DNA from: an uncultured bacterium
GTDB lineage: Bacteria; Chloroflexota; Dormibacteria; Aeolococcales; Aeolococcaceae
Length of the DNA: 64,000 nucleotides
Reading direction: 5' to 3'
Assembly: GCA_963847225.1 (NCBI GenBank)
Contig: CAWJYZ010000003.1
Location: 819,763-883,762, forward strand
Shown here: piece after piece, positions 1 through 64,000 of the stretch
How the letters are laid out: each line of letters begins with the position of its first letter
Numbering within the stretch: the stretch's first letter is position 1
The notes under the pieces: model-generated
What the model saw: only the letters and a program-made list of their open reading frames with translations
Databases searched by the model: none
Told to the model about the DNA's origin: nothing
Translations under genes and position numbers: made by a program

Positions 1-185
1 AGGCGCTCGGGGCTGGCGCCACCGAGCACGAGCCGCTCCATGATGCGTTCTGGGGCGATCGGACCGGTCAGTTCATCGACCCGTTCGGGCACCGCTGGGC
101 GCTCGACCAACACCTTCAGGACGTGCCTCACGAAGAAGTGGTCCGTCTCGCCGCCAAAGCGTTTGGCGGGGGGCCTCAGTCATGA
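1..185 (+). CDS. VOC/glyoxalase (PhnB-like) protein, 3' part (truncated by window edge)
   Basis: Frame 3 reads ALGAGATEHEPLHDAFWGDRTGQFIDPFGHRW...; FWGDR and DPFGHRW are VOC motifs; stop overlaps the next ATG (ATGA). Confidence 0.85.
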   Translation, partial: ALGAGATEHEPLHDAFWGDRTGQFIDPFGHRWALDQHLQDVPHEEVVRLAAKAFGGGPQS

Positions 186-1195
186 TGCAGTCCCGTAGGT
201 TCGGCAGTACTGGGCTGCGAGTATCCGAACTGTTTCTCGGGGCCATGACCTTCGGCGAGCACGGCGGGGTTGGGGCCCCGCTCGAGGAGTGCCGCCGGAT
301 CGTCGACGCCTATTCCGAAGCGGGCGGCAACGTCGTCGACACTGCCATCAACTATCGCGGTGGGGCCAGTGAGGAGATTCTTGGGGATCTACTCGTCGGT
401 CGCCGGGATCAGTTCGTGCTGGCCACGAAGTACACGGTGTCCCGCGATCGAGATGACCCCAACGGTGCGGGCAATCACCGCAAGAACCTGCGACTTTCGC
501 TGGAAACGAGCCTACGGCGACTCCGCACCGATTACCTGGATATCTACTGGGTCCACATGTGGGACCGTCACACTCCGATCGAGGAGACTATGCGAGCCCT
601 CGACGACGAGGTCCGCGCTGGGCGAATCCTCTACATCGGCGTCTCCGACACCCCAGCCTGGATCGTTTCCCAAGCCAACACGCTCGCCGACTGGCGCGGT
701 TGGACCGCATTCGCCGGCCTGCAAGTGCCCTACAGCCTCTTGCAACGTGACATCGAACGTGAACTGCTTCCCATGGCGGAATCGTTCGGTATGACCGTGG
801 CGGTCTGGAGCCCGCTGGCCGGCGGGATCCTGTCGGGAAAGTTCACCCGAGAACAGGGTCCCGAAACGGGAAGTCGGATCGACCCGTCATCGATCACCGA
901 ACAGCAACACAAGGTGGCAACAACCGTGCAGTCCGTCGCCAACGAAATCGGAGCCACACCTTCACAAGTAGCCATCGCGTGGACGCGAACACGATCGCAC
1001 ACCATCCATCCAATCATCGGCGCACGCCGGCTCGACCAGCTTGTCGACAACCTCGGCGCTGTGTACATCGATCTTCCAAGCGATGCCGTTGCACAACTCG
1101 AAGTAGCAACGGACATTGACCTCGGATTCCCCACCACGTTCATCAGCGAGACGAGCCCCTGGGTGTTCGGCGCATCCTCCCTCCCGAGCGAATGA
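182..1195 (+). CDS. Aldo/keto reductase
   Basis: LGAMTFG, DTAINY, SLRRLRTDYLDIY, WSPLAGG and PIIGAR AKR motifs. Confidence 0.95.
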   Translation: MMQSRRFGSTGLRVSELFLGAMTFGEHGGVGAPLEECRRIVDAYSEAGGNVVDTAINYRGGASEEILGDLLVGRRDQFVLATKYTVSRDRDDPNGAGNHRKNLRLSLETSLRRLRTDYLDIYWVHMWDRHTPIEETMRALDDEVRAGRILYIGVSDTPAWIVSQANTLADWRGWTAFAGLQVPYSLLQRDIERELLPMAESFGMTVAVWSPLAGGILSGKFTREQGPETGSRIDPSSITEQQHKVATTVQSVANEIGATPSQVAIAWTRTRSHTIHPIIGARRLDQLVDNLGAVYIDLPSDAVAQLEVATDIDLGFPTTFISETSPWVFGASSLPSE

Positions 1196-1295
1196 CCACC
1201 TTCGGACGTGGAAACCCCAACGTCGAAACCTCGGCGGCCGAAATTGGGGACGCCCGTTTGAGGTGCAACTAGCCGCCAACGAAAGGAACGACATC

Positions 1296-2153
1296 ATGAG
1301 CAAGGTATGGTTCGTGACCGGCTCGTCCCGCGGCTTCGGCCGCAACTTCGTCGAGGCCGCCCTGTCCCGCGGCGACAAGGTGGCCGCAACGGCCCGGAAT
1401 ACCGGACACCTTGATGTGCTAGTCGCCGCTTATGGCAACTCCGTGCTGCCGCTTGAGCTGGACGTGACCGACAAGGCCACGGTCTTCGATAGCGTGACGC
1501 GGGCCAAGGAGCACTTCGGCCGTCTCGACGTCATCGTGAACAACGCTGGCTACGGCCTGTTCGGCGCGATCGAGGAACTGACCGAGCAGCAACTGCGAGA
1601 TGAGCTGGAGACCAACGTGTTCGGCGCTCTGTGGGTCATTCAGGCCGCGCTGCCCCACCTGCGCGAGCAGGGCGCAGGGCACATCATCCAGATGTCCTCC
1701 ATCGCCGGGCTCATCGCAATGCCGATCGGCGGCGGATACCACATCGCCAAGTGGGCCCTCGAAGCCCTGAATGAGTCCCTCGCCCAAGAGGTCGCCGGCT
1801 TCGGCATCAGGGTGACGCTGGTCGAGCCCAGCGCCTTCGCCACCAGGTCCGGCGGCGAGATACCAAATCCACTCTCTGACGGCATCCAGGCGGAGGCCGA
1901 CCCCATCTACGACGGTTTCCGCCAGAGCATCGCCGGGTTCATGAAGAAGAACATGGAGGCCGGTGACCCGGTTGCCGCGGCCCAGGCACTCCTCAAGATC
2001 GTCGACTCCGAAAACCCGCCCCTGCGGGTGTTCTTCGGCGCCGAGGGCTACCAGATAGTCCAGCAGGTCTACGCGAACCGCCTCGAGACCTGGGCCCATT
2101 GGCAGGGCCTTTCGGCAGAGGCGCACGGTGAACTCGATCCAAAGACCCGATGA
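1296..2153 (+). CDS. Short-chain dehydrogenase/reductase
   Basis: TGSSRGFG, NNAG and YHIAK catalytic motif; RBS GAAAGGAA before ATG 1296. Confidence 0.93.
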   Translation: MSKVWFVTGSSRGFGRNFVEAALSRGDKVAATARNTGHLDVLVAAYGNSVLPLELDVTDKATVFDSVTRAKEHFGRLDVIVNNAGYGLFGAIEELTEQQLRDELETNVFGALWVIQAALPHLREQGAGHIIQMSSIAGLIAMPIGGGYHIAKWALEALNESLAQEVAGFGIRVTLVEPSAFATRSGGEIPNPLSDGIQAEADPIYDGFRQSIAGFMKKNMEAGDPVAAAQALLKIVDSENPPLRVFFGAEGYQIVQQVYANRLETWAHWQGLSAEAHGELDPKTR

Positions 2154-2468
2154 CCCTCGGTCTTAGCTCTTGAAGGTCCGAGCCAGGGTCTAACGCTGCC
2201 TTTTGGGGCTCTCCTGTCGTTTCCGTGGGTGAGTTGAGAGCCGCCTGAACGAGAACACGCCGCTCGCACCTACCCTTTCCGGCTGGAAGATAACGGAACC
2301 CATGTTCGGGAGGTACCATCCGCATCCTGACCTCGGCAGCTAACTTTCTAAAACTATCATTTTCTCCAGTTAGTCAACATGGAAGGACCGACCAACGCGC
2401 AAGATCGTGGGTTGGGCGGGCAGACGAAGCACGCCCCGCGCAGAGCCACAGGCGAGGAGGCCGGTCCC

Positions 2469-3590
2469 ATGAGTGAGCGTACGAGGTTCGTCGGACTGGA
2501 TGTTCATGCGGCGACGATCGCCGTTGCCGTCGCCGAGGACACCGGATGCGTCGAGGAGCGCGGCACCATCCCGAATGAGGCGCAGGCGGTGAGGCGGTTG
2601 ATCGGCCGGCTGAGCGAGCCGGGGGTGCGACTGTCGGTTGCCTACGAAGCGGGCCCCACGGGATATGCTCTCCACCGCCAGCTCAGCGGTCTCGGGGTGG
2701 AGTGCATGGTCGTGGCTCCCTCGTTGATCCCACGGACACCCGGAGACCGGGTGAAGACGGATCGCCGCGATGCCCTGAAGCTAGCACGCCTCCTGCGAGG
2801 TGGGGATCTGACGGCCGTATGGGTTCCCGATCAGGCGCATGAGGCCCTGCGCAACCTGGTGCGGTCGCGCGGAGACGCCAAGGCCGACGAGCTCCGTGCC
2901 CGGCACCGGCTCAGCAAGTTCCTGCTGCGTCAGGGGCTGCGGCCGCCGGCGGGTGTCAAGCCGTGGTCACTCAAGCACGAGGCCTGGCTGAACCAGCTGC
3001 GCTTCGAGCAGGCGCCCGACCAGGTCGTGTTCGCGGACTACCGCGCGGTCGTACGCACCGCCACCGAGCGCGTTCGGCGGCTCGAGGCTGCACTCCTCCA
3101 AAGCGCGTCGTCGAGTTCGCAAGTGCGCACGATCGCTGCGCTCCAGACGCTCCACGGCGTCGGCTTCCTGAGCGCGGTCACCATCGTCGCCGAGGTCGGC
3201 GACCTTCGCCGGTTCCGCAGCGCGCGCCAGCTCATGGCCTACGCAGGACTGGTGCCGAGTGAATACTCCAGCGGCGCCTCTCGCCAGCGTGGACCCGTCA
3301 CGAAGACCGGCAACGGTCATCTACGCCATGTCCTCGGCGAAGCGGCGCACCATGCCCGACATACACCCTCGTCGAGATCGGCAGCACGCGCGCGGCGAGA
3401 CGGGGTGCCGCACGACCTCGCCGACATTGCCTGGCGCGCGCACCAGCGGCTCCATGACCGCTACCGCCATCTCGGCGGCCGGATCGGCCGCCCCAAGGCC
3501 CTCACCGCAGTCGCTCGAGAGCTGGCCGGGTTCGTTTGGGCGATCGGGCAGCGGCTCGATCAGTCGGTGACGGAGGGTGCGGCGGCGTGA
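2469..3590 (+). CDS. IS110-family DEDD recombinase/transposase
   Basis: VGLDVH, YEAGPTG, KTDRRDA (DEDD) and GLVPSEYSSG (catalytic Ser); RBS GAGGAGG. Confidence 0.96.
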   Translation: MSERTRFVGLDVHAATIAVAVAEDTGCVEERGTIPNEAQAVRRLIGRLSEPGVRLSVAYEAGPTGYALHRQLSGLGVECMVVAPSLIPRTPGDRVKTDRRDALKLARLLRGGDLTAVWVPDQAHEALRNLVRSRGDAKADELRARHRLSKFLLRQGLRPPAGVKPWSLKHEAWLNQLRFEQAPDQVVFADYRAVVRTATERVRRLEAALLQSASSSSQVRTIAALQTLHGVGFLSAVTIVAEVGDLRRFRSARQLMAYAGLVPSEYSSGASRQRGPVTKTGNGHLRHVLGEAAHHARHTPSSRSAARARRDGVPHDLADIAWRAHQRLHDRYRHLGGRIGRPKALTAVARELAGFVWAIGQRLDQSVTEGAAA

Positions 3591-3593
3591 TGA

Positions 3594-3793
3594 TTGGGTG
3601 CTGGCGCAGGTCGCGGTCGAGGCCGGCAGAGTCTCCGAGAACCCTCGACGCTAACTATGCGATCGTGAACTCGCGCCTTTTAGTCCGAGGCAGCTCGGTG
3701 AACGGCTCACTGTCATGCGGCTCGACCCGCGCATACCAGGGTGATCACCGTCGCCACCCCCTGCTCTCGGCCGCGTCCTGCGCCCGCACCCAA
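3594..3793 (+). ncRNA. Putative bridge/seek RNA of the IS1111 element
   Basis: Outer stem 3594-3610/3777-3793 encloses two stem-loops whose internal loops match the target (CGCTAACT, TTAG) and the donor end (CATACCAG). Confidence 0.75.
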
Positions 3794-3858
3794 CGCCATC
3801 GGCAAGCCTTCAAGGAGTGGCTGCGCCACGGTCTTGACATTACCTTCCATACCAGTTA

Positions 3859-4342
3859 GTGGCTGCCGCCTCCCTCCCCTTGTCATGGTCGGCCATGGCG
3901 TCACTGCCCCAGGTGCCCAGACCGCTCAGTCCGGCCCCTCGTCGCCACACGAGCGAGGCTATGCGACTGGCGGCCTACACATTTCCGTTACCCGCCGGCT
4001 TCGAGCAGGAGGCGATGGCCACTGCCACCCCTGAGGTGCAGGTGCTGTCCACAACCCCGGTCGCTGTCATCGCCGTTGCGTCCGGACGTATGGGGAGCCT
4101 GGGAAGCCGGCGCTTACTACAGCGACTTCGATGTCGGCCACCATGTCTGGGGGATCACCTCTCGAGGCACCTTCCCAGGCCTGTCTTGCTCAGCACCACC
4201 AATCGGGGCAACTGAGCCTCCCAATTGCGCCGGTCCGCCGAACACATCCATGGGGATATTCCTTGACTACAGCTCCGGGGCGTTCGTCATGTCTGAGACG
4301 CCTGCCCCTGTTCCGTCCCCGTCGCTGCTCCAGAGTTCCTAA
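3859..4342 (+). pseudogene. Fragmented hypothetical (possibly secreted) protein
   Basis: Two overlapping ORFs (3859-4215, 4076-4342) that appear to join by a frameshift; begins right at the IS end. Confidence 0.4.
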
Positions 4343-4625
4343 CCCCAGACTGGACGAGCCGGACCGCCCCGGTGAGGGTGATGGAGGAGTCGCTCCGCCA
4401 ACTCCTTCCAGTGCTGTCGCTCGATGTGGTACCTGTCACCGCCATGGCAAATCGGGACCAGTCCGCCTCCCGCGTCGGCATAATCCGGCCGCCACTCAGA
4501 GCACCGACGCCCAGCATCCTAACCCTCGGGATCACCCGATACCGCCCCGTTGGGCTTGCCGCTCGAGAGCCGTGATCGCGTAGCTGGAGAGGTCGACGGT
4601 GATCGCGGCGGTCGCGTGCCGAGCT

Positions 4626-4649
4626 CTGACCACTTATGCTGACCACTTA
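4626..4649. repeat. Tandem 11-bp direct repeat CTGACCACTTA (integrase arm-type-like)
   Basis: Exact copies at 4626-4636 and 4639-4649. Confidence 0.6.
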
Positions 4650-4793
4650 CGCGCCGCGTGAATCCCCGATTTCGACCTTCCGCAGTCGTCCGCGGGCGTC
4701 CGACCGGGCCGATTTTGAATACAGGCAAGGGGATTTTCGGACACGAACGGACGTGCGTGGACGCTTTTGCTCCGGTTTTTCAGACCCTGCGGG

Positions 4794-7056
4794 TCAGCGG
4801 GAGATCGCCGGCGTCACCACGGTCCAGGTGCGACCGCCATCGGTCGTCTGAAGCAGCCCGGACGCACCCGTTCTGCCGTTCACCGTCTCGGCCCAGCCCA
4901 CCTCGTTGGTCACGAAGTCGAGGGAGACGATCTGGATCTCGCTAGACCGGCTCCCCAGCGGGGACCATGTCCGTCCCCCCTCCGTCGTGGCCCATAGGGT
5001 CATCGACGGGGCGGGCGGAGTTGTGGCTGGGGCAGGCGACGGCGACAGGGATGGCGGGATGGGAGTCGTCAGCACCCAGCCATCCTTCTGACCGACGAAG
5101 TCTGCCGCCGCCACCAGTTGGCCCTCACCCGGAGTCGCGATCTCGCTCCACGAACCTCCCGCATCCGTGGTCACGTAGAGGGCGGAACTCTGAGGGTTGT
5201 CAGGCGTGTCCACGGGCAGCCACCCGCCCACCAGCACCCATCCACCCTGTTGCGACCAGAACTGAGGCGATTCGGAAGAGGCTTGGATGAGTGATGACGA
5301 CCCCGGCAGGGACTGGGAGCTCCAGGTCGCGCCGCCGTCGTGGCTCACGTAGAAGACCGGGCCGGAGCCTTCCGTAGTTCCGGCGATCCAGCCGGTGGTG
5401 GCATCGATGAAAAACCCCACGTTCGGCATGCCCGCGCTGCTGGCAACGTGCGTGGCCACCTCCGACCACCGCTCACCGCCGTCGGCCGTGCGGTACACGG
5501 CCACGCCCGAGGATCCGTTGGCCCCCCGCCCTCGGGCATGAAGATCCAGCCGTCCTTGGGGTTCACGAAGTCCAGGGTCGGGCCGAGGAAGTCCGGCACA
5601 TGGAAGGTCCCCTCCTTCGTCCAGGTCGTCCCGCCGTCACTGGTTGACCAGGCGATCAGGTCGGCGATCTCGGGCCCCGGGCAGTTGAAGAGGGTGCCGG
5701 TGGGCGCCTCGGCCGTGCTCGCGTTCAGGAAGGAAGCGGCGACTGTCTGCTGGACTCCGGTGACCGGCGGGGACGCCACAGTCCACCGGGCGCCCCCGTC
5801 GGTCGTGCGGAGGATCGCGCTGTCGGAGGCGCGTTGGGCCCACCCACTGCTGGTCGTGAACATGCGCAGGTTCTCCAGCTGATCCCCGCTGTTGGCCTGG
5901 GGCGTGGGGCTCGCACAGGGGGACGGAGGGGGCGTGGGCGTCGGCACAGACGTGGGGGTAGGGGTTGCCGCCGTGCCGGTCTGGGCCAGGCGCCAGCTGC
6001 CGTTCCAGGTCCAGGTGTCGCCGAGGTAGGCGGAGTTGTTGCCGAAAAGGTACTCGCCGCCGAAGAGGACCACCTCGTCCCGCGCCGCGTCGTAGGCGAC
6101 GGACTCGCCCGTACGTCCACCTTGGTTCAAGGAGGCGAGCGCTCCGGGGTTGCCCGGCACGGGTCCCACCTGGCTGACCCGGCTGAGGCGCAGGATGTTG
6201 GTGCCGGCGTAGGGAAGGAGGAGCCCACCGCCTGGCGCCTCCGCCAGCGCCGATGTGATCAGCATCTTGGGAACGGGGACCTCGCTCGTGGTGGTGATGC
6301 GTCCCGCAACGCTCCAGGCCGACCCGTCCCACGACCACACGAAGGTCGTCGGAGCACCGCTGCCCGCCTGGACGTGGCAGTCGCCATCGCTGTAGAGGGG
6401 CAGGCTGTGCTGGCGTGAGTCGTAGCCGAGCAGACCACCGCCTGCGGACCCAAGGGATGACTGCAGGTCAAGCCTTGCCCAGGAACCGCTCTTCCACTGG
6501 CAGGTCGCGACCCCCTGGCAGGTCGAGCTGTCCAGCCCGGTGACGAGGATCAGCTGGCCGGTCGCTTCGTCCGTGGCGAGGCGGACGGCCCATGACGTTG
6601 CCGACGCAGGCGACGCACCGTGCGGCTGAGGAGCCCAGGTCGATCCATCCCAGGTCCACGTGTCGCTTTCCATCGGGCTTGCGCCGAAGGCGTCGGGATA
6701 GCCGCCGGTGAGGACGAGTGATCGGCTCTGCGGGTCGTAGGCCATCAGCGCGTCGGTGCGTGGTGGCGGCGATACCCGGGGAAAAAGCTCACTCCAGCCC
6801 GACCCGTTCCAGTTCCAGGCGTCATCAAGAGCGGCGCCCCCCTGTCACCGCCGAAAATGACCACGCTCTGCGTCGCAGGGTCGTAGGCCATCGCGGCACC
6901 CTCTCGAGGGGACGGGGTTCCCGGGGTGGCCGCGACGGCGTGGCCACTGGCGGCGGGCGTCGGCCGTCCGCAGGAGGCAAGAATGATCGCCCCCGCGAGC
7001 AGGCCGGCGGTGCCGAGCACCCTGCGCCGATTGGAGATGGTCGCGATCCTCACCAT
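4794..7056 (-). pseudogene. Lipoprotein with Kelch-like and BNR/Ycf48-like beta-propeller repeats, split by frameshifts
   Basis: N-terminal RRR plus lipobox LASC; AYD...GG...DTWTW Kelch-like repeats; Pro/Thr linker; TxDGGxxW Asp-box repeats; spread over 3 reading frames. Confidence 0.7.
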
Positions 7057-7173
7057 GAACGTCTCTGTGTTGGGCCCTATCGGGTGATACGTAAAAGGGG
7101 CCCCGAACGCTACGCCGCTGCGGCGCGGGGGGCCTGAACCGCCACCCACTGCGAGCACCGGGCGTCGATTGCC

Positions 7174-7200
7174 CGACGCCATATCTGACGCCAACTGACC
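7174..7200. repeat. Tandem (T/C)GACGCCA repeats, putative integrase arm-type sites
   Basis: CGACGCCA 7174-7181, TGACGCCA 7186-7193 and partial TGACC, about 100 bp inside the tRNA fragment. Confidence 0.5.
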
Positions 7201-7291
7201 CTTGGGACGATGCGTTTCGGTGCGGCTTGGCGCGGCTCCGCGTATTCAGGCGCGTGGGTCCTGTGGCCTCTAACTAAGATGCGTCTGGTGC

Positions 7292-7335
7292 GTCTGGGGG
7301 ACCAGGGGTCCGCGGTTCGAGTCCGCGCTCCCCGA
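7292..7335 (+). other. 3' half of tRNA-Pro(GGG): att duplication marking a genomic island boundary
   Basis: GTCTGGGGGACCAGGGGTC CGCGG-TTCGAGT-CCGCG CTCCCCGA gives the anticodon loop, variable loop, T-arm and 3' acceptor strand; the 5' half is absent. Confidence 0.8.
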
Positions 7336-7375
7336 CTGGATTTATCAGGAGGTGCTCTCGGAGGGGGTGAGCATC

Positions 7376-8362
7376 TCATTCGCGTTCGCGCACAGGGTTC
7401 GTGGGCCCGTCAGCCTCACCGCCGCCGGCACGCAGGGCGCGCGCCCGCCGCCTCCCCGCATGCATGGCCTGCACGCGGGCCACGGGGATGGCACGACCCT
7501 CATCGATCAGACCCATGTCGAGGTGCTGCGGCGCCGGCATCCGCTCAGCCCATGCGTCGCCACCGCCGGCCGCCGTGTGGATGGTGAAGTCCCTCGGCGC
7601 CACCCGGTCCAGGTCGTCCCAGGCGACGGGAAACGAGACGGGGACGCCGGGCCGCGCCCGGGGACTGTACGCCGACACGACGGTGGCCCAGCCGACCCGG
7701 GTGGAATCGATGAACACCCTGCCGCCACGCTGCTCCTTCATGAACGCTGTGGTGGCGAGCGAAGGGTCGAGTTGCTCCACGCGGGCGGCGATAGCGCGCG
7801 TCGCGGCTGCCACCTCCTCGAAAGGGGCGTCCGCGACGGGCACGAAGACATGCACCCCCTTGGCACCGCTGGTCTTGATCGCAGCGATGAGGTGAGCATC
7901 CGTCAACACCTGACGGGCGACGAAAGCAGCCTGCACCGCCGCCGGGAAGTCGCTCAGCGACGGTGGGTCAAGGTCGAGGACCATGTACATCGGGTGTGCC
8001 AGGCTGCCGGCGCGCACCAGCGCGGGGTGGTACTCGACCGCGCGCTGGTTGGCAAACCACAAGAGCGTGCGCCTGTCATTGCAGAGCGGGTAGGAGACCT
8101 CACGCTGCGATGTCTCAGCCCAAACCTGCATCGTCCGCACCCACGGTGGGGCGTAGCGGGGAGCGTTCTTCTGCATGAAGGGTGGCTGGCCGCGCAGCAC
8201 GCGTACCACGGAGAGTGGCCGGTCGCGGAGATCGAGGATGATCCGATCAGCCACCGCGGCCAGGTAATCCACCAGGTCCCGTTTGGTGGCCTGCGCCTCG
8301 GCGAACAGCGGCTCATCGAGGTTGGTGAAGGTGACCTCGTCTGGGGCCGGGGCGCCGCTCAT
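7376..8362 (-). CDS. LigD-type primase-polymerase domain protein
   Basis: TNLD...TKRDLVDY, FMQKN, VLDLDP, KTSGAKGVHV and SAYSPRARPG motifs. Confidence 0.92.
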   Translation of the reverse strand: MSGAPAPDEVTFTNLDEPLFAEAQATKRDLVDYLAAVADRIILDLRDRPLSVVRVLRGQPPFMQKNAPRYAPPWVRTMQVWAETSQREVSYPLCNDRRTLLWFANQRAVEYHPALVRAGSLAHPMYMVLDLDPPSLSDFPAAVQAAFVARQVLTDAHLIAAIKTSGAKGVHVFVPVADAPFEEVAAATRAIAARVEQLDPSLATTAFMKEQRGGRVFIDSTRVGWATVVSAYSPRARPGVPVSFPVAWDDLDRVAPRDFTIHTAAGGGDAWAERMPAPQHLDMGLIDEGRAIPVARVQAMHAGRRRARALRAGGGEADGPTNPVRERE

Positions 8363-8431
8363 GGGAGCGCAGTCTGCCAGGCGCTGGGCATGCGCGACGA
8401 GAGCCTGCCCGTGCCAGAGGGCTCGCCCAGC

Positions 8432-9253
8432 TCAGCCCGTGCCGTCACCGGTCGCCACGGGCCGCCCCGGGGTTCGGCAGTACTCGGACCAGGAGCCGGG
8501 ATAGAGCCGGCCCCTTCCCATCCCCGCGTGCTCCATGGCGAGCAGGTTGTGGCAGGCGGTGACTCCGGAGCCGCAGTAGGAGACGACGCGCGACGGATCG
8601 GAGACGCCGGCGCCCAGGAAGCGGGAGCGCAGCGCATCGACCGGGAGCAGCGTCCCCTGCGCGCTCAGGTTCTCACGGCACGGGATGTTGCGCGCCCCGG
8701 GGATGTGCCCGGCGCGGGGATCGACGGGCTCCTCGTCGCCGCGGTAGCGTACCCGGTCCCTGGCGTCGACGACCACGTTGGACCGATCGAGGACGTCATC
8801 GATGCCGGCCAGCCGTTCCGACGGCCAGGGCCGCGCCGTGAAGCGGGCCGGCGGGCGGGGGGGCGGCTCGGTGCTCAGCGGGCCTTCGTAGGCGCCGAGA
8901 CCACCGTCAAGGAGCGCGGCGTCATGGTCGAGGACGCGCAGCATCCACACCAGACGGGCGGCTATGACCCCGCCGGCATCGTCATAGGCGATGACGGTGT
9001 CCCCATCGGCGATGCCCAGCGTCTCCATGCCCTCGGCGAATCGGCGCGGGTCGGGGAGCGGATGCCGGCCTGTTTCCGGTCCCACGGGTCCGGCGAGCCA
9101 GCGCTCGAGATCGACGAACACGGCGCCGGGGAGGTGTCCGCTGGCGTAGGCCGCGCTCCCCAACCGGCCGTCGAGGTACCAGCGGCAGTCGGCGAGCACC
9201 GCATCCCGCCCGTGGGCGCCCAGCCAGGTCAGGTCGACGACGGGTGGGATCAT
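8432..9253 (-). CDS. Sulfurtransferase (tandem rhodanese, SseA-like)
   Basis: GHLPGA, GRHPLP, CGSGVTA active loop and LYPGSWSEY. Confidence 0.93.
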   Translation of the reverse strand: MIPPVVDLTWLGAHGRDAVLADCRWYLDGRLGSAAYASGHLPGAVFVDLERWLAGPVGPETGRHPLPDPRRFAEGMETLGIADGDTVIAYDDAGGVIAARLVWMLRVLDHDAALLDGGLGAYEGPLSTEPPPRPPARFTARPWPSERLAGIDDVLDRSNVVVDARDRVRYRGDEEPVDPRAGHIPGARNIPCRENLSAQGTLLPVDALRSRFLGAGVSDPSRVVSYCGSGVTACHNLLAMEHAGMGRGRLYPGSWSEYCRTPGRPVATGDGTG

Positions 9254-10020
9254 GCCTCCCGCCGACCCTCCCGCCCGGCGGTGTCCTGGCGATAGAAGTC
9301 GCGGCAGACCGCGTACAGGTTCGGCTTCTGCGCCTGCAGGGCGAGGGGGAGGTCGAAGAAGACCTCGGTCACCACGGCGAAGAACTCGCCGGGGTTCTCG
9401 CCCGCATAGGGGTGAAGGAGCTCGTCTCCCGGACCGCGGCGGATGCGCTCGTACTCCGCCTGGCACACCTCGATCCAGCGCCGGTAGTCAGCCTCGGATT
9501 CCAGTGGTGGGGTCCCGTCCACCGAGCCGCCCAGCATGTCCAGCTTGTGGGCGAACTCGTGGTACACGACATTGCCGCCGCGCTCCGGGTGCAGGGCGTC
9601 GCGCCGGGCGGCGTCCCAGGCGATGAGCACCGGCCCGTCGTAGCGCGCCTGACCGATGATCCAGTCCGGGTCATTCGTGTACAGGCCATCGCCGACAGGG
9701 CGGTTGCCCTCGAGGGCGACCGTCGAGGGCGCGACGATGATCGAGGTCACCCGGTGGTAGTAGTCGTAGTCCAGGCCGAGGACGAGCAAAGAGGCCATGG
9801 CGGCGATGAGGATGCGCATCTCCTCGGTGAGGGTGAAACCGTTGGTGGCCTCCCAGTACTTGTCGACGAGGATGACCCGGATGAGATCCTCGAGGCGGCG
9901 GCGCTCTGCGGCGTCGAGCGTGCGCCAGTGGACGAAGCTCCGCGTCAGAAGCTCCCGCCACGCCTCGGGGAAGGGTCGACGCAGGGCGTCGCGACGGCGG
10001 CCCCGATGGGTGAGCGGCAT
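9250..10020 (-). CDS. MtfA-like M90 zinc metallopeptidase
   Basis: NVVYHEFAHKLD and YAGENPGEFFAVVTEVFF. Confidence 0.92.
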   Translation of the reverse strand: MPLTHRGRRRDALRRPFPEAWRELLTRSFVHWRTLDAAERRRLEDLIRVILVDKYWEATNGFTLTEEMRILIAAMASLLVLGLDYDYYHRVTSIIVAPSTVALEGNRPVGDGLYTNDPDWIIGQARYDGPVLIAWDAARRDALHPERGGNVVYHEFAHKLDMLGGSVDGTPPLESEADYRRWIEVCQAEYERIRRGPGDELLHPYAGENPGEFFAVVTEVFFDLPLALQAQKPNLYAVCRDFYRQDTAGREGRREA

Positions 10021-10074
10021 CGCCGCCATTGTGGGGGAGGCGGAGCCCCGGGGCCCCGCGCCCCGGTCGGCCGG

Positions 10075-10973
10075 TCAGCGTCGCCGTCCTCCATCCGCCG
10101 GTCGTTGCGCGCGGGCCTCCCCGGCGATGAGCGCCTGATCGACGGCGTCGTGGTCGGGTCGATATCCGACCGCCTGGTAGATGGAGTTGGATGTCGGGTT
10201 GCCGAGGTCGGTGTAGAGGATGACGTCCCGCGCCCCCTCGAGCAGGGCCGCGGCGGTGGCGGCGGCCGTGATCGCCGCGCCGTAGCCGTGGCGCCGGTGC
10301 TCCGGAGGCGTGGAGACGGGCGCCACCCTGGCGACCCCGGCCACGGCGGCACTGTGACCGGCGAGCGACAGACGTCGACCGCCTGCGCACCACAGCCAGA
10401 GCTGCCCGCCCGGCAGGCGGCGATCCACGGTGGCGGCGGAGGTCTCGCCCGCCCGGTTCGGCGTCGCCTCGGCCTGGAAGCGGTCCAACCAGGCGACGAG
10501 CAGTCTGCGGTCCGCGGCCCGGGCGGGCCGAGCCGACCCGCCGACCGCTGCGGGTGGGTCGAGGGTACCGAGGCGGTACACCCGCTGCTGCATGACAGCC
10601 TCGAGCGCGCACCGGTCCGCCGCCGCCAGGCCGCGACGAACTCGGCGACGGCGCCCGCCTCCCCGTTCACGCCGTCCACGGCGCGGCCAGCGCCGATCAG
10701 GGTCAACGCGATCGCCGAGGCCACCCCGTGAGGAAGCCGGGGGAGGAAGACGTGGTGGGGCGGCGCGTGCATGGCCGCCCCCACGATCTCCCCGCGATCC
10801 CAGACCGCGATCCAGAGGTCCTCTCCTTCCCGTCGCCGCAAGCCCCGGAGGACACCGTCGAGGCGGACCCCGATGACGTTGGTGGTGAAGGGGTCGGTCG
10901 AGAGCCATCTCCCGACGAGATCGGCGAAACGGCGGGGATCCTCAAGCAGGTCCACGTCCGCGACACGGTCCAT
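10075..10973 (-). CDS. GNAT acetyltransferase (frameshift near 10597)
   Basis: C-terminal TPPEHRRHGYG and NPTSNSIYQAVGY; the N-terminal half lies in a different frame. Confidence 0.8.
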
Positions 10974-10999
10974 CAACGCCCGCTTCGGCCGTCCGCCGG

Positions 11000-11494
11000 C
11001 TAGTGCCAGGACTCCAGCCGGCGCCAGACGAGAACCGTGGCCACGAGGAGCACGCTCGTGCCGGCGAGCGTCAGGTAGAAGCCGGGCCCGAAGTAGGCGG
11101 CAGAGTTGGTGGATGCCGCCTCGGACTGCCAGTCGATGTAGTCGACGATCACCCCGACCAGCATCACGAAGCTCACGGCGGCCGCGCCCAGCTTCGTGTA
11201 CATGCCGGCCCGGCGACGGGTGAGCAGCCCGGCCAGCAACGCGGAGAGCGCCGCGCCGCCGATGACCCAGGTCTCGACGTCGATGCCGTACAGCGTGCGG
11301 TACGCCCTGGCCGTGGGCACCCAGCGCTGATGTCAGGGGAGGCCCAGGGAGACGGCGAAGGCCGCCGCAGCGATGACCAGCAGGATCAGCACGTCGAACC
11401 CAGCCCTGGCGGCGCTGTCCAGATGCGGCGAGCGTCCGGCGGCCACGGGAGATCGGAGCCCGGTTGGCTCGCCCGACTCAGGGTGGCCGGCCAT
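11000..11494 (-). pseudogene. Membrane protein with an in-frame TGA at 11333-11335
   Basis: ATG 11494 ...AVSLGLP*HQRW... continues in frame into hydrophobic helices ending GPGFYL. Confidence 0.6.
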
Positions 11495-11532
11495 GGTGGG
11501 GGAGAGGAGAGCTGATACCGCGCAGCGGCGGC

Positions 11533-12522
11533 TCAGGCGACGCCGGTGGTCTCACCGCGTCGCATAGCCTCGCGAAGCTGCGCCGGATTGATGTTGGCCC
11601 CGGTGCAGATGATGGCCACCCGACGCCCCCTGAGCCGTGGCTGGAGAGCCGGGTCGAGGGCCGCGGCGAGGCCGGCGGCGCCGGATGGCTCGACGAGGGT
11701 GCGCGTCTTCTCCACCATCACGCGGGTCGCGCGAAGGAGGTCGTCATCCTCCACGAGGACGAAATCACCGAGAAGCTCGCGGAGGATCCCCTGGGTGAGC
11801 TCGAAGGCGGTGCCGGTGGCGAGGCCCTCGGCGAGGGTGGTGTTGCTCCGCTCCACGAGGTGGCCACTGCGCCAGGAGTTGTGGGCGGCCGGCGCCCGCG
11901 CCGACTGCACCGCGATGACCTCGATGGCCGGATCGACGGCCCGGCTGACGATGCACGCTCCGGAGGCGCCGCTGCCTCCGCCGAGGGGAACCAGGATCGT
12001 GTCGATGCCGGGCCGCTCCTCGAGAATCTCCAGGGTGTGCGTCGCCACGCCGGCGATGAGATCCGGCTCGTTGGCGGCGTGGACGTACCGCCAGCCCCGC
12101 TCGGTGGCGACCGCCTCGCAGCGGAGCCGGGCCTCGTCGAAGTTCCGCCCCACCAGGACGACCTCGGCGCCGAGATCGCGCATCGCCTCGACCTTGACGG
12201 GGTTGGCTCCCTCGGGGGCGAAGACGGTGGCTGGGAAGCCGAAGCGCCGGGCCGCATAGGCGATGGACTGTCCGTGATTGCCGGTCGTCGCAGTGACGAC
12301 GCCGGGCGGGCGGGCTCCTTCGCCGAGCCGGCGCAGGAGGTTGATGCCGCCCCGGACCTTGAAGGCGCCGGTCGGCAGAAGGTTCTCGTGCTTCACCCAA
12401 ACCTCGGTGCCGACCAGGCGGTCGAGGGCGGGGTAGGAGCGCGGTGGGCTCGGGGAGAGGTGGGGACGGATCCGCTCTCGTGCCGCCAGCACATCCTTCA
12501 AGGTCGGGGAGGTGAGCGGCAT
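11533..12522 (-). CDS. PLP-dependent threonine/serine dehydratase
   Basis: KHENLLPTGAFKVRG, GNHGQ, PLGGG and EPSGA. Confidence 0.93.
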   Translation of the reverse strand: MPLTSPTLKDVLAARERIRPHLSPSPPRSYPALDRLVGTEVWVKHENLLPTGAFKVRGGINLLRRLGEGARPPGVVTATTGNHGQSIAYAARRFGFPATVFAPEGANPVKVEAMRDLGAEVVLVGRNFDEARLRCEAVATERGWRYVHAANEPDLIAGVATHTLEILEERPGIDTILVPLGGGSGASGACIVSRAVDPAIEVIAVQSARAPAAHNSWRSGHLVERSNTTLAEGLATGTAFELTQGILRELLGDFVLVEDDDLLRATRVMVEKTRTLVEPSGAAGLAAALDPALQPRLRGRRVAIICTGANINPAQLREAMRRGETTGVA

Positions 12523-12589
12523 TCCGGGAATGGTAAGAGACGCGGGGGCACGGATCGGACGCTCCTGGCCTCTTGGACGTCAGCCGGCC

Positions 12590-12844
12590 ATGGCATCTGC
12601 GAGAATCGAGCCGCTCCCAACCGCGATCAGCCTGAGGTATCCCTGGGTGGCCGTCCTCGACCCCTGTGACAACTGCGGACGCCTGACGCCCATCTACCGC
12701 CTCGCCGGGGTCATCCTCGACGGGAGGATCGCCCGCGTGTGTCCGCGTTGCGCCTCCACGGAGAAGGAGAGGATCGAGGTCCCCTTCGCCCCCCGCCCCG
12801 ACCAGGGCGCCATCCAGCCGAGCACCGCTCGCGACGTCTGGTGA
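12590..12844 (+). CDS. Small zinc-ribbon protein
   Basis: CDNC...CPRC; stop overlaps the pyrF start (GTGA). Confidence 0.65.
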   Translation: MASARIEPLPTAISLRYPWVAVLDPCDNCGRLTPIYRLAGVILDGRIARVCPRCASTEKERIEVPFAPRPDQGAIQPSTARDVW

Positions 12845-13635
12845 GCCCGGAGCCGTTCTCCGCCCGGCTGGCCGCGCGGAGCCGTGAGCTCGGCACCCTT
12901 CTCTGCCTCGGCCTCGATCCCGCGGGTGCCACTGACGCCGTCCAGGCCGAACGGTTCTGCATGGCGGCGCTGGAAGCCGCCCTGCCCAGCGTGGTCGCGG
13001 TGAAGCCTCAGCTCGCCTTCTTTGAGCGCCTGGGCTCCGCGGGCATCGCCGTCCTGGAGCGGATCCGCCGCCGCATCCCCACCGACCGCGTGGTGGTCCT
13101 CGACGCCAAGCGGGGCGACATCGGCAGCACTTCGGAGGCCTACGCCGAAGCCCTCTTCGACCGCTGGGGGGCAGACGCCGTGACGGTGAACCCGCTTCTC
13201 GGTGGTGACGCCGTCGCACCCTTCCTGCGCCGGCCGGGGACGGCCGCTCTCGTGCTGACCCGGACCAGCAACCCGGGGGCGGCCGACCTCCTCGAGGCGC
13301 CCCAGGCCGACGGCCGGCCCCTCTATACACGCATCGTGGAATTGGCCCTCACCTGGGGGGGCGCTGCGGAGGTCGGTTTCGTCGTCGGCGCCACCGCTCC
13401 CCGAGCGATCGCCGAGATCCGCGCTCTCGCCCCGCGCGCCCCCCTCCTCCTCCCCGGCGTGGGGGCCCAGGGGGGAGATCTGGAAGCCTCGGTCGCCGCC
13501 GGGCTCGACGCCGATGGCGCCGCCATCCTTGTCTCCGTCTCCCGCGGGATCACCGGCGCGGCGGACCCAGCGGGGATGGCGGTGGAGTTCCGCCGGCGCA
13601 TCGAGGCCGCACGCGCCGCCGCCGTCAGCGGATGA
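12841..13635 (+). CDS. pyrF: Orotidine-5'-phosphate decarboxylase
   Basis: LCLGLDP, DAKRGDIGST, RTSNPG, VVGAT and PGVGAQGG. Confidence 0.95.
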   Translation: MSPEPFSARLAARSRELGTLLCLGLDPAGATDAVQAERFCMAALEAALPSVVAVKPQLAFFERLGSAGIAVLERIRRRIPTDRVVVLDAKRGDIGSTSEAYAEALFDRWGADAVTVNPLLGGDAVAPFLRRPGTAALVLTRTSNPGAADLLEAPQADGRPLYTRIVELALTWGGAAEVGFVVGATAPRAIAEIRALAPRAPLLLPGVGAQGGDLEASVAAGLDADGAAILVSVSRGITGAADPAGMAVEFRRRIEAARAAAVSG

Positions 13636-13648
13636 GAGCCGGTTAGCC

Positions 13649-14614
13649 GTGGGCGGGGTCACACCGCTCCTCATCGTCTCCACCGGACCGGAGCTGCAGC
13701 ACACCGCACCCGGCCATCCCGAGCGTCCGGATCGGGTGGCGGCCATCCTCGATCGCATCGCCGCGGACCCCCTCCTCGCGGCGCGCCCCCGCGGCCCGGC
13801 GATGGCCGCCGACGCGGCGACCGTCGAGCTGGCCCACACCGCGGAGCACGTCCTCGAGGTGCGCTCTCTGGCCGAAGGCGGCGGCGGCTGGATCGATGCC
13901 GACACCTACTGCACCCGGGCGAGCTACGAGGCTGCCCTGCGCTCCGCCGGTGCCGCCACCATGGCGGTGGCCGCCGTTCTCGACGGGCGGGCCACGCACG
14001 CCTTCTCGGTGAGCCGCCCTCCCGGCCACCACGCCACGGCTGACACCGCCATGGGATTCTGTCTCTTCAACAACGCAGCCATCGCCGTGCGCCTTGCCCG
14101 GCGGCGGGGCGCCCAGCGCATCGCCGTCGTCGACATCGACGTCCATCACGGCAACGGGACGGAGGAGATCTTCTGGGAGGACCCCGCCGTCCTCTACACC
14201 TCGATCCACGAGTCGCCGCTCTACCCTGGGACGGGTCCTGCCACGGCCCGGGGTGGCGCCCAGGCCGAGGGCGCCACCCTCAACCTGCCGGTGGCACCGG
14301 GCACGACCGGCGACGAGTGGTTGGAGAAGTTCGACGCGGCGCTCCTTCCCGCCGTCCGCGCGCATCGCCCCGACCTCATCGTGGTGAGCGCCGGCTACGA
14401 CGCTCACGAGGCCGACCCCCTGGCCTCCCTGCGCCTCACCGCAGCGACGTACGCGGGCGCGGCGGAAAGGATCGATTCGTACTGCGCGGAACGCGGGATC
14501 GGCTCGGTGTGGCTCCTCGAAGGCGGCTACGACCTGCCCGCGCTCGCCGACTCAGTGGCGGCGACACTGCACACGCTGCTCGGACGATCCCCACTGGAGG
14601 CCTCCGGCCGTTAA
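13649..14614 (+). CDS. Histone-deacetylase-family protein
   Basis: HPERP, RPPGHHA, DIDVHHGNGT, SAGYD and LEGGY. Confidence 0.95.
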   Translation: MGGVTPLLIVSTGPELQHTAPGHPERPDRVAAILDRIAADPLLAARPRGPAMAADAATVELAHTAEHVLEVRSLAEGGGGWIDADTYCTRASYEAALRSAGAATMAVAAVLDGRATHAFSVSRPPGHHATADTAMGFCLFNNAAIAVRLARRRGAQRIAVVDIDVHHGNGTEEIFWEDPAVLYTSIHESPLYPGTGPATARGGAQAEGATLNLPVAPGTTGDEWLEKFDAALLPAVRAHRPDLIVVSAGYDAHEADPLASLRLTAATYAGAAERIDSYCAERGIGSVWLLEGGYDLPALADSVAATLHTLLGRSPLEASGR

Positions 14615-14624
14615 CGTCTCACCG

Positions 14625-15518
14625 ATGCTCTCCGCCCCGCGCCTCCGCCGCGTCGCCGCCAGCGCCGCCGCCGCCACGGCCCTCCTGCTCAGCGGCTGCA
14701 GCCTCCTCTCCTCGTCACCCACCCCGGGTGGCGTGGCCACCAATCCTCCGGGAACGCCACTCACGGGAACGGTGACCGCCACCCCCGCCTCCGGCGGTTC
14801 GTCGAGCGCCGCGGCGCAGTCCGCGGGCACCCGCACGGTTCTGGCCACGCTGGGCCTCAGGATGCACAGCTCGCCGTCGCTCTCGGCCAAACCCGTCGGG
14901 GTCCTCAGCTGGGGGGACCAGGTGACCGTCAAGAGCTACGACCGGAGCGGCGGTCCGTGGCCGAACTCCACCACCCCCGCCGCCTGGTACCAGGTGCAGG
15001 GGGCAACGGTCACCGGCTGGATCATCGCCGATCCCACTCTGACCGCCGCCGGGACCCTCAACTCCATCAACTTCGGCGACAAGCACATCGACGGCCTGCT
15101 CTATCCGGCCGACTGGACCTACGCCGACGACCCCGGGGAGATCCTCCTCCAGCCGCAGACGGGGAGTGACCGACCGAGCATCGCCATCCGCGTCGCCGCC
15201 GGGCTCTCCGCGCTGGGCCAGGCGGGGATCAACGGCTATACGCCGGTCACGAGCAACCCGAGGGCCGTGGTCTGCGGGTACACGGGCACGGAGGTCGAGT
15301 ACCGCGCTCCATCCGGCGCCTCCGCCGCGCCCACCACCGACGCCGGGGGAGGCCAGGTAACCCGGCTTGCCTCCTTCGTACAGTTCCGCGCCACCCTGCA
15401 GAAGACGCCCCCGGTCGCCATCGACATCGAGATGAACTACGCGAGCGGCGACCAGGAGGCGGTGTTCACGAACCTGCTTAACAGCATCCGTTATCCCTAC
15501 CCGCTCTGCGAGAAGTGA
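14625..15518 (+). CDS. SH3b-domain lipoprotein
   Basis: Lipobox LSGC; GLRMHSSPS...WYQV...GWI SH3b-like pattern. Confidence 0.7.
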   Translation: MLSAPRLRRVAASAAAATALLLSGCSLLSSSPTPGGVATNPPGTPLTGTVTATPASGGSSSAAAQSAGTRTVLATLGLRMHSSPSLSAKPVGVLSWGDQVTVKSYDRSGGPWPNSTTPAAWYQVQGATVTGWIIADPTLTAAGTLNSINFGDKHIDGLLYPADWTYADDPGEILLQPQTGSDRPSIAIRVAAGLSALGQAGINGYTPVTSNPRAVVCGYTGTEVEYRAPSGASAAPTTDAGGGQVTRLASFVQFRATLQKTPPVAIDIEMNYASGDQEAVFTNLLNSIRYPYPLCEK

Positions 15519-15916
15519 GAACGACCCTCCTCGACGTCGATATGCGCCGCCGGCAGGTCGCCGACATCACCGATGAGGTCGAGGGGTGGACGGAGGGGGG
15601 AGGGGACGGGCTGCTCTCCGTCTTCGCCCCCCATGCCACCGCGGGGGTGGCGCTGATGGAGACGGGGAGCGGTTCGGAGCCGGACCTCGTCGCCGCCCTG
15701 GAGCGGCTGCTCCCCCGGGACGACCGCTACCGGCACCGCCACGGCTCGCCGGGACACGGCGCCGACCACCTCCTCCCGGCGCTGGTCGCCCCCTCCCTCA
15801 GCGTGCCGGTGGAGGGGGGAAGGCTGCTCCTCGGCACCTGGCAGCGCATCGTGCTCGTGAGCCTCAACCGGGACAACCCCCGGCGGCGGGTTCGCCTCTC
15901 CTTTCTCGAGGGCTGA
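15515..15916 (+). CDS. yjbQ: YjbQ family protein (UPF0047)
   Basis: HATAG, YRH..G.GADH and LLGTWQ. Confidence 0.9.
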   Translation: MRTTLLDVDMRRRQVADITDEVEGWTEGGGDGLLSVFAPHATAGVALMETGSGSEPDLVAALERLLPRDDRYRHRHGSPGHGADHLLPALVAPSLSVPVEGGRLLLGTWQRIVLVSLNRDNPRRRVRLSFLEG

Positions 15917-15940
15917 GCCTCGGGGAGCCGGGCGGAAGCC

Positions 15941-17023
15941 TCAGAAATGGCCGGCCCCGCCGCCCACCAACGGCTGAATGGAGGCGTTGGAGAGGCTCAT
16001 GAAGAGTCCGCTCAGCGCCACGAGAGCGATGTAGGCGGTGCCGATGGCGACCCGCGTCACCACCGGGAGGGGAGGAGCCTCGCGGCCCAGCCGGGCGGCC
16101 TTGAAGCGGTGCCACACCGAATAGCAGGCGAAGAGAAAGAAGAGGAGGAGGAAGGGGTTGAAGGACGTCACGTTCGCTGCCATGGCCAGGAGGATGGCGC
16201 CGAAGATGACGAGGCCCACGACATTGAACCACTTGCTGATGGCGCTCGTCACCCTCCCTCCGTCGAAGGGCACGGCCGGGATGAGGTTGAAGAGGGTGAT
16301 GAAGAAGCCGAAGTAGCTGAGGGCGTAGGCCAACGCGGCCCCCTGGGTGAGCACGGGCTGGAGGGAGGCCCAGGCGAAGACGGCGAGGCTGGCGGCGAAG
16401 CCGAAGACCGGTCCGGCGGCGGCGATCACCGCCTCGGTGCTCCGGCTGCGCTGGAAGCCCTGACCAGCCTGGGTGAAGGCGCCGAGGAAGGGCACGAAGA
16501 CCGGAGCCGACATGGGGACGCCGAGGGCCCGGGAGACCAGGAAGTGCCCCATCTCGTGGATGAAGATGAGGATGACGATCCCGATGGCAATGGCCCAGCC
16601 GAAGAACAGAGCGTAGGCGACGACGGCCACTGCCATGGAGACGAAGGTGAAGCCGAACTTTCCGAAGGCGAGCCCGTACTTGACGAAGGCGATGAGGGCG
16701 GCGACGAGGCCGCCCGCCGCTCCGCCCCGGCGCCGGGTCGGCGCCCCCGTCCGGCGCTGCGGGCCGGGCGGCGCGGGCTGCTCCCCGCCCCCCCAGCCGG
16801 GAGGGAGATAGCCCGGGGGCGCAGGGGGGTAGCCGGGCGGTGCGGACGGGTGGCCGGGCGGTGCGGACGGGTAGCCGGGCGGCGGGTACCAGGTGCCGGG
16901 ATGCTGCCCGTACCCGGGCGGCGGCCCCCACCCCGGGCGGGGGCTGTGTGGGCTCTGCGGCGACCGGGCATCGTCCGGCGGCGGTGGCCCCACGGGTCCC
17001 GGGGTGGGCATCCATTCGTCCAT
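15941..17023 (-). CDS. Site-2 (M50) membrane protease with Pro-rich N-terminus
   Basis: HEMGH, AAGP and NLIPAVPFDGG. Confidence 0.92.
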   Translation of the reverse strand: MDEWMPTPGPVGPPPPDDARSPQSPHSPRPGWGPPPGYGQHPGTWYPPPGYPSAPPGHPSAPPGYPPAPPGYLPPGWGGGEQPAPPGPQRRTGAPTRRRGGAAGGLVAALIAFVKYGLAFGKFGFTFVSMAVAVVAYALFFGWAIAIGIVILIFIHEMGHFLVSRALGVPMSAPVFVPFLGAFTQAGQGFQRSRSTEAVIAAAGPVFGFAASLAVFAWASLQPVLTQGAALAYALSYFGFFITLFNLIPAVPFDGGRVTSAISKWFNVVGLVIFGAILLAMAANVTSFNPFLLLFFLFACYSVWHRFKAARLGREAPPLPVVTRVAIGTAYIALVALSGLFMSLSNASIQPLVGGGAGHF

Positions 17024-17121
17024 GCCGCGATGATCCCATGGCTCTGGGGCTGCACCCCGGGTGGCATCGGAGATTCCCCCGCGCGGGCGACCGGGCCGCG
17101 GCGGCCTGTATCGTCCCGGCG

Positions 17122-17988
17122 ATGGACGGCGCCGCCCTGCGCAGCTCCCGGATCGCCATTGTCGGCACCGGTGTCATGGCGGAAGCCATGCTCGCGGGCC
17201 TCCTCGCCCGAGACCTCGTCGACCCGGCGCTGATCACCTGCAGCCATCCGCGGGAGGAGCGCCGCCGCGAGCTGGCCGAGCGGCACGCGGTGCTCACCAC
17301 GAGCGGCAACGCCGAGGCATTGGGGGACGCCAACGTCATCCTCCTCGCCGTGAAGCCTCAGGTGCTGCGCACCGTCATGCCCGAGCTGCGGCCGGTGATG
17401 CGCGCCGATCAGCTCCTCATCAGCATCGTCGCCGGGGCCAGCACCCGCGCCCTCGGGGAGGGCCTCGGCCACCCGGCCATCGTCCGCTCCATGCCCAACA
17501 CCCCGGCGCAGATCGCCCAGGGCGTCACGGTGTGGTTCGCCACCCCGGCGGTCGACGCGGCGGGACGGGAAAGGACCAGGACCATGCTCTCCGCCCTCGG
17601 CCGGGAGTTCGAGGTCCATGACGAGCGCCAGGTGGCCATGGCCACCGCGGTGAGCGGCACCGGCCCCACCTACATCTTCCTGTTCATCGAGGCCCTCACC
17701 GACGCCGCCGTCCATCTCGGCTTTCCGCGCCATGTGGCCCGGGAGCTGGTGCTCGACACCATGCAGGGGTCGGCCGCCTTCGCCCTCGGCAGCGGCCGCC
17801 ACGTGGCTCAGCTCCGGGACATGGTGACCTCCCCCGGAGGCACCTCCGCGGCAGCCCTCTACGAGCTCGAGAAGGGCCGCCTGCGGACGGTGGTGAGCGA
17901 CGCGGTTTGGGCCGCGTTCGAACGCACTCTCGGCCTCGAGGCGGGTCTCGAGGGCCGGGCTCCCGAGCCCTCCTCGAGGCCCCGCTGA
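17122..17988 (+). CDS. proC: Pyrroline-5-carboxylate reductase
   Basis: GTGVMA, AVKPQ, RSMPNTP, SGTGP and VTSPGGT. Confidence 0.95.
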   Translation: MDGAALRSSRIAIVGTGVMAEAMLAGLLARDLVDPALITCSHPREERRRELAERHAVLTTSGNAEALGDANVILLAVKPQVLRTVMPELRPVMRADQLLISIVAGASTRALGEGLGHPAIVRSMPNTPAQIAQGVTVWFATPAVDAAGRERTRTMLSALGREFEVHDERQVAMATAVSGTGPTYIFLFIEALTDAAVHLGFPRHVARELVLDTMQGSAAFALGSGRHVAQLRDMVTSPGGTSAAALYELEKGRLRTVVSDAVWAAFERTLGLEAGLEGRAPEPSSRPR

Positions 17989-18196
17989 GCGGCCCGAGTG
18001 GGCTCCTCGGCCGCCCTGCCCGCCCTGGCCGCCCTTCGCGGCCCAGGACTGCCCCCAGCCCGGCGACGCCCGGGGTCACCCGGCCCATCGCAACCGGAAA
18101 CCCCCGAATATGGCCGCCACGTCAAGCGGCCGTGACGGCGTTCGAAGGCTTAGGCGCGTGTGAACTAATCTGGCGCCAGGGGGATTCGCCGCCCTC

Positions 18197-20407
18197 GTGA
18201 GCGGCTCGTCCTCGATCCGTAGCCCACCATCCCCAGCTCGCGAAGGGGGCGACGTGCCGCGCATCGAACCGGGCAGACGCAGGGCGGCCGCACGGCGCCC
18301 CACGCTGAGCGCCACCGCCGTGCGCCTCGGCATCGCCGCCGTCGTCGCGGCGGGCGTCCTCGCCTCCGCGCTGCTCATCGCGGCCGGCCGGGGTCTGGAC
18401 AGCCCGGCGCTCACCGTCTCGCTCACCGCGAGCATCGCCATCGGCGCCGCCGCCTGGGCCGAAGAGCGCCACCGGCGGCGCCGCCTCCAGCGCCTCTACG
18501 AATCCCGTGTCCTTCTCCAGGGAAGCTCCGGGACGCCGCTCTCCGTGCCCGCCCTCCTCGGCCGTCTCTGCCGCATCCTCCAGGGGAGATTCGCGGAGAT
18601 CGTGGTTCTCCCCGACGCCCTCGATCGCAGCGCGCTCGTCGTGCGCGTCCGGGGCGGAGAGATCGTGGAGAGCACACAGGTCCTCGACGAGGGCCTCCTC
18701 GACGATGTTTTCGCCGCCTGCGTGCCGGCGTCGCTCGGCATCCTCCTGGGCGCCGGGGTGGGCGACCGGGAGGGGGCCGCCATCCTGCAGCGCCGCGGCA
18801 TCAAGGATGCGGTGATGGCTGCGCTGACCGTCGAGGGCCGTGTTCTGGGCACCGTTGTCGTCGGCGACCGGATGGGGCAAGGGCGGACGTTCGCCGAGGA
18901 GGATCGCGCGCTTCTCGAGGCGCTCGCCGCCCAGATCGGTGTCACCGTCGAGCGGGTCCGTTTCGATGAGCGACTCAATCAGCAGGCCTTTCACGATTCG
19001 CTCACCGGTCTGGCCAACCGCAGCCTCTTCGCCGACCGCGTGGCCCATGCCCTGGATCGCAGGGTCGCGCCCGGGCGGCTGCGCGCCGCCGTCCTGTTCA
19101 TCGATCTCGACGACTTCAAGGTGGTCAACGACACCCTGGGACACCCCAGTGGTGACCGCCTGCTGCAGGCGGTGACGCAAAGGCTGCGCCGCGTCATCCG
19201 GCCCTTCGACACCGTCGCCCGGCTGGGTGGCGACGAGTTCGCCGTGCTCCTCGAGGACGTCGCCGGGGCGGAGGAGCCATGCGCCGTGGCCGCGCGCTTT
19301 CTCGAAGAGCTGATCGCTCCCGTCGACCTCCAGAGGTCGCCGGTGACCATCGGCGCGAGCATCGGCATCGCGCTCGCCGTCTCGGATACCGAGACCCCGG
19401 ATGACCTCCTGCGCCAGGCCGACGTCGCCATGTACCGCGCCAAGGAACGCGGCAAGGCAACGGTGGAGGTCTTCGAGCCGAGCATGCAGAGCGCGCTGGA
19501 ACGGCGCATCCAGGTGAAGGGTGAGCTGGAGCAGGCTCTCCACGCCGGCGAGCTGATCGTCGAGTACCAGCCCATCATCGCCCTGGGGAGCGGCCGGATC
19601 ATCGGCGTCGAAGCTCTGGCCCGGTGGGACAGCCCGCGCCGGGGCCGGGTGGCCCCGGACGACTTCATTCCCGCTGCCGAGGCCAGCGGTCTCATCATCG
19701 AGGTGGGAGATCTGGTCCTGCGCACGGCCTGCGCGCAGAGGCAGGGCTGGGCGGCTGAGCACGCCAGTCACGACCTCGCCCTCAGTGTGAATCTCTCGCC
19801 TCGACAGCTTCTCCATCCTGGTTTCGCAGACGCCGTGGCGGCGGTGCTCCGCGAGACGGGAGTGCCTCCCGCACGGCTCACTCTGGAGATCACTGAGGGG
19901 CTGTTCGTCGACAAGACGCCGGCGACGCTCAGACAGTTGAAGGGACTCAAGGATCTCGGCGTCCGCCTCGCCATCGACGACTTCGGAACCGGGTTCGCCT
20001 CGCTGGCGGAGCTGAAGGATCTCCCCGTCGACGCCCTCAAGATCCCCAAGTCATTCATCGACAGGGTGGCCACCGATCCCCGCGAGCGAGCCTTCCTCGC
20101 CGGCATCATCGGGCTGGGGCGCACTCTCGACCTGCGCCTCGCCGCGGTCGGCGTGGAGAGGGAGGAGCAGAGCGCGGAGCTGAAGCTTCTCCGCTGCGAC
20201 GAGGTCCAAGGTTTCCATTACGCCGCGCCGCTCAGCGCCGAGGGGATCTCGGCCCTTCTCGCGGAGCAGGAGAGCGGGGGAGGGGCTGGCAGGACAGCGC
20301 TGCCGCCTTCGGCCTCCGGCTCCGCCTCCGCCGTGGCAGCACCGTCCCGCCTCGCGGGGCGGCCCCGGTCACCGGCATCTGATGGAGCCGTCTCCGGTGC
20401 CACATGA
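18197..20407 (+). CDS. Membrane-anchored GAF-GGDEF-EAL protein
   Basis: 2 TM segments, GAF, HDSLTGLANR, GGDEF, EAL and DDFGTG. Confidence 0.93.
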   Translation: MSGSSSIRSPPSPAREGGDVPRIEPGRRRAAARRPTLSATAVRLGIAAVVAAGVLASALLIAAGRGLDSPALTVSLTASIAIGAAAWAEERHRRRRLQRLYESRVLLQGSSGTPLSVPALLGRLCRILQGRFAEIVVLPDALDRSALVVRVRGGEIVESTQVLDEGLLDDVFAACVPASLGILLGAGVGDREGAAILQRRGIKDAVMAALTVEGRVLGTVVVGDRMGQGRTFAEEDRALLEALAAQIGVTVERVRFDERLNQQAFHDSLTGLANRSLFADRVAHALDRRVAPGRLRAAVLFIDLDDFKVVNDTLGHPSGDRLLQAVTQRLRRVIRPFDTVARLGGDEFAVLLEDVAGAEEPCAVAARFLEELIAPVDLQRSPVTIGASIGIALAVSDTETPDDLLRQADVAMYRAKERGKATVEVFEPSMQSALERRIQVKGELEQALHAGELIVEYQPIIALGSGRIIGVEALARWDSPRRGRVAPDDFIPAAEASGLIIEVGDLVLRTACAQRQGWAAEHASHDLALSVNLSPRQLLHPGFADAVAAVLRETGVPPARLTLEITEGLFVDKTPATLRQLKGLKDLGVRLAIDDFGTGFASLAELKDLPVDALKIPKSFIDRVATDPRERAFLAGIIGLGRTLDLRLAAVGVEREEQSAELKLLRCDEVQGFHYAAPLSAEGISALLAEQESGGGAGRTALPPSASGSASAVAAPSRLAGRPRSPASDGAVSGAT

Positions 20408-20450
20408 GAGCGCCGAAGCTCGAGAGTGGCGCGCCGCCCACGGGGTTGGG

Positions 20451-20600
20451 TCAGCCGCTGTGGAGCCCCGCCAGCTCCCGGTGGGCATCCTCCCTGGTCC
20501 GCTCATCCGCGGGGGCGCCGACCAGCGGTCCGCGGGCGTAGAGGCCGAGGATGCCTTCCTCCAACCAGATGAAGCGGTCGTCGAGCACCTGCTGGGCCAT
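20451..20600 (-). CDS. Small 49-aa protein or gene remnant (MAQQVLDDRFIWLEEGILGLY...)
   Basis: ATG-TGA ORF with host-like GC3 codon bias, directly downstream of the DUF6295-like gene. Confidence 0.4.
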   Translation of the reverse strand: MAQQVLDDRFIWLEEGILGLYARGPLVGAPADERTREDAHRELAGLHSG

Positions 20601-20629
20601 CCGCTAGCGCTGACCATCGGCGTTGTGGC

Positions 20630-20923
20630 TCAGCTCATGGAAGAGGCGCTCGATGCGCTGCCGGGCGCTGATGCAGAAGAGATCGGCGAGAGCGAGGCGA
20701 GGATGGCGCCGGCGAGGGCCCGCGCTGATGCGGCGGAGAGCTCGACGGCGATCCGTGCCGATGGGCCGGCCTGGGGGTTGTTGAAGTCGATGTTCAGGGT
20801 GTGCTCGGCCGCGGTGTGCTGCGGGTGATCGAAATACACGTTGGCCTCGGTGAGGCGGAACCAGGCGACCGTCCCCTTCCCGCTGCCCGAGACGCGCAGG
20901 CGCTCGGTGCGGTACGTGCACAT
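20630..20923 (-). CDS. DUF6295-like protein
   Basis: MCT...GSGKG...W...DHP.H...EH.LNIDF...RIAVEL pattern. Confidence 0.75.
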   Translation of the reverse strand: MCTYRTERLRVSGSGKGTVAWFRLTEANVYFDHPQHTAAEHTLNIDFNNPQAGPSARIAVELSAASARALAGAILASLSPISSASAPGSASSASSMS

Positions 20924-20928
20924 GGCGC

Positions 20929-21684
20929 TCAGCCCTCGAGGTGCCGGCCGAAGAATCGCCAGATCTCCGCCCATCCCTGCTGCGCCGCGTCGAGGCGGTA
21001 GCTGGGACGGTCGACGGCGAAGAAGGCATGGCCGGCACCGTCGTAGGTGTGGAATTCATGCTCCTTGCCGAGACGGGTGAGCTCAGCGTCGAGCTCGCGC
21101 ACGTGGTCAGGAGAGGGGAAGCGATCCTCGGCGCCAAAGAGACCGAGCACGGGACAGGAGAGCGTCCCGGCGATGCCCAGAAGGGGGGTCACCTTGGTCG
21201 GCGCCTCCGCAGGCGGTGTGCCGACGATGAACGCGCCGTAGCAGACGACGCAGGCATCGAGCTCCAGCCGGCAGGCGGCGAGAAACGACTGCCGTCCCCC
21301 GGAGCAGTACCCGATCACCCCGACCTTTCCGTTGCAGGTGGCGAGCCCCCGAAGATGGCGGGCCGCGGCGTCGACATCCCCGACCAGCCGGTCGTCGGGA
21401 ACTCCACCGGCGGCGCGGGCGGCGGCGGCCGCGTCCTCCCAGGTTGCCGTGCCCGCGCCCTCGCGGAAGTGGAGATTGGGGCACATGGCCGCGTAGCCAT
21501 GGGCCGCGAAGCGGCGCACGATCTCCTTGGTGGCGGGATCGAACCCGGGCATGTGGTGGATCACCACGACGCCGCCGACGGGCCCTTCACCCATCGGTTG
21601 GGCAAGGTAGGCCTCGATCTCGTCGTCTCCGTGGCCCCGGATCCGGATCGGCTCAGCAGTCAGGGCATCGGCGACGTGCCTCAT
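20929..21684 (-). CDS. Dienelactone hydrolase family protein
   Basis: GYCSGG nucleophile motif, D..P and GHAF; RBS GGAGGA. Confidence 0.92.
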   Translation of the reverse strand: MRHVADALTAEPIRIRGHGDDEIEAYLAQPMGEGPVGGVVVIHHMPGFDPATKEIVRRFAAHGYAAMCPNLHFREGAGTATWEDAAAAARAAGGVPDDRLVGDVDAAARHLRGLATCNGKVGVIGYCSGGRQSFLAACRLELDACVVCYGAFIVGTPPAEAPTKVTPLLGIAGTLSCPVLGLFGAEDRFPSPDHVRELDAELTRLGKEHEFHTYDGAGHAFFAVDRPSYRLDAAQQGWAEIWRFFGRHLEG

Positions 21685-21736
21685 GCGAATCCTCCATTGG
21701 TGCGGGGGCGCGATCCGCCACTCTTCAGCGCCAGGT

Positions 21737-22192
21737 TCAGGGAGAAGGATGGGCCTTCCGGCAGTCAGAGCAGGTGCCGACGAGCTCGAAGCGGTGGTCG
21801 CCGACCAGGAAGCTATCGCCGGCGGCGGCATCGATGGCCTCGCGGAGCGCCCTCTCGAGACGCGGCGAGGGGGTGATGTCGCTCACCCGTCCGCAGACTT
21901 CGCAGATGAGGTGGTGATGATGGCCGGAGAGATCCTCGGCGAGCTCGAAGCGACCGTGGTCACCGCTTCCCGTCAGGCGGCGTACCGCCCCCGCCTCGGC
22001 AAGGGCGGCGAGGGTTCGGTAGGCGGTGCTCTGGGAGAGCCCGGGGTTGCCGCCCAGGATCTCCGGCATGGTGAGGGGCCGGCCGGCGCCGCCGAGAGTG
22101 TCGACAACCTGCCGGCGCTGCGTCGTGTAGCGCTGGCCGCAGCGCCCCAGGAGCAATGCGACCTCGCGGTGGACGGTGGCGTCGGCGGTCAT
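21737..22192 (-). CDS. zur: Fur-family regulator, probably Zur
   Basis: STAYRTL, HHHHLICEVC and CSDC; divergent from the metal ABC transporter. Confidence 0.85.
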   Translation of the reverse strand: MTADATVHREVALLLGRCGQRYTTQRRQVVDTLGGAGRPLTMPEILGGNPGLSQSTAYRTLAALAEAGAVRRLTGSGDHGRFELAEDLSGHHHHLICEVCGRVSDITPSPRLERALREAIDAAAGDSFLVGDHRFELVGTCSDCRKAHPSP

Positions 22193-22364
22193 GGGACGGC
22201 GGTCGCCGCCGAGAGCGCCGGCCCGGCCACCCGCCCCGGGCCCCGGGAGGGGGCGGGCCGTGGGGGAAGCTCCGCTACGACTGCGCCGTTCACGGGACTC
22301 AGCGTACTCGGTCGGCTGGGCTTCGCCCGAGATCACGGAGGTGGGGGGGTGGGCAGCTTGCATG

Positions 22365-22379
22365 TGAGAATGATTCTCA
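22365..22379. promoter_or_regulatory. Zur/Fur box
   Basis: Perfect 7-1-7 palindrome TGAGAAT-G-ATTCTCA just upstream of the metal-binding protein gene. Confidence 0.85.
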
Positions 22380-22388
22380 TTATTATAG

Positions 22389-23351
22389 GTGGTGATGAAC
22401 CGAAACGCACGACCGACAGGGCGGTTTGGCCTCCTCGGAAGTTGGGCCGCGGTTGGCCTCGGAGCGGCGTTCCTCGCGGCTTCGGGCGGCCTGTCCGCGG
22501 GCTGTGGCGCCGACGCCAGGACGTCGGGCATCCGGGCGGTGGCCGCGGAGAACGAGTACGCGGACGTCGTCGCCCAGATCGGCGGGGGGTACGTGTCCGT
22601 GACCCCGATCGAGACCAACCCCAACGCCGACCCGCACAGCTTCGAGGCGAGCGCGTCGGTCGCCCGCAGCCTGGCCAGCGCCCAGCTCGTGGTCCAGAAC
22701 GGGCTGGGTTACGACTCCTGGATGAACCAGATCGAGGCTGCCAACCCGAGCTCCAGCCGGAGGATCGTGGATGTCCAGAAGGTCCTTGGCCTTGCCCCCG
22801 GCACCCCGAACCCCCACCTCTGGTACGACCCCGGGACCATGCCGAAGGTGGCCGCTGCCGTCGCCTCCGACTTGGCCGTGCTCGTCCCCGCCCACACCGG
22901 CCGCTTCCGCGCCAACCTCAGCACCTTCGACGCTTCGCTGGGCGGCTGGCGGTCGGCGATCGCGAACCTGAAGTCGAGCTTCGCGGGCAGCGCCGTGGCC
23001 GTCACGGAGCCGGTTGCCGATGACCTCATCAGGGCGGCGGAACTCGTCAACGTCACTCCCTGGGCGTTCCAGGCGGATGTCATGAATGGTGTCGACCCCT
23101 CGGCGCAGGACGTGAGCGCCCTCGAGGCGGCGCTCAGCGGTCATCGCGTCAGGGCCCTCCTCTACAACCGGCAGGTCACAGACTCGCTCACCCAGTCACT
23201 TCTCCAACTCGCCGGCCAGCACGGGGTCCCGGTGGTCGCCGTCTACGAGACCATGCCGGCGCCCGGATATCACTATCAGTCGTGGATGGTGGCCGAAACG
23301 CAGGCGATCCAACGCGCTCTCGCCAACGGGCGCTCGACGACACGGCTGTGA
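22389..23351 (+). CDS. znuA: Zn/Mn ABC transporter substrate-binding lipoprotein
   Basis: DPHSFE and NPHLWY; cluster A-I SBP motifs. Confidence 0.88.
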   Translation: MVMNRNARPTGRFGLLGSWAAVGLGAAFLAASGGLSAGCGADARTSGIRAVAAENEYADVVAQIGGGYVSVTPIETNPNADPHSFEASASVARSLASAQLVVQNGLGYDSWMNQIEAANPSSSRRIVDVQKVLGLAPGTPNPHLWYDPGTMPKVAAAVASDLAVLVPAHTGRFRANLSTFDASLGGWRSAIANLKSSFAGSAVAVTEPVADDLIRAAELVNVTPWAFQADVMNGVDPSAQDVSALEAALSGHRVRALLYNRQVTDSLTQSLLQLAGQHGVPVVAVYETMPAPGYHYQSWMVAETQAIQRALANGRSTTRL

Positions 23352-24223
23352 GCGCGCTCCGTCCCAGCGAGGCGGTGGAGCGGGACTCCGCATCGGCGAC
23401 GCAACCGGTCCTCGCCGCCGAGAGCGTCACCGTCTCCCTCTCCGGCCGCCGCGTCCTCGACCGGGTGAGCTTCACGCTCGGTGCCGGTGAGCTGACCGGC
23501 CTCATCGGCTCCAACGGCGCGGGCAAGACAACCCTCTTCCGGGCCATCCTCGGTCTTCAGGCGGTGGGGGAGGGACGCATCGTGATCGAGGGCCGCCCGT
23601 GTGCCCGAGGGGGAGCGAGGATCGGCTACGTCCCCCAGAAGATCTCGCTCGACCCCGACATACCGCTCCGGGCCCGGGACGTGGTGGCGCTCGGCATCGA
23701 CGGTCATCGTCTCGGCTTCAGTCTCGGAGGCCGGCGGCGCAGCGCCGTCGTCGATGCCACGCTGCGGGCGGTGGGCGGCGAGCGCTTCGCCAACTCCCGG
23801 GTCGGGACACTCTCCGGCGGCGAGCAGCAGCGCGTTCTCATCGCCCATGCGCTGGCGAGCAGTCCCTGTCTCCTCCTCCTCGACGAGCCGCTCGCCAACC
23901 TGGACATCCGCGCCGAGCGTGAGGTTGCCGCGCTCCTCGGGCGCATCGCGCACGAGCAGGGGGTAGCGGTCCTCATCTCCGCCCATGACATGAATCCGCT
24001 GCTCCCAGTGATGGATCGCATCGTGTACCTGGCCGGCGGACGCGCGGCCAGCGGAACGACCGACGAGGTGGTCCGTCCTGAGGTGCTGAGCCCCCTCTAT
24101 GGTCAGCACGTCGACGTCCTCCATGTCCACGATCGCATCCTCGTCGTCGCCGGAGCCGACGAGAGCCTGCCGGCGCTCGCCCGCGCCGCCGGCGTCGAGC
24201 CAGGAGCGGTGCGCGCGCGGTGA
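23348..24223 (+). CDS. znuC: Zn/Mn ABC transporter ATPase
   Basis: GSNGAGKT, GYVPQ, LSGGEQQR and LLLDEP. Confidence 0.9.
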   Translation: MSALRPSEAVERDSASATQPVLAAESVTVSLSGRRVLDRVSFTLGAGELTGLIGSNGAGKTTLFRAILGLQAVGEGRIVIEGRPCARGGARIGYVPQKISLDPDIPLRARDVVALGIDGHRLGFSLGGRRRSAVVDATLRAVGGERFANSRVGTLSGGEQQRVLIAHALASSPCLLLLDEPLANLDIRAEREVAALLGRIAHEQGVAVLISAHDMNPLLPVMDRIVYLAGGRAASGTTDEVVRPEVLSPLYGQHVDVLHVHDRILVVAGADESLPALARAAGVEPGAVRAR

Positions 24224-25122
24224 GATCACTGCTCGGTCTGGTCGTCGCCCCCGGCTTCCTCGCCAACTCATCGGTGCGGACCGCGCTCCTGGCGGGGGCC
24301 GTCGCCGCGCTCGTCGCCGGGGCGGTTGGCATCTTCACCGTGATCCGCGGAGAGGCGTTCGCCGGCCATGCCACCGGCGAGGTGGCGTCGACGGGCGGCT
24401 CCGCGGCGGTGTTCGGGGGCATCGATCCCCTGTTCGGCTACCTCGGGATTGCCGTCGCCGTTGGCGCGGCCATCGAAGCCATCGGCGTGCAGCGGGTCCG
24501 GGCTCGCGACCTCGCCACCGGGCTGGTCCTCGGCGCGGGCCTCGGTGTCGCGGCGCTCTTCCTCTACCTCGACGCCACGAACTCGAGCGCGACCGGCACG
24601 ACGGCGACGATTCTCTTCGGTTCTCTCTTTGCCGTCAGCGCCTCCGAGCTGCCCACCATCCTCGGCCTCGGGGTGGCCGCCCTCGCCATCCTCGTCGCCG
24701 GCTACCGCATGCTTCTCCTCAGCGCCCTGAGCCCCGAGCTCGCGGCGGCGCGTGGCGTGCGAGTCCGGCTGGTGAGCCTCGCCTACCTCGTCGCTCTGGC
24801 TGCCGCGGTCTCGCTTGCGGCCGAAACGGTCGGTGCCATCCTGGCCACCGCCCTGCTCATCGGACCCCCGGCCGCGGCTCTTCGCGTCACCAACCGACCG
24901 TTCCTCGCGGTGGCCATCGCGGCCCTCATCGGGATCGTCTCCGTGTGGCTCGGCATCCTCCTGGCCTACGACAGCTATTACTGGCCGCCGCTGGGGAAGA
25001 GCTGGCCGCCCAGCTTCTTCATCGTCGCCCTCGTCTTCGCCTTCAATGTCGGCAGCGCGGGGATGGCCAGGCTGTGGGGCCGTGCCGCGCGCCGGCTGCT
25101 GGGGGAGGTGGTGCCGGGATGA
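24220..25122 (+). CDS. znuB: Metal ABC transporter permease
   Basis: Hydrophobic ABC-3 family pattern (R..AFAGHA, ILFG, VG.IL). Confidence 0.88.
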   Translation: MRSLLGLVVAPGFLANSSVRTALLAGAVAALVAGAVGIFTVIRGEAFAGHATGEVASTGGSAAVFGGIDPLFGYLGIAVAVGAAIEAIGVQRVRARDLATGLVLGAGLGVAALFLYLDATNSSATGTTATILFGSLFAVSASELPTILGLGVAALAILVAGYRMLLLSALSPELAAARGVRVRLVSLAYLVALAAAVSLAAETVGAILATALLIGPPAAALRVTNRPFLAVAIAALIGIVSVWLGILLAYDSYYWPPLGKSWPPSFFIVALVFAFNVGSAGMARLWGRAARRLLGEVVPG

Positions 25123-25964
25123 CGGCGACGACCTGGGTCGCCGCCAGCATCGTCGCCGTCGTGGCTGGGATGGTCGGCTTCTTCATCGTGCTGCGCGGGT
25201 CGGCCTTCGTCGCTCACGCCATCCCCCACGGCTCCTTCGGGGGCGCCGCCGGTGCCGCGCTGCTCGCCGGCGTCGACGGCACCATCCTCGGCGTCAACGC
25301 CACCATCGTCGGCCTCTTCGTGTTCGCTGTCGCGGGAGCGGTCGGCATCGGCTGGCTGGGGCGGCGCAGCCGCCATGACGTCGCCACCGCGCTGACCCTG
25401 GTCCTCATGCTGGGCATCGGCGCGCTCTTCCTCTCCTGGAGCTCGCAGTACGAGGAGGCGGTCTACTCGCTCCTCTTCGGGGAGGTCTTCGGGGTGGCGG
25501 CCGGCGCTCTCCTTCCCATCGCCATCCTCGGTGCCCTGAGCGTTGCAGCGATGGCCGTCGTCTTCCGCCCCCTCCTCCTCAGCTCGCTGGCACCCGAGGT
25601 GGCGCAGGCCCGCGGCATCCGCCTCGCCGTGGTGGAGACGGCCTTTCTCCTCGTCGTGGCCCTGGCGACGACGATGACCGTGCCAGTGGTGGGGGCGCTC
25701 CTCATGTTTAGTCTGATGGTGGGGCCGCCGGCCGCAGCACGCTTCGTGACGGCCCGTCCGCAGGTCGCGGTGCTCGTCTCCGCGGGCATCGCGCTCGTTC
25801 TCGTGTGGGCGGGGTTGCTCCTCGCCGACCTCACCAACTGGCCGCTCGGCCTCTTCGTCGGTGTCGGCGGAGCCGCCTGCTACGTGGCCGGTCGGGTGTG
25901 GGTGGCCAGGCCATGGCCGAAGCCCCGAGCCTCAGCTGCCTTGGGCGCGCCTTCCTTGGGGTAG
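25119..25964 (+). CDS. Second metal ABC transporter permease
   Basis: RGSAFVAHAIPH, LLFGEV and VVGALL; ATGA overlap with the previous gene. Confidence 0.88.
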   Translation: MTATTWVAASIVAVVAGMVGFFIVLRGSAFVAHAIPHGSFGGAAGAALLAGVDGTILGVNATIVGLFVFAVAGAVGIGWLGRRSRHDVATALTLVLMLGIGALFLSWSSQYEEAVYSLLFGEVFGVAAGALLPIAILGALSVAAMAVVFRPLLLSSLAPEVAQARGIRLAVVETAFLLVVALATTMTVPVVGALLMFSLMVGPPAAARFVTARPQVAVLVSAGIALVLVWAGLLLADLTNWPLGLFVGVGGAACYVAGRVWVARPWPKPRASAALGAPSLG

Positions 25965-25982
25965 GCGCGCACCGTCGGGCGC

Positions 25983-26084
25983 GCCGAAGGGGGCGTGAGC
26001 CCCCTTGCGCCGAAGGGGGCGTGAGCCCCCTTGTGCCGAAGGGGGCGTGAGCCCCCTTGTGCCGAAGGGGGCGAGGCCCCCCTA
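25983..26084. repeat. Tandem 26-bp hairpin repeats (3 full plus 1 degenerate)
   Basis: GCCGAAGGGGGC-GTGA-GCCCCCTTGY at 25983, 26009 and 26035; degenerate copy at 26061. Confidence 0.92.
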
Positions 26085-26810
26085 GAAGAGGGCGGAGGCC
26101 AGTTCCGCGCGCAGCGGTGCGAGGCCGGGATCCGCGGCGATGGCCCCGACCACGACGCGGCGCAGCTGCGATCGCTGCGGTTCGCCGTGCTCCCGGAGGG
26201 CGGCGATGAGCTGACGGACGCCGCCCGCGTTGTGGCCGTCACGGAGGAGAGTGGTGAGCCGAGGGTCGCTGCCGCGCAGGAGCTCGATGCGGGCCACCAT
26301 GCCGTCGCTCACCGGATCCTGGGGAGCTTCGGCGAGGACGTTCGCCGCCTCATCGAGGCGCTGCGTCGCCACGAGCATCGAGCCGAGAGCGCGGCGGGCG
26401 AGCAGATTGTCGGGCTCCCGATCCAGCAGGGCGCGCAGGCCGCTCTCGTCGCCGGGGAGGTCGGCGGGGGGAGAGGGGGGTGCCAGGCCCTCCAGGAAGC
26501 GCTCCACCTGCGTGCGGGGTTGGAGCCCGAGGAACTCGGCGGCGACCTGCCCGTCGCGGAAGCCCTTCACCGCGGGGATGCCGCGGATGCCGAAGCGCTG
26601 GGCTGTGACGGGGTTGGCGTCGACGTCGAGCTTGGCCAGGGTGACCCCGCCGTGGCGCCGCACCGCCTCCTCGAGGATCGGGCCGAGGCTGCGGCATGGT
26701 CCGCACCAGGCCGCCCAGAAGTCGACCACCACCGGGCGCTGGTGCGACGCGGCCACCACCTCACGATCAAAGCTACTGTCGGTGACATCGATCAGCGTTG
26801 CCACGCTCAT
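26082..26810 (-). CDS. Thioredoxin-TPR co-chaperone (CnoX/YbbN-like)
   Basis: DFWAAWCGPC plus helical C-terminus ending LASALF. Confidence 0.88.
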   Translation of the reverse strand: MSVATLIDVTDSSFDREVVAASHQRPVVVDFWAAWCGPCRSLGPILEEAVRRHGGVTLAKLDVDANPVTAQRFGIRGIPAVKGFRDGQVAAEFLGLQPRTQVERFLEGLAPPSPPADLPGDESGLRALLDREPDNLLARRALGSMLVATQRLDEAANVLAEAPQDPVSDGMVARIELLRGSDPRLTTLLRDGHNAGGVRQLIAALREHGEPQRSQLRRVVVGAIAADPGLAPLRAELASALF

Positions 26811-26838
26811 CGGCCGATTGTCGCAGAGGGGCGGCGGA

Positions 26839-28621
26839 TCACCGATCGAGGGCGGCAACGTTCTCTGCGACCTCGGGCTCGACCTCCGCGGCCGGCACCG
26901 GCCCCATTCCGCCCGGGTCGACGTAGCGTCCTCCCCGGCTCCAGGATGCCGCGGCGGCGATGAGGCAGCCGGCGAGCGAGAAGTCGAAGGCGACGTGGAG
27001 GCCGGCGCCGAAGGGTCCGCTGATGAGACTGGGGAAGAAGCTCCGGCTGGTGATGGTGTGCACCGTGGTGGGGGAGAGGACGCCGAGGGCGCCGGATTGG
27101 TACAGATGTCCCAGCGTGTTGTAGCCGAGGAAGGCGGCGAAGAGGGAGTTGACGGGGGGCAGTTGCGCCGCTCGGTGAGCGGCCGCCGCAGGCACGCCGG
27201 CGTGAACCAATCCGTGCTCCATCGCACCGGGCAGGCTGCCGGACAGACCGATGATGACGAGGGTGAAGAAGATGCCGATGCTCAGCACCTGGGCGGAGTT
27301 CTGGAAGGTGGCGTTCATCCCCGCTCCCGCCCCCCGGTGCCGGGCCGGCAGGCTGTTCATGACCCCGGCGCGGTTGGGGGCGGCGAAAGCCCCCATGGAG
27401 AGTCCGTTCATGAACAGGATGAGCGCGAACTGCCAGTACGGGAAGTCGAGGGGAAGGAGCTCGAGGAGGGCGAAGCTGACCGCCGCGCCGATCATCCCGC
27501 CGGTCGCAAAGGGGCGCGACCCGAAGCGATCGCTGAGGATGCCGGAGAGAGGACCGGCGAGGAGGAAGCCGCCGGTGAGAGGGAGCATGGCGATGCCCGC
27601 CCAGAGCGGCGTGGAGGCGAAGCTGTAGCCGTGCTCGGGCAGCCAGATGCCCTGCAGCCAGATGACGAGCATGAACATGAGGCCGCCCCGAGCCACCGCC
27701 GAGAGGAAGCTGGAGAGCACGCCGGCGGTGAAGGCACGGATGCGGAAGAGCGCGAGGCGGAACATCGGCTCGGCAACGCGTGTCTCGATGAGCGCGAAGG
27801 CCAGGAGGAGGGCCACCCCGGCGGCCAGCTCGCCGTCCACGACGAGACTGGTCCAGCCCATGCTGCTCCGGCCCGCGGGCTGGATGCCGTAGGTGATGCC
27901 GATCATCACCAGCACGAGCCCCACCGCGAAGGTGATGTTGCCCGCCCAGTCGATACGCGCGCGATGGGGGATGCTGATCTCGTGAAGCATGAAGTACGCC
28001 CAGAGCGTTCCCGCCAGGCCGAAGGGGACGGAGACGAGGAACACGAGGCGCCAGTCGATGGGGCCGAGCACGCCGCCCAGGACGAGGCCGATGAACGAGC
28101 CGCTGATGCCGGCGACGTTGTTGATACCGAGGGCCAGGCCGCGCTGGTTGGTGGGGAAGGCGTCGGTCAGGATAGCCGCGGAGTTGGCCACGATGAAGGC
28201 TGCGCCCACGCCCTGCACAACGCGCATGAGAACAAGGTAGATGGCGCCTGCCGGGCCGACCATCCAGGTGACGGTGAGGAGGAGCGATGACACGGTGTAG
28301 ACAGCGAAGCCCAGGTTGTACATGCGCACTCGCCCGTGCAGGTCTCCGAGCCGGCCGAGGCTCACCACGAGCACGCTGCTCACCACCAGGAAGCTGAGGA
28401 TCATCCAGAGCAGGTAGAAGCTGTTGCCCGGCTGCAGCGGATCGAGGTTGATGCCCCGGAAGATGTCGGGCAGGGCGATCAGCATGATCGTCGAGTTCGA
28501 TCGTCGCCATCACGACACCGAGGGTGGTGTTGGCGAGCGCCACCCACTTGTACCGGCTCGGATGCGGCCCCGGCTCCGTGGCCGGAGTGGGGTGGGCGCG
28601 GGCGGGCGATCCGGAGGGCAT
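26839..28621 (-). CDS. DHA2-type MFS transporter (frameshift near 28497)
   Basis: YKWVALANTTLG N-terminus in one frame; GRLGDLHGR motif A and 14-TM body in another. Confidence 0.85.
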
Positions 28622-28793
28622 GCTTCCTCCAGGGTACACAGGGAGATGCGGAGGCCAGTCCGGGCGACCCTAGGGGCCGACAGAAGCCCGAGGAGGGTGG
28701 TGATCCCGGGGTCGTCGAAGGCGTCGGCCGGTCACGCGTGGCCGGCTGGTAGGGTGGGACGGTCCGCCCGCCCACCTGTCGAGGTCCAGAGCG

Positions 28794-29744
28794 ATGCAGC
28801 TGCGCATCTTCACGGAGCCGCACGTCGGCGCCACCTACGCCGACATCCTGAGAGCAGCGCGGGCCGCGGAGCAGGGGGGCTTCGACGGCTTCTTCCGGTC
28901 GGACCATTACCTGTGGGGGGCGGGTGGCGGAGAGCCGGGGCCGACTGACGCCTGGATCACTCTCGCCGGGCTCGCCCGCGAGACCCAGCGCGTCCGCATT
29001 GGGACGCTGCTCAGCGCCGCCACCTTCCGTCTCCCCGGTCCGCTGGCCATCGCCGCCGCCCAGGTCGACATCATGAGCGGCGGTCGACTCGAGCTGGGCT
29101 TGGGAGCGGCGTGGTTCGAGAGGGAGCACCGCGCCTACGGCATTCCGTTTCCTTCCCGCGGTGAGCGTATGGATCGGCTGGAGGAGCAGCTGCAGGTGAT
29201 CCGCGGCCTCTGGACGACGCCCCTCGGCGAGCGGTTCTCCTTCCCGGGCCGTCACTACCAGATCGACGATTCACCGGGCCTGCCCAAGCCTCGGCAGTCG
29301 CCGCATCCGCCCATCATCGTGGGCGGGCTCGGCCCGCGTCGCACGCCGCTGCTGGCGGCTCGCTACGCGGACGAGTACAACGCTCCATTCACCTCCCCCG
29401 ACACCTGCCACGCTCAGTACCAGCGCGTCCGGGAAGCCTGCGCCGCGACCGGCCGCAGCCCGGACGCCGTCGTGTACTCCGCGGCGGTCACGGTCTGCTG
29501 CGGCCGGGATCGCGCCGAGGTGCGGCGTCGGGCCACGGCCATCGGTCGCAACGTGGACGACTTCGGTGAGGGTGGCGTCGCCGGGACGCCCGACGAAGTG
29601 ATCCGGGGCCTCGAGCGGTACCGTGAGGCGGGTGCCTTGCGCCTCTACCTCCAGCTGATCGACCTGCGCGACATCACCCACATCGAGCTGCTGGCGACGG
29701 AGGTGCAACCTCACCTACAAGACACGGCGCGCGGCCTGGCCTGA
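28794..29744 (+). CDS. LLM-class (F420-dependent-type) oxidoreductase
   Basis: FFRSDHY, DAWITLAGLARET and GRLELGLG. Confidence 0.92.
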   Translation: MQLRIFTEPHVGATYADILRAARAAEQGGFDGFFRSDHYLWGAGGGEPGPTDAWITLAGLARETQRVRIGTLLSAATFRLPGPLAIAAAQVDIMSGGRLELGLGAAWFEREHRAYGIPFPSRGERMDRLEEQLQVIRGLWTTPLGERFSFPGRHYQIDDSPGLPKPRQSPHPPIIVGGLGPRRTPLLAARYADEYNAPFTSPDTCHAQYQRVREACAATGRSPDAVVYSAAVTVCCGRDRAEVRRRATAIGRNVDDFGEGGVAGTPDEVIRGLERYREAGALRLYLQLIDLRDITHIELLATEVQPHLQDTARGLA

Positions 29745-29867
29745 ACTGAAGACGCGCAGAGGGGAGAACCCTGGGAGATCTCTCCGTCGGTCCAGCGATG
29801 AGTTCCCCGTTCCCTTCTGTCGTATCTCACAAGGCCCGACCCGAACGCTCCAGGAGGAGGTGGTTCC

Positions 29868-30143
29868 ATGAGGCTGGATAAGCGGTTCACCGCCACCCTG
29901 CAGAAGAGCCCCAACCGGGGTGGCTGGACCTACGTTGTCATGCCTGACTCGGCGGAGTACTTTGGGACCCGAGGGCTGGTGAAGGTCCGGGGTACGGTGG
30001 ACGGTCAGCCATTCCGCAGCTCGTTCATGGCACTTGGCGATGGCACCCACAAGCTGCCCATCAAGGCCGACCTGCAAGGAGCGATCGGCAAGCGCCCCGG
30101 TGACGCGGTCAGCATCCACCTGGAGGAGCGTCTCCCGCGCTGA
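29868..30143 (+). CDS. DUF1905 domain protein
   Basis: [15 protein letters not shown] and HKLPIKA; RBS AGGAGG. Confidence 0.85.
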
Positions 30144-30382
30144 GGGGCACGGCCGGGTCGCCGTGTGATGCCTGGAGGTTGGCTCGTCTGGCTGACCATG
30201 TTTGGCCACGTTGGCCTGATGCTCGCTGACTTCAACGGCGCCAGTTTCCTGAGATACCAGCTGAGCATCAGCTCCATGCTGATGTCAGCGGGCTTCGCCC
30301 TCTCCACGTTCTGCTACGTCGGCGTGCTGAGCCTGGCCGGCTGAGAAGCGGCAGCGCCAGACAGGCCGCCTGCGCTGTGGCG

Positions 30383-30418
30383 TCAAACTCATGATAATGC
30401 ATATTATCATGAACTTGA
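30383..30418. other. dif-like site-specific recombination site
   Basis: ACTCATGATAA-TGCATA-TTATCATGAAC (11-6-11) with TCAA/TTGA extensions; intergenic between convergent genes. Confidence 0.7.
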
Positions 30419-30532
30419 GATTGGGAAGGGGACGGGAGGTGCCCCTCCTTCGAGGCGCTGGCCGGAGCCTTCCCGCCTCGAGGGCGCGCCCATTCGGCGG
30501 GCAGCGTTTCCGGGGCGTCCGCGCTTCTCCGC

Positions 30533-31498
30533 TCATAGGAGACGGACCACCTCCTCGGCGCAGCCCCAGCACAGGGTGACGCCGGACCCGCCGTGCCCGT
30601 AGTTGTGGATCACCGTGGCGGCCCCGGCCGTCTCCCGCTCCAGGCGCACCTGGTCGCGTCCCGGGCGCAGCCCGACCTGATGCTCGAGGACGCGAGCCCC
30701 TTGCAAGGCGGGGACGAGCGCGCTGCAGCGGCGGAGGATGCTGGCGGCGGTGGCGGGATCGGGCTCGAGCCCCCACTCCCCCCTCTGCGCCGTCCCGCCG
30801 AGGATGCAGTCATCGCGCCGCGGGTGGATGTACGTCCGTCCCTCGGGGTGCCCCTCGTCGCGCAGCGAGAGGCTGAGGCCCGGGTTGGCGACCCGAACCA
30901 GCTGGCCGCGGATGGGGAACAGGCCGTCATCGCCGGCGAGCTCGCGTGCGCCGAGGCCGGAGCAGTTCACCAGGACGGATGCCTCCCCTCCGGCCTCGTC
31001 GAGGGAGTTGACGTGGCGGCGGCTGAGGCTGCCGCCGAGGTCACGCACCCGCTCGGCGAGCAGCGCCAGGTATTGGGGCATGAAGGCCTGCGGCGCCGTG
31101 AAGCGGAGGCCGTGTGCGTACCCCGGGGGCAGATCCTCGGGCGCGGCGGCCACGACCGGACCGGGCAGGGCGTCGATCCACCAGGGACGCCCGGGATCCT
31201 CGCGGTAGAGCATGAGGCACTCCCGCATCACCACCGGGGAGTCGGACCTCGAAGTTTCGGTGGCCAGGACCTCGAAGGTCCGCGCGCCCCAGCCGGCGCT
31301 CCGTGCCCCTGCCTCCACGGCGTGCGGGAACCATGTCCCCGGAGCGAGGAAGGAGGGGGTCGTCTCCACCTCCCGGTCAAAGACGACTTGCACCGGGCGT
31401 CCGGACTCGAGGATCCTGATGGCGCTGGTCAGGCCGATAACACCGGCGCCGACGACCAGGACATCGGCACCGCTGCGAGGGGCGGCCCTCACGCCCAC
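30533..31498 (-). CDS. D-amino-acid oxidase
   Basis: GAGVIG, PIRGQ, GLRPGR and HNYGHGGSG. Confidence 0.92.
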   Translation of the reverse strand: MGVRAAPRSGADVLVVGAGVIGLTSAIRILESGRPVQVVFDREVETTPSFLAPGTWFPHAVEAGARSAGWGARTFEVLATETSRSDSPVVMRECLMLYREDPGRPWWIDALPGPVVAAAPEDLPPGYAHGLRFTAPQAFMPQYLALLAERVRDLGGSLSRRHVNSLDEAGGEASVLVNCSGLGARELAGDDGLFPIRGQLVRVANPGLSLSLRDEGHPEGRTYIHPRRDDCILGGTAQRGEWGLEPDPATAASILRRCSALVPALQGARVLEHQVGLRPGRDQVRLERETAGAATVIHNYGHGGSGVTLCWGCAEEVVRLL

Positions 31499-32475
31499 TT
31501 GATCTCCCGGCCCACACCCCGAGCCCGCGCCGCTCGCACCGCGAGGTGAGCGGCGGCGGCATCCTGGGCGGCGATGCCCACCGATTTGTAGAGGGTGACC
31601 TCGTCGCCGGAGGTGCGCCCGGGGCGCACCCCCGCGACCACCTCGCCGATCTCGGTGAGGTCATCCCGTGCGATGCGTCCCTCGCCCATGGGGATGCGCA
31701 GGTCGTGGCACCCACCCGGCGGTGGCGCCAGGGCTGCGTCGCGGGACTCGACAAAGACCCTGGACCCGGAAACGGTCGCGAAGTCCACCTCCCGGCCCTC
31801 CTGATTCAGGCCGACGGAGGAGACGTGCACCCCGGGCGCGAGGTTCTCGCGTCGGACCACCGGCTCGGCGGAATGGGTGGTGGCACAGATCACGTCGGCG
31901 CCCCGGCACGCGGCTTCGATGCTCTCCGTCGCGACCACCTCGCGACCGAGCTCATCGGAGAGCAGGACGGCGAGGGCCGTCGCCCGGCCGCGATCGCGGC
32001 CGGCGATCCGGATCGCGGTGAAGTCTCGGACCCGGCTTACGGCGTGCGCGTGAGAGCGGGCCTGCACCCCGGTGCCGATGATCGCCAGGACCGACGCGTC
32101 ACCCCGAGCGCAGAGGTCTGCCGCAAGCGCGGACCCGGCCGCGGTGCGCGCCGCGGTGATCGAGGTGCCGTCGACCAGCGCGACCGGCTCCCCGGTGGCG
32201 GAGTCGAAGACGACGACCACCGCTTGGTGCGTCGGCAGGCCCAGGTCAGCGTTGCCCGGGAAGACGCTCACCAGCTTGGCGGCGAGGCTGCTCAGCCCGG
32301 GAAGGTGGGCGGGCATGGCGGCAAGGAGCCCGTTGCGCTCGGGGACGAGAGCAGCGATCCGGGTGGGCATCGAGGCTCTACCCGCGCTGACCTCGACCAT
32401 CGCCGCCGCCATCGCGTCCCGCAGCTCGTCGGGGTCGAGGAGGCTCGCCGTCTCGGCCGGGGTGAGGAGGAGCAC
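31489..32475 (-). CDS. Ornithine cyclodeaminase/mu-crystallin family protein
   Basis: KLVSVFPGN, TAARTAA, GTGVQA and YKSVGIAAQD. Confidence 0.93.
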   Translation of the reverse strand: MLLLTPAETASLLDPDELRDAMAAAMVEVSAGRASMPTRIAALVPERNGLLAAMPAHLPGLSSLAAKLVSVFPGNADLGLPTHQAVVVVFDSATGEPVALVDGTSITAARTAAGSALAADLCARGDASVLAIIGTGVQARSHAHAVSRVRDFTAIRIAGRDRGRATALAVLLSDELGREVVATESIEAACRGADVICATTHSAEPVVRRENLAPGVHVSSVGLNQEGREVDFATVSGSRVFVESRDAALAPPPGGCHDLRIPMGEGRIARDDLTEIGEVVAGVRPGRTSGDEVTLYKSVGIAAQDAAAAHLAVRAARARGVGREIKWA

Positions 32476-32501
32476 GGTGGCGAGTGTGGGGCTCAGCTGG
32501 A

Positions 32502-33446
32502 TCAGCCGACGGTGAGCACGATCTTGCCCAGCTTGCCTCCGGCCAGCAAGCGCGCGTACGCGTCGGCGGCCGCTGCGAGGTCATAGGTCGCGGCGACCGG
32601 CACTGTGATCCGGCCCTCGGCAAGGAGGGGAAGCACCTCGGCCTCGACCCGGGAAACCGCTCTCCCCCGCTCCTCCGACGACCTTGGTCGCAGCGTCGAC
32701 CCCAGTAGCCGTGCCCGCCTGCCCATGAGCTGCCGGAGGTCGACGTGGACCTGCGCTCCGGCTCCGATGCCGATCACCGAGATCCGACCGCCAATCGCCA
32801 GGGCGTCGAGGTTGGCCGGGAAGTTCACTGCTCCAACCAGCTCGAGGATGACGTCGAAGGGCCCGGCGGCCGCTGTGTCCGCGGGGTCGATGACCTCGGC
32901 GCCCAGCTCTGCCACGGTATCGCGCAGCCGCTCATTGCGAACGCTGGCCGTCACCCTCGCGCCCAGGGCGGCACCGAGCTGGACAGCGGCTGTGCCGACG
33001 CCTCCGGCGGCGCCGTGGACGAGAAGGCGCTCGCCGCTCCGGAGTCCGCACTGGGTCATCAGGGCATCATGGGCGGTGACGAACACCTCGGGGAAACCTC
33101 CGGCCTGGGGCCACTCGACGGTCGTTGGCACGGGCATGGTCTCCCGCTCGTCGACCACAGCCAGCTCCGCCTGCCCACCGCCCCGCACCAGGGCCATGAC
33201 CCGATCTCCGGGACGGTACCGCTCCGTCCCCGCGCCGGCGGCGACCACCTCCCCCGCGAGCTCCAGCCCAGGGATGTCCGAGGGCACCCCGGCTGGCGCC
33301 GGGTAGAGCCCCTGAACCTGCATGGGGTCCGCGCCATTGATGCCCGCGGCTCTCACCCGGACCAGCAGCTGCCCCCGCCCCGGCGGCGCGGGATCGGGAT
33401 GCTCGGCGATGACGATGGACCGGTCGACGATGGTCACGGCGCGCAT
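32502..33446 (-). CDS. NAD(P)H:quinone oxidoreductase (MDR family)
   Basis: PGLELAG, HGAAGGVG and GKIVL. Confidence 0.9.
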   Translation of the reverse strand: MRAVTIVDRSIVIAEHPDPAPPGRGQLLVRVRAAGINGADPMQVQGLYPAPAGVPSDIPGLELAGEVVAAGAGTERYRPGDRVMALVRGGGQAELAVVDERETMPVPTTVEWPQAGGFPEVFVTAHDALMTQCGLRSGERLLVHGAAGGVGTAAVQLGAALGARVTASVRNERLRDTVAELGAEVIDPADTAAAGPFDVILELVGAVNFPANLDALAIGGRISVIGIGAGAQVHVDLRQLMGRRARLLGSTLRPRSSEERGRAVSRVEAEVLPLLAEGRITVPVAATYDLAAAADAYARLLAGGKLGKIVLTVG

Positions 33447-33537
33447 TCCGAGACCTCATTCTCCGCTGCCGTCGCGGCTTCTGTTGCCGCAGGTTACGGT
33501 TCGCCGGACTATCCGCCCTCGCTACCATGCGCTTCCC

Positions 33538-33912
33538 ATGAGCGACGCCAAGGCAGAGAGGTTGGCCGCCTCCACACGTTCAGCGGTCATCAGCTGGGAC
33601 GACTTCGCCCGGATTGACATCCGTGTCGGGCGGATCGTGGAGGTCCTGGACTTCCCGGAGGCACGTCGCCCAGCCTGGAAGCTGCGCATCGACCTCGGAC
33701 CGGAGATCGGCCTGCGATCGTCGTCGGCGCAGATCAAGAACTACACGGCGGAGGAGCTCCACGACCGGCTCGTCCTCGCCGTCGTCAACTTCCCGCCCCG
33801 TCAGATCGGGCCCTTCCGCTCCGAGGTGCTGACTCTCGGCACCTACAGCGCGGGGGAGGTCCTGCTCGTCTCGCCGGCGCCGGGCGCGCAGCCGGGTGAC
33901 CGCCTCGGCTGA
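33538..33912 (+). CDS. csaA: tRNA-binding protein / CsaA-like chaperone
   Basis: DIRVGRI, SSAQI and VVNFPPRQIG..SEVL. Confidence 0.88.
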   Translation: MSDAKAERLAASTRSAVISWDDFARIDIRVGRIVEVLDFPEARRPAWKLRIDLGPEIGLRSSSAQIKNYTAEELHDRLVLAVVNFPPRQIGPFRSEVLTLGTYSAGEVLLVSPAPGAQPGDRLG

Positions 33913-34836
33913 TCAGCGCAGCTCGGTGCGCAGCTCGTGGGAGCCATCGTCTCGGGCTGCCTCGTAGTAGAGGCGATGACGCCCGCCTGGGAGGGGAACC
34001 ACGGAGACGTAGCGGAGGCCACCTCTCCCGTGCGGAGAGGACGCGACCGGAGTGTCGCCCACCGGTTGGAGGCGGCTCGGGGAGGGCCCGTGGGCGAGCC
34101 CGGTCCGTTCCTCGAAGTTCTCTGCGGCACTGGCTCGGCCGTCGTACAGGGCGACCCAACCGCCCGCTTCGGCCCAGGCGGCAGTGATGCGGGTGCCTCG
34201 CTCGTCCCAGCGGCCGGCCAAGGGACGGAGGGCGTCGCCTTCGAGGTGCCAGCTCACACCATCCAGGCTTCGCGCATAGACGCTCCACATCCGGTCGGTG
34301 GCATCCGGGTCGTCGAGGGGATGAGCGCAGACCCACGCTTCCCAGCCGTCCCGGGTTTCGTGTATCACCGGGTCTTTCACGGCGGTGTGGCCGTCGCCGG
34401 GAAAGACGACTCGCGGTTGCGCCGTCCCGAGCTCCTCGGGTGTCGCCGCCTCCAGGAGCTCGATACGCCAGTGCTTGGTGCCGGGAGTTGCGCAACTGGC
34501 GTAAAGACGCCAGCGCCCCTCGGGGGTTCGGGCGATGGCTGGCCGCTCCAGGGATTCGGCGCCGAACATCTCCTTCGATACGGCCGTCACGGTGGAGAAA
34601 TGGAGGTGGTCGTCGGAGCGGACGACGACGAGCTCGACCCCCCTCCCCTCCCCTTCCGGGCGGCGTGCCCGATAGGCCAGGTACATGACGTCGCCAGCGA
34701 GGAACGCGCTGGGCGCTCCGGCCCAGTTACCGGGTCCCGAACCAGGCGCGGGTACCACGAGCTCCGAGCCGCTATAGAGCGGCACGGGGAGGGTGTCTCC
34801 TGAAGTTAGGAGTCCCGAGCCGGGGGCGCCGCTCAC
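33913..34836 (-). CDS. Putative five-bladed beta-propeller glycoside hydrolase
   Basis: WAGAPS, YRAR, SLERP and KDPVI repeats; last gene of the sugar ABC operon. Confidence 0.65.
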
Positions 34837-34843
34837 CGGGCGC

Positions 34844-35944
34844 TCAGCGTGAGGTCAGGCTGAGCTCGGTTTGCGGGTCAAAGAGGTAGACGTGCTGCGG
34901 CTTGGCCGACAGCGTGACGTTATCCCCGACCTTGCAACGGGCATCCGCATCCACGATGGCGACGACGTCGCTGGCGGCGGTGGCGGCGTGGATCAGCTCG
35001 TCGCTGCCGAGAAACTCGACGACGTCGATGCCAGCTGAGAGCCGCAGCCCCGGCCCTCCGGGATCACCAACCGTGAGGTGTTCAGGGCGGAAGCCCACCG
35101 TGATGGTGTCGCGCCCGAGGTCGCGGAGGCGGGCAGCCTGCGCATCGCTGAGCGTGACCGTCACGCCCTCCGTGACCAGCTTGGCAGTGCCGTTCATCTT
35201 GAGTTTCAGATCGACGAAGTTCATCGACGGCGAGCCGATGAACCCGGCGACGAATCGGTTGCGCGGCGATTCGTAGAGCTCTTGGGGGGTGCCTGCCTGC
35301 TGCAGCAATCCCTCGCTCATCACGGCAATGCGGTCGGCCATGGTCATGGCCTCAACCTGGTCGTGGGTGACGTAGATCATGGTGGCTTCCAGGCGCTGAT
35401 GCAGCCGGGCGATCTCGGCCCGGGTCTGCACGCGCAGCTTGGCGTCGAGGTTGGAGAGCGGCTCATCCATGAGGAAGGCGGCGGGCTCACGGACGATGGC
35501 CCTTCCCAGGGCGACTCGCTGGCGCTGGCCGCCGGAGAGCTGGCCCGGCTTGCGGTCCAGGAAGCGCTCCAGATCGAGGATCCGAGCCGCCTCGCGCACC
35601 GCAGTGTCGATCTTCTCCTTGGGCGTCTTGCGCAGCTGCAGCCCGAAGGCCATGTTGCTGTAGACGTTCATGTGAGGGTACAGGGCATAGCTCTGGAAGA
35701 CGAGGGCGATATCGCGGTCGCGGGGTGGCAGGAAGTTGACAACCCGCTCGCCGATCCGCACCCGCCCGTCGGTGATGTCCTCCAGGCCGGCGATCATCCT
35801 GAGCGCCGTGGTCTTGCCGCATCCCGATGGACCGACAAGGCACACGAACTCGCCGTCGGCGATGTTGAGATTGAGCTTGTCGACGGCTAGCGTCGTACCG
35901 CCCTGGTAACGCTTGGTGAGATCCTCGAGGACAACTTGAGCCAT
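34844..35944 (-). CDS. Sugar ABC transporter ATPase (MsmX/MsiK-like)
   Basis: [25 protein letters not shown] and TOBE domain. Confidence 0.95.
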
Positions 35945-35953
35945 GTCAATGCC

Positions 35954-36910
35954 TCACTTCACTGCGCCGGCGAGGACGCCTCGGACGAAGTAACGCTGGA
36001 ACGAGAAGAATACGATGAGCGGAACCACTATCGAGATGATCGCTCCGGTGGCGATGATGTAATAGCTCTGAGCGAATTCGTGCAGCTGACCGTAGATGAA
36101 GACGGGAAGCGGGACATGAGTGTTGCCGCCCAGGAAGATGAGCGCGACCATCAGGTCGTTCCAGACCCAGATGAACTGGAAGATGGCCAGCGAGGCCAGC
36201 GCCGGAATCCCCAGAGGCATGACGACGCGACGGAAGAGGGTCCATTCGCCAGCGCCGTCGATGCGCCCGGCCTCCAGGAGATCCTTGGGGATCCCCGTGT
36301 AGAAGTTGCGCATCAGGAAGATCCCGAAGGGAAGCCCGAAGGCGACATGGAAGATCACCACGCCGGGGATCTGCCCGAAGACCGGGATGCCGGTCGTCGA
36401 GGTGAAGGTCTTGTAGAGCTGCGCGACCGGAACCAGGCCCACCTGCACGGGCACCACCATGAGGGCGACGCAGAGCAGGAAGGCCGGGGTGCGGCCCCGC
36501 CAGCGCCCGAAGACGAGAGAGTAGGCCGTGAGACTGGAGACGACGGCGACCAGGAGGGTGGCCGGCACGGTGATGACAATGGCGGTGATGAGCGAGTCCA
36601 TCACGCTCCCCGCGGCCAGGCCGCCGGGAACCGTCGCCCCTCCTCCACCGACGATGAGATCCTGGTAGTTGGAGAGGCTGAGATGGAGGGGCCCGGTCAG
36701 CCAGTTCGTAACGTTCCACCATCCGGTGACCCCGTAGGCCGCCTCCGGGCGCAAGGAGATCACCAGCAGGCTGATGGTGGGCACCATCCAGAAGAGGGCG
36801 ATGAGCGCGAGTACTGCGTTTAGTACGAGACGGGAGGGGCGCCATCCGATGGCGCGACGCCACCCGCTCCGAGCCAGCGACGGAGCAGCCACCGACGCCA
36901 CAGCGCTCAT
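35954..36910 (-). CDS. Carbohydrate ABC permease (AglG-like)
   Basis: EAGRIDGA EAA loop and WVWND. Confidence 0.92.
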   Translation of the reverse strand: MSAVASVAAPSLARSGWRRAIGWRPSRLVLNAVLALIALFWMVPTISLLVISLRPEAAYGVTGWWNVTNWLTGPLHLSLSNYQDLIVGGGGATVPGGLAAGSVMDSLITAIVITVPATLLVAVVSSLTAYSLVFGRWRGRTPAFLLCVALMVVPVQVGLVPVAQLYKTFTSTTGIPVFGQIPGVVIFHVAFGLPFGIFLMRNFYTGIPKDLLEAGRIDGAGEWTLFRRVVMPLGIPALASLAIFQFIWVWNDLMVALIFLGGNTHVPLPVFIYGQLHEFAQSYYIIATGAIISIVVPLIVFFSFQRYFVRGVLAGAVK

Positions 36911-38388
36911 CCGCGGATCCTCCTCAGATTCATGAGCATCGCAGGGATGACGAGGATGAAGAGGATCACGGCGATGGCACTGGCCACGCCGTAGTTGGAG
37001 CTGCTGCTGAAGCCCTCATTGTAGACGAGCGTGGCCAGGGTGTTGGCATCCCCTTGCGACGATCCCGGCATGGTGATGATGATGTCGAAGATCTTGATGA
37101 CGTTGATGATCATGGTGACGAAGACCACGACGAGCACCGGGGCCAGCATGGGAATGGTGACGCGGCGCAGGGTCTGCCATTCCGTGGCGCCATCGATGCG
37201 TGCCGCCTCCAGCACCTCCCGGTTGAGGGCAGCAAGGCCGGCGCCGAGAACCACCATGGCGAATCCGGCCCAGATCCACAGGTAGGCGACGATCATCGAG
37301 AAGTCGACGAGAGGTACGGCGAGCAGCGCCTGGGCGGTCTGGCTGAGATGCGTCGTCGGCGTCACCGACGCTTCGTTGCCGCCCAGCCAGTTGATCCCGG
37401 TGAAGCCGGAGCTGAAGTTGCCGCTGTCGAGGCGCACGGTGTAGCTGCCCGAGGGAACGTGCGTGATGGTGAAGTCGCCGTGCAAGTCGGTGACGGCCGA
37501 GCCGACGCTGCTGCCGCTCGACGACAGCAGCGTGACGTGCAGCGCTGGCAGCCCGTCCTCGTCTGGGAACACCTGGCCCGTCTTGTTGGGATGGCTGGGC
37601 GAGAAGTCACGCCACACCAGCCCGGTCACGGCTCCGGGTACGGAGGCTGGAACCGCCGCCGGCTTGGCTCCGAGCATCTTGAGGGTCGTGACAGCAAAGC
37701 CTGAAAGGCCCAAACGAACGGTGCTTCCCGGGTGGACGCTCGCGGTACTCACGAGGCTGCCTCCGGGTCCCGCCTTGACCCCCGTGGAGACATACTGGGC
37801 CGCGGTCTGGCCGCCGGGCACCGGATATGCCCCTGGGGGGTTGAACCAGTCGCTGATGGTGATGAGGGTGGCGTTCAGCATGCCGACGTTCGGGTCGGTG
37901 TCAACCGCCGCCCGCCAGACCATGGCGGAGGCCGTCATGCTGAAGACGATGGGCATGAACATGATGGTCTTGAAAGCCGTCGACCAGCGGATCCGCTCGC
38001 TGAGGACGGCGAACACCAGCCCGATGAAGGTGACGAGGAAGGGGAAGAGCACCACCCAGATGACCTGGTTCTTGAAGGCGACGAGGATGTCGGCGGTGGA
38101 GAAGACGGCCTTGTAGTTGCCGAGTTCCACGAAGCTTGTGGAGTTGGCGTCGTAAAGGCTGTCGCGCACCGTCACCACCAGGGAGTAGACGACGATCACC
38201 AGCAGCCAGATGGCACCGGGGGCGAGGAAGGCGAGGGAGCCGAGGTGGGAGCGCCAGCCCTTGCCCGGAGGCCGGCCGGTCTGCGCTCGTTCGCCGGCGG
38301 CCGGCTCTTCGCGGGCGGCCTCGGATTCAGTCGTGGGCACGGTGACGGCTCGCTGGACCCCGGTCCAGCGCCGCCATACGACGCTCAA
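36907..38388 (-). CDS. Carbohydrate ABC permease (AglF-like) with a large extracytoplasmic insert
   Basis: EAARIDGA and WIWAGF; SdrD-B/CnaB-like insert. Confidence 0.9.
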   Translation of the reverse strand: MSVVWRRWTGVQRAVTVPTTESEAAREEPAAGERAQTGRPPGKGWRSHLGSLAFLAPGAIWLLVIVVYSLVVTVRDSLYDANSTSFVELGNYKAVFSTADILVAFKNQVIWVVLFPFLVTFIGLVFAVLSERIRWSTAFKTIMFMPIVFSMTASAMVWRAAVDTDPNVGMLNATLITISDWFNPPGAYPVPGGQTAAQYVSTGVKAGPGGSLVSTASVHPGSTVRLGLSGFAVTTLKMLGAKPAAVPASVPGAVTGLVWRDFSPSHPNKTGQVFPDEDGLPALHVTLLSSSGSSVGSAVTDLHGDFTITHVPSGSYTVRLDSGNFSSGFTGINWLGGNEASVTPTTHLSQTAQALLAVPLVDFSMIVAYLWIWAGFAMVVLGAGLAALNREVLEAARIDGATEWQTLRRVTIPMLAPVLVVVFVTMIINVIKIFDIIITMPGSSQGDANTLATLVYNEGFSSSSNYGVASAIAVILFILVIPAMLMNLRRIRG

Positions 38389-38594
38389 GCGCTCACCGTT
38401 GGCACCAAGGGCTCCGCTCCCATCGAACGCACCAACATCTCACCCTCGCGGGGGATGGTCCCCCCGTGGGCGACCGTCTCAAGATGGCGGTGTTGCCAGG
38501 AGTAGCGTGATACTAGCGCCATCCGAGCAACGTGACTAGAGCCCACGCTGCTCCCGGAAGAGGTGGAGCGGGAACGCGCTATGAGGAGATGCGG

Positions 38595-39932
38595 ATGAAA
38601 CACTCGATCGTCAGAGGTCGGCTGGTGGTTGGCGCCGCCATGGTGGGTCTCGCTGCAGCGGCCTGCGGGTCCTCGACGACGCCCAGCTCTTCAAGCTCGT
38701 CGCCTCCGTCGTCGAAGGTGGGCGGGCAGCTGAGCGTCTGGGCCGAGTGGACCTCCACCGAGCAGACCAACTTCCTGGACTTCATCGCCCCCTTCAAGAG
38801 CTCGAGCGGAACCACCGTCAACTACTCCAGCAAGGGCAGCAGCACCGACACCGCGGTCGAGGCGGCGGTCACCGGTGGAGCCCCACCGGATATCGCCTTC
38901 CTTCCCGACCCCGCGGCCATGGACGTTCTGGCCCAGAAGGGTGCCCTCAAGCCGATCAGCAGCGTCGTCGGCAGCGCGATCAACAACTTCTCGAGCGCGT
39001 GGCAGCAGCTGGGCTCCTACAACTCAACCCTCTACGGGATCTGGTACAAGGCGGCCAACAAGAACACCATCTGGTACAATCCCGCGGAGTTCGCGCAGGC
39101 GGGCATCACGTCACCGCCCACCACGTGGGAGCAGCTCGTCCAGGATGCCGGCAGCTTGCATCATGCAGGCATCCCAGCCTTCGCCCTGTGCACCGACATC
39201 GGCTGGCCGGTCGCCGACCTGTGGCAGAACATCTATCTCAAGACCGCCGGAGCGGACAACTACAACAAGCTGGCCCACCATCAGATCAAGTGGACGGACT
39301 CCACGGTCACGACCGCCTTCAACACCCTGGACCAGATCCTCAATCCCGCCTATCTCTATGGCGGGACGAAGGGCTTCACCTTCCCGAGCTGCGTGAACCA
39401 GGTCTTCCCGACCAGCGGGGCACCCAAGGCGGCGATGGTCATGGAGGCGGACTTCGTCACCGCCAGCATCCCCACCAACTACATGCCGGTGTCTGGAGTT
39501 CCGAGTAGCTGCAACACCAGCAGCTCGCCGTGCTATGGGTTCTTCCCCTTCCCGGCGCCGTCTGCGGACAGCAGCAACGCCACCGCCATCCAGGGGGCGG
39601 GCGACGTCGCCCTCATGCTCAACCCCACGGCCCAGGCGAAGGCTTTCATGAAGTTCCTGGCAGGTCCGGACGGAGCCAAGATCTGGGCTGGCAAGGGAGG
39701 CTTCACCTCGCCGAACCAGCAGGTCTCGATCAGCGCCTACCCCAACGCGGTGCTCAAGGCTGACGCCCAGAACCTGCAGCAGGCCACGGCGGCTGTGTTC
39801 AGCCTCGACGATGAGCAGAAGTGGGAGCACGACATGTGGACTGACATGCTCCACTACCTGGACAACCCCAGCAGCCTGTCGTCGATCGAATCGCAAATGG
39901 AATCGCAGGCCACGGCCGCGGGCCAATCCTGA
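38595..39932 (+). CDS. Carbohydrate ABC substrate-binding lipoprotein (AglE-like)
   Basis: Lipobox AAAC, PPDIA, KNTIWYN and GWPVAD. Confidence 0.9.
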   Translation: MKHSIVRGRLVVGAAMVGLAAAACGSSTTPSSSSSSPPSSKVGGQLSVWAEWTSTEQTNFLDFIAPFKSSSGTTVNYSSKGSSTDTAVEAAVTGGAPPDIAFLPDPAAMDVLAQKGALKPISSVVGSAINNFSSAWQQLGSYNSTLYGIWYKAANKNTIWYNPAEFAQAGITSPPTTWEQLVQDAGSLHHAGIPAFALCTDIGWPVADLWQNIYLKTAGADNYNKLAHHQIKWTDSTVTTAFNTLDQILNPAYLYGGTKGFTFPSCVNQVFPTSGAPKAAMVMEADFVTASIPTNYMPVSGVPSSCNTSSSPCYGFFPFPAPSADSSNATAIQGAGDVALMLNPTAQAKAFMKFLAGPDGAKIWAGKGGFTSPNQQVSISAYPNAVLKADAQNLQQATAAVFSLDDEQKWEHDMWTDMLHYLDNPSSLSSIESQMESQATAAGQS

Positions 39933-39940
39933 TCCTCTGA

Positions 39941-39981
39941 CGCCATGGCCCGGGACCCCCCGTGGGCCCGGGCCATCGGCG
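39941..39981 (+). terminator. GC-rich hairpin after the SBP gene
   Basis: GCCATGGCCCGGG...CCCGGGCCATCGGC. Confidence 0.45.
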
Positions 39982-40101
39982 CCTTGCGGCGCGATCGCTG
40001 CCGCCCCGACCGCGACCCGCTGCGAAGGGAACGGGGTGAAAACCCGGATGAGGGAACGTCTGGGCGCGCAGGATCGGCCACCACCGCGCATCATCACGGC
40101 G

Positions 40102-41145
40102 ATGCCGGTTCGCGTCCCCAGGTCGCGCCGTCCCAACGCGCCGCGCCGCACTCGCCCTCCCGTCTGGGTGGACCAGGTTCCCGGTCCGGAGGAGCCTCTC
40201 CCCACCCAGGTGCAGCAGTTCCTCGACCAACTTCGCATCCAGCGCAACCGGCCGGTGACCACGATCCGCTCCTACCGGGCGGACCTCGCCAAGTTCGTGG
40301 CCTTTGTCCGCGCGCAGGGTGAGGGCGACGACCTCTGCGCCGGGCTGGACCACGCCCACCTTCGGCGCTACCAGATCGAGCTCGCCGATGTCCTCCCCAA
40401 CCCACGCTCACGAGCTCGGGCGCTCGTCGCCCTGCGCCAGTTCCTCCGCTACGCGTACGACGAGGGCTGGACTGATGCCGAGCTCTCGCGCCAGGTGCTG
40501 GTGCCGCGCTACGTCGCCGGCGACCCCCACCCCATCCCCACCGAGATCGTCCCCCGGCTGCTGCGTGCCCTGCCCCGGGAAGGGCTGCGCGACCTCCGCG
40601 ACCGGGCATTGATCCACTTCCTGATCGCCAGCGGTTGCCGGATCGGCGAGGCCTGCGCGCTGGACCGTGACGAGGTGCGGCCCGACGGCTTTCGGGTCCT
40701 CGGCAAAGGCGGCAAGCACCGCACCGTCTTTCTCACCGAGGACGCCTGGGTGGCGCTGCAGGACTACCTGCGAGCGCGCGGCCCCGACCCCTCCCCCGCC
40801 CTCTTCATCAGCATGGCGCGGGCGGAGATCCCCGGGGGCCGGGCGCTTCGCAGCAACCGGCTCACGACCGACGGCGCCCGACAGGCACTCCTTGCCCTGC
40901 GCCGCCGCTTCACCCGTGATCCCGAGAGCCAGCGTCTCATCGAGGGGCTGCGCAGCCCGCACGCCGCCCGGCACACGGCTGCCACCACCCTGCTGGAGGC
41001 CACGGACGGCGACGTCCGCTTGGTCCAGGAGGTGCTGGGACACGCCACCCTCGAGACCCTCCGCGTCTATACGGAGATCACCGACCGCCGCAAGCGGGCC
41101 GCCTACGCGCGGCTTGGGGACTATCTCCGGGAGGTGGGTGGCTGA
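40102..41145 (+). CDS. XerC/D-like tyrosine recombinase
   Basis: SAM-like N-domain; GCRIGE (R), GKGGK (K), HAARH, LGH and VYT (Y). Confidence 0.92.
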   Translation: MPVRVPRSRRPNAPRRTRPPVWVDQVPGPEEPLPTQVQQFLDQLRIQRNRPVTTIRSYRADLAKFVAFVRAQGEGDDLCAGLDHAHLRRYQIELADVLPNPRSRARALVALRQFLRYAYDEGWTDAELSRQVLVPRYVAGDPHPIPTEIVPRLLRALPREGLRDLRDRALIHFLIASGCRIGEACALDRDEVRPDGFRVLGKGGKHRTVFLTEDAWVALQDYLRARGPDPSPALFISMARAEIPGGRALRSNRLTTDGARQALLALRRRFTRDPESQRLIEGLRSPHAARHTAATTLLEATDGDVRLVQEVLGHATLETLRVYTEITDRRKRAAYARLGDYLREVGG

Positions 41146-41240
41146 TCGCCGCCGTGACCTTCCCCTGCCCTTGATGGGCGGGAAGCCGCGTTGGCGTGGC
41201 GCCTGTCACGCCGTATCCCGCGCTCCCGTATCAGTGTTTG

Positions 41241-41774
41241 ATGCTCTCGGTGGCCGCACTCTCGCAGCCCGCTGAGATGTCCGGCGCTGTCGCCGACTTC
41301 GAAGCGCGCCTTGCCCCCCTCTACGGTGACGGTGTCCGCCTCGCCTACGGGATGCTGCGCAACTCCGCCCTCGCCGAGGAGGCGGCCCAGGAGGCGGCGC
41401 TCCGCGCCTGGCGCAGCCGCGCCAACCTCCGTGCCGGCTCCGAGCTGCGCCCCTGGTTCCTGGCCATCGTCGCCAACTGCTGCCGGGATGTCCGGCGGAG
41501 CGCGTGGTGGCGTCTCGGGTCATCGCGCGCCGATTGGACCACCGAGCCTGCCGACCTCCCTCGGTCCGGCCGTGAGGAGGAGATCGCCGACCTTCGGGCC
41601 GCGTTGCGCCGCCTCTCCCATCGCGATCGTCTCGTCATCGTCCTCCGTTTCTACCTCGACCTTCCCCACGAGGAGATCGCGGCCATCACCGGCCAGAGCG
41701 TCACGGCGGTGCGGGCGCGGGTCTCCCGGGCGCTGCGCCGCCTCCGCCTCGACCTCGGCGAGGCAGAGCTCTGA
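41241..41774 (+). CDS. ECF RNA polymerase sigma factor
   Basis: AEEAAQEA, W..AIVAN.C.D; region 4 EIAAITG...V..RVSRA. Confidence 0.9.
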   Translation: MLSVAALSQPAEMSGAVADFEARLAPLYGDGVRLAYGMLRNSALAEEAAQEAALRAWRSRANLRAGSELRPWFLAIVANCCRDVRRSAWWRLGSSRADWTTEPADLPRSGREEEIADLRAALRRLSHRDRLVIVLRFYLDLPHEEIAAITGQSVTAVRARVSRALRRLRLDLGEAEL

Positions 41775-43006
41775 TGGCCCGCCTGGACGGCGCCGAATTC
41801 CGGGCCCGCATCCGGGCGGCAATCGGCGAGCCGGATGCCGCCGGGGACCTCGATCTCCAGGCCATCACCCGCAGACGGCGCTCCCGCGCTCTTCCCGGGC
41901 CCGGCGACCTCCCCGGTCCCCTGCGATTCCCGGCCCTCGCCGCTCTCGTCGCGGCGGTCGTTGCCGCCGTCGCCGTGGGAGCGGTCGTGGGGCTGCGCGA
42001 TCGCACCCCGACCGCCCGCGTGCCCGCCAGCCAGCAGCCGAGCCCTCTTCCGGCTCCCAGCATCGCCGCGTTCATTCCCGCCGACGTCACGGCCATCGGC
42101 GCGGACGAGTGGTGGGTGGCCGGAAGAGAAACGAGTGGATGCTCCGGGGCGGGCTGCTCGCGCATCCTCTGGACGAGGGATGCCGGGAAGAGCTTCACCC
42201 CGATCCCCGCGCCGCCCATCGCGATCACCCATCTTCGCTTCGCCATCAACGCGCGCGACGGCTGGGCGTACGACGGCGTCGCGCCGGCGCTCTGGGTCAC
42301 CCATGACGGCGGCGACACCTGGTCGATGCGCGCCTTCCCGGGCCTGGTCACCGGCCTCGAGACCTCGGGTGGGTTCGTCTACGCCATCGTCTGCCCGAAG
42401 GCCACCTCGGGGTGCCTCCTGGAGCGGAGCGCGGACGGCGATGACAGCTGGGCGCCACTCCCTCTGCCTCCTGGATCCGGCCGGTTGCGTGATGTCAACG
42501 CGTACGGGGCCGAAGTCTGGGTGCTGGCTGACCAAGGTGGTTCGACCGCCACCCGGGTGCTCCGCTCGACGGACGACGGCCTCCGCTTTTCGGCGACCTC
42601 GGTGTGCGGTCGCACCGGCGCGGGCGCCACGAGCCTCGACGCCGTCGGCCCCGCCGACCTGGTCTGGGTCATCTGCGCCGCCCCCGGGGCGGAGCACGGG
42701 CAGGCATGGCTCTCCCGGACCGGAGGGCGCAGCTTCGCTTCGATGGACGCCCCGGGGTCGGTCCCCGGGCTCTCCATCGCCGCCACCTCGACGGAACGGG
42801 CGGTGGTGGCGGGCTCTGACCTCGAGCTGACGACCGACGGTGGCACCTCCTTCCGCTCGGTCCTCGGCACCGGAGCGCACTGGACCCTGGTTGGCTTCAC
42901 CACCACCACGGCGGGCTTCGTGCTCGCTGACACGAAGGGCGGCGACTGGTCGCTGTGGCGCACCGACGACGGCGGCGCCGACTGGCGCGAGGTCAGCCTC
43001 TCGTAG
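41774..43006 (+). CDS. Putative anti-sigma/sensor: TM helix plus BNR beta-propeller
   Basis: TGATG coupling to the sigma gene; TM helix; multiple T/S-x-D-G-G-x-x-W/F repeats. Confidence 0.7.
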   Translation: MARLDGAEFRARIRAAIGEPDAAGDLDLQAITRRRRSRALPGPGDLPGPLRFPALAALVAAVVAAVAVGAVVGLRDRTPTARVPASQQPSPLPAPSIAAFIPADVTAIGADEWWVAGRETSGCSGAGCSRILWTRDAGKSFTPIPAPPIAITHLRFAINARDGWAYDGVAPALWVTHDGGDTWSMRAFPGLVTGLETSGGFVYAIVCPKATSGCLLERSADGDDSWAPLPLPPGSGRLRDVNAYGAEVWVLADQGGSTATRVLRSTDDGLRFSATSVCGRTGAGATSLDAVGPADLVWVICAAPGAEHGQAWLSRTGGRSFASMDAPGSVPGLSIAATSTERAVVAGSDLELTTDGGTSFRSVLGTGAHWTLVGFTTTTAGFVLADTKGGDWSLWRTDDGGADWREVSLS

Positions 43007-43994
43007 CGGCTTGCCGGGTGGCCCCACGAAGGGTGGCGCGGCCCCGCTCCGCTCCCGTCGCGGCCGGGCGGGGCGCCAGGCCGTGCTGATCGAGCCAGGA
43101 TTGGACCTCGCCCAGGAAGCGGTCGGGTACCTCGAGCATGGGGATGTGCCCGGCGTCCTCGATGACGCGGATGGTCCAGTCAGGACGGCGCCGGCCGAGG
43201 GTGCGAGCCGCTTCGACGTGGACCAGCCGGTCCCGCTCTCCATGGATCACCAGGGTGGGGCTGGTGACGCGGGCCACGAGCCGCTGAGCGGGGGCGTCGG
43301 CGAGATGGATGAGGGCGATGGATCGCGCGGAGTTGAGGAAGCTGCGGTCGTTCTCTGTGCGGCCGGCCTGGCGCCGCCTCTCCAGGGCGACGTGCGCCTG
43401 GCTCGCCTCCTCCGAGATCCGCCCGGGGTCGACGGTGCAGAGGGCAAAGGCGCCGGCAACCACCTCCTCGGGAGTGTGCCGGTCGAGGTAGCGGCCCAGC
43501 AGGCGGCGGCCGAGCGGCGGGACGCTGTAGGCGGCGAAGGCCGCGGTGATCAAGCGGTCAGGCCGGCTGCGCCAGGGGACGGGCACCGCCGCGTCGACGA
43601 GGATGAGGCCGGCGACGTTCTCGGGGTGGAGGCCGGCCTCGGCGAGAGCGACCAGCCCCCCCATGGAGTTGCCCACGAGGACGATGGGGCGGGCAGCGGT
43701 GCGAGCCAGGAGGCGGTGCAGAAGCTGTCGCTGGGCCCTCACTCCGGTGTCCCGTCCCGCTGTGGGAGTGAGACCGAAGCCGGCCAGGTCAGGGGCGAGC
43801 ACCGCCCCCCGCTCGGCGAGCCGGGGAGCCACCAGCATCCAGTTGAGGTGTGAGCCGGCGAGGCCGTGGACGAGGACAAAGGCCGGCTCCCCCTCCCCCC
43901 ACCGCGCGACGTGCACCGGACCGCCGAGGTCGATGGTGGTCGAGCGGAGGGTGGCCTCCTGCCCGTGGGTGGGGGCGCGTTCCGCTATCGGCAT
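42993..43994 (-). CDS. Alpha/beta hydrolase
   Basis: VHGLAG, GNSMGG, HGERD and GHIP. Confidence 0.92.
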   Translation of the reverse strand: MPIAERAPTHGQEATLRSTTIDLGGPVHVARWGEGEPAFVLVHGLAGSHLNWMLVAPRLAERGAVLAPDLAGFGLTPTAGRDTGVRAQRQLLHRLLARTAARPIVLVGNSMGGLVALAEAGLHPENVAGLILVDAAVPVPWRSRPDRLITAAFAAYSVPPLGRRLLGRYLDRHTPEEVVAGAFALCTVDPGRISEEASQAHVALERRRQAGRTENDRSFLNSARSIALIHLADAPAQRLVARVTSPTLVIHGERDRLVHVEAARTLGRRRPDWTIRVIEDAGHIPMLEVPDRFLGEVQSWLDQHGLAPRPAATGAERGRATLRGATRQAATRG

Positions 43995-44046
43995 CCTGCT
44001 TTGGATCGTACGGCGGGAGGCGAGGCGACCGGAGCCGGCCGGCGGA

Positions 44047-44505
44047 TCAGGCCTCCGGGACCCACACATTGCCGAGAAACTGAACGGGGCCGCGAAAGTC
44101 CGCCTTCCAGGCGGCGATCAGCTCGGCGGCGATGGGCGGATGCAGCTCGAGAGCGCCGAGCTCCGCGGGCGTCACCCAGCGCGTGCCGACGATGGCCGGG
44201 TCGGTGGAGTGCCCCTCGGCGCCCGGAATGCGGGCTTCTGCCGAGCCCGGTGCGGTGGCAAAGACGAGGTTGACGAGGTGGCGTCCGGGCGCGATCGCCT
44301 CGCAGACGATGACGAGGCGGCCGATCTCAGCCACGAGCCCCGTCTCTTCGCGGAGCTCGCGCCGCGCGGCGGCCACGAGGGTTTCGCCCTCCTCCACTCC
44401 ACCACCGGGGAGGAGCCAGCGCCGGCCACTGGGGCGGCGGTGGGCCACGACGAGAAGCCGGGCGCCATCGCTGACGCAGACTGCGACCCGGACCCGCGGC
44501 TCCAC
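44047..44505 (-). CDS. NUDIX hydrolase
   Basis: GGGVEEGETLVAAARRELREETG Nudix box. Confidence 0.93.
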   Translation of the reverse strand: MEPRVRVAVCVSDGARLLVVAHRRPSGRRWLLPGGGVEEGETLVAAARRELREETGLVAEIGRLVIVCEAIAPGRHLVNLVFATAPGSAEARIPGAEGHSTDPAIVGTRWVTPAELGALELHPPIAAELIAAWKADFRGPVQFLGNVWVPEA

Positions 44506-44525
44506 GGCGGGGATTATCGGAGAGC

Positions 44526-44580
44526 TTGACGGCGAACGCCTGTTTGGCGTACGCTTGTGCGCAAAGGGAACGGACGTTCC
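44526..44580 (+). promoter_or_regulatory. Sigma70 promoter with two LexA (SOS) boxes
   Basis: TTGACG...TACGCT; CGAAC-GCCT-GTTTG (44533-44546) and GAAC-GGAC-GTTC (44568-44579). Confidence 0.8.
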
Positions 44581-44649
44581 CAGCAGCAGCTCCCCCCTCT
44601 ACCGGCCGCCCATCTCGACCGCGGGATGGGCGGCCATCCAGGAACTCGC

Positions 44650-44958
44650 ATGATCGCCGATTACGCCCCCCCACTCCGAACCGTACGAACCAGGCCCCCA
44701 CGCCTTGCGAGATGGGTCCTCGCGGGAGCCGCAGTGGTGCTGGCCGTTCGCGCGGGGATCGGCACTGGGCCGGCCGCCATTGCGCCGGCCGGCGCTCGGA
44801 CCGTCGTCGTTGCGCCCGGTCAGTCGCTGTGGGGTATCGCCGAGCAGCAGCTGCCCGGGGACGATCCCCGCGTCGCCATCGACGAGATCAGCCAGCTGAA
44901 CAGCCTGCACTCGGCCATGCTTCAGCCCGGAGAGGTGCTGCTCCTCCCTGCGCACTGA
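44650..44958 (+). CDS. TM-LysM protein, YneA/ChiZ-like SOS division inhibitor
   Basis: TM helix then VVAPGQSLWGIA...LQPGEVL LysM domain; SOS boxes upstream. Confidence 0.8.
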   Translation: MIADYAPPLRTVRTRPPRLARWVLAGAAVVLAVRAGIGTGPAAIAPAGARTVVVAPGQSLWGIAEQQLPGDDPRVAIDEISQLNSLHSAMLQPGEVLLLPAH

Positions 44959-45057
44959 GCGGGAGTGCACGCACAACGCCTGTCCCCATCGTGTCACCGG
45001 TCATCCACCTGCTGCGGTGCCCCGGGGCGCACGCTCGGCATCGCGGGGTCACGATGT

Positions 45058-45154
45058 GGAGGCGCCCACCGGCTGCCGGCTCGCGCTAGCGTGGTCCGGA
45101 GGCGCCCAATGGTTGCCGGCTCGCGCTAGCGTGGTCCGGGGGATCCCACCGGCT
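45058..45154. repeat. 40-bp tandem duplication (about 2.4 copies)
   Basis: GGAGGCGCCCAxxGGxTGCCGGCTCGCGCTAGCGTGGTCC at 45058 and 45098; partial copy at 45138. Confidence 0.85.
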
Positions 45155-46052
45155 CTCGAGGGGCGACGATCGGAGGCCGGCGCGGCACCGGTTCCGGCCG
45201 TACCCGGCCGCGCTCCATGGCCCGGTACCAGGCCGGCTCCCCCGGCGGTGGCGGCACCGGCTCGTGCTGTGGCCAGCCCCCTCCGCCACCGTCGTCGCCG
45301 TCGGACCCTGGGTTCATGACCCGCACGAAGATCACGGAGAAGGCGGTGAAGAGGGCGATCTTGCTGAGGATGGCGAGGCACGCGCCGGCCAGCTGCTGAT
45401 CCGTCCGCGCGCTCATGAGGATGTGTGGGGCGGTGACATACACGGTGTAGACCACCTCCTTGGTCATGGCGAGGAGCAGGCCCGCGAAGGTCTGGGGGAT
45501 GGTGGCCAGCAGGATGTAGCCCAGCTTGCCGAGCGGTGAAAGGAGGCAGGTCCGGCCGGCGGGGCTGACGATGGGCCACCAGAAGGCCATCGAGGCGGCC
45601 AGGAGGGCGAGGAGGCTGAGGTCGAAGAGCCACCAATGCGCAGCCTCGGCGTCATATGCGGCAGTCCAGTGGCTGACGAAGAACACGGCGTTGACGGTGA
45701 TGAGGGCAGCCACGGGATGGACGGCGAAGCAGCCCAAGCGATGCAGCGCCTTCGGTGTCCGCCACAAGGGCGGCGTTCGGGGCAGGGCCAGGAGGATGAG
45801 GGGCGGCGCTCCACCCATGAGGATGAGGACCTGAAGGAGATGGGCGGTGAGAAGGTAATGCTCGGCGAGCGTCTGAATGGGACTGAGGAGAACCGCGGTG
45901 AGGAGAAGCACCGCCACCCCCAGCGATGCCCAGCGCCAGGGCGAGGCGTGGGGCCTCGCTCTTCCGAGCTTGACGGCGACTGGAACCGCCGCCACGGCAA
46001 TGCCGAGGAGAAGCAGGGGGTCGAACGCGATCGCGTCCGGAGGTGGGCTCAT
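45126..46052 (-). CDS. Cytochrome c oxidase assembly factor (caa3-type CtaG family)
   Basis: HLLQ...PPLILL, FWWP and DQQLAG. Confidence 0.85.
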   Translation of the reverse strand: MSPPPDAIAFDPLLLLGIAVAAVPVAVKLGRARPHASPWRWASLGVAVLLLTAVLLSPIQTLAEHYLLTAHLLQVLILMGGAPPLILLALPRTPPLWRTPKALHRLGCFAVHPVAALITVNAVFFVSHWTAAYDAEAAHWWLFDLSLLALLAASMAFWWPIVSPAGRTCLLSPLGKLGYILLATIPQTFAGLLLAMTKEVVYTVYVTAPHILMSARTDQQLAGACLAILSKIALFTAFSVIFVRVMNPGSDGDDGGGGGWPQHEPVPPPPGEPAWYRAMERGRVRPEPVPRRPPIVAPREPVGSPGPR

Positions 46053-46127
46053 CCTTAAACAACCGTAGCGCAGCTCTCGAAATGAGGCCAGCACCGCGCC
46101 GCCACCCCCGGTCACGGGAGGGCCGCG

Positions 46128-46700
46128 ATGCGCCTCAGCTTGGCTCGGATGGGGCAGGATATGGGCCGCTCCCAGGACGTTGGCCGCCAGGGGATGGCGC
46201 CGGAGGTTGTCGAGATCCCATTCGAGACGAGGTTGCGCCGATCGACCGCTCCGTACCAGATGGCGGTGCGCACCGTGAGCCGGGCTGACGAGGTCCTCGA
46301 CCAACTCGACGTCCGCCAAGTGGTGGGGATGGCGATCGCCGAGCGAGGGCCCCACTACCTCCTCCTCAAACCCGCCAAGCGCTTCCGCTACGGAGCCGAC
46401 CTCGCCGCCGCGCTGGCCATCGCCATCGTTCTCGCCCTGCTCATCTGCTCGGCCATCACGCCGCTGGTCCTCGCCGGCCTCCCTGCCGCCTTTCTCCCCG
46501 CTCTGCCGCTGCTCCTCGAACACCGGCCGGAGATGGCGATCAGCGCCATCGAGGACGACGATGGGGCGACGCGGGTGACCGCCCACGGCCAGGCGACTGA
46601 GGAGCTCGCCGCCTTCCTCGACCGCTATCTGGGCGGACTCCCGCCGGCGAATGACACCGCCCCTAGTGACGCCCTCTCCGCTGGCGCCGAGTCCCTCTGA
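46128..46700 (+). CDS. Hypothetical membrane protein
   Basis: Host-like codon bias, two adjacent hydrophobic segments; start uncertain. Confidence 0.7.
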   Translation: MRLSLARMGQDMGRSQDVGRQGMAPEVVEIPFETRLRRSTAPYQMAVRTVSRADEVLDQLDVRQVVGMAIAERGPHYLLLKPAKRFRYGADLAAALAIAIVLALLICSAITPLVLAGLPAAFLPALPLLLEHRPEMAISAIEDDDGATRVTAHGQATEELAAFLDRYLGGLPPANDTAPSDALSAGAESL

Positions 46701-46706
46701 GCGGAA

Positions 46707-47351
46707 TCAGCGCACGAGGCGGATGACGGCGACCACGACCCCTTCGAGGCTGAGGTCGGGACCGGCATAGATCGGCGTGAGAGCGGCGTTCTCGGGCTGC
46801 AAGCGAACCCGGTCGCCCTCTCGGAAGAAGCGCTTCACCGTGACCTCGCCCTCCCCGGTCGCGGAGTTCTCGATGCGCGCCACCACGATGGTCCCATTGG
46901 CGGGAGCGGCGCGACGCGGCTTGACGATCACCATGTCCCCGTCGAGGATGCCGGCGTCAATCATGCTGTCGCCGTGCACGGTGAGGGCGTAGGCGTCCTC
47001 GCCGCCGGCGATCTCCGGGCCCACCGCGATGTGGTCCTCGATGTTCTCCTCGGCGAGGACCGGGGTCCCCGCCGCGACCCGCCCGACGAGCGGCAGGGAG
47101 AAAGCCGATGCGCCGTTGCGGGGCGCGGCCGCCTCGCCGCCGACGATCTCGACCGTCCTCGACTTCGTGGGGTCGCGCCGGATGTGCCCCTTGGCCTCTA
47201 GCGAGTTGAGGTGGTTCTGGACGGTCGATGAGGAGCTCAGGCCGACGGCCAGACCGATCTCCCGCACAGTCGGCGGGTAGGCGTGGCTCCGAGCATGCTC
47301 CCGAAGGAAGTCGAGGATCTGCCGCTGGCGTGGGTTCAGGGCATCAGGCAT
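46707..47351 (-). CDS. lexA: SOS repressor LexA
   Basis: PPTVREI, VAAG cleavage site, GDSM (Ser) and TVKR (Lys). Confidence 0.97.
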   Translation of the reverse strand: MPDALNPRQRQILDFLREHARSHAYPPTVREIGLAVGLSSSSTVQNHLNSLEAKGHIRRDPTKSRTVEIVGGEAAAPRNGASAFSLPLVGRVAAGTPVLAEENIEDHIAVGPEIAGGEDAYALTVHGDSMIDAGILDGDMVIVKPRRAAPANGTIVVARIENSATGEGEVTVKRFFREGDRVRLQPENAALTPIYAGPDLSLEGVVVAVIRLVR

Positions 47352-47389
47352 TGGTGTTCGGTGACCTCACAGGCGGGTGTGGCACACCG

Positions 47390-47443
47390 GACTGTAGCAC
47401 GGCGACCGCCGAAATGCAAACGCATGTGCCGAACGCCGGTTCC
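47390..47443 (-). promoter_or_regulatory. lexA promoter with SOS box
   Basis: Minus-strand TTGCAT-N17-TACAGT; CGAAC-GCCG-GTTCC at 47430-47443. Confidence 0.75.
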
Positions 47444-47578
47444 GGGCGCAATCCGGTCAACGAGGAAGGCTGGAGGAGCTCTCCGGCGGGCGATCCTTCC
47501 CGAGACGGTGCGTGAAACATGACCAGCTGCTGATCTGCCTCTTCCCCGGCTACCGCGATGCCGACCCCCCCAGGGGCC

Positions 47579-48541
47579 TCAAGGTCGCGAGCCGACAATG
47601 AGCTCGAGGGCGGCTCCGGCGACGGCTTCGAGGTCGTCGTCACGCTGCCGCAGCAGCCAGCGGACGCGGGAGTCGGCACGGAACCAGGTCCGCTGAGCCC
47701 TGGCGTAGCGGCGGGTGCGGCGGGCGATCTCCGCCGCCGCCTCCACCTCCCCCATCCTCCCGGCGATGACGCCGATCGCTTCGCGGTAGCCGATCCCCGA
47801 GGCCTCCAGCGCCGCCCGGGGCACCCCGCGGCGCAGCGCTTTCTCCGTCTCCGCGACAAGTCCGGCGTGCAGCATGGCCGCGGCCCGTTCCTCGATCCAT
47901 TGGCGATGGAGGACGGGTTCAGCGTCGAGTCCGATCACCGTGGCTGACACTCCCCCTGCCACCCGGCGGCGCCCGGCGGCGACGCCGCCGTGCTCCTCCA
48001 CCAGCTCCAGGGCCCGCACCACCCTGCGGGGGTTGCGCAGGTCGATAGCGGCGGCTCCCCGGGGGTCGCGGCGCTCAAGCTCGGCGGCGAGCTGGACCAA
48101 ACCGTGCGGAGTACGGGCGGCGGCGTTGAGAGCCGCCCGGCGCTCGGGGTCGGGAGCACTCCCGGAGAGGTCAAAACCATCGAGGAGGGAGCGCACATAC
48201 AGCCCCGTCCCCCCCACGAGGAAGGGGCGCACGGCGCGGTCGCCGAGCTGGTCCAGGCAGCGCCGCGCGGCGGCCAGCCAGTCGGCGACGGAGAACGGCT
48301 CCCCGGGGTCGGCGAGCTCGAGGAGATGGCAGGCGATGCCCCGGAGCTCCAGGGTGGAGGGCGCGTTGGTGCCGATCCGCAGCCCGCGCAGGACCTGGCG
48401 GGAGTTGGCGTTGAGGAGCTCGGTGGATCCAAGGCGTTCGGCGAGGAGCACGGCGAGCGCCGTTTTCCCGGTCGCGGTGGGTCCCACCACGGCGATAAGC
48501 GGCGGCGCGGCGGGCGCTGGCCCCTCGACCCGAGACGACAT
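47579..48541 (-). CDS. miaA: tRNA dimethylallyltransferase
   Basis: GPTATGKT, VGGTGLY, RRVVRALE, IGY.E and YARAQRTWF. Confidence 0.93.
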   Translation of the reverse strand: MSSRVEGPAPAAPPLIAVVGPTATGKTALAVLLAERLGSTELLNANSRQVLRGLRIGTNAPSTLELRGIACHLLELADPGEPFSVADWLAAARRCLDQLGDRAVRPFLVGGTGLYVRSLLDGFDLSGSAPDPERRAALNAAARTPHGLVQLAAELERRDPRGAAAIDLRNPRRVVRALELVEEHGGVAAGRRRVAGGVSATVIGLDAEPVLHRQWIEERAAAMLHAGLVAETEKALRRGVPRAALEASGIGYREAIGVIAGRMGEVEAAAEIARRTRRYARAQRTWFRADSRVRWLLRQRDDDLEAVAGAALELIVGSRP

Positions 48542-48561
48542 GGGGTCGGAAGCGGGGCGGC

Positions 48562-50355
48562 TCAGACCGCCGGGCGACCGAATGCTCGGCGCATGGAGGC
48601 GTCGTCGAGGACCACCACGGTGGGCCGGCCGTGGGGACAGGTGAGCCCACCCGGGGTGACGGTGAGGCGCTCGAGGAGGCGGCCCTGCTCCGGCGAGCTG
48701 AGGCGGTCGCCGAGGCGGATGGCGGCGTGGCAGGCGGTGAGGGCGGCGAGACGGTGGCCTCGGGCGCGCTCGTCGCCGCCCTCGCCGAGGGCGTCAAGGA
48801 TCTCCCGGATGAGGCGTTCCGGGTCGCGGGGGGCGGCCGCGGCGGGAACCGCCCGGCAGCGGACCAGTCCCGGGCCGAAGGCCTCGATCTCGAGGCCCAT
48901 GGCGTTCAGGAGGTCGCGGCTCGCGATGGCCCGCTCCAGGCCGGCGGGGCCCACGCTCACCACAGTCTCGAGGAGGAGCGGCTGGCTGACCACCGGCCGG
49001 TCCACGGCGCCGACGGCGGCGAGGAGCTCGACGTAAAGGACCTTCTCGTGAGCGGCGTGGGGATCGACGAGGCACAGCCCGCGGGTGGAGTTGGCCACCA
49101 GCCAGCCGTCGGCGGACTGGGCGAGGGGGCGGAGCGGCGCCAGCTCGGTCAGCCGGCTCGCCGCCCTGAAGGCTCCCTCCCCCTCGCCGAGCACCAGCTC
49201 CGCATTGAGCCGCGTCTCCTCCCCGAAGAGGGGCGGGAAGCCGGGGCCAGCGGCACCCGCCCTTCCGCCCCCGCCAAGAGCGGCCGAGAAGGCGGGCAGA
49301 AGCCGGGCGGGTGGGGCGGTGAGATGGGAGCCCTGGAGCGCCGTCCAGCAGGCCCGCTGGAGGGCGACGAAGACCCGCCCCTCGTGGCGCAGCCGGATCT
49401 CGCGCTTGGTGGGATGGACGTTGACATCCACGATGGCTGGATCGAGGTCCAGGGTGACCACCCCAAAGGGATGGCGTCCCGGGGGGAGCAACCCGGTGTA
49501 GGCCTCCTCGATGGCGGTGACCAGGGCGCGGTTCCAGACGCGCCGGCCGTTGACAACGACGACGAGGCCGGCCCGGGTGGCCCGGTGCGCGCGTGGCTCG
49601 CTGATCAGCCCGGCGAAGCCGAACTCTCCGGTAGCCGCCACCTCCATCAGCTCCGCGGCCTCTCGTCCGTACACGGCACGGGCGGCGTCCCGGAGCGTCC
49701 CCCCGGGGGTGCGCAGGGCGAGCCGGACCCCGCTCCGGCAGGTGAAAGCCACCTCCGGTCGGCTGAGGGCGAGGTCGGAGACGGCCCGGAGACAGGCCGC
49801 CGCCTCGCTGGCCTGGGCCCGGAGGAAGGCGAGCCGCGCCGGCGTGTTCTGGAAGAGATCGCGCACCAGGGCGGTGGTGCCGGGAGCGCGCGCGGCCAGG
49901 CGGTGATCGAGGGTCTCCCCACCCCGGCAGTGGAGGCGCCAGGCAGCCTCAGCGCCGGCGACGCGGGAGACGATGAGGAGATCGCTGACCGCAGCGATGC
50001 TGGCCAGGGCCTCGCCCCGAAACCCGAGGCTGCGCACCCTAGCGAGATCCTCGATCGAATCCACCTTCGACGTCGCGTGCGAGGCCACCGCCAGGGGGAG
50101 CTGATCGCCGGGGATGCCGCAGCCGTCGTCGCTCACCGCGATGCGCACCAGGCCGCCGCCCTCGATGTCCACCTCCACCCTGCGGGCCCCGGCGTCGAGG
50201 GCGTTCTCGCAGAGTTCCTTCACCGCCGCGGCGGGGCGCTCCACCACCTCCCCGGCGGCGATGGCGTCCGCGACCCCGGGTGGGAGGAGGCGGATGGCCC
50301 GCGGCGAAGGGACGAGCGCGGAGGGCGGCGGTGCGCCCGAGCTGACGGCGCTCAC
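48562..50355 (-). CDS. mutL: DNA mismatch repair endonuclease MutL
   Basis: IAAGEVVERP, GFRGEAL, DVNVHPTK, DPHAAHEK and CPHGRP. Confidence 0.95.
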   Translation of the reverse strand: MSAVSSGAPPPSALVPSPRAIRLLPPGVADAIAAGEVVERPAAAVKELCENALDAGARRVEVDIEGGGLVRIAVSDDGCGIPGDQLPLAVASHATSKVDSIEDLARVRSLGFRGEALASIAAVSDLLIVSRVAGAEAAWRLHCRGGETLDHRLAARAPGTTALVRDLFQNTPARLAFLRAQASEAAACLRAVSDLALSRPEVAFTCRSGVRLALRTPGGTLRDAARAVYGREAAELMEVAATGEFGFAGLISEPRAHRATRAGLVVVVNGRRVWNRALVTAIEEAYTGLLPPGRHPFGVVTLDLDPAIVDVNVHPTKREIRLRHEGRVFVALQRACWTALQGSHLTAPPARLLPAFSAALGGGGRAGAAGPGFPPLFGEETRLNAELVLGEGEGAFRAASRLTELAPLRPLAQSADGWLVANSTRGLCLVDPHAAHEKVLYVELLAAVGAVDRPVVSQPLLLETVVSVGPAGLERAIASRDLLNAMGLEIEAFGPGLVRCRAVPAAAAPRDPERLIREILDALGEGGDERARGHRLAALTACHAAIRLGDRLSSPEQGRLLERLTVTPGGLTCPHGRPTVVVLDDASMRRAFGRPAV

Positions 50356-52993
50356 CGCGCCACCCACTCCTGCAGCTCGGCGAGCTTGCTGAGCGCCTCG
50401 CGGGGGGTGAGGCCGTCGAGATCGAGCTGGGCGAGCTCGTGGAGCACCGGATGGCCGGTGGATGGCGCGGGGAGACCGAGGTCGAGCTGGGCCGGGGCGG
50501 GGTGGTCGGTCTCCAGGGGGCGGCGCCGCTCCAGCTCGCCGAGGACCTCGCGCGCCCGGGCCAGGACGCCGGCGGGAAGGCCCGCAAGGCGGGCGACCTG
50601 GATGCCGTAGGAGCGGTCGGCACCGCCGGGGCGAATGCGGTGGAGGAAGATGACGCTCTCCCCCTCCTCCACCACCTCGACGCGAGCGTTGACAACCCGG
50701 GGGAGGCGACCGGCGAGCGCGGTGAGCTCGTGGTAGTGGGTGGCGAAGAGGGTCCGGCTGTTGAGGTGGGGGAGTTGTGGAGGTGCTCGACGAGGGCCTG
50801 GGCGATGGCCAGCCCGTCGTACGTCGACGTACCCCGGCCGATCTCGTCCAGAACCACCAGGGAACGCGCCGTTGCCTGGCGCAGGATCGCGGCAGTTTCG
50901 GCCATCTCCACCATGAACGTCGAAAGGCCGGCGGAGAGATCGTCGTGGGCGCCCACGCGGGTGAAGATGCGGTCTGAGACGCCGATGCGGGCTCGCGCCG
51001 CCGGCACGAAGCTGCCCACCTGAGCGAGCAGCGTGATGAGCGCGACCTGGCGCAGGTACGTCGATTTCCCGGCCATGTTGGGCCCGGTGAGGATGACGAC
51101 GCGCTGGGCGGCGTCGAGCGTCGTGTCGTTGGCGACGAACCGTCCCGGGCCGAGGCTGCGTTCCACGAGAGGATGGCGGCCGCCCTCGATGTCGGTGACC
51201 GTGGAGCGGTCGACCTCGGGCTCGCACCAACCCTCCTCGTCGCCGACCGTGGCCAGTGATTGGGCCACGTCAGCGATGGCCGCGGCTCGAGCCGCGGCAA
51301 GGAGCGGCGCGGCCTGGGCGGTCACCTGCGCCGCCAGCTGGCTGAGAATCTCCGCCTCGCGGGCCAGGGCCCGATCCCTGGCGCTGAGCACGACGGTCTC
51401 TCGGTCCTTGAGCTCCGGAGTGACATATCGCTCGGCTCCGGCGAGGGTCTGCTTGCGGACATAGCTGGCCGGAACCACGGCGCGCTGGGCGTGGGGAACC
51501 TCGAGGTAGTAGCCGAAGACACGGTTGTAGCCGACCCTGAGGCCGCGAATGCCGGTGCGCTCCCGCTCCGCCGCCTCCAGTCCGGCGATGAAGTCACGGG
51601 CCTCGCTGGCCGAGCTGTGCAGGGCATCGAGCTCGGGATCGGCGCCGGGGCGCACGAAGCCCCCCTCGCGGGAGCTCGCGGGCGGAGCGTCGACGAGCAT
51701 GGCGGCGAGGCCTTCACCGACCTGAGGGGGCGGGGTCACGTGGTCGGCGAGGCTGCCCAGCTCGCCGGGAAGGCCGTCGACGAGAACGGCGAGGGCGGGC
51801 AGGGCCCGGCAACTGTCACGGACGGCGCCGAGGTCGCGGGGGGTGGCCAGCCCCTGGGCGGCTCGCCCGACGAGCCGCTCGAGGTCGCGGATCTCCTGCA
51901 GGCGGCGGCGCAGCTCTTCGCGGCGGGGCCGGTCGGAGGCCAGGGCGGCGACGGACGCGAGCCGCGCGGCGATCGCCTCGGGATCGAGAAGCGGCTCCTG
52001 GAGGCGGCGACGCAGGAGGCGGGCGCCCATGCTCGTCCGGGTCCGATCGAGGAGCCCGGCGAGGCTCGGCCCACTCCCCAGCGGCATGACGAGCTCGAGG
52101 TTGCGTCGCGTCGGGGGGTCGAGAACCATCGTCTCCCCCACCCGGCGGGGGGTGACCTGGAGAAGGCCGGGCTGCAACGCGACGCGGGCCCGCTCGCAGT
52201 AGGCGAGGACCGCCCCGGTGGCGGCCAGGGCAGCTCCCATTCCCTCGATCCCGAGCCCGGCGAGGGTGACCGTCCCGGTCGCCGCCTGGAGCCGCTCGGC
52301 GGCGCGGCGGGGGTCGAAGAGGCTCGGGGTGAGCCGGGTGCGGCTGGCCGTGGGGGCGGCGCCCTCGGGCAGGGATGCGCCCTCGGCGAGGAGTAGCTCG
52401 GCGACGTCCAGGCGCTCCAATTCATCGCGCACTCCCGCGCTCTCCGCGGCCCCGGCGACCTCCGTCATGAGGAGCTCGCCGCTCGCGACCTCGAGGGCGG
52501 CGATCCCCGTGTGCCCGTCCGCCGCATGAAGGGCGACGAGCCGGGCCACCCGGGTCGCCTCGAGGAGGTCGGCGTCGACCGCCGTCCCCGGGCTCAGCAC
52601 CCGGGTCACCTCGCGGCGCACCAGCCTGCCCGCCACCACCTCGCCGACCTGGTCCCAGAGCACGACCCGGCGACCCGCATCGAGAAGCCGCCGGAGGTAC
52701 TGGGCGGCGGCATGGTGGGGAACCCCGCACATGGGAAGCCGGCCGCCGCCGCCGAAGCCGCGGCCGGTGAGGGTCACCTCGAGAATGGGAGCGGCGACCT
52801 CCGCATCCTCACCGAAGAGCTCATAGAAGTCGCCAAGACGGGCCAGCACGAGGGCGTCGGGATGGCTCGCCTTCACCCTACGGTACTCGCGGAGGATGGG
52901 GGTATCGCCGGCCTCGTCGAGGTCGATGGTGGCCCGGGCTGGGCGTACCTCGGCGACGAGATGGGGGGGTATGGCCCGCGCCCGGGGGCTCAT
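50352..52993 (-). CDS. mutS: DNA mismatch repair protein MutS (1-bp frameshift at G5 run 50768-50772)
   Basis: GDFYELF, TGPNMAGKST and DEIGRGT; FATHYHELT and SYGIQVA in the shifted frame. Confidence 0.93.
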
Positions 52994-53036
52994 CGCCCTG
53001 AAGGCCCGCGACCCGCCGCCAGCGGGGGTACGGTGA

Positions 53037-54416
53037 TCACGCCGCGGCGTCCAGGCTCAGCTGCCAGGCGGTGGCATCGGCGACCAGGCCGCGGCGCAGG
53101 TCCCCTACCCGGGCGCTCGCCGGCGGCAAGAGCGCGATCTTCCCCTGACGAGTGCGGCCAAAGGGGCGCCCGTCCTCCGCGGTGCCCTCGACGAGCACCT
53201 CGACCTCGTGGCCGACGAGCGACCGGTTACGTGCGAGAGCGATATGACGCTGCAGCTCGAGGAGGTGGTTGAGGCGCCGCTTCTTCTCGCTCAGGGGAAC
53301 GTCGTCGGGACGGCGCGCCGCCGCCGTCCCGGGGCGCACCGAGTAGGCCTGGAGATGCACGGTGTCATAGCCCACCGTGCGCAGCAGCCTCTCCGTGCCG
53401 CGGAACTCGTCCTCGGTCTCTCCGGAGAAGCCGACGATGATGTCGGTGGTGAGTGCGAGGCCGGGGACGGTGCGGTGGGCGGCCTCGATCTTGGCCAGGT
53501 ACTCGTCGACGCTGTAGACGCGACGCATGCGCCGGAGGAGCCCGTCATCCCCCGCCTGCACGGGAAGATGGAGCTGCTCGCAGACCGTCTCCAGGTCGCG
53601 CATGGCCTCGAAGAGCCGGGGCACGGCGTTGCGCGGGTGGGAGGTGAGAAAGCGCAGGCGCCACAGCCCGGGGACCGCGTCGACGGCGGCCAGCAACTCG
53701 GGGAGCCCCGCGCCGCTCGCCGGATCCCGGTAGGAGTTGACGTTCTGGCCGAGGAGGGTGACCTCGCGAACGCCCCGCTCGACGAGGCGGTGCACCTCGT
53801 CCACGATGTTCGCGATGGGGCGGCTGGTCTCCCGTCCCCGGACGAAAGGCACGATGCAGTACGTGCACATCTCATTGCAGCCGCCCATCACCGAGACGTA
53901 GGCGAGGAGACGGTCGGAGGCCGGGAGGGGGAGCGGGCCGTCGAGGTCGGGAGCGTGCGCCGATTGCAGCCGTGCGAAGAAGCCGTCGCAGTCGCGGACA
54001 TCGAAGAGGTAATCGAGGTCGGGGAGCTTGGCGAGGAGGGCGCTGCCGTGCTCTACCGCCATACAGCCGGTCATGGCGATGGCCCGGCCCGGGCGTTCCC
54101 GTTTCCACTCGGTGAGCTCGCGGAACTTCCCGTAGACCTTCTGCTCCGCGTTCTGGCGAACGGCGCAGGTGATGAGGACGCAGATGTCCGCGTCCGGCAG
54201 AGAGCTGTCGGCGACGAACCCGATCTCCGCGAAGCGCTCGGCGAGCATCTCGTGGTCGGCGTCGTTCATCTGACAGCCGATGTGCCAGAGGTGGGCCCGC
54301 GGCGGGCGGCCCAGCACCGGGACGATGGGCTGCCGCTGGACCGGCCGCTCAGCCAGGGGGAGGGCCCGGAATCCGCGGGCCGAAGGGCTGAGCGCGAGCG
54401 GCGTGGGCATGGGCAC
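53037..54416 (-). CDS. miaB: tRNA methylthiotransferase MiaB
   Basis: GCQMN, TCAVRQNAE, CNEMCTYC and TRAM domain. Confidence 0.92.
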   Translation of the reverse strand: MPMPTPLALSPSARGFRALPLAERPVQRQPIVPVLGRPPRAHLWHIGCQMNDADHEMLAERFAEIGFVADSSLPDADICVLITCAVRQNAEQKVYGKFRELTEWKRERPGRAIAMTGCMAVEHGSALLAKLPDLDYLFDVRDCDGFFARLQSAHAPDLDGPLPLPASDRLLAYVSVMGGCNEMCTYCIVPFVRGRETSRPIANIVDEVHRLVERGVREVTLLGQNVNSYRDPASGAGLPELLAAVDAVPGLWRLRFLTSHPRNAVPRLFEAMRDLETVCEQLHLPVQAGDDGLLRRMRRVYSVDEYLAKIEAAHRTVPGLALTTDIIVGFSGETEDEFRGTERLLRTVGYDTVHLQAYSVRPGTAAARRPDDVPLSEKKRRLNHLLELQRHIALARNRSLVGHEVEVLVEGTAEDGRPFGRTRQGKIALLPPASARVGDLRRGLVADATAWQLSLDAAA

Positions 54417-54478
54417 CCACAGGGTACCGGCTGCTCGCGGCGGCCGCGAGGTGAGGGCCGCCGGAGGCAGAATGGGGC

Positions 54479-54628
54479 GTGGTTCAGGTGATCGCCGTCA
54501 TCCTGGTCATCGTGGTGTTCGGGGCCGTCGTGGCCTGGCAGGTTCGCGAGGATGTGCGCCGGCGCCGGCGCGACGGAGAGGACCTGGAGGCCCTGGACTG
54601 GCGGAACCGCTGGTTCCGGGGCCACTGA
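54479..54628 (+). CDS. 49-aa single-pass membrane protein
   Basis: MVQVIAVILVIVVFGAVVAWQVREDVRRRRR...; strong GC3 bias; fills the miaB-spoVS gap. Confidence 0.6.
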   Translation: MVQVIAVILVIVVFGAVVAWQVREDVRRRRRDGEDLEALDWRNRWFRGH

Positions 54629-54676
54629 GCCCGGGCGGACGCGTCGTCGCCCGCGACCGGGCCGGCGCGGATGGCT

Positions 54677-54937
54677 CTACCGCGATTCGACCAGAAGGCG
54701 GATGCCTGTCCTCTCCTCGCCGTCGATGGAGATGTCGATGAAGGAGGGGATGCAGACCAGGTCGATCCCGCCCGGGGCCACGTAGCCCCGGGAGATCGCG
54801 ATCGCCTTGACCGCCTGGTTGATCGCGCCAGCCCCGATGGCCTGCACCTCGACCCTCTGCTGGCTGCGTATGACCCCCGCGATCGCTCCGGCGACGGACA
54901 CCGGCTTGCTGGTTGCCGAGACTTTGAGGACTTCCAC
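54677..54937 (-). CDS. spoVS: SpoVS family protein
   Basis: EVLKVS..S.P.SVAGAIA and AIGAGAINQAVKAIAI. Confidence 0.95.
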   Translation of the reverse strand: MEVLKVSATSKPVSVAGAIAGVIRSQQRVEVQAIGAGAINQAVKAIAISRGYVAPGGIDLVCIPSFIDISIDGEERTGIRLLVESR

Positions 54938-55082
54938 GGATGGGATCTGACCTGTGTGGACGGTTGCTGGGTTCACTGGAACCCCGCAAGCATAGTCGTG
55001 GACCGCGATTCTCGCCCCGGCCGCCGCTCCCTGCTGCGATTCGTGATGCGATCGTTACGGCTGGAGCGGATGTGAGCGCCGC

Positions 55083-56615
55083 CTAGCGCGCGTACTCCAC
55101 GCTGCGGGTCTCCCGCACCACGACCACCTTGACCCGGCCCGGATAGCTGCCCTCGGCGTGGAGCCGCTTGGCGATCTCGCGGGCCATGATCTGGGCCCGG
55201 TCGTCGTCGACCGCCTCAGGCCGGACCATGACGTGCAGCTCCTTGCCGGCCTGGATGGCGAAGCTACGCTCGACTCCGGGGAGGCTGTCGGCGATCTGCT
55301 CGAGTCGCTCCAGTCGCTTCACGGAAGCGGCCAGAGGCTCGCGCCGGGCGCCCCGACGAGAGGCGCAGATGGCATCAGCGGTCATGAGCACGAAGGCGCC
55401 GATGGCCCGGGGCTCCTCGTCGTAATGATGGGCGCGCACCGCGTGCACCACCGCGCCGGGCCGTCCCAGCCGGGCGAGGATCTCGGCGCCGATCACCGCG
55501 TGGGAGCCGGCGACGTGCTGTTCGACCGCGTAGCCGATGTCGTGGAAGAGACCGGCCTCGCGGGCCTGCTCGACGTCGGCGCCGATCTCGGCGGCGATCA
55601 TGCCCGCAACGAGGGCCGTATCCCGACTGTGGGCCAGGACGTTGGCGCCATAGGCGCTGCGGTAGCGGAGGGTGCCGAGGAGCTTGGCCAGCTCGGGGTG
55701 GACGCCGGTGAGGCCGACCTCCTGACAGGCCGCCTCACCCTCCTCACGCAGCCGTTCCGCGAACTCGGAGCGGCTCCTGCTCACCACCTCCTCGATGCGC
55801 GCGGGGTGGATGCGTCCGTCGGCGAAGAGCCGCTCGAGGCTCAGACGGGCCACCTCCCGGCGCACCGGGTCAAATCCAGAGAGCACCACCGCCTCGGGGG
55901 TCTCGTCGACGATGACGTCGATGCCCGTCGCCGCCTCGAGGGCCCGGATGTTGCGCCCCTCGCGGCCGATGATGCGGCCCTTCAGGTCCTCGTTGGGAAG
56001 CTGGACCACGGTGATCGCCAACTCCCCGGTCTGCTCCGAGGCATGGCGCTGCATGGTCGTGATGAGAATCTCCCGGCTGCGATCCTCGGCGTCCTCGCGC
56101 ACCCGCTGCTCGGCGGCGCGGATTCGCTCCGCGACCTCGTGGTCAAGCTCTCCCTCCACCTCGCGCAGCAGCTCGACCTTCGCCTCGTCCTGGCTCATCC
56201 CGGCCACCCTCTCCAGCTCCTGCGCGACCTCTTCGCGCTCCCTCTCGATCTGCTGGCGCCGCTGCTCCAGCTCCTCCTCGCGGCGGCCCAGACGTAGCTC
56301 GCTCTGCTCCAGCTCCCGGTTGCGCCTTTCGATGGCCTCGTCGCGCTGGGCGAGACGCTGCTCGAGGCGGGCGACGTCAGCGCGCCGTTCGCGAACCTCC
56401 GCCTCAACCTCAGAGCGGAGACGGTGGGCCTCCTCGCGGGCGGTGAGGAGGGCGGAGGCCCGCTCCCGCTCGGCGGCGGAGCGCTCCTCGCGCCACCGCT
56501 CCTCCTCAGCGGATCGCGTGGCGGCACCCTGGGCGCGCAGCCGGTAGGCATAGATGAGTCCGGCCAGGGCGATGAGCACACCCAGCCCGAAGGCCACGTA
56601 GGCCAAGGTGTCGAT
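55083..56615 (-). CDS. rny: Ribonuclease Y
   Basis: N-terminal TM, coiled coil, KH domain (KGRIIGREGRNIR) and HD domain (HDIG); start codon uncertain. Confidence 0.95.
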   Translation of the reverse strand: MDTLAYVAFGLGVLIALAGLIYAYRLRAQGAATRSAEEERWREERSAAERERASALLTAREEAHRLRSEVEAEVRERRADVARLEQRLAQRDEAIERRNRELEQSELRLGRREEELEQRRQQIEREREEVAQELERVAGMSQDEAKVELLREVEGELDHEVAERIRAAEQRVREDAEDRSREILITTMQRHASEQTGELAITVVQLPNEDLKGRIIGREGRNIRALEAATGIDVIVDETPEAVVLSGFDPVRREVARLSLERLFADGRIHPARIEEVVSRSRSEFAERLREEGEAACQEVGLTGVHPELAKLLGTLRYRSAYGANVLAHSRDTALVAGMIAAEIGADVEQAREAGLFHDIGYAVEQHVAGSHAVIGAEILARLGRPGAVVHAVRAHHYDEEPRAIGAFVLMTADAICASRRGARREPLAASVKRLERLEQIADSLPGVERSFAIQAGKELHVMVRPEAVDDDRAQIMAREIAKRLHAEGSYPGRVKVVVVRETRSVEYAR

Positions 56616-56923
56616 GGGAGATGTCCTCGGGGTTGTCGGAGATGAGGTGAGGTGGCTGTCCACCTCGGGATGACGCCATCCCGGGGACGCAGGTCGCGGG
56701 TGGTGCGGGAGCCGCCCCCAACCGTGGCCCGACCGGCGGTACCGAAGGCGGTCCTCGGGGATGTGCCCGCATTGTATTCGCTCACGGGGAGCCACGGCTG
56801 GCGCTCTTGAACACTCGGCGGCACCGGGCACCGGGATAATCGGGGCTCGCGGCGGCAGAGCCTCGGCGCGGCCCGCGCAGGCCGGCCCGGTGACGCTCGG
56901 AGGCCGCGATCTGGAGGAGCCTG

Positions 56924-58213
56924 ATGACGCTGGGCCAGGGCGTGGAGGTGCGCAAGCCCGCCGCGGCGCCGCCGGGATGGCAGCGATCCCTCACCGCCCT
57001 CCTGGTCGGGACGGGGCTCATCCGTGTCGGTGCCGCGGGGGTGACGGTCGCGGTGCAATACGACCTCACCGACCTGTACCACCACCACCCCGCGGGTGTC
57101 GTGGTGGGCGCTGTGGGCGCCGCCCAGGCCATCACCGAGATGCTGCTGGCCCCGGTGATGGCCCGCTACGCCGACCGCGTCGGCCGCAAGCTCTTCATTG
57201 TCGGCGGACCGCTGGTGGGAGCGATCGCGGTGTTCCTCGTGGCCATCTCGGTGACTCCGCCGCAGCTCTTCGCCGCCCGGCTCCTGGAGGGCATCGGGGC
57301 GGCGGCCTTCGTTCCCACTGCCCTCGGCGCCATCGCCGCCGCCACCAGTGACGACACGCGGGCCCGGGCCAACGCCAGCGGGGCCTTCGACGCCGCCACC
57401 CTCGCCGGCTACGCGGGGGGTTTCGCCCTGGGGCCGTTCGCCTACCAGTTCTTCCACCATTGGGGATTCCTTTTTCTCGCCGCCGCCTACCTCCTGGCGG
57501 GGCTCGTGTGCCTCCGCTTCGTTCCGCGGGTCCCGCCGCTGCCGGTCACGCGCCTCAGCGTCCTGGTCGATTGGATCGCCGGTCCGGGGCCGATGCGCAC
57601 CTTCCTTCCCGCCTGGCTCGGCACGTTCGGGTTGATCGGAGCGTACGGTTCCAACCTGGCCTCGCTGCTCGGTCACCACCACGCGGCGGTGCACGGCCAG
57701 AACCTGGTCGGCCACCTCAGTCCCGGATTCGGGATCGCCAGCGTCCTCGTCGCCGGCATCCTCCTCCTCGTCATCGGCATCATCCTTTGGACGCCGTGGA
57801 TCACCCGATTGGGACCGGTGACCCAGATGCGGAGGGCGGTTCCCGGCGCCTGGGTCTTCTCGGCGGCCCTGCTCGCCGCCAATCACCTGCCGGCGATCGC
57901 CCTTGCCTTCCTCCTCCCCCTCGCCGCGTTCGGCATCGTGTGGCTGGCCGGCTTCGGACCGGCCGCCGTCGCCTTCCTCGCCAACTCCTCGGAGACCCAC
58001 GGGGCCGACCGCGCCGTCCTGATGTCCTTCTACACGGCCACCCTGGCCGCCGGCGGCGCGATGGGCGCCTTCCTGGGCGGCGTTGCGGTCAGCCTCGCCT
58101 CCCTGGACGGGCTCGTGGTCTTCGGGATCCTCCTGGCGCTGATGACCTTCGTCCTGTTGCGCCCGGTCCTCCGCTTCGAGAGGAGCGCGAAGGGGCTCGC
58201 TCCGGAGGGGTGA
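56924..58213 (+). CDS. MFS transporter
   Basis: ADRVGRK motif A; about 12 hydrophobic segments. Confidence 0.9.
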   Translation: MTLGQGVEVRKPAAAPPGWQRSLTALLVGTGLIRVGAAGVTVAVQYDLTDLYHHHPAGVVVGAVGAAQAITEMLLAPVMARYADRVGRKLFIVGGPLVGAIAVFLVAISVTPPQLFAARLLEGIGAAAFVPTALGAIAAATSDDTRARANASGAFDAATLAGYAGGFALGPFAYQFFHHWGFLFLAAAYLLAGLVCLRFVPRVPPLPVTRLSVLVDWIAGPGPMRTFLPAWLGTFGLIGAYGSNLASLLGHHHAAVHGQNLVGHLSPGFGIASVLVAGILLLVIGIILWTPWITRLGPVTQMRRAVPGAWVFSAALLAANHLPAIALAFLLPLAAFGIVWLAGFGPAAVAFLANSSETHGADRAVLMSFYTATLAAGGAMGAFLGGVAVSLASLDGLVVFGILLALMTFVLLRPVLRFERSAKGLAPEG

Positions 58214-58298
58214 GCCGGTGTCGTTATGTCGGCCGGGGTGTGCGTTTCTCCTTGCAGGGACGTCCCCGGGAGCAGGGAGCATCCTCAGGAGGATCGCC

Positions 58299-58685
58299 AT
58301 GATCGGCAAGGTTTCCAGCCTCCTCACCGCCAAGGGCCTGGCGGCGGTCAGCATCGCCGCGGCGTCGCTGGGGGGAGGCGGCGCGCTGCTGGCGTCGTCG
58401 CACACCCCTCCGTTCCCGCCGGCGATCCAAGGCTCGGCCGTCAGCGGGTCCTCGGGGTCGGCCTCGAACAATGGCACCATGTCCTCGATGCCGAGTCCCA
58501 AGGGCTCCCACGGCGCGGCCGTGGTGTCGGCGGTGGCCAGCTGCCGGGCTTCGGCATCGGCGAGCGGGACGCACGGGATCGGTCAGTGCGTCTCCACTGT
58601 GGCCCGTTCCCAGGGTGAGGCCGAGCGAAGCCTGCACGCTGGAACCCACCCGCCGCACCCGAGCCCGCACCCCACCGGGCACTGA
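58299..58685 (+). CDS. Small secreted Ser-rich hypothetical protein
   Basis: RBS AGGAGG; signal-like N-terminus; HG..VS.VA..C / G.CVS.VA repeat. Confidence 0.7.
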   Translation: MIGKVSSLLTAKGLAAVSIAAASLGGGGALLASSHTPPFPPAIQGSAVSGSSGSASNNGTMSSMPSPKGSHGAAVVSAVASCRASASASGTHGIGQCVSTVARSQGEAERSLHAGTHPPHPSPHPTGH

Positions 58686-58719
58686 GCTCGCACCCTCCCC
58701 GGCAAAGCACTCGTCCCTC

Positions 58720-58750
58720 CGGGAGGGTGGCGATCTCCGCCACCCTCCCG
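58720..58750. terminator. Hairpin between convergent genes
   Basis: GGGAGGGTGGCG-ATCTC-CGCCACCCTCCC. Confidence 0.55.
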
Positions 58751-58802
58751 TGACGGGGAGTCGTGGGGTGCCGTCAGCCTCCGGTGCAGCGACGCGCGCT
58801 AT

Positions 58803-59342
58803 TCAGGGCGCGGTTTCCCACCGGCCGGCGTCCTCACCCCCGGAAAGACGGCGCACCACGTCGCGGACCTCCCCGCTCCCGAAGCCTCGGCGCAGCAGGG
58901 CGGCGGCGAGCCGGCGAGCCTCGGCGGTGTCGAGGGGACCGGCCTGGCGGCGGCCGATGAGATGTGTCGCGGCCCTCCGCACCGCCTCCTCCTGGTGGGC
59001 CGCGACCTCTCGCACGGCCGCCTCCACCACCTCGCGGTCCACACCTCGGGCGCGGAGGTCAGCGCTGAGCCGCCGGCTGCTGTAGCCGCGTTCGAGGCTG
59101 CGCCTGCGCAGGCTGTCGGCCACCCGGGCGTCGTCGACCCACCCCCGCGACGTGAGGCGCGCCACGACGTTCGAGGCGACGTCCTCGGTGGCGCCGGCCC
59201 GGAGGAGGCGCTGGTGCACCTCGGCGCGGGTGCGGTCGCTGCTGGCGAGAAGGCGCTGGGCCAGAGCCTCGGCGGCGTCCACGTCGAGAGATGTTGGGAC
59301 AGAGCGGCGCCGCCGGATGGCGGCGCTGGAGCGGAGCGCCAT
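58803..59342 (-). CDS. recX: Regulatory protein RecX
   Basis: GWVDD, L.ARGV and LLRRGF; directly after recA. Confidence 0.88.
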   Translation of the reverse strand: MALRSSAAIRRRRSVPTSLDVDAAEALAQRLLASSDRTRAEVHQRLLRAGATEDVASNVVARLTSRGWVDDARVADSLRRRSLERGYSSRRLSADLRARGVDREVVEAAVREVAAHQEEAVRRAATHLIGRRQAGPLDTAEARRLAAALLRRGFGSGEVRDVVRRLSGGEDAGRWETAP

Positions 59343-59356
59343 CGCCGCGGCCCTGC

Positions 59357-60391
59357 TCAGGCGACGGGGACAGCCGGCTCGGACATCTCCTCCACCACCG
59401 CCGGCGCCGGCAGGGCATCGAGACGGACGCGAGAGGCGATCTCCTCCAGCAGCTCCGGATTCTGCTTGAGGAAGTCGCGCACATTCTCCCGTCCCTGACC
59501 CAGACGGAGGTCCCCGTAGGAGAACCAGGCGCCGCTCTTCTCGACGATGTGGGCGTCGACGGCCATGTCGAGGACGCTCCCCGCGTAGGAGATGCCCTCG
59601 TTGTAGAGGATGTCGAACTCTGCGCTGCGGAATGGCGGAGCCACCTTGTTCTTGACAACCTTGACCTTGACACGGCTGCCCACGGCGTCGAGGCCCTGCT
59701 TGATGGTGTCGATCTTGCGGATGTCCATGCGCACGGAGGCGTAGAACTTGAGGGCGCGGCCGCCGGTCGTCACCTCCGGGTTGCCGAACATCACGCCCAC
59801 CTTCTCACGGAGCTGGTTGATGAAGATCACCGAGGTGTTGGAGCGGCTGATCGCGGCGGTGAGCTTGCGCATCGCTTGGGACATGAGGCGGGCCTGGAGG
59901 CCGACGTGGCTGTCCCCCATGTCCCCGTCGATCTCCGCCTTGGGCACGAGCGCCGCCACGGAGTCGATGACGATGACGTCCACGGCACTGCTGCGCACCA
60001 GGACCTCGACGATCTCCAGGGCCTGCTCTCCGGTATCGGGCTGGGAGACGAGGAGCTCGTCGGTGCGCACCCCGATGCGTCCCGCGTACTGGGGATCGAG
60101 GGCATGCTCGGCATCGATGAAGGCGGCGACGCCTCCCCGGCGCTGCGCCTCGGCGATGACGTGGAGGGTGAGGGTGGTCTTGCCCGAGCTCTCCGGGCCG
60201 TAGACCTCGACGATCCGTCCCCGCGGGACGCCGCCGACGCCGAGGGCGATGTCGAGGGTGAGGGCGCCGGTGGGGATGATCTCCACCCGCTGACCCTGGA
60301 CGTCTCCGAGGCGCATGATCGCCCCCTTGCCGTGGCTCCGCTCGATCTGGCTGAGGGCCGTCGAGAGGGCCCGCTCGCGTTCCGTCGTCAC
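59357..60391 (-). CDS. recA: Recombinase RecA (alternative start at 60478)
   Basis: [24 protein letters not shown] and [10 protein letters not shown]. Confidence 0.98.
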
Positions 60392-60508
60392 CGCCTCCGC
60401 CTCCTTGGTGGCGGCTGAACGCCGCCCGGCGAGCTCAATTGTACGACCGTTGCCACTACTTGCAAGTATGCTTGCCATGACGATTTCTCCCGAGCGGTGC
60501 TGCCTTGG

Positions 60509-60522
60509 CGAACGGATGTGCG
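60509..60522. promoter_or_regulatory. Putative SOS box upstream of recA
   Basis: CGAAC-GGAT-GTGCG, one mismatch to CGAAC-N4-GTTCG. Confidence 0.6.
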
Positions 60523-60795
60523 TTCATCACTCTAGCGCCTCCCGGCCTCCAGCGCAACTCGACGCCAGGCCATGAGGGATCCCGCTGGCCTGGCCCCCCG
60601 ACCCGGCGGATCGATGCCTTGAGGAACCCTGCCATACCCTCGAAGAGAAGGAAGGAGACAGAGGGACTGAGCTGCATCGTCTGCCACCGGACCATCCAGC
60701 TGCCCGGGACGGAGCAGCCACCACCCGCGCCAGGGCAGTAGGGCGCCTTGCCGCGGCCCCTTGGGCGCCACCGCCCCGTTCCGGGGTGCGGCGCC

Positions 60796-61461
60796 TCACG
60801 TGGGTGGCGCCTGACCGAACGGCAGCAGGTGGCCCAGATCCTCCTCGGAGAGCTGGGCGAAGAGGGACATGTCGTCGCTCCGCCCCAGGAAGCGGACCTG
60901 GAGGAAGACGTCCTCCTTGAAGAACCCCTGCGGGTGCATGACGATGCCGGCAAGCTCGTCGTGGTCGAGGACGACGTCCCGCACGGTGCCGAGCTTGCGT
61001 CCCGAGTGCCCGAGCATGACGTTTTCGCCGGCACGGATCTCGAGCTCATCGAGGCGCTTGTGTGCCTCCTCGACGACGCGCGGCATGGCCGGGGCCTGTC
61101 CCCCTTCGGCGGCCAGCGAGCGAAGGCTGTCGCGTCCGGCGACCGGCGCGTAGCGGTAGGTGAGGTACGGCTCGCTCCGGCGCACCTCGGTGGCGGGAAT
61201 CGAGAGGGTGATCCGGTCCCGGCTGACCTCGGCGACGGCTCCGATGGGGATAGCCACGTCGTCCTCGAGGAGCGCGGCATCACCCGAGGCGTGGCCGGTG
61301 AACTCCCGCGTCTCCTTGACCACGATTGCGCGGATTTGGAAGGTCTCGCCGGCGACGATGACGAAGCGCAGGGCGCCCACATGGCGACCGTCCGCGGAGT
61401 AGACAGCGGCGCCGAAATGGAAGTCGTCGATGTCGCGGGGTGGTGGTCCCAAGTCTGACAT
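60796..61461 (-). CDS. Tandem PRC-barrel domain protein
   Basis: Two V....G..(V/L)G.(L/V) barrel repeats. Confidence 0.75.
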   Translation of the reverse strand: MSDLGPPPRDIDDFHFGAAVYSADGRHVGALRFVIVAGETFQIRAIVVKETREFTGHASGDAALLEDDVAIPIGAVAEVSRDRITLSIPATEVRRSEPYLTYRYAPVAGRDSLRSLAAEGGQAPAMPRVVEEAHKRLDELEIRAGENVMLGHSGRKLGTVRDVVLDHDELAGIVMHPQGFFKEDVFLQVRFLGRSDDMSLFAQLSEEDLGHLLPFGQAPPT

Positions 61462-61621
61462 GGCGCGAAGTCTACCCAGGCGTGCCGCCCTGCCGATTAA
61501 GGGTTCCTGTGATGGATGGCTCACTAAGACGGCCTCGGCACTGGTGTTGACGGCGGAGCTATTCGGGGCCGTCGCGGCGGAGCTGCGTGGCGACAGCACC
61601 AGGGTACCGACGGGCGGGATG

Positions 61622-62185
61622 TCAGCGTTGGTGGCGGGACGGTAGTGGGGAGCGCGGAGACCGGGAAGCGGAGGGAACAGTGACGTCGTCGCGTTCCAGG
61701 ATGGTCTTGACGCTGCGGTAGCGGAAGGCGCCGAGGGTAAGCGCCTGGCGGCAGGCCCGCTCCACCCTCTCCGCTCCATAGCGCCGGCTGAGACCGATGA
61801 GGGCCAGACAGCCGCGGTAGCCGTGCTCGGGGTGGAGGCGGTGGGCCAGGATCTGCTCGGCCATCTCTGCCGTTGCGGGGCCGGTTCGCGCCGCCCAGGT
61901 GAGGATGCGGCCGGGTGTCCAGGCCATCTCGCGGCGGTATGCCGTGGGGAGGTGCGTGCTGTCAGTGGTGTAGCCGCCAGGGAGATGGCTGCGCCGATGG
62001 GCGGCCACACACTGCTCGTCATGGAAGACCTCGACGAGGGTCTCCGTGAGGCGGACGGCACAGCGCTGGCCCACCAGCGGGAAGGGGACTGAGTACCGGT
62101 GGTGGTCGACCTCGACGTGGCCGTCGACGTTGACGGCGGCGAGCTTCCAGACAGCCTCGTGCGTTGGTGGCGGTGGGTAACGCAT
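61622..62185 (-). CDS. Stand-alone IS21 IstA C-terminal domain protein
   Basis: V..DGHVEVD..RYSVP, HRRS...G.YTT...HLP, HPE.GYR.C, YG.ERVE.AC..AL and YRSVKTIL; no DDE core. Confidence 0.75.
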   Translation of the reverse strand: MRYPPPPTHEAVWKLAAVNVDGHVEVDHHRYSVPFPLVGQRCAVRLTETLVEVFHDEQCVAAHRRSHLPGGYTTDSTHLPTAYRREMAWTPGRILTWAARTGPATAEMAEQILAHRLHPEHGYRGCLALIGLSRRYGAERVERACRQALTLGAFRYRSVKTILERDDVTVPSASRSPRSPLPSRHQR

Positions 62186-62199
62186 CGCACCGGTGCCGG

Positions 62200-63058
62200 T
62201 CAGTCCGGGGTCAGCTCGGCGACCGCCTTCTTGGCGCAGGCGTCGTCGACGATCTCCTTGCCATCGGCGGCGGCGGCAATGAGGGCGGCGGTGGCCACGT
62301 TGTTGAGGGCACGCGGGATGCCATTGGCAAAGCGATGCAGGCGGACGATGGCGTCGTCGGCGAGGAGGGCATCGCTGCGCCCGGCGAGAGCGAGATGGTG
62401 ACGCAGATATGCGGTGGCATCGCCAAGATCCATGGGCGGAATGCGGAAGCGCATCGCGATGCGCTGGTCGAGGGAGGCGAAGATGCCGAGGCGGAGCTGG
62501 CGGCTCAGAGTGGGCTGGCCGAGGAGCACGCCGGCGAAAGGAACTCTTGGAATCCATGTCGAGGTTCGTGAGGAGCCGAAGCTCTTCCAGCTGCGCCGGG
62601 CTCAAGAGGTGCGCCTCGTCGACGACGAGCACGACCCGACGGTGTCGCTCCGCCTCCTCGGCCTCCAAGAGCTGCTGGGCCTGGATCATCACCTCGGCCT
62701 TGAAGAAGCGCGGCTGGGCACCGAGGGCGCGGACCACGGTGACGTAGAGCCCACGGGTGCCGAAGGCGGGGTTGGCGATGTAGATCACCTGATGGCGCAA
62801 GGGGTCGAGGAGAGCTCGAGCCGCCCGTGCCGCCACCGTCTTCCCGGCACCCACCTCGCCAGTGATGACACCGAGAGCCGCCTCCTGGACGCAGTGCAGA
62901 ATCCGGGCCACCGCCTCCTGGTGCGGCTGGCGTGAGAAGAGCTCGCCTGGTGCCAGCGACTTGGTGAACGGCGTCCGGGTGAAGCCGAAGTGGGTGAGCC
63001 ACGGAGCCCTCGATCCAGGAGCGACGGAGAGTGTCGGAGCAGGGGCGGCAGCGGTCAC
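62200..63058 (-). CDS. ExeA-family AAA+ ATPase (frameshift near 62540)
   Basis: FGF.RTPF, GEVGAGKT and VVDEAH; LLGQP and GIPRALN in the shifted frame. Confidence 0.85.
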
Positions 63059-64000
63059 GGCTGGTCCTCCGGGTTGAGCAGGTGGCGGAAGGCGATCCGG
63101 CCGATCTCCCTCCTCTCGTGCTCAGCGAGCACATCGCCGAGGTAGTCGACACCGGTCGGCTCGATCACGGGCCGGGGTGGGGGGACGGCCTGAGGATGGA
63201 CGTGGTGCCCGATGACCAGAGGGGTGAGCATTCCGACGAGGCGGTTGTCGAACCAGACCTCGATGCGGGTGAGGTCCTCGGGGCGATAGCGGAGCTCCAC
63301 CCGCCGCCCCCGCAGGGCTGGATCACATTGGTATTCGTTCCCCTGGAAGCTCACCGTCCCGGTCTTGCTGACCCGGCGCTGCTCGGTCCAGAGGAAGGCC
63401 TGGCGCAAGAGCTCGGGATCGGCCTGGCGCAGCGTGCCGCGGAGGAACCGCTCCATCGGCGTCTCGCCGGTCTCGGAGTGACGGCGGAGGTTGAGGTAGC
63501 TCTCGCTCCACGCCTCCCAGCGGTCATTGAGCTCGGCGTAGCTGGCAACGCCAACCTGCTCGACTTCGAGGACGAACCTCTCCCTGATGACCCTCCCCGC
63601 TCTTTCCTGCTTCCCCCGCCCAGCTGGCGAGTACGGCCGGCTGTGAATCAAGTGGATACCGAGCAGAGCGCAGGTGCGCGCCAACTCGCGTCCGGTGTAG
63701 GGGCTGCCGTTATCCGTGTACAACTGGAGGGGCAGACCGCGACGCAGGATCGCCTGATACAGCACCTCCTGACCGGCACGCAGCTTCTCCACCGGAAACC
63801 AGCGGCCGTGGACGAGCAGCCGTGAGTGATCGTCGACGAGCATGAAGAGACGGGCGCGGTGGCTGCCGGGGGCGCGCGGGAAAGGCACCCAGGGGCCGAC
63901 CAGGACATCGCCGATCCACCGGTCATTGGGTGCTGCCGCCTCGTATCGCCCCCAGGTCTTGGTGTCGGCGAGCAGCTCGGCGCGAGTCAGCCCACGCTTC
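63055..64000 (-). CDS. DDE-type (rve) integrase/transposase with Mu-transposase C-terminus, 5'-truncated
   Basis: WIGD, YTDNG and GKQER DDE triad; RRVSKTGTVS...Y...LRGRRVELRY. Confidence 0.92.
   Translation of the reverse strand, partial: KRGLTRAELLADTKTWGRYEAAAPNDRWIGDVLVGPWVPFPRAPGSHRARLFMLVDDHSRLLVHGRWFPVEKLRAGQEVLYQAILRRGLPLQLYTDNGSPYTGRELARTCALLGIHLIHSRPYSPAGRGKQERAGRVIRERFVLEVEQVGVASYAELNDRWEAWSESYLNLRRHSETGETPMERFLRGTLRQADPELLRQAFLWTEQRRVSKTGTVSFQGNEYQCDPALRGRRVELRYRPEDLTRIEVWFDNRLVGMLTPLVIGHHVHPQAVPPPRPVIEPTGVDYLGDVLAEHERREIGRIAFRHLLNPEDQP

Follow-up and report, generated by a model that had tools for sequence, protein, structure and literature searches.

A probable RNA-guided IS1111-type element with readable guide loops and a repeated TTAG at its ends in an uncultured soil bacterium

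RNA-guided recombination by IS110/IS1111 elements was first described in 2024. In the IS1111 group, seekRNAs have been demonstrated experimentally for ISEc11, ISKpn4, ISPa11 and ISPst6 (Siddiquee et al. 2024, PMC11187229), and the same account describes transposases of 330–350 aa with the motif GL-P----S(t)G, as well as extensions beyond the inverted repeats of 7 nt on the left and 3 nt on the right. The sub-terminal repeats are given as 7–17 bp (PMC11208160), usually 11–13 bp (PMC11187229), and bridge RNAs are predicted in the right end of 93.0% of the IS1111 elements in ISfinder (PMC11208160). In IS1111 seekRNAs the segment matching the top strand lies 5' of the segment matching the bottom strand, whereas IS621 has the reverse order (PMC11187229); the catalytic residues of IS621 are D11, E60, D102, D105 and S241 (PMC11208158).

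The element that we describe here occupies positions 2372–3855 of the window (the whole stretch of 64,000 nt that was analysed) and is a complete IS1111-type element of the IS110 family. It is very probably a copy whose transposase is guided by a two-loop RNA from its 3' end and which recombines at AG, with a specificity that in practice amounts to about TTAG. Like ISEc11, ISKpn4, ISPa11 and ISPst6, it has a DEDD transposase with the GL-P----SG motif, 7/3 extensions, a long non-coding region downstream of tnp, a top-strand-complementary segment 5' of the bottom-strand one, and matches that overlap at the insertion point; unlike them, it has a transposase of 373 aa (vs. 330–350), repeats of 8 bp (vs. 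11–13), a very short common flank (TTAG) and an apparent 4-bp repeat that the 7-nt extension rule, as set out for those elements, does not cover (PMC11187229). With IS621 (Durrant et al. 2024, PMC11208160; Hiraizumi et al. 2024, PMC11208158) and ISCro4 (PDB 9t56) it shares putative target and donor loops, each of which would read both strands around a common core dinucleotide, and the catalytic D, E, D, D and S align; it differs from IS621 in that its RNA lies 3' rather than 5' of the gene, its loops have the opposite strand order, its core is AG rather than CT, the repeats are long, and the right-donor guide is barely detectable.

Ends, transposase and copies of the element

The element and its immediate borders comprise the following features:

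2370..2373, + strand: left-flank TTAG, of which AG (2372-2373) is the left copy of the core dinucleotide
2372..2378, + strand: left terminal extension AGTCAAC, 7 nt (core AG plus TCAAC), with equal spacing in all end-defined relatives
2379..2386, + strand: left sub-terminal inverted repeat ATGGAAGG, pairing with 3843-3850
2453-2459, + strand: Shine–Dalgarno sequence GAGGAGG, 9 nt upstream of the ATG
2469..3590, + strand: transposase gene, 373 aa, with a DEDD RuvC-like domain and a Tnp domain with the catalytic Ser
3834..3839, + strand: TTGACA, a −35-like hexamer, 16 nt from the right end
3843..3855, + strand: right sub-terminal inverted repeat CCTTCCAT (3843-3850), ACC and the right core AG (3854-3855)
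3856..3859, + strand: TTAG beyond the right end, which is target DNA on the canonical reading, or else 4 bp that the element carries or duplicates

The inverted repeats are perfect over 8 bp, at the short end of the IS1111 range, and are set in from the left end (2372) by 7 nt and from the right end (3855) by 3 nt plus AG; the 7/3 extensions of the IS1111 group, AGTCAAC on the left and ACC before AG on the right, are also found in relatives. As in other IS1111 elements, the longer non-coding part is at the 3' end, with 265 nt (3591–3855) vs. 97 nt upstream of the start codon. At the same distance from the right end as TTGACA, relatives carry TTGAC or TTGAA; joined to CAACAT of the left end, TTGACA would build a promoter at the circle junction, of the kind stated for the IS110/IS1111 families (PMC11187229).

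Within the ORF at 2379–3590 the true start is most likely the ATG at 2469, because of the Shine–Dalgarno sequence 9 nt upstream and because relatives align from that Met, residue 31 of the ORF. The translation carries the two IS110 domains, PF01548 (E 5.7e-18) and PF02371 (E 1.9e-22), and scores 245.8 bits with NF033542 ('IS110 family RNA-guided transposase', NCBIfam), for which the cut-off is 140. A PDB sequence search returned ISCro4 (9t56, E 8.8e-10) and IS621 (8wt6, E 5.6e-7), the similarity to the IS621 protein being mostly confined to the Tnp domain. D11, D98 and D101 (the KTDxxDA pair) and S268 (the SG serine) align with the catalytic residues of IS621 and ISCro4; E60 aligns in the ISCro4 alignment; and the translation contains GLVPSEYSSG, an instance of the IS1111 motif. 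At 373 aa the protein falls outside the IS1111 length range of 330–350 aa, and its identity to the nearest plasmid-borne relatives is at most 50%.

The host genome (3.49 Mb in 11 contigs, 70% G+C) contains four full copies that are 99–100% identical and one further copy split by a 2.7-kb insertion encoding a large serine recombinase; it also has a left-end fragment of 97 nt and L007, a relative with 74% identity. At each of the six left junctions the sequence is AG|TCAACATGG, with TT before it in five (hence TTAG) and GG in the sixth (GGAG), and all five right junctions read CATACCAG|TTAG and then unrelated sequence. The window element is apparently one of several recently active copies, and intact. 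A Pfam search of the ORFs flanking the L002 copy gave no matches. On the points covered so far the initial annotation is borne out: it had called a complete IS1111-type element at 2372–3855 with a DEDD+Ser recombinase (PF01548, PF02371 and NF033542, with catalytic residues aligned to IS621 and ISCro4), sub-terminal repeats at the 7/3-nt spacing (ATGGAAGG, 2379–2386; CCTTCCAT, 3843–3850), and an AG core at both ends, which recurs at 6/6 left and 5/5 right junctions of the host genome.

The structured 3' end and its putative guide strands

We propose that the interval from the stop codon to the right inverted repeat encodes a guide RNA of ~200 nt, in which a long outer stem would enclose two internal loops: loop 1 would bind the target, loop 2 the element's own joined ends, and recombination would take place at the AG dinucleotide. 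By analogy with IS621 and ISEc11, this RNA would be produced and the transposase would bind it, the intermediate would be a circle that has a junction promoter, and the chemistry would be that of those systems. The parts of the predicted RNA are:

3594..3621, + strand: outer stem, 5' strand, pairing with 3766-3793 (MFE)
3635..3647, + strand: P1 5' strand CCGAG (3635-3639, pairing with 3694-3698) and P2 5' strand CCUCG (3643-3647, pairing with 3686-3690)
3648..3656, + strand: loop 1 5' strand ACGCUAACU, putative right-target guide, the reverse complement of AG-TTAG-CG; AGTTAG stands at 5/5 right junctions
3659..3674, + strand: loop 1 terminal hairpin GCGA/UCGC, in which 5-6 of 7 pairs are changed on both sides among relatives
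3675..3683, + strand: loop 1 3' strand GCCUUUUAG, putative left-target guide, in the same sense as left flank plus core (..TTAG)
3698..3754, + strand: donor-binding loop, with base stem 3698-3704/3749-3754 and hairpin 3717-3720/3727-3730
3708-3716, + strand: donor-binding loop 5' strand, a weak right-donor guide candidate
3732-3739, + strand: donor-binding loop 3' strand with CAUACCAG, putative left-donor guide, in which CATACCAG equals the right end

Folding of the 3' non-coding end gives −125 kcal/mol (z −4.2), and 0/200 shuffles are as stable. The outer stem is complementary at 16/17 positions in 3594–3610/3777–3793 and reaches ~3621/3766 in the MFE; all 23 of 23 relatives, despite differing sequences, form an equivalent outer stem of 20–34 pairs in theirs. 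P1 and P2 close the target-binding loop and show compensatory changes, for example CCAC/GUGG in L041. Relatives were gathered at 38 loci (one genome per species) and at 79 loci from metagenomes. A core alignment of 23 sequences supports five helices: 96.2% of cells are paired vs. 33–50% when the partner is slid by 1–3 columns; nine pairs are changed on both sides vs. 0–2 in the slid controls; and 0/500 shuffles attain the observed pairing and covariation values. In an independent metagenome set, whose 62 distinct rows were those fitted to the RNA model, a choice favouring the model, 97.8% of cells are paired vs. 28–51% when slid. In 74 of 83 sources the model has a match directly 3' of the transposase gene, and eight of the nine others have 137 nt or fewer past the ORF match. 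A conserved structure with two internal loops is therefore found beside the transposase gene, as is characteristic of bridge RNAs and seekRNAs. The model also matches plasmid elements of E. coli (weakly, 29 bits) and Alicyclobacillus (clearly, 83 bits), whose guides both fit their own flanks; in the family genomes it matches only in G022, in a 5'-truncated copy with a flank that does not fit the guide. An Rfam search of 2000–4300 at E up to 10 returned chance-level matches only and no bridge-RNA family.

For comparison of guides with flanks, element ends were set independently of the loops, from the inverted repeat and the 7/3 rule. In elements with ends so defined, the loop 1 5' strand reads as AG plus the right flank in reverse complement: in 19 guide classes 80 of 114 right-flank positions match, vs. 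34.9 ± 5.4 when permuted (0/100,000 as high), and the first four flank positions are perfect in 13 of the 19; in the metagenome set, at least five contiguous nt from the core are shared by 39/44 distinct cognate pairs vs. 106/1,774 non-cognate ones. The poor matches (9/19 classes with fewer than 5 of 6 positions, 5/44 pairs with fewer than 5 nt) come from copies that carry indels or have decayed, or from sites that match poorly. The loop 1 3' strand ends in NTAG in relatives and matches left flank plus core over 3–8 nt (8 in L107), and its N, which is T, C or G, covaries with the left flank. The clearest test of the guides is the 74%-identical relative L007: relative to the window element, its loop 1 5' strand changes from CGCTAACT to CAGTGCCT (CTAA to GTGC) and its right flank from TTAG to GCAC; its loop 2 changes from CATACCAG to AATATCAG and its right end from CATACCAG to CATATCAG, the same C-to-T change being found in loop 2 and right end alike. 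The target loop of the window element itself matches 6 nt on the right (AGTTAG) and 4 nt on the left (TTAG), as the seekRNA scheme predicts, subject to the single-TTAG empty site described below.

On the donor side, the loop 2 3' strand repeats the last 7–8 nt of the right end across elements, in the variants ATATCAG, ATACCAG (the window element and L130, the latter with ATACCAG in both loop 2 and right end), ATAAGAG and ATGAGAG; an alphaproteobacterial clade has one constant mismatch between the two. The putative left-donor guide CAUACCAG thus equals the right end and covaries with it, whereas the right-donor candidate pairs over only 3–4 nt. When such a guide was sought in the loop 2 5' strand, 3–4 nt at most were pairable (at best 3/4 nt), the candidates being GGUC vs. 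GACC in the alphaproteobacterial clade, GAC or GAUU in others, and CACU or UGUC in the window element. In the loops the top-strand match stands 5' of the bottom-strand match.

It could be argued that the non-coding end is a mere structured 3' UTR or terminator and that the protein chooses the site, as a simple terminator scan calls a hairpin with a U-run at 3658–3675. The U-run is not conserved in relatives, however, and in ~60 distinct elements the loop strands change together with flanks and ends, the stems being retained; this covariation makes a UTR or terminator an inadequate account, and we regard it as highly improbable. An RNA-guided recombinase with a bispecific RNA, apparently intact, which the initial annotation had proposed, is by comparison well supported by the structure and by the guide–flank and guide–end covariation. 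Its details also agree with ours: the ~260-nt 3' non-coding region (265 nt, structured), the outer stem 3594–3610/3777–3793 (16/17 positions), the stems CCTCG/CGAGG and GCGA/TCGC, and the loop strings CGCTAACT (3649–3656), GCCTTTTAG (3675–3683) and CATACCAG (3732–3739), the last identical to 3848–3855, are all present; of the checks it suggested, folding with covariation gave z −4.2 and five helices that covary among relatives, and the loop sequences do change together with the flanks across elements.

The repeated TTAG and the target site

The copies have in common only xxTT-AG on the left (5/6) and AG-TTAG on the right (5/5). The letters past the right TTAG vary among them (TG, GC, CC, CT, AT), and the flanks there are unrelated (TGGC, GCAC, CCCA, CTGA, ATAC). 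A target of 'about CGCTAACTAA', as initially annotated, is therefore not supported: the copies share only TTAG or AG beside their ends, and the final CG is not conserved. The expectation that other copies would share flanks holds for TTAG (5/6 left, 5/5 right) and fails for the letters beyond.

Both flanks of the L002 copy (G000:C3:760168-761658) are 87% identical to one place in the same-genus genome G001, which is the sole clean uninterrupted site readable. The flank alignments overlap there by 8 bp, and the site reads ...CATATCGTTAGGCACAAGG, with a single TTAG, and not TTAGTTAG; a paralogue in G001 reads CGTTACGCAC, such that the uninterrupted ortholog and paralogue carry one TTAG or TTAC. 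The empty site TT-AG-TTAG that had been reconstructed earlier thus fails at this locus. TTAG stands on both sides in 5/6 copies and once in the one clean empty site; 4 bp would therefore be carried or duplicated by the window's element. A plain duplication of 4 bp at the target site was considered and is ruled out, because in the L004 copy GGAG precedes the element and TTAG follows it.

The other loci gave no clean empty site. The window copy has no flank synteny in 40 relatives; the L003 locus in G001 is not contiguous, with ~2.75 kb extra between the flank homologues; the L004 flanks lie on different contigs, with no empty site there; and the L005/L006 locus gave a weak, ambiguous match (GTTGA|ATACCC in G001 vs. 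TTAG...TTAG in G000). A search for sequencing runs containing this stretch listed no RNA run; Logan contigs of four soil DNA runs were fragmentary, none spanning a junction, an empty site or a circle junction. L007 and the L002 copy lie at the same position of paralogous sequences, TTAG|GCACA(A/T)GG..TCCTGCC, and this position is a perfect site for the L007 guide.

TTAG is rare in the host genome (951 occurrences, both strands), and TTAGTTAG is therefore expected only ~0.13 times, by arithmetic from the TTAG counts; five unrelated pre-existing TTAGTTAG sites are implausible. Two unoccupied TTAGTTAG sites are nonetheless present vs. the ~0.13 expected (window 7270–7277; G000:C3:1225435), one of them exactly at the point at which the homology of a GGDEF gene to G001 and G003 ends, and they would fit canonical excision footprints. 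As a control, the relative L016 in genome G041 has as its target a 95-nt repeat with >40 copies; 8/10 unoccupied repeats read CTAG|TGGA, that is LT-AG-RT, as the L016 guides predict.

How the RNA-guided element comes to have TTAG on both sides can be read in several ways. On a canonical reading the element ends at 3855, forms the circle ...CATACC-AG-TCAAC... with the junction CCATACCAG|TCAACATGG, and inserts only into pre-existing TT-AG-TTAG, the single TTAG of G001 being a species difference. This agrees with homology to the relatives, in which the right end is the repeat plus 3 nt plus AG, the loop 2 guide ends on that AG, and the loop 1 guide is AG plus the right flank; it also agrees with the canonical control sites in G041, with copy L004 (GGAG|IS|TTAG), and with the two unoccupied TTAGTTAG sites where ~0.13 are expected, one at the GGDEF homology break. 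Yet it demands a very rare 8-mer at each of at least five unrelated loci, does not sit with the one TTAG or TTAC of the L002-site ortholog and paralogue, and leaves unexplained why the two ends of the window copy are identical over 8 bp (CCAGTTAG); we consider it rather unlikely. A second reading is a 1,486-bp unit (2374–3859) with TTAG at its right end, which would account for the single TTAG in G001, the unrelated right flanks and burst into unrelated sites, and L004, in which the left 4-mer would come from the target and the right TTAG from the donor. In donor and target alike, exchange would then follow the AG of TTAG, the target would be only (TT)AG, the circle junction would read CCATACCAG-TTAG-TCAACATGG, and the loop 1 5' strand would pair mainly with the incoming donor strand (AGTTAG), in the manner of an extended handshake, instead of reading the right flank. 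Precedents are the handshake pairing with core-adjacent donor positions known for IS621 (PMC11208158) and, in ISEc11, an apparent 4-bp duplication that was reassigned to the element (PMC11187229). Such a unit would, however, put the loop 2 guide CAUACCAG 4 nt out of register with the crossover and the right repeat at a spacing of 7 nt, where every relative examined has 3 nt; no 4-nt insertion sets loop 1 apart from its homologues; and the two TTAGTTAG sites would be chance. We hold this reading as a tentative possibility, somewhat short of an even chance.

A further proposal starts from the guides themselves, both of which appear to spell the same four letters, TTAG; specificity in practice is low, essentially TTAG. 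Since left flank plus core read TTAG and the right flank reads TTAG, a lone TTAG would be readable in two registers 4 nt apart; our judgement is about evenly balanced on whether it satisfies either guide. The element might in that case toggle between two forms, a canonical one and one in which TTAG is carried or duplicated; nearly any TTAG could serve as an insertion site, canonical excision would leave TTAGTTAG as a footprint, and the element would not be bound by the narrow site specificity seen in its relatives; both kinds of CCATACCAG-TCAACATGG circle junction, with and without TTAG, would be expected. We consider such toggling conceivable rather than likely; if true, it would be a natural case of relaxed, 'register-degenerate' bridge-RNA targeting. 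Like IS492 and other IS110-family elements recorded with flanking 'duplications', the window element has a short sequence on both sides of which one copy may belong to the element or circle (PMC11187229); unlike in those cases, as described there, the guide and repeat geometry of its family puts the crossover 4 nt inside the flanking repeat.

Significance for the IS1111 family

In conclusion, the window element conforms to the structural definitions apart from its longer transposase and short repeats, and it is a good new example of an RNA-guided IS110/IS1111 element, not a new mechanism, because the system was already described in 2024. Our analysis contributes a well-documented element of the IS1111 type, apparently active and with guide loops that can be read, from an uncultured soil bacterium, together with a clade-wide alignment of ~100 relatives (Chloroflexota, Alphaproteobacteria, Terriglobia and plasmids) in which the guide strands track target and donor. 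For engineering it offers a further ortholog whose core is AG and whose guides are short; the low specificity that it has in nature makes it a poor ready-made tool. The 4-bp TTAG discrepancy is the one point of wider interest and, if real, is relevant to the way in which guide register determines where bridge recombinases cleave.

Left flank of the window copy

The left flank of the window copy of the IS1111-type element carries two features:

Window 2196-2285: a stretch of ~85 nt, a short way upstream of the element
Window 2333-2360: a sigma-70-like promoter match (TCGGCA-16-TATCAT, 9/12), directed into the window copy

The ~85-nt stretch recurs with 81-83% identity at at least six places in the family genome G020 and also in G025, with some of these occurrences falling at contig ends. 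Its word depth in soil contigs is ~100x, whereas nearly all of the element stays at or below 16x, the exceptions being three bins of the element at 41-105x. A comparison of the stretch with Rfam returned nothing matching. The stretch represents an uncharacterised repeat or small element.

Element copies and unoccupied sites in the host genome

The genome that holds the window (G000) contains further copies of the element, together with a 74%-identical relative:

G000:C3:703652-707814 (L005/L006, outside the window): a copy that a 2.7-kb insertion, located around transposase nt 640, divides in two; this insertion carries a large serine recombinase gene (Resolvase, Recombinase and Zn_ribbon_recom domains)
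G000:C11:25556-25657 (L008): a 97-nt left-end piece of the element, ending exactly at the transposase start codon
G000:C1:16460-17878 (L007, the relative) and G000:C3:760168-761658 (L002, a copy): insertions at the same position within paralogous host sequences

The position common to L007 and L002, TTAG|GCACA(A/T)GG..TCCTGCC, fits the guide of the relative.

The empty target site predicted by the canonical reading, TTAGTTAG, also occurs unoccupied in this genome. A tRNA-like 3' fragment (window 7292-7347) is located 15 nt downstream of one such site (window 7270-7277, minus strand); it shares 95-100% identity with sequences in G001-G003, but ARAGORN called no tRNA in it. A second unoccupied site (G000:C3:1225435, L088 ~801-808) marks the exact point where a GGDEF-type gene loses homology to its counterparts in the same-genus genome G001 and in G003; this site is possibly the scar of a rearrangement or an excision.

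Targets and junctions of relatives

The target of the L016-type element is a ~95-nt repeat starting TGGACAAAATCCGACGGAAAGGTCC, present in more than 40 copies in G041, the genome of L016 (e.g. L178-L188); CTAG precedes most of these copies. An alphaproteobacterial relative has a miniature derivative of ~190 nt that consists of both inverted repeats only (L039 ~1900-2100; L021 1275-1504, minus strand). A full-length copy carries this derivative, inserted in reverse orientation, within its target-binding loop, where the palindromic CTAG of the guide-coding DNA is the insertion point.

Four further relatives (L034, L038, L062 and L063) have UU in the right-target guide opposite the core and AA at the right junction, whereas AG is found both at the left junction and in the donor guide; the donor core is therefore kept at the left and the target core at the right.
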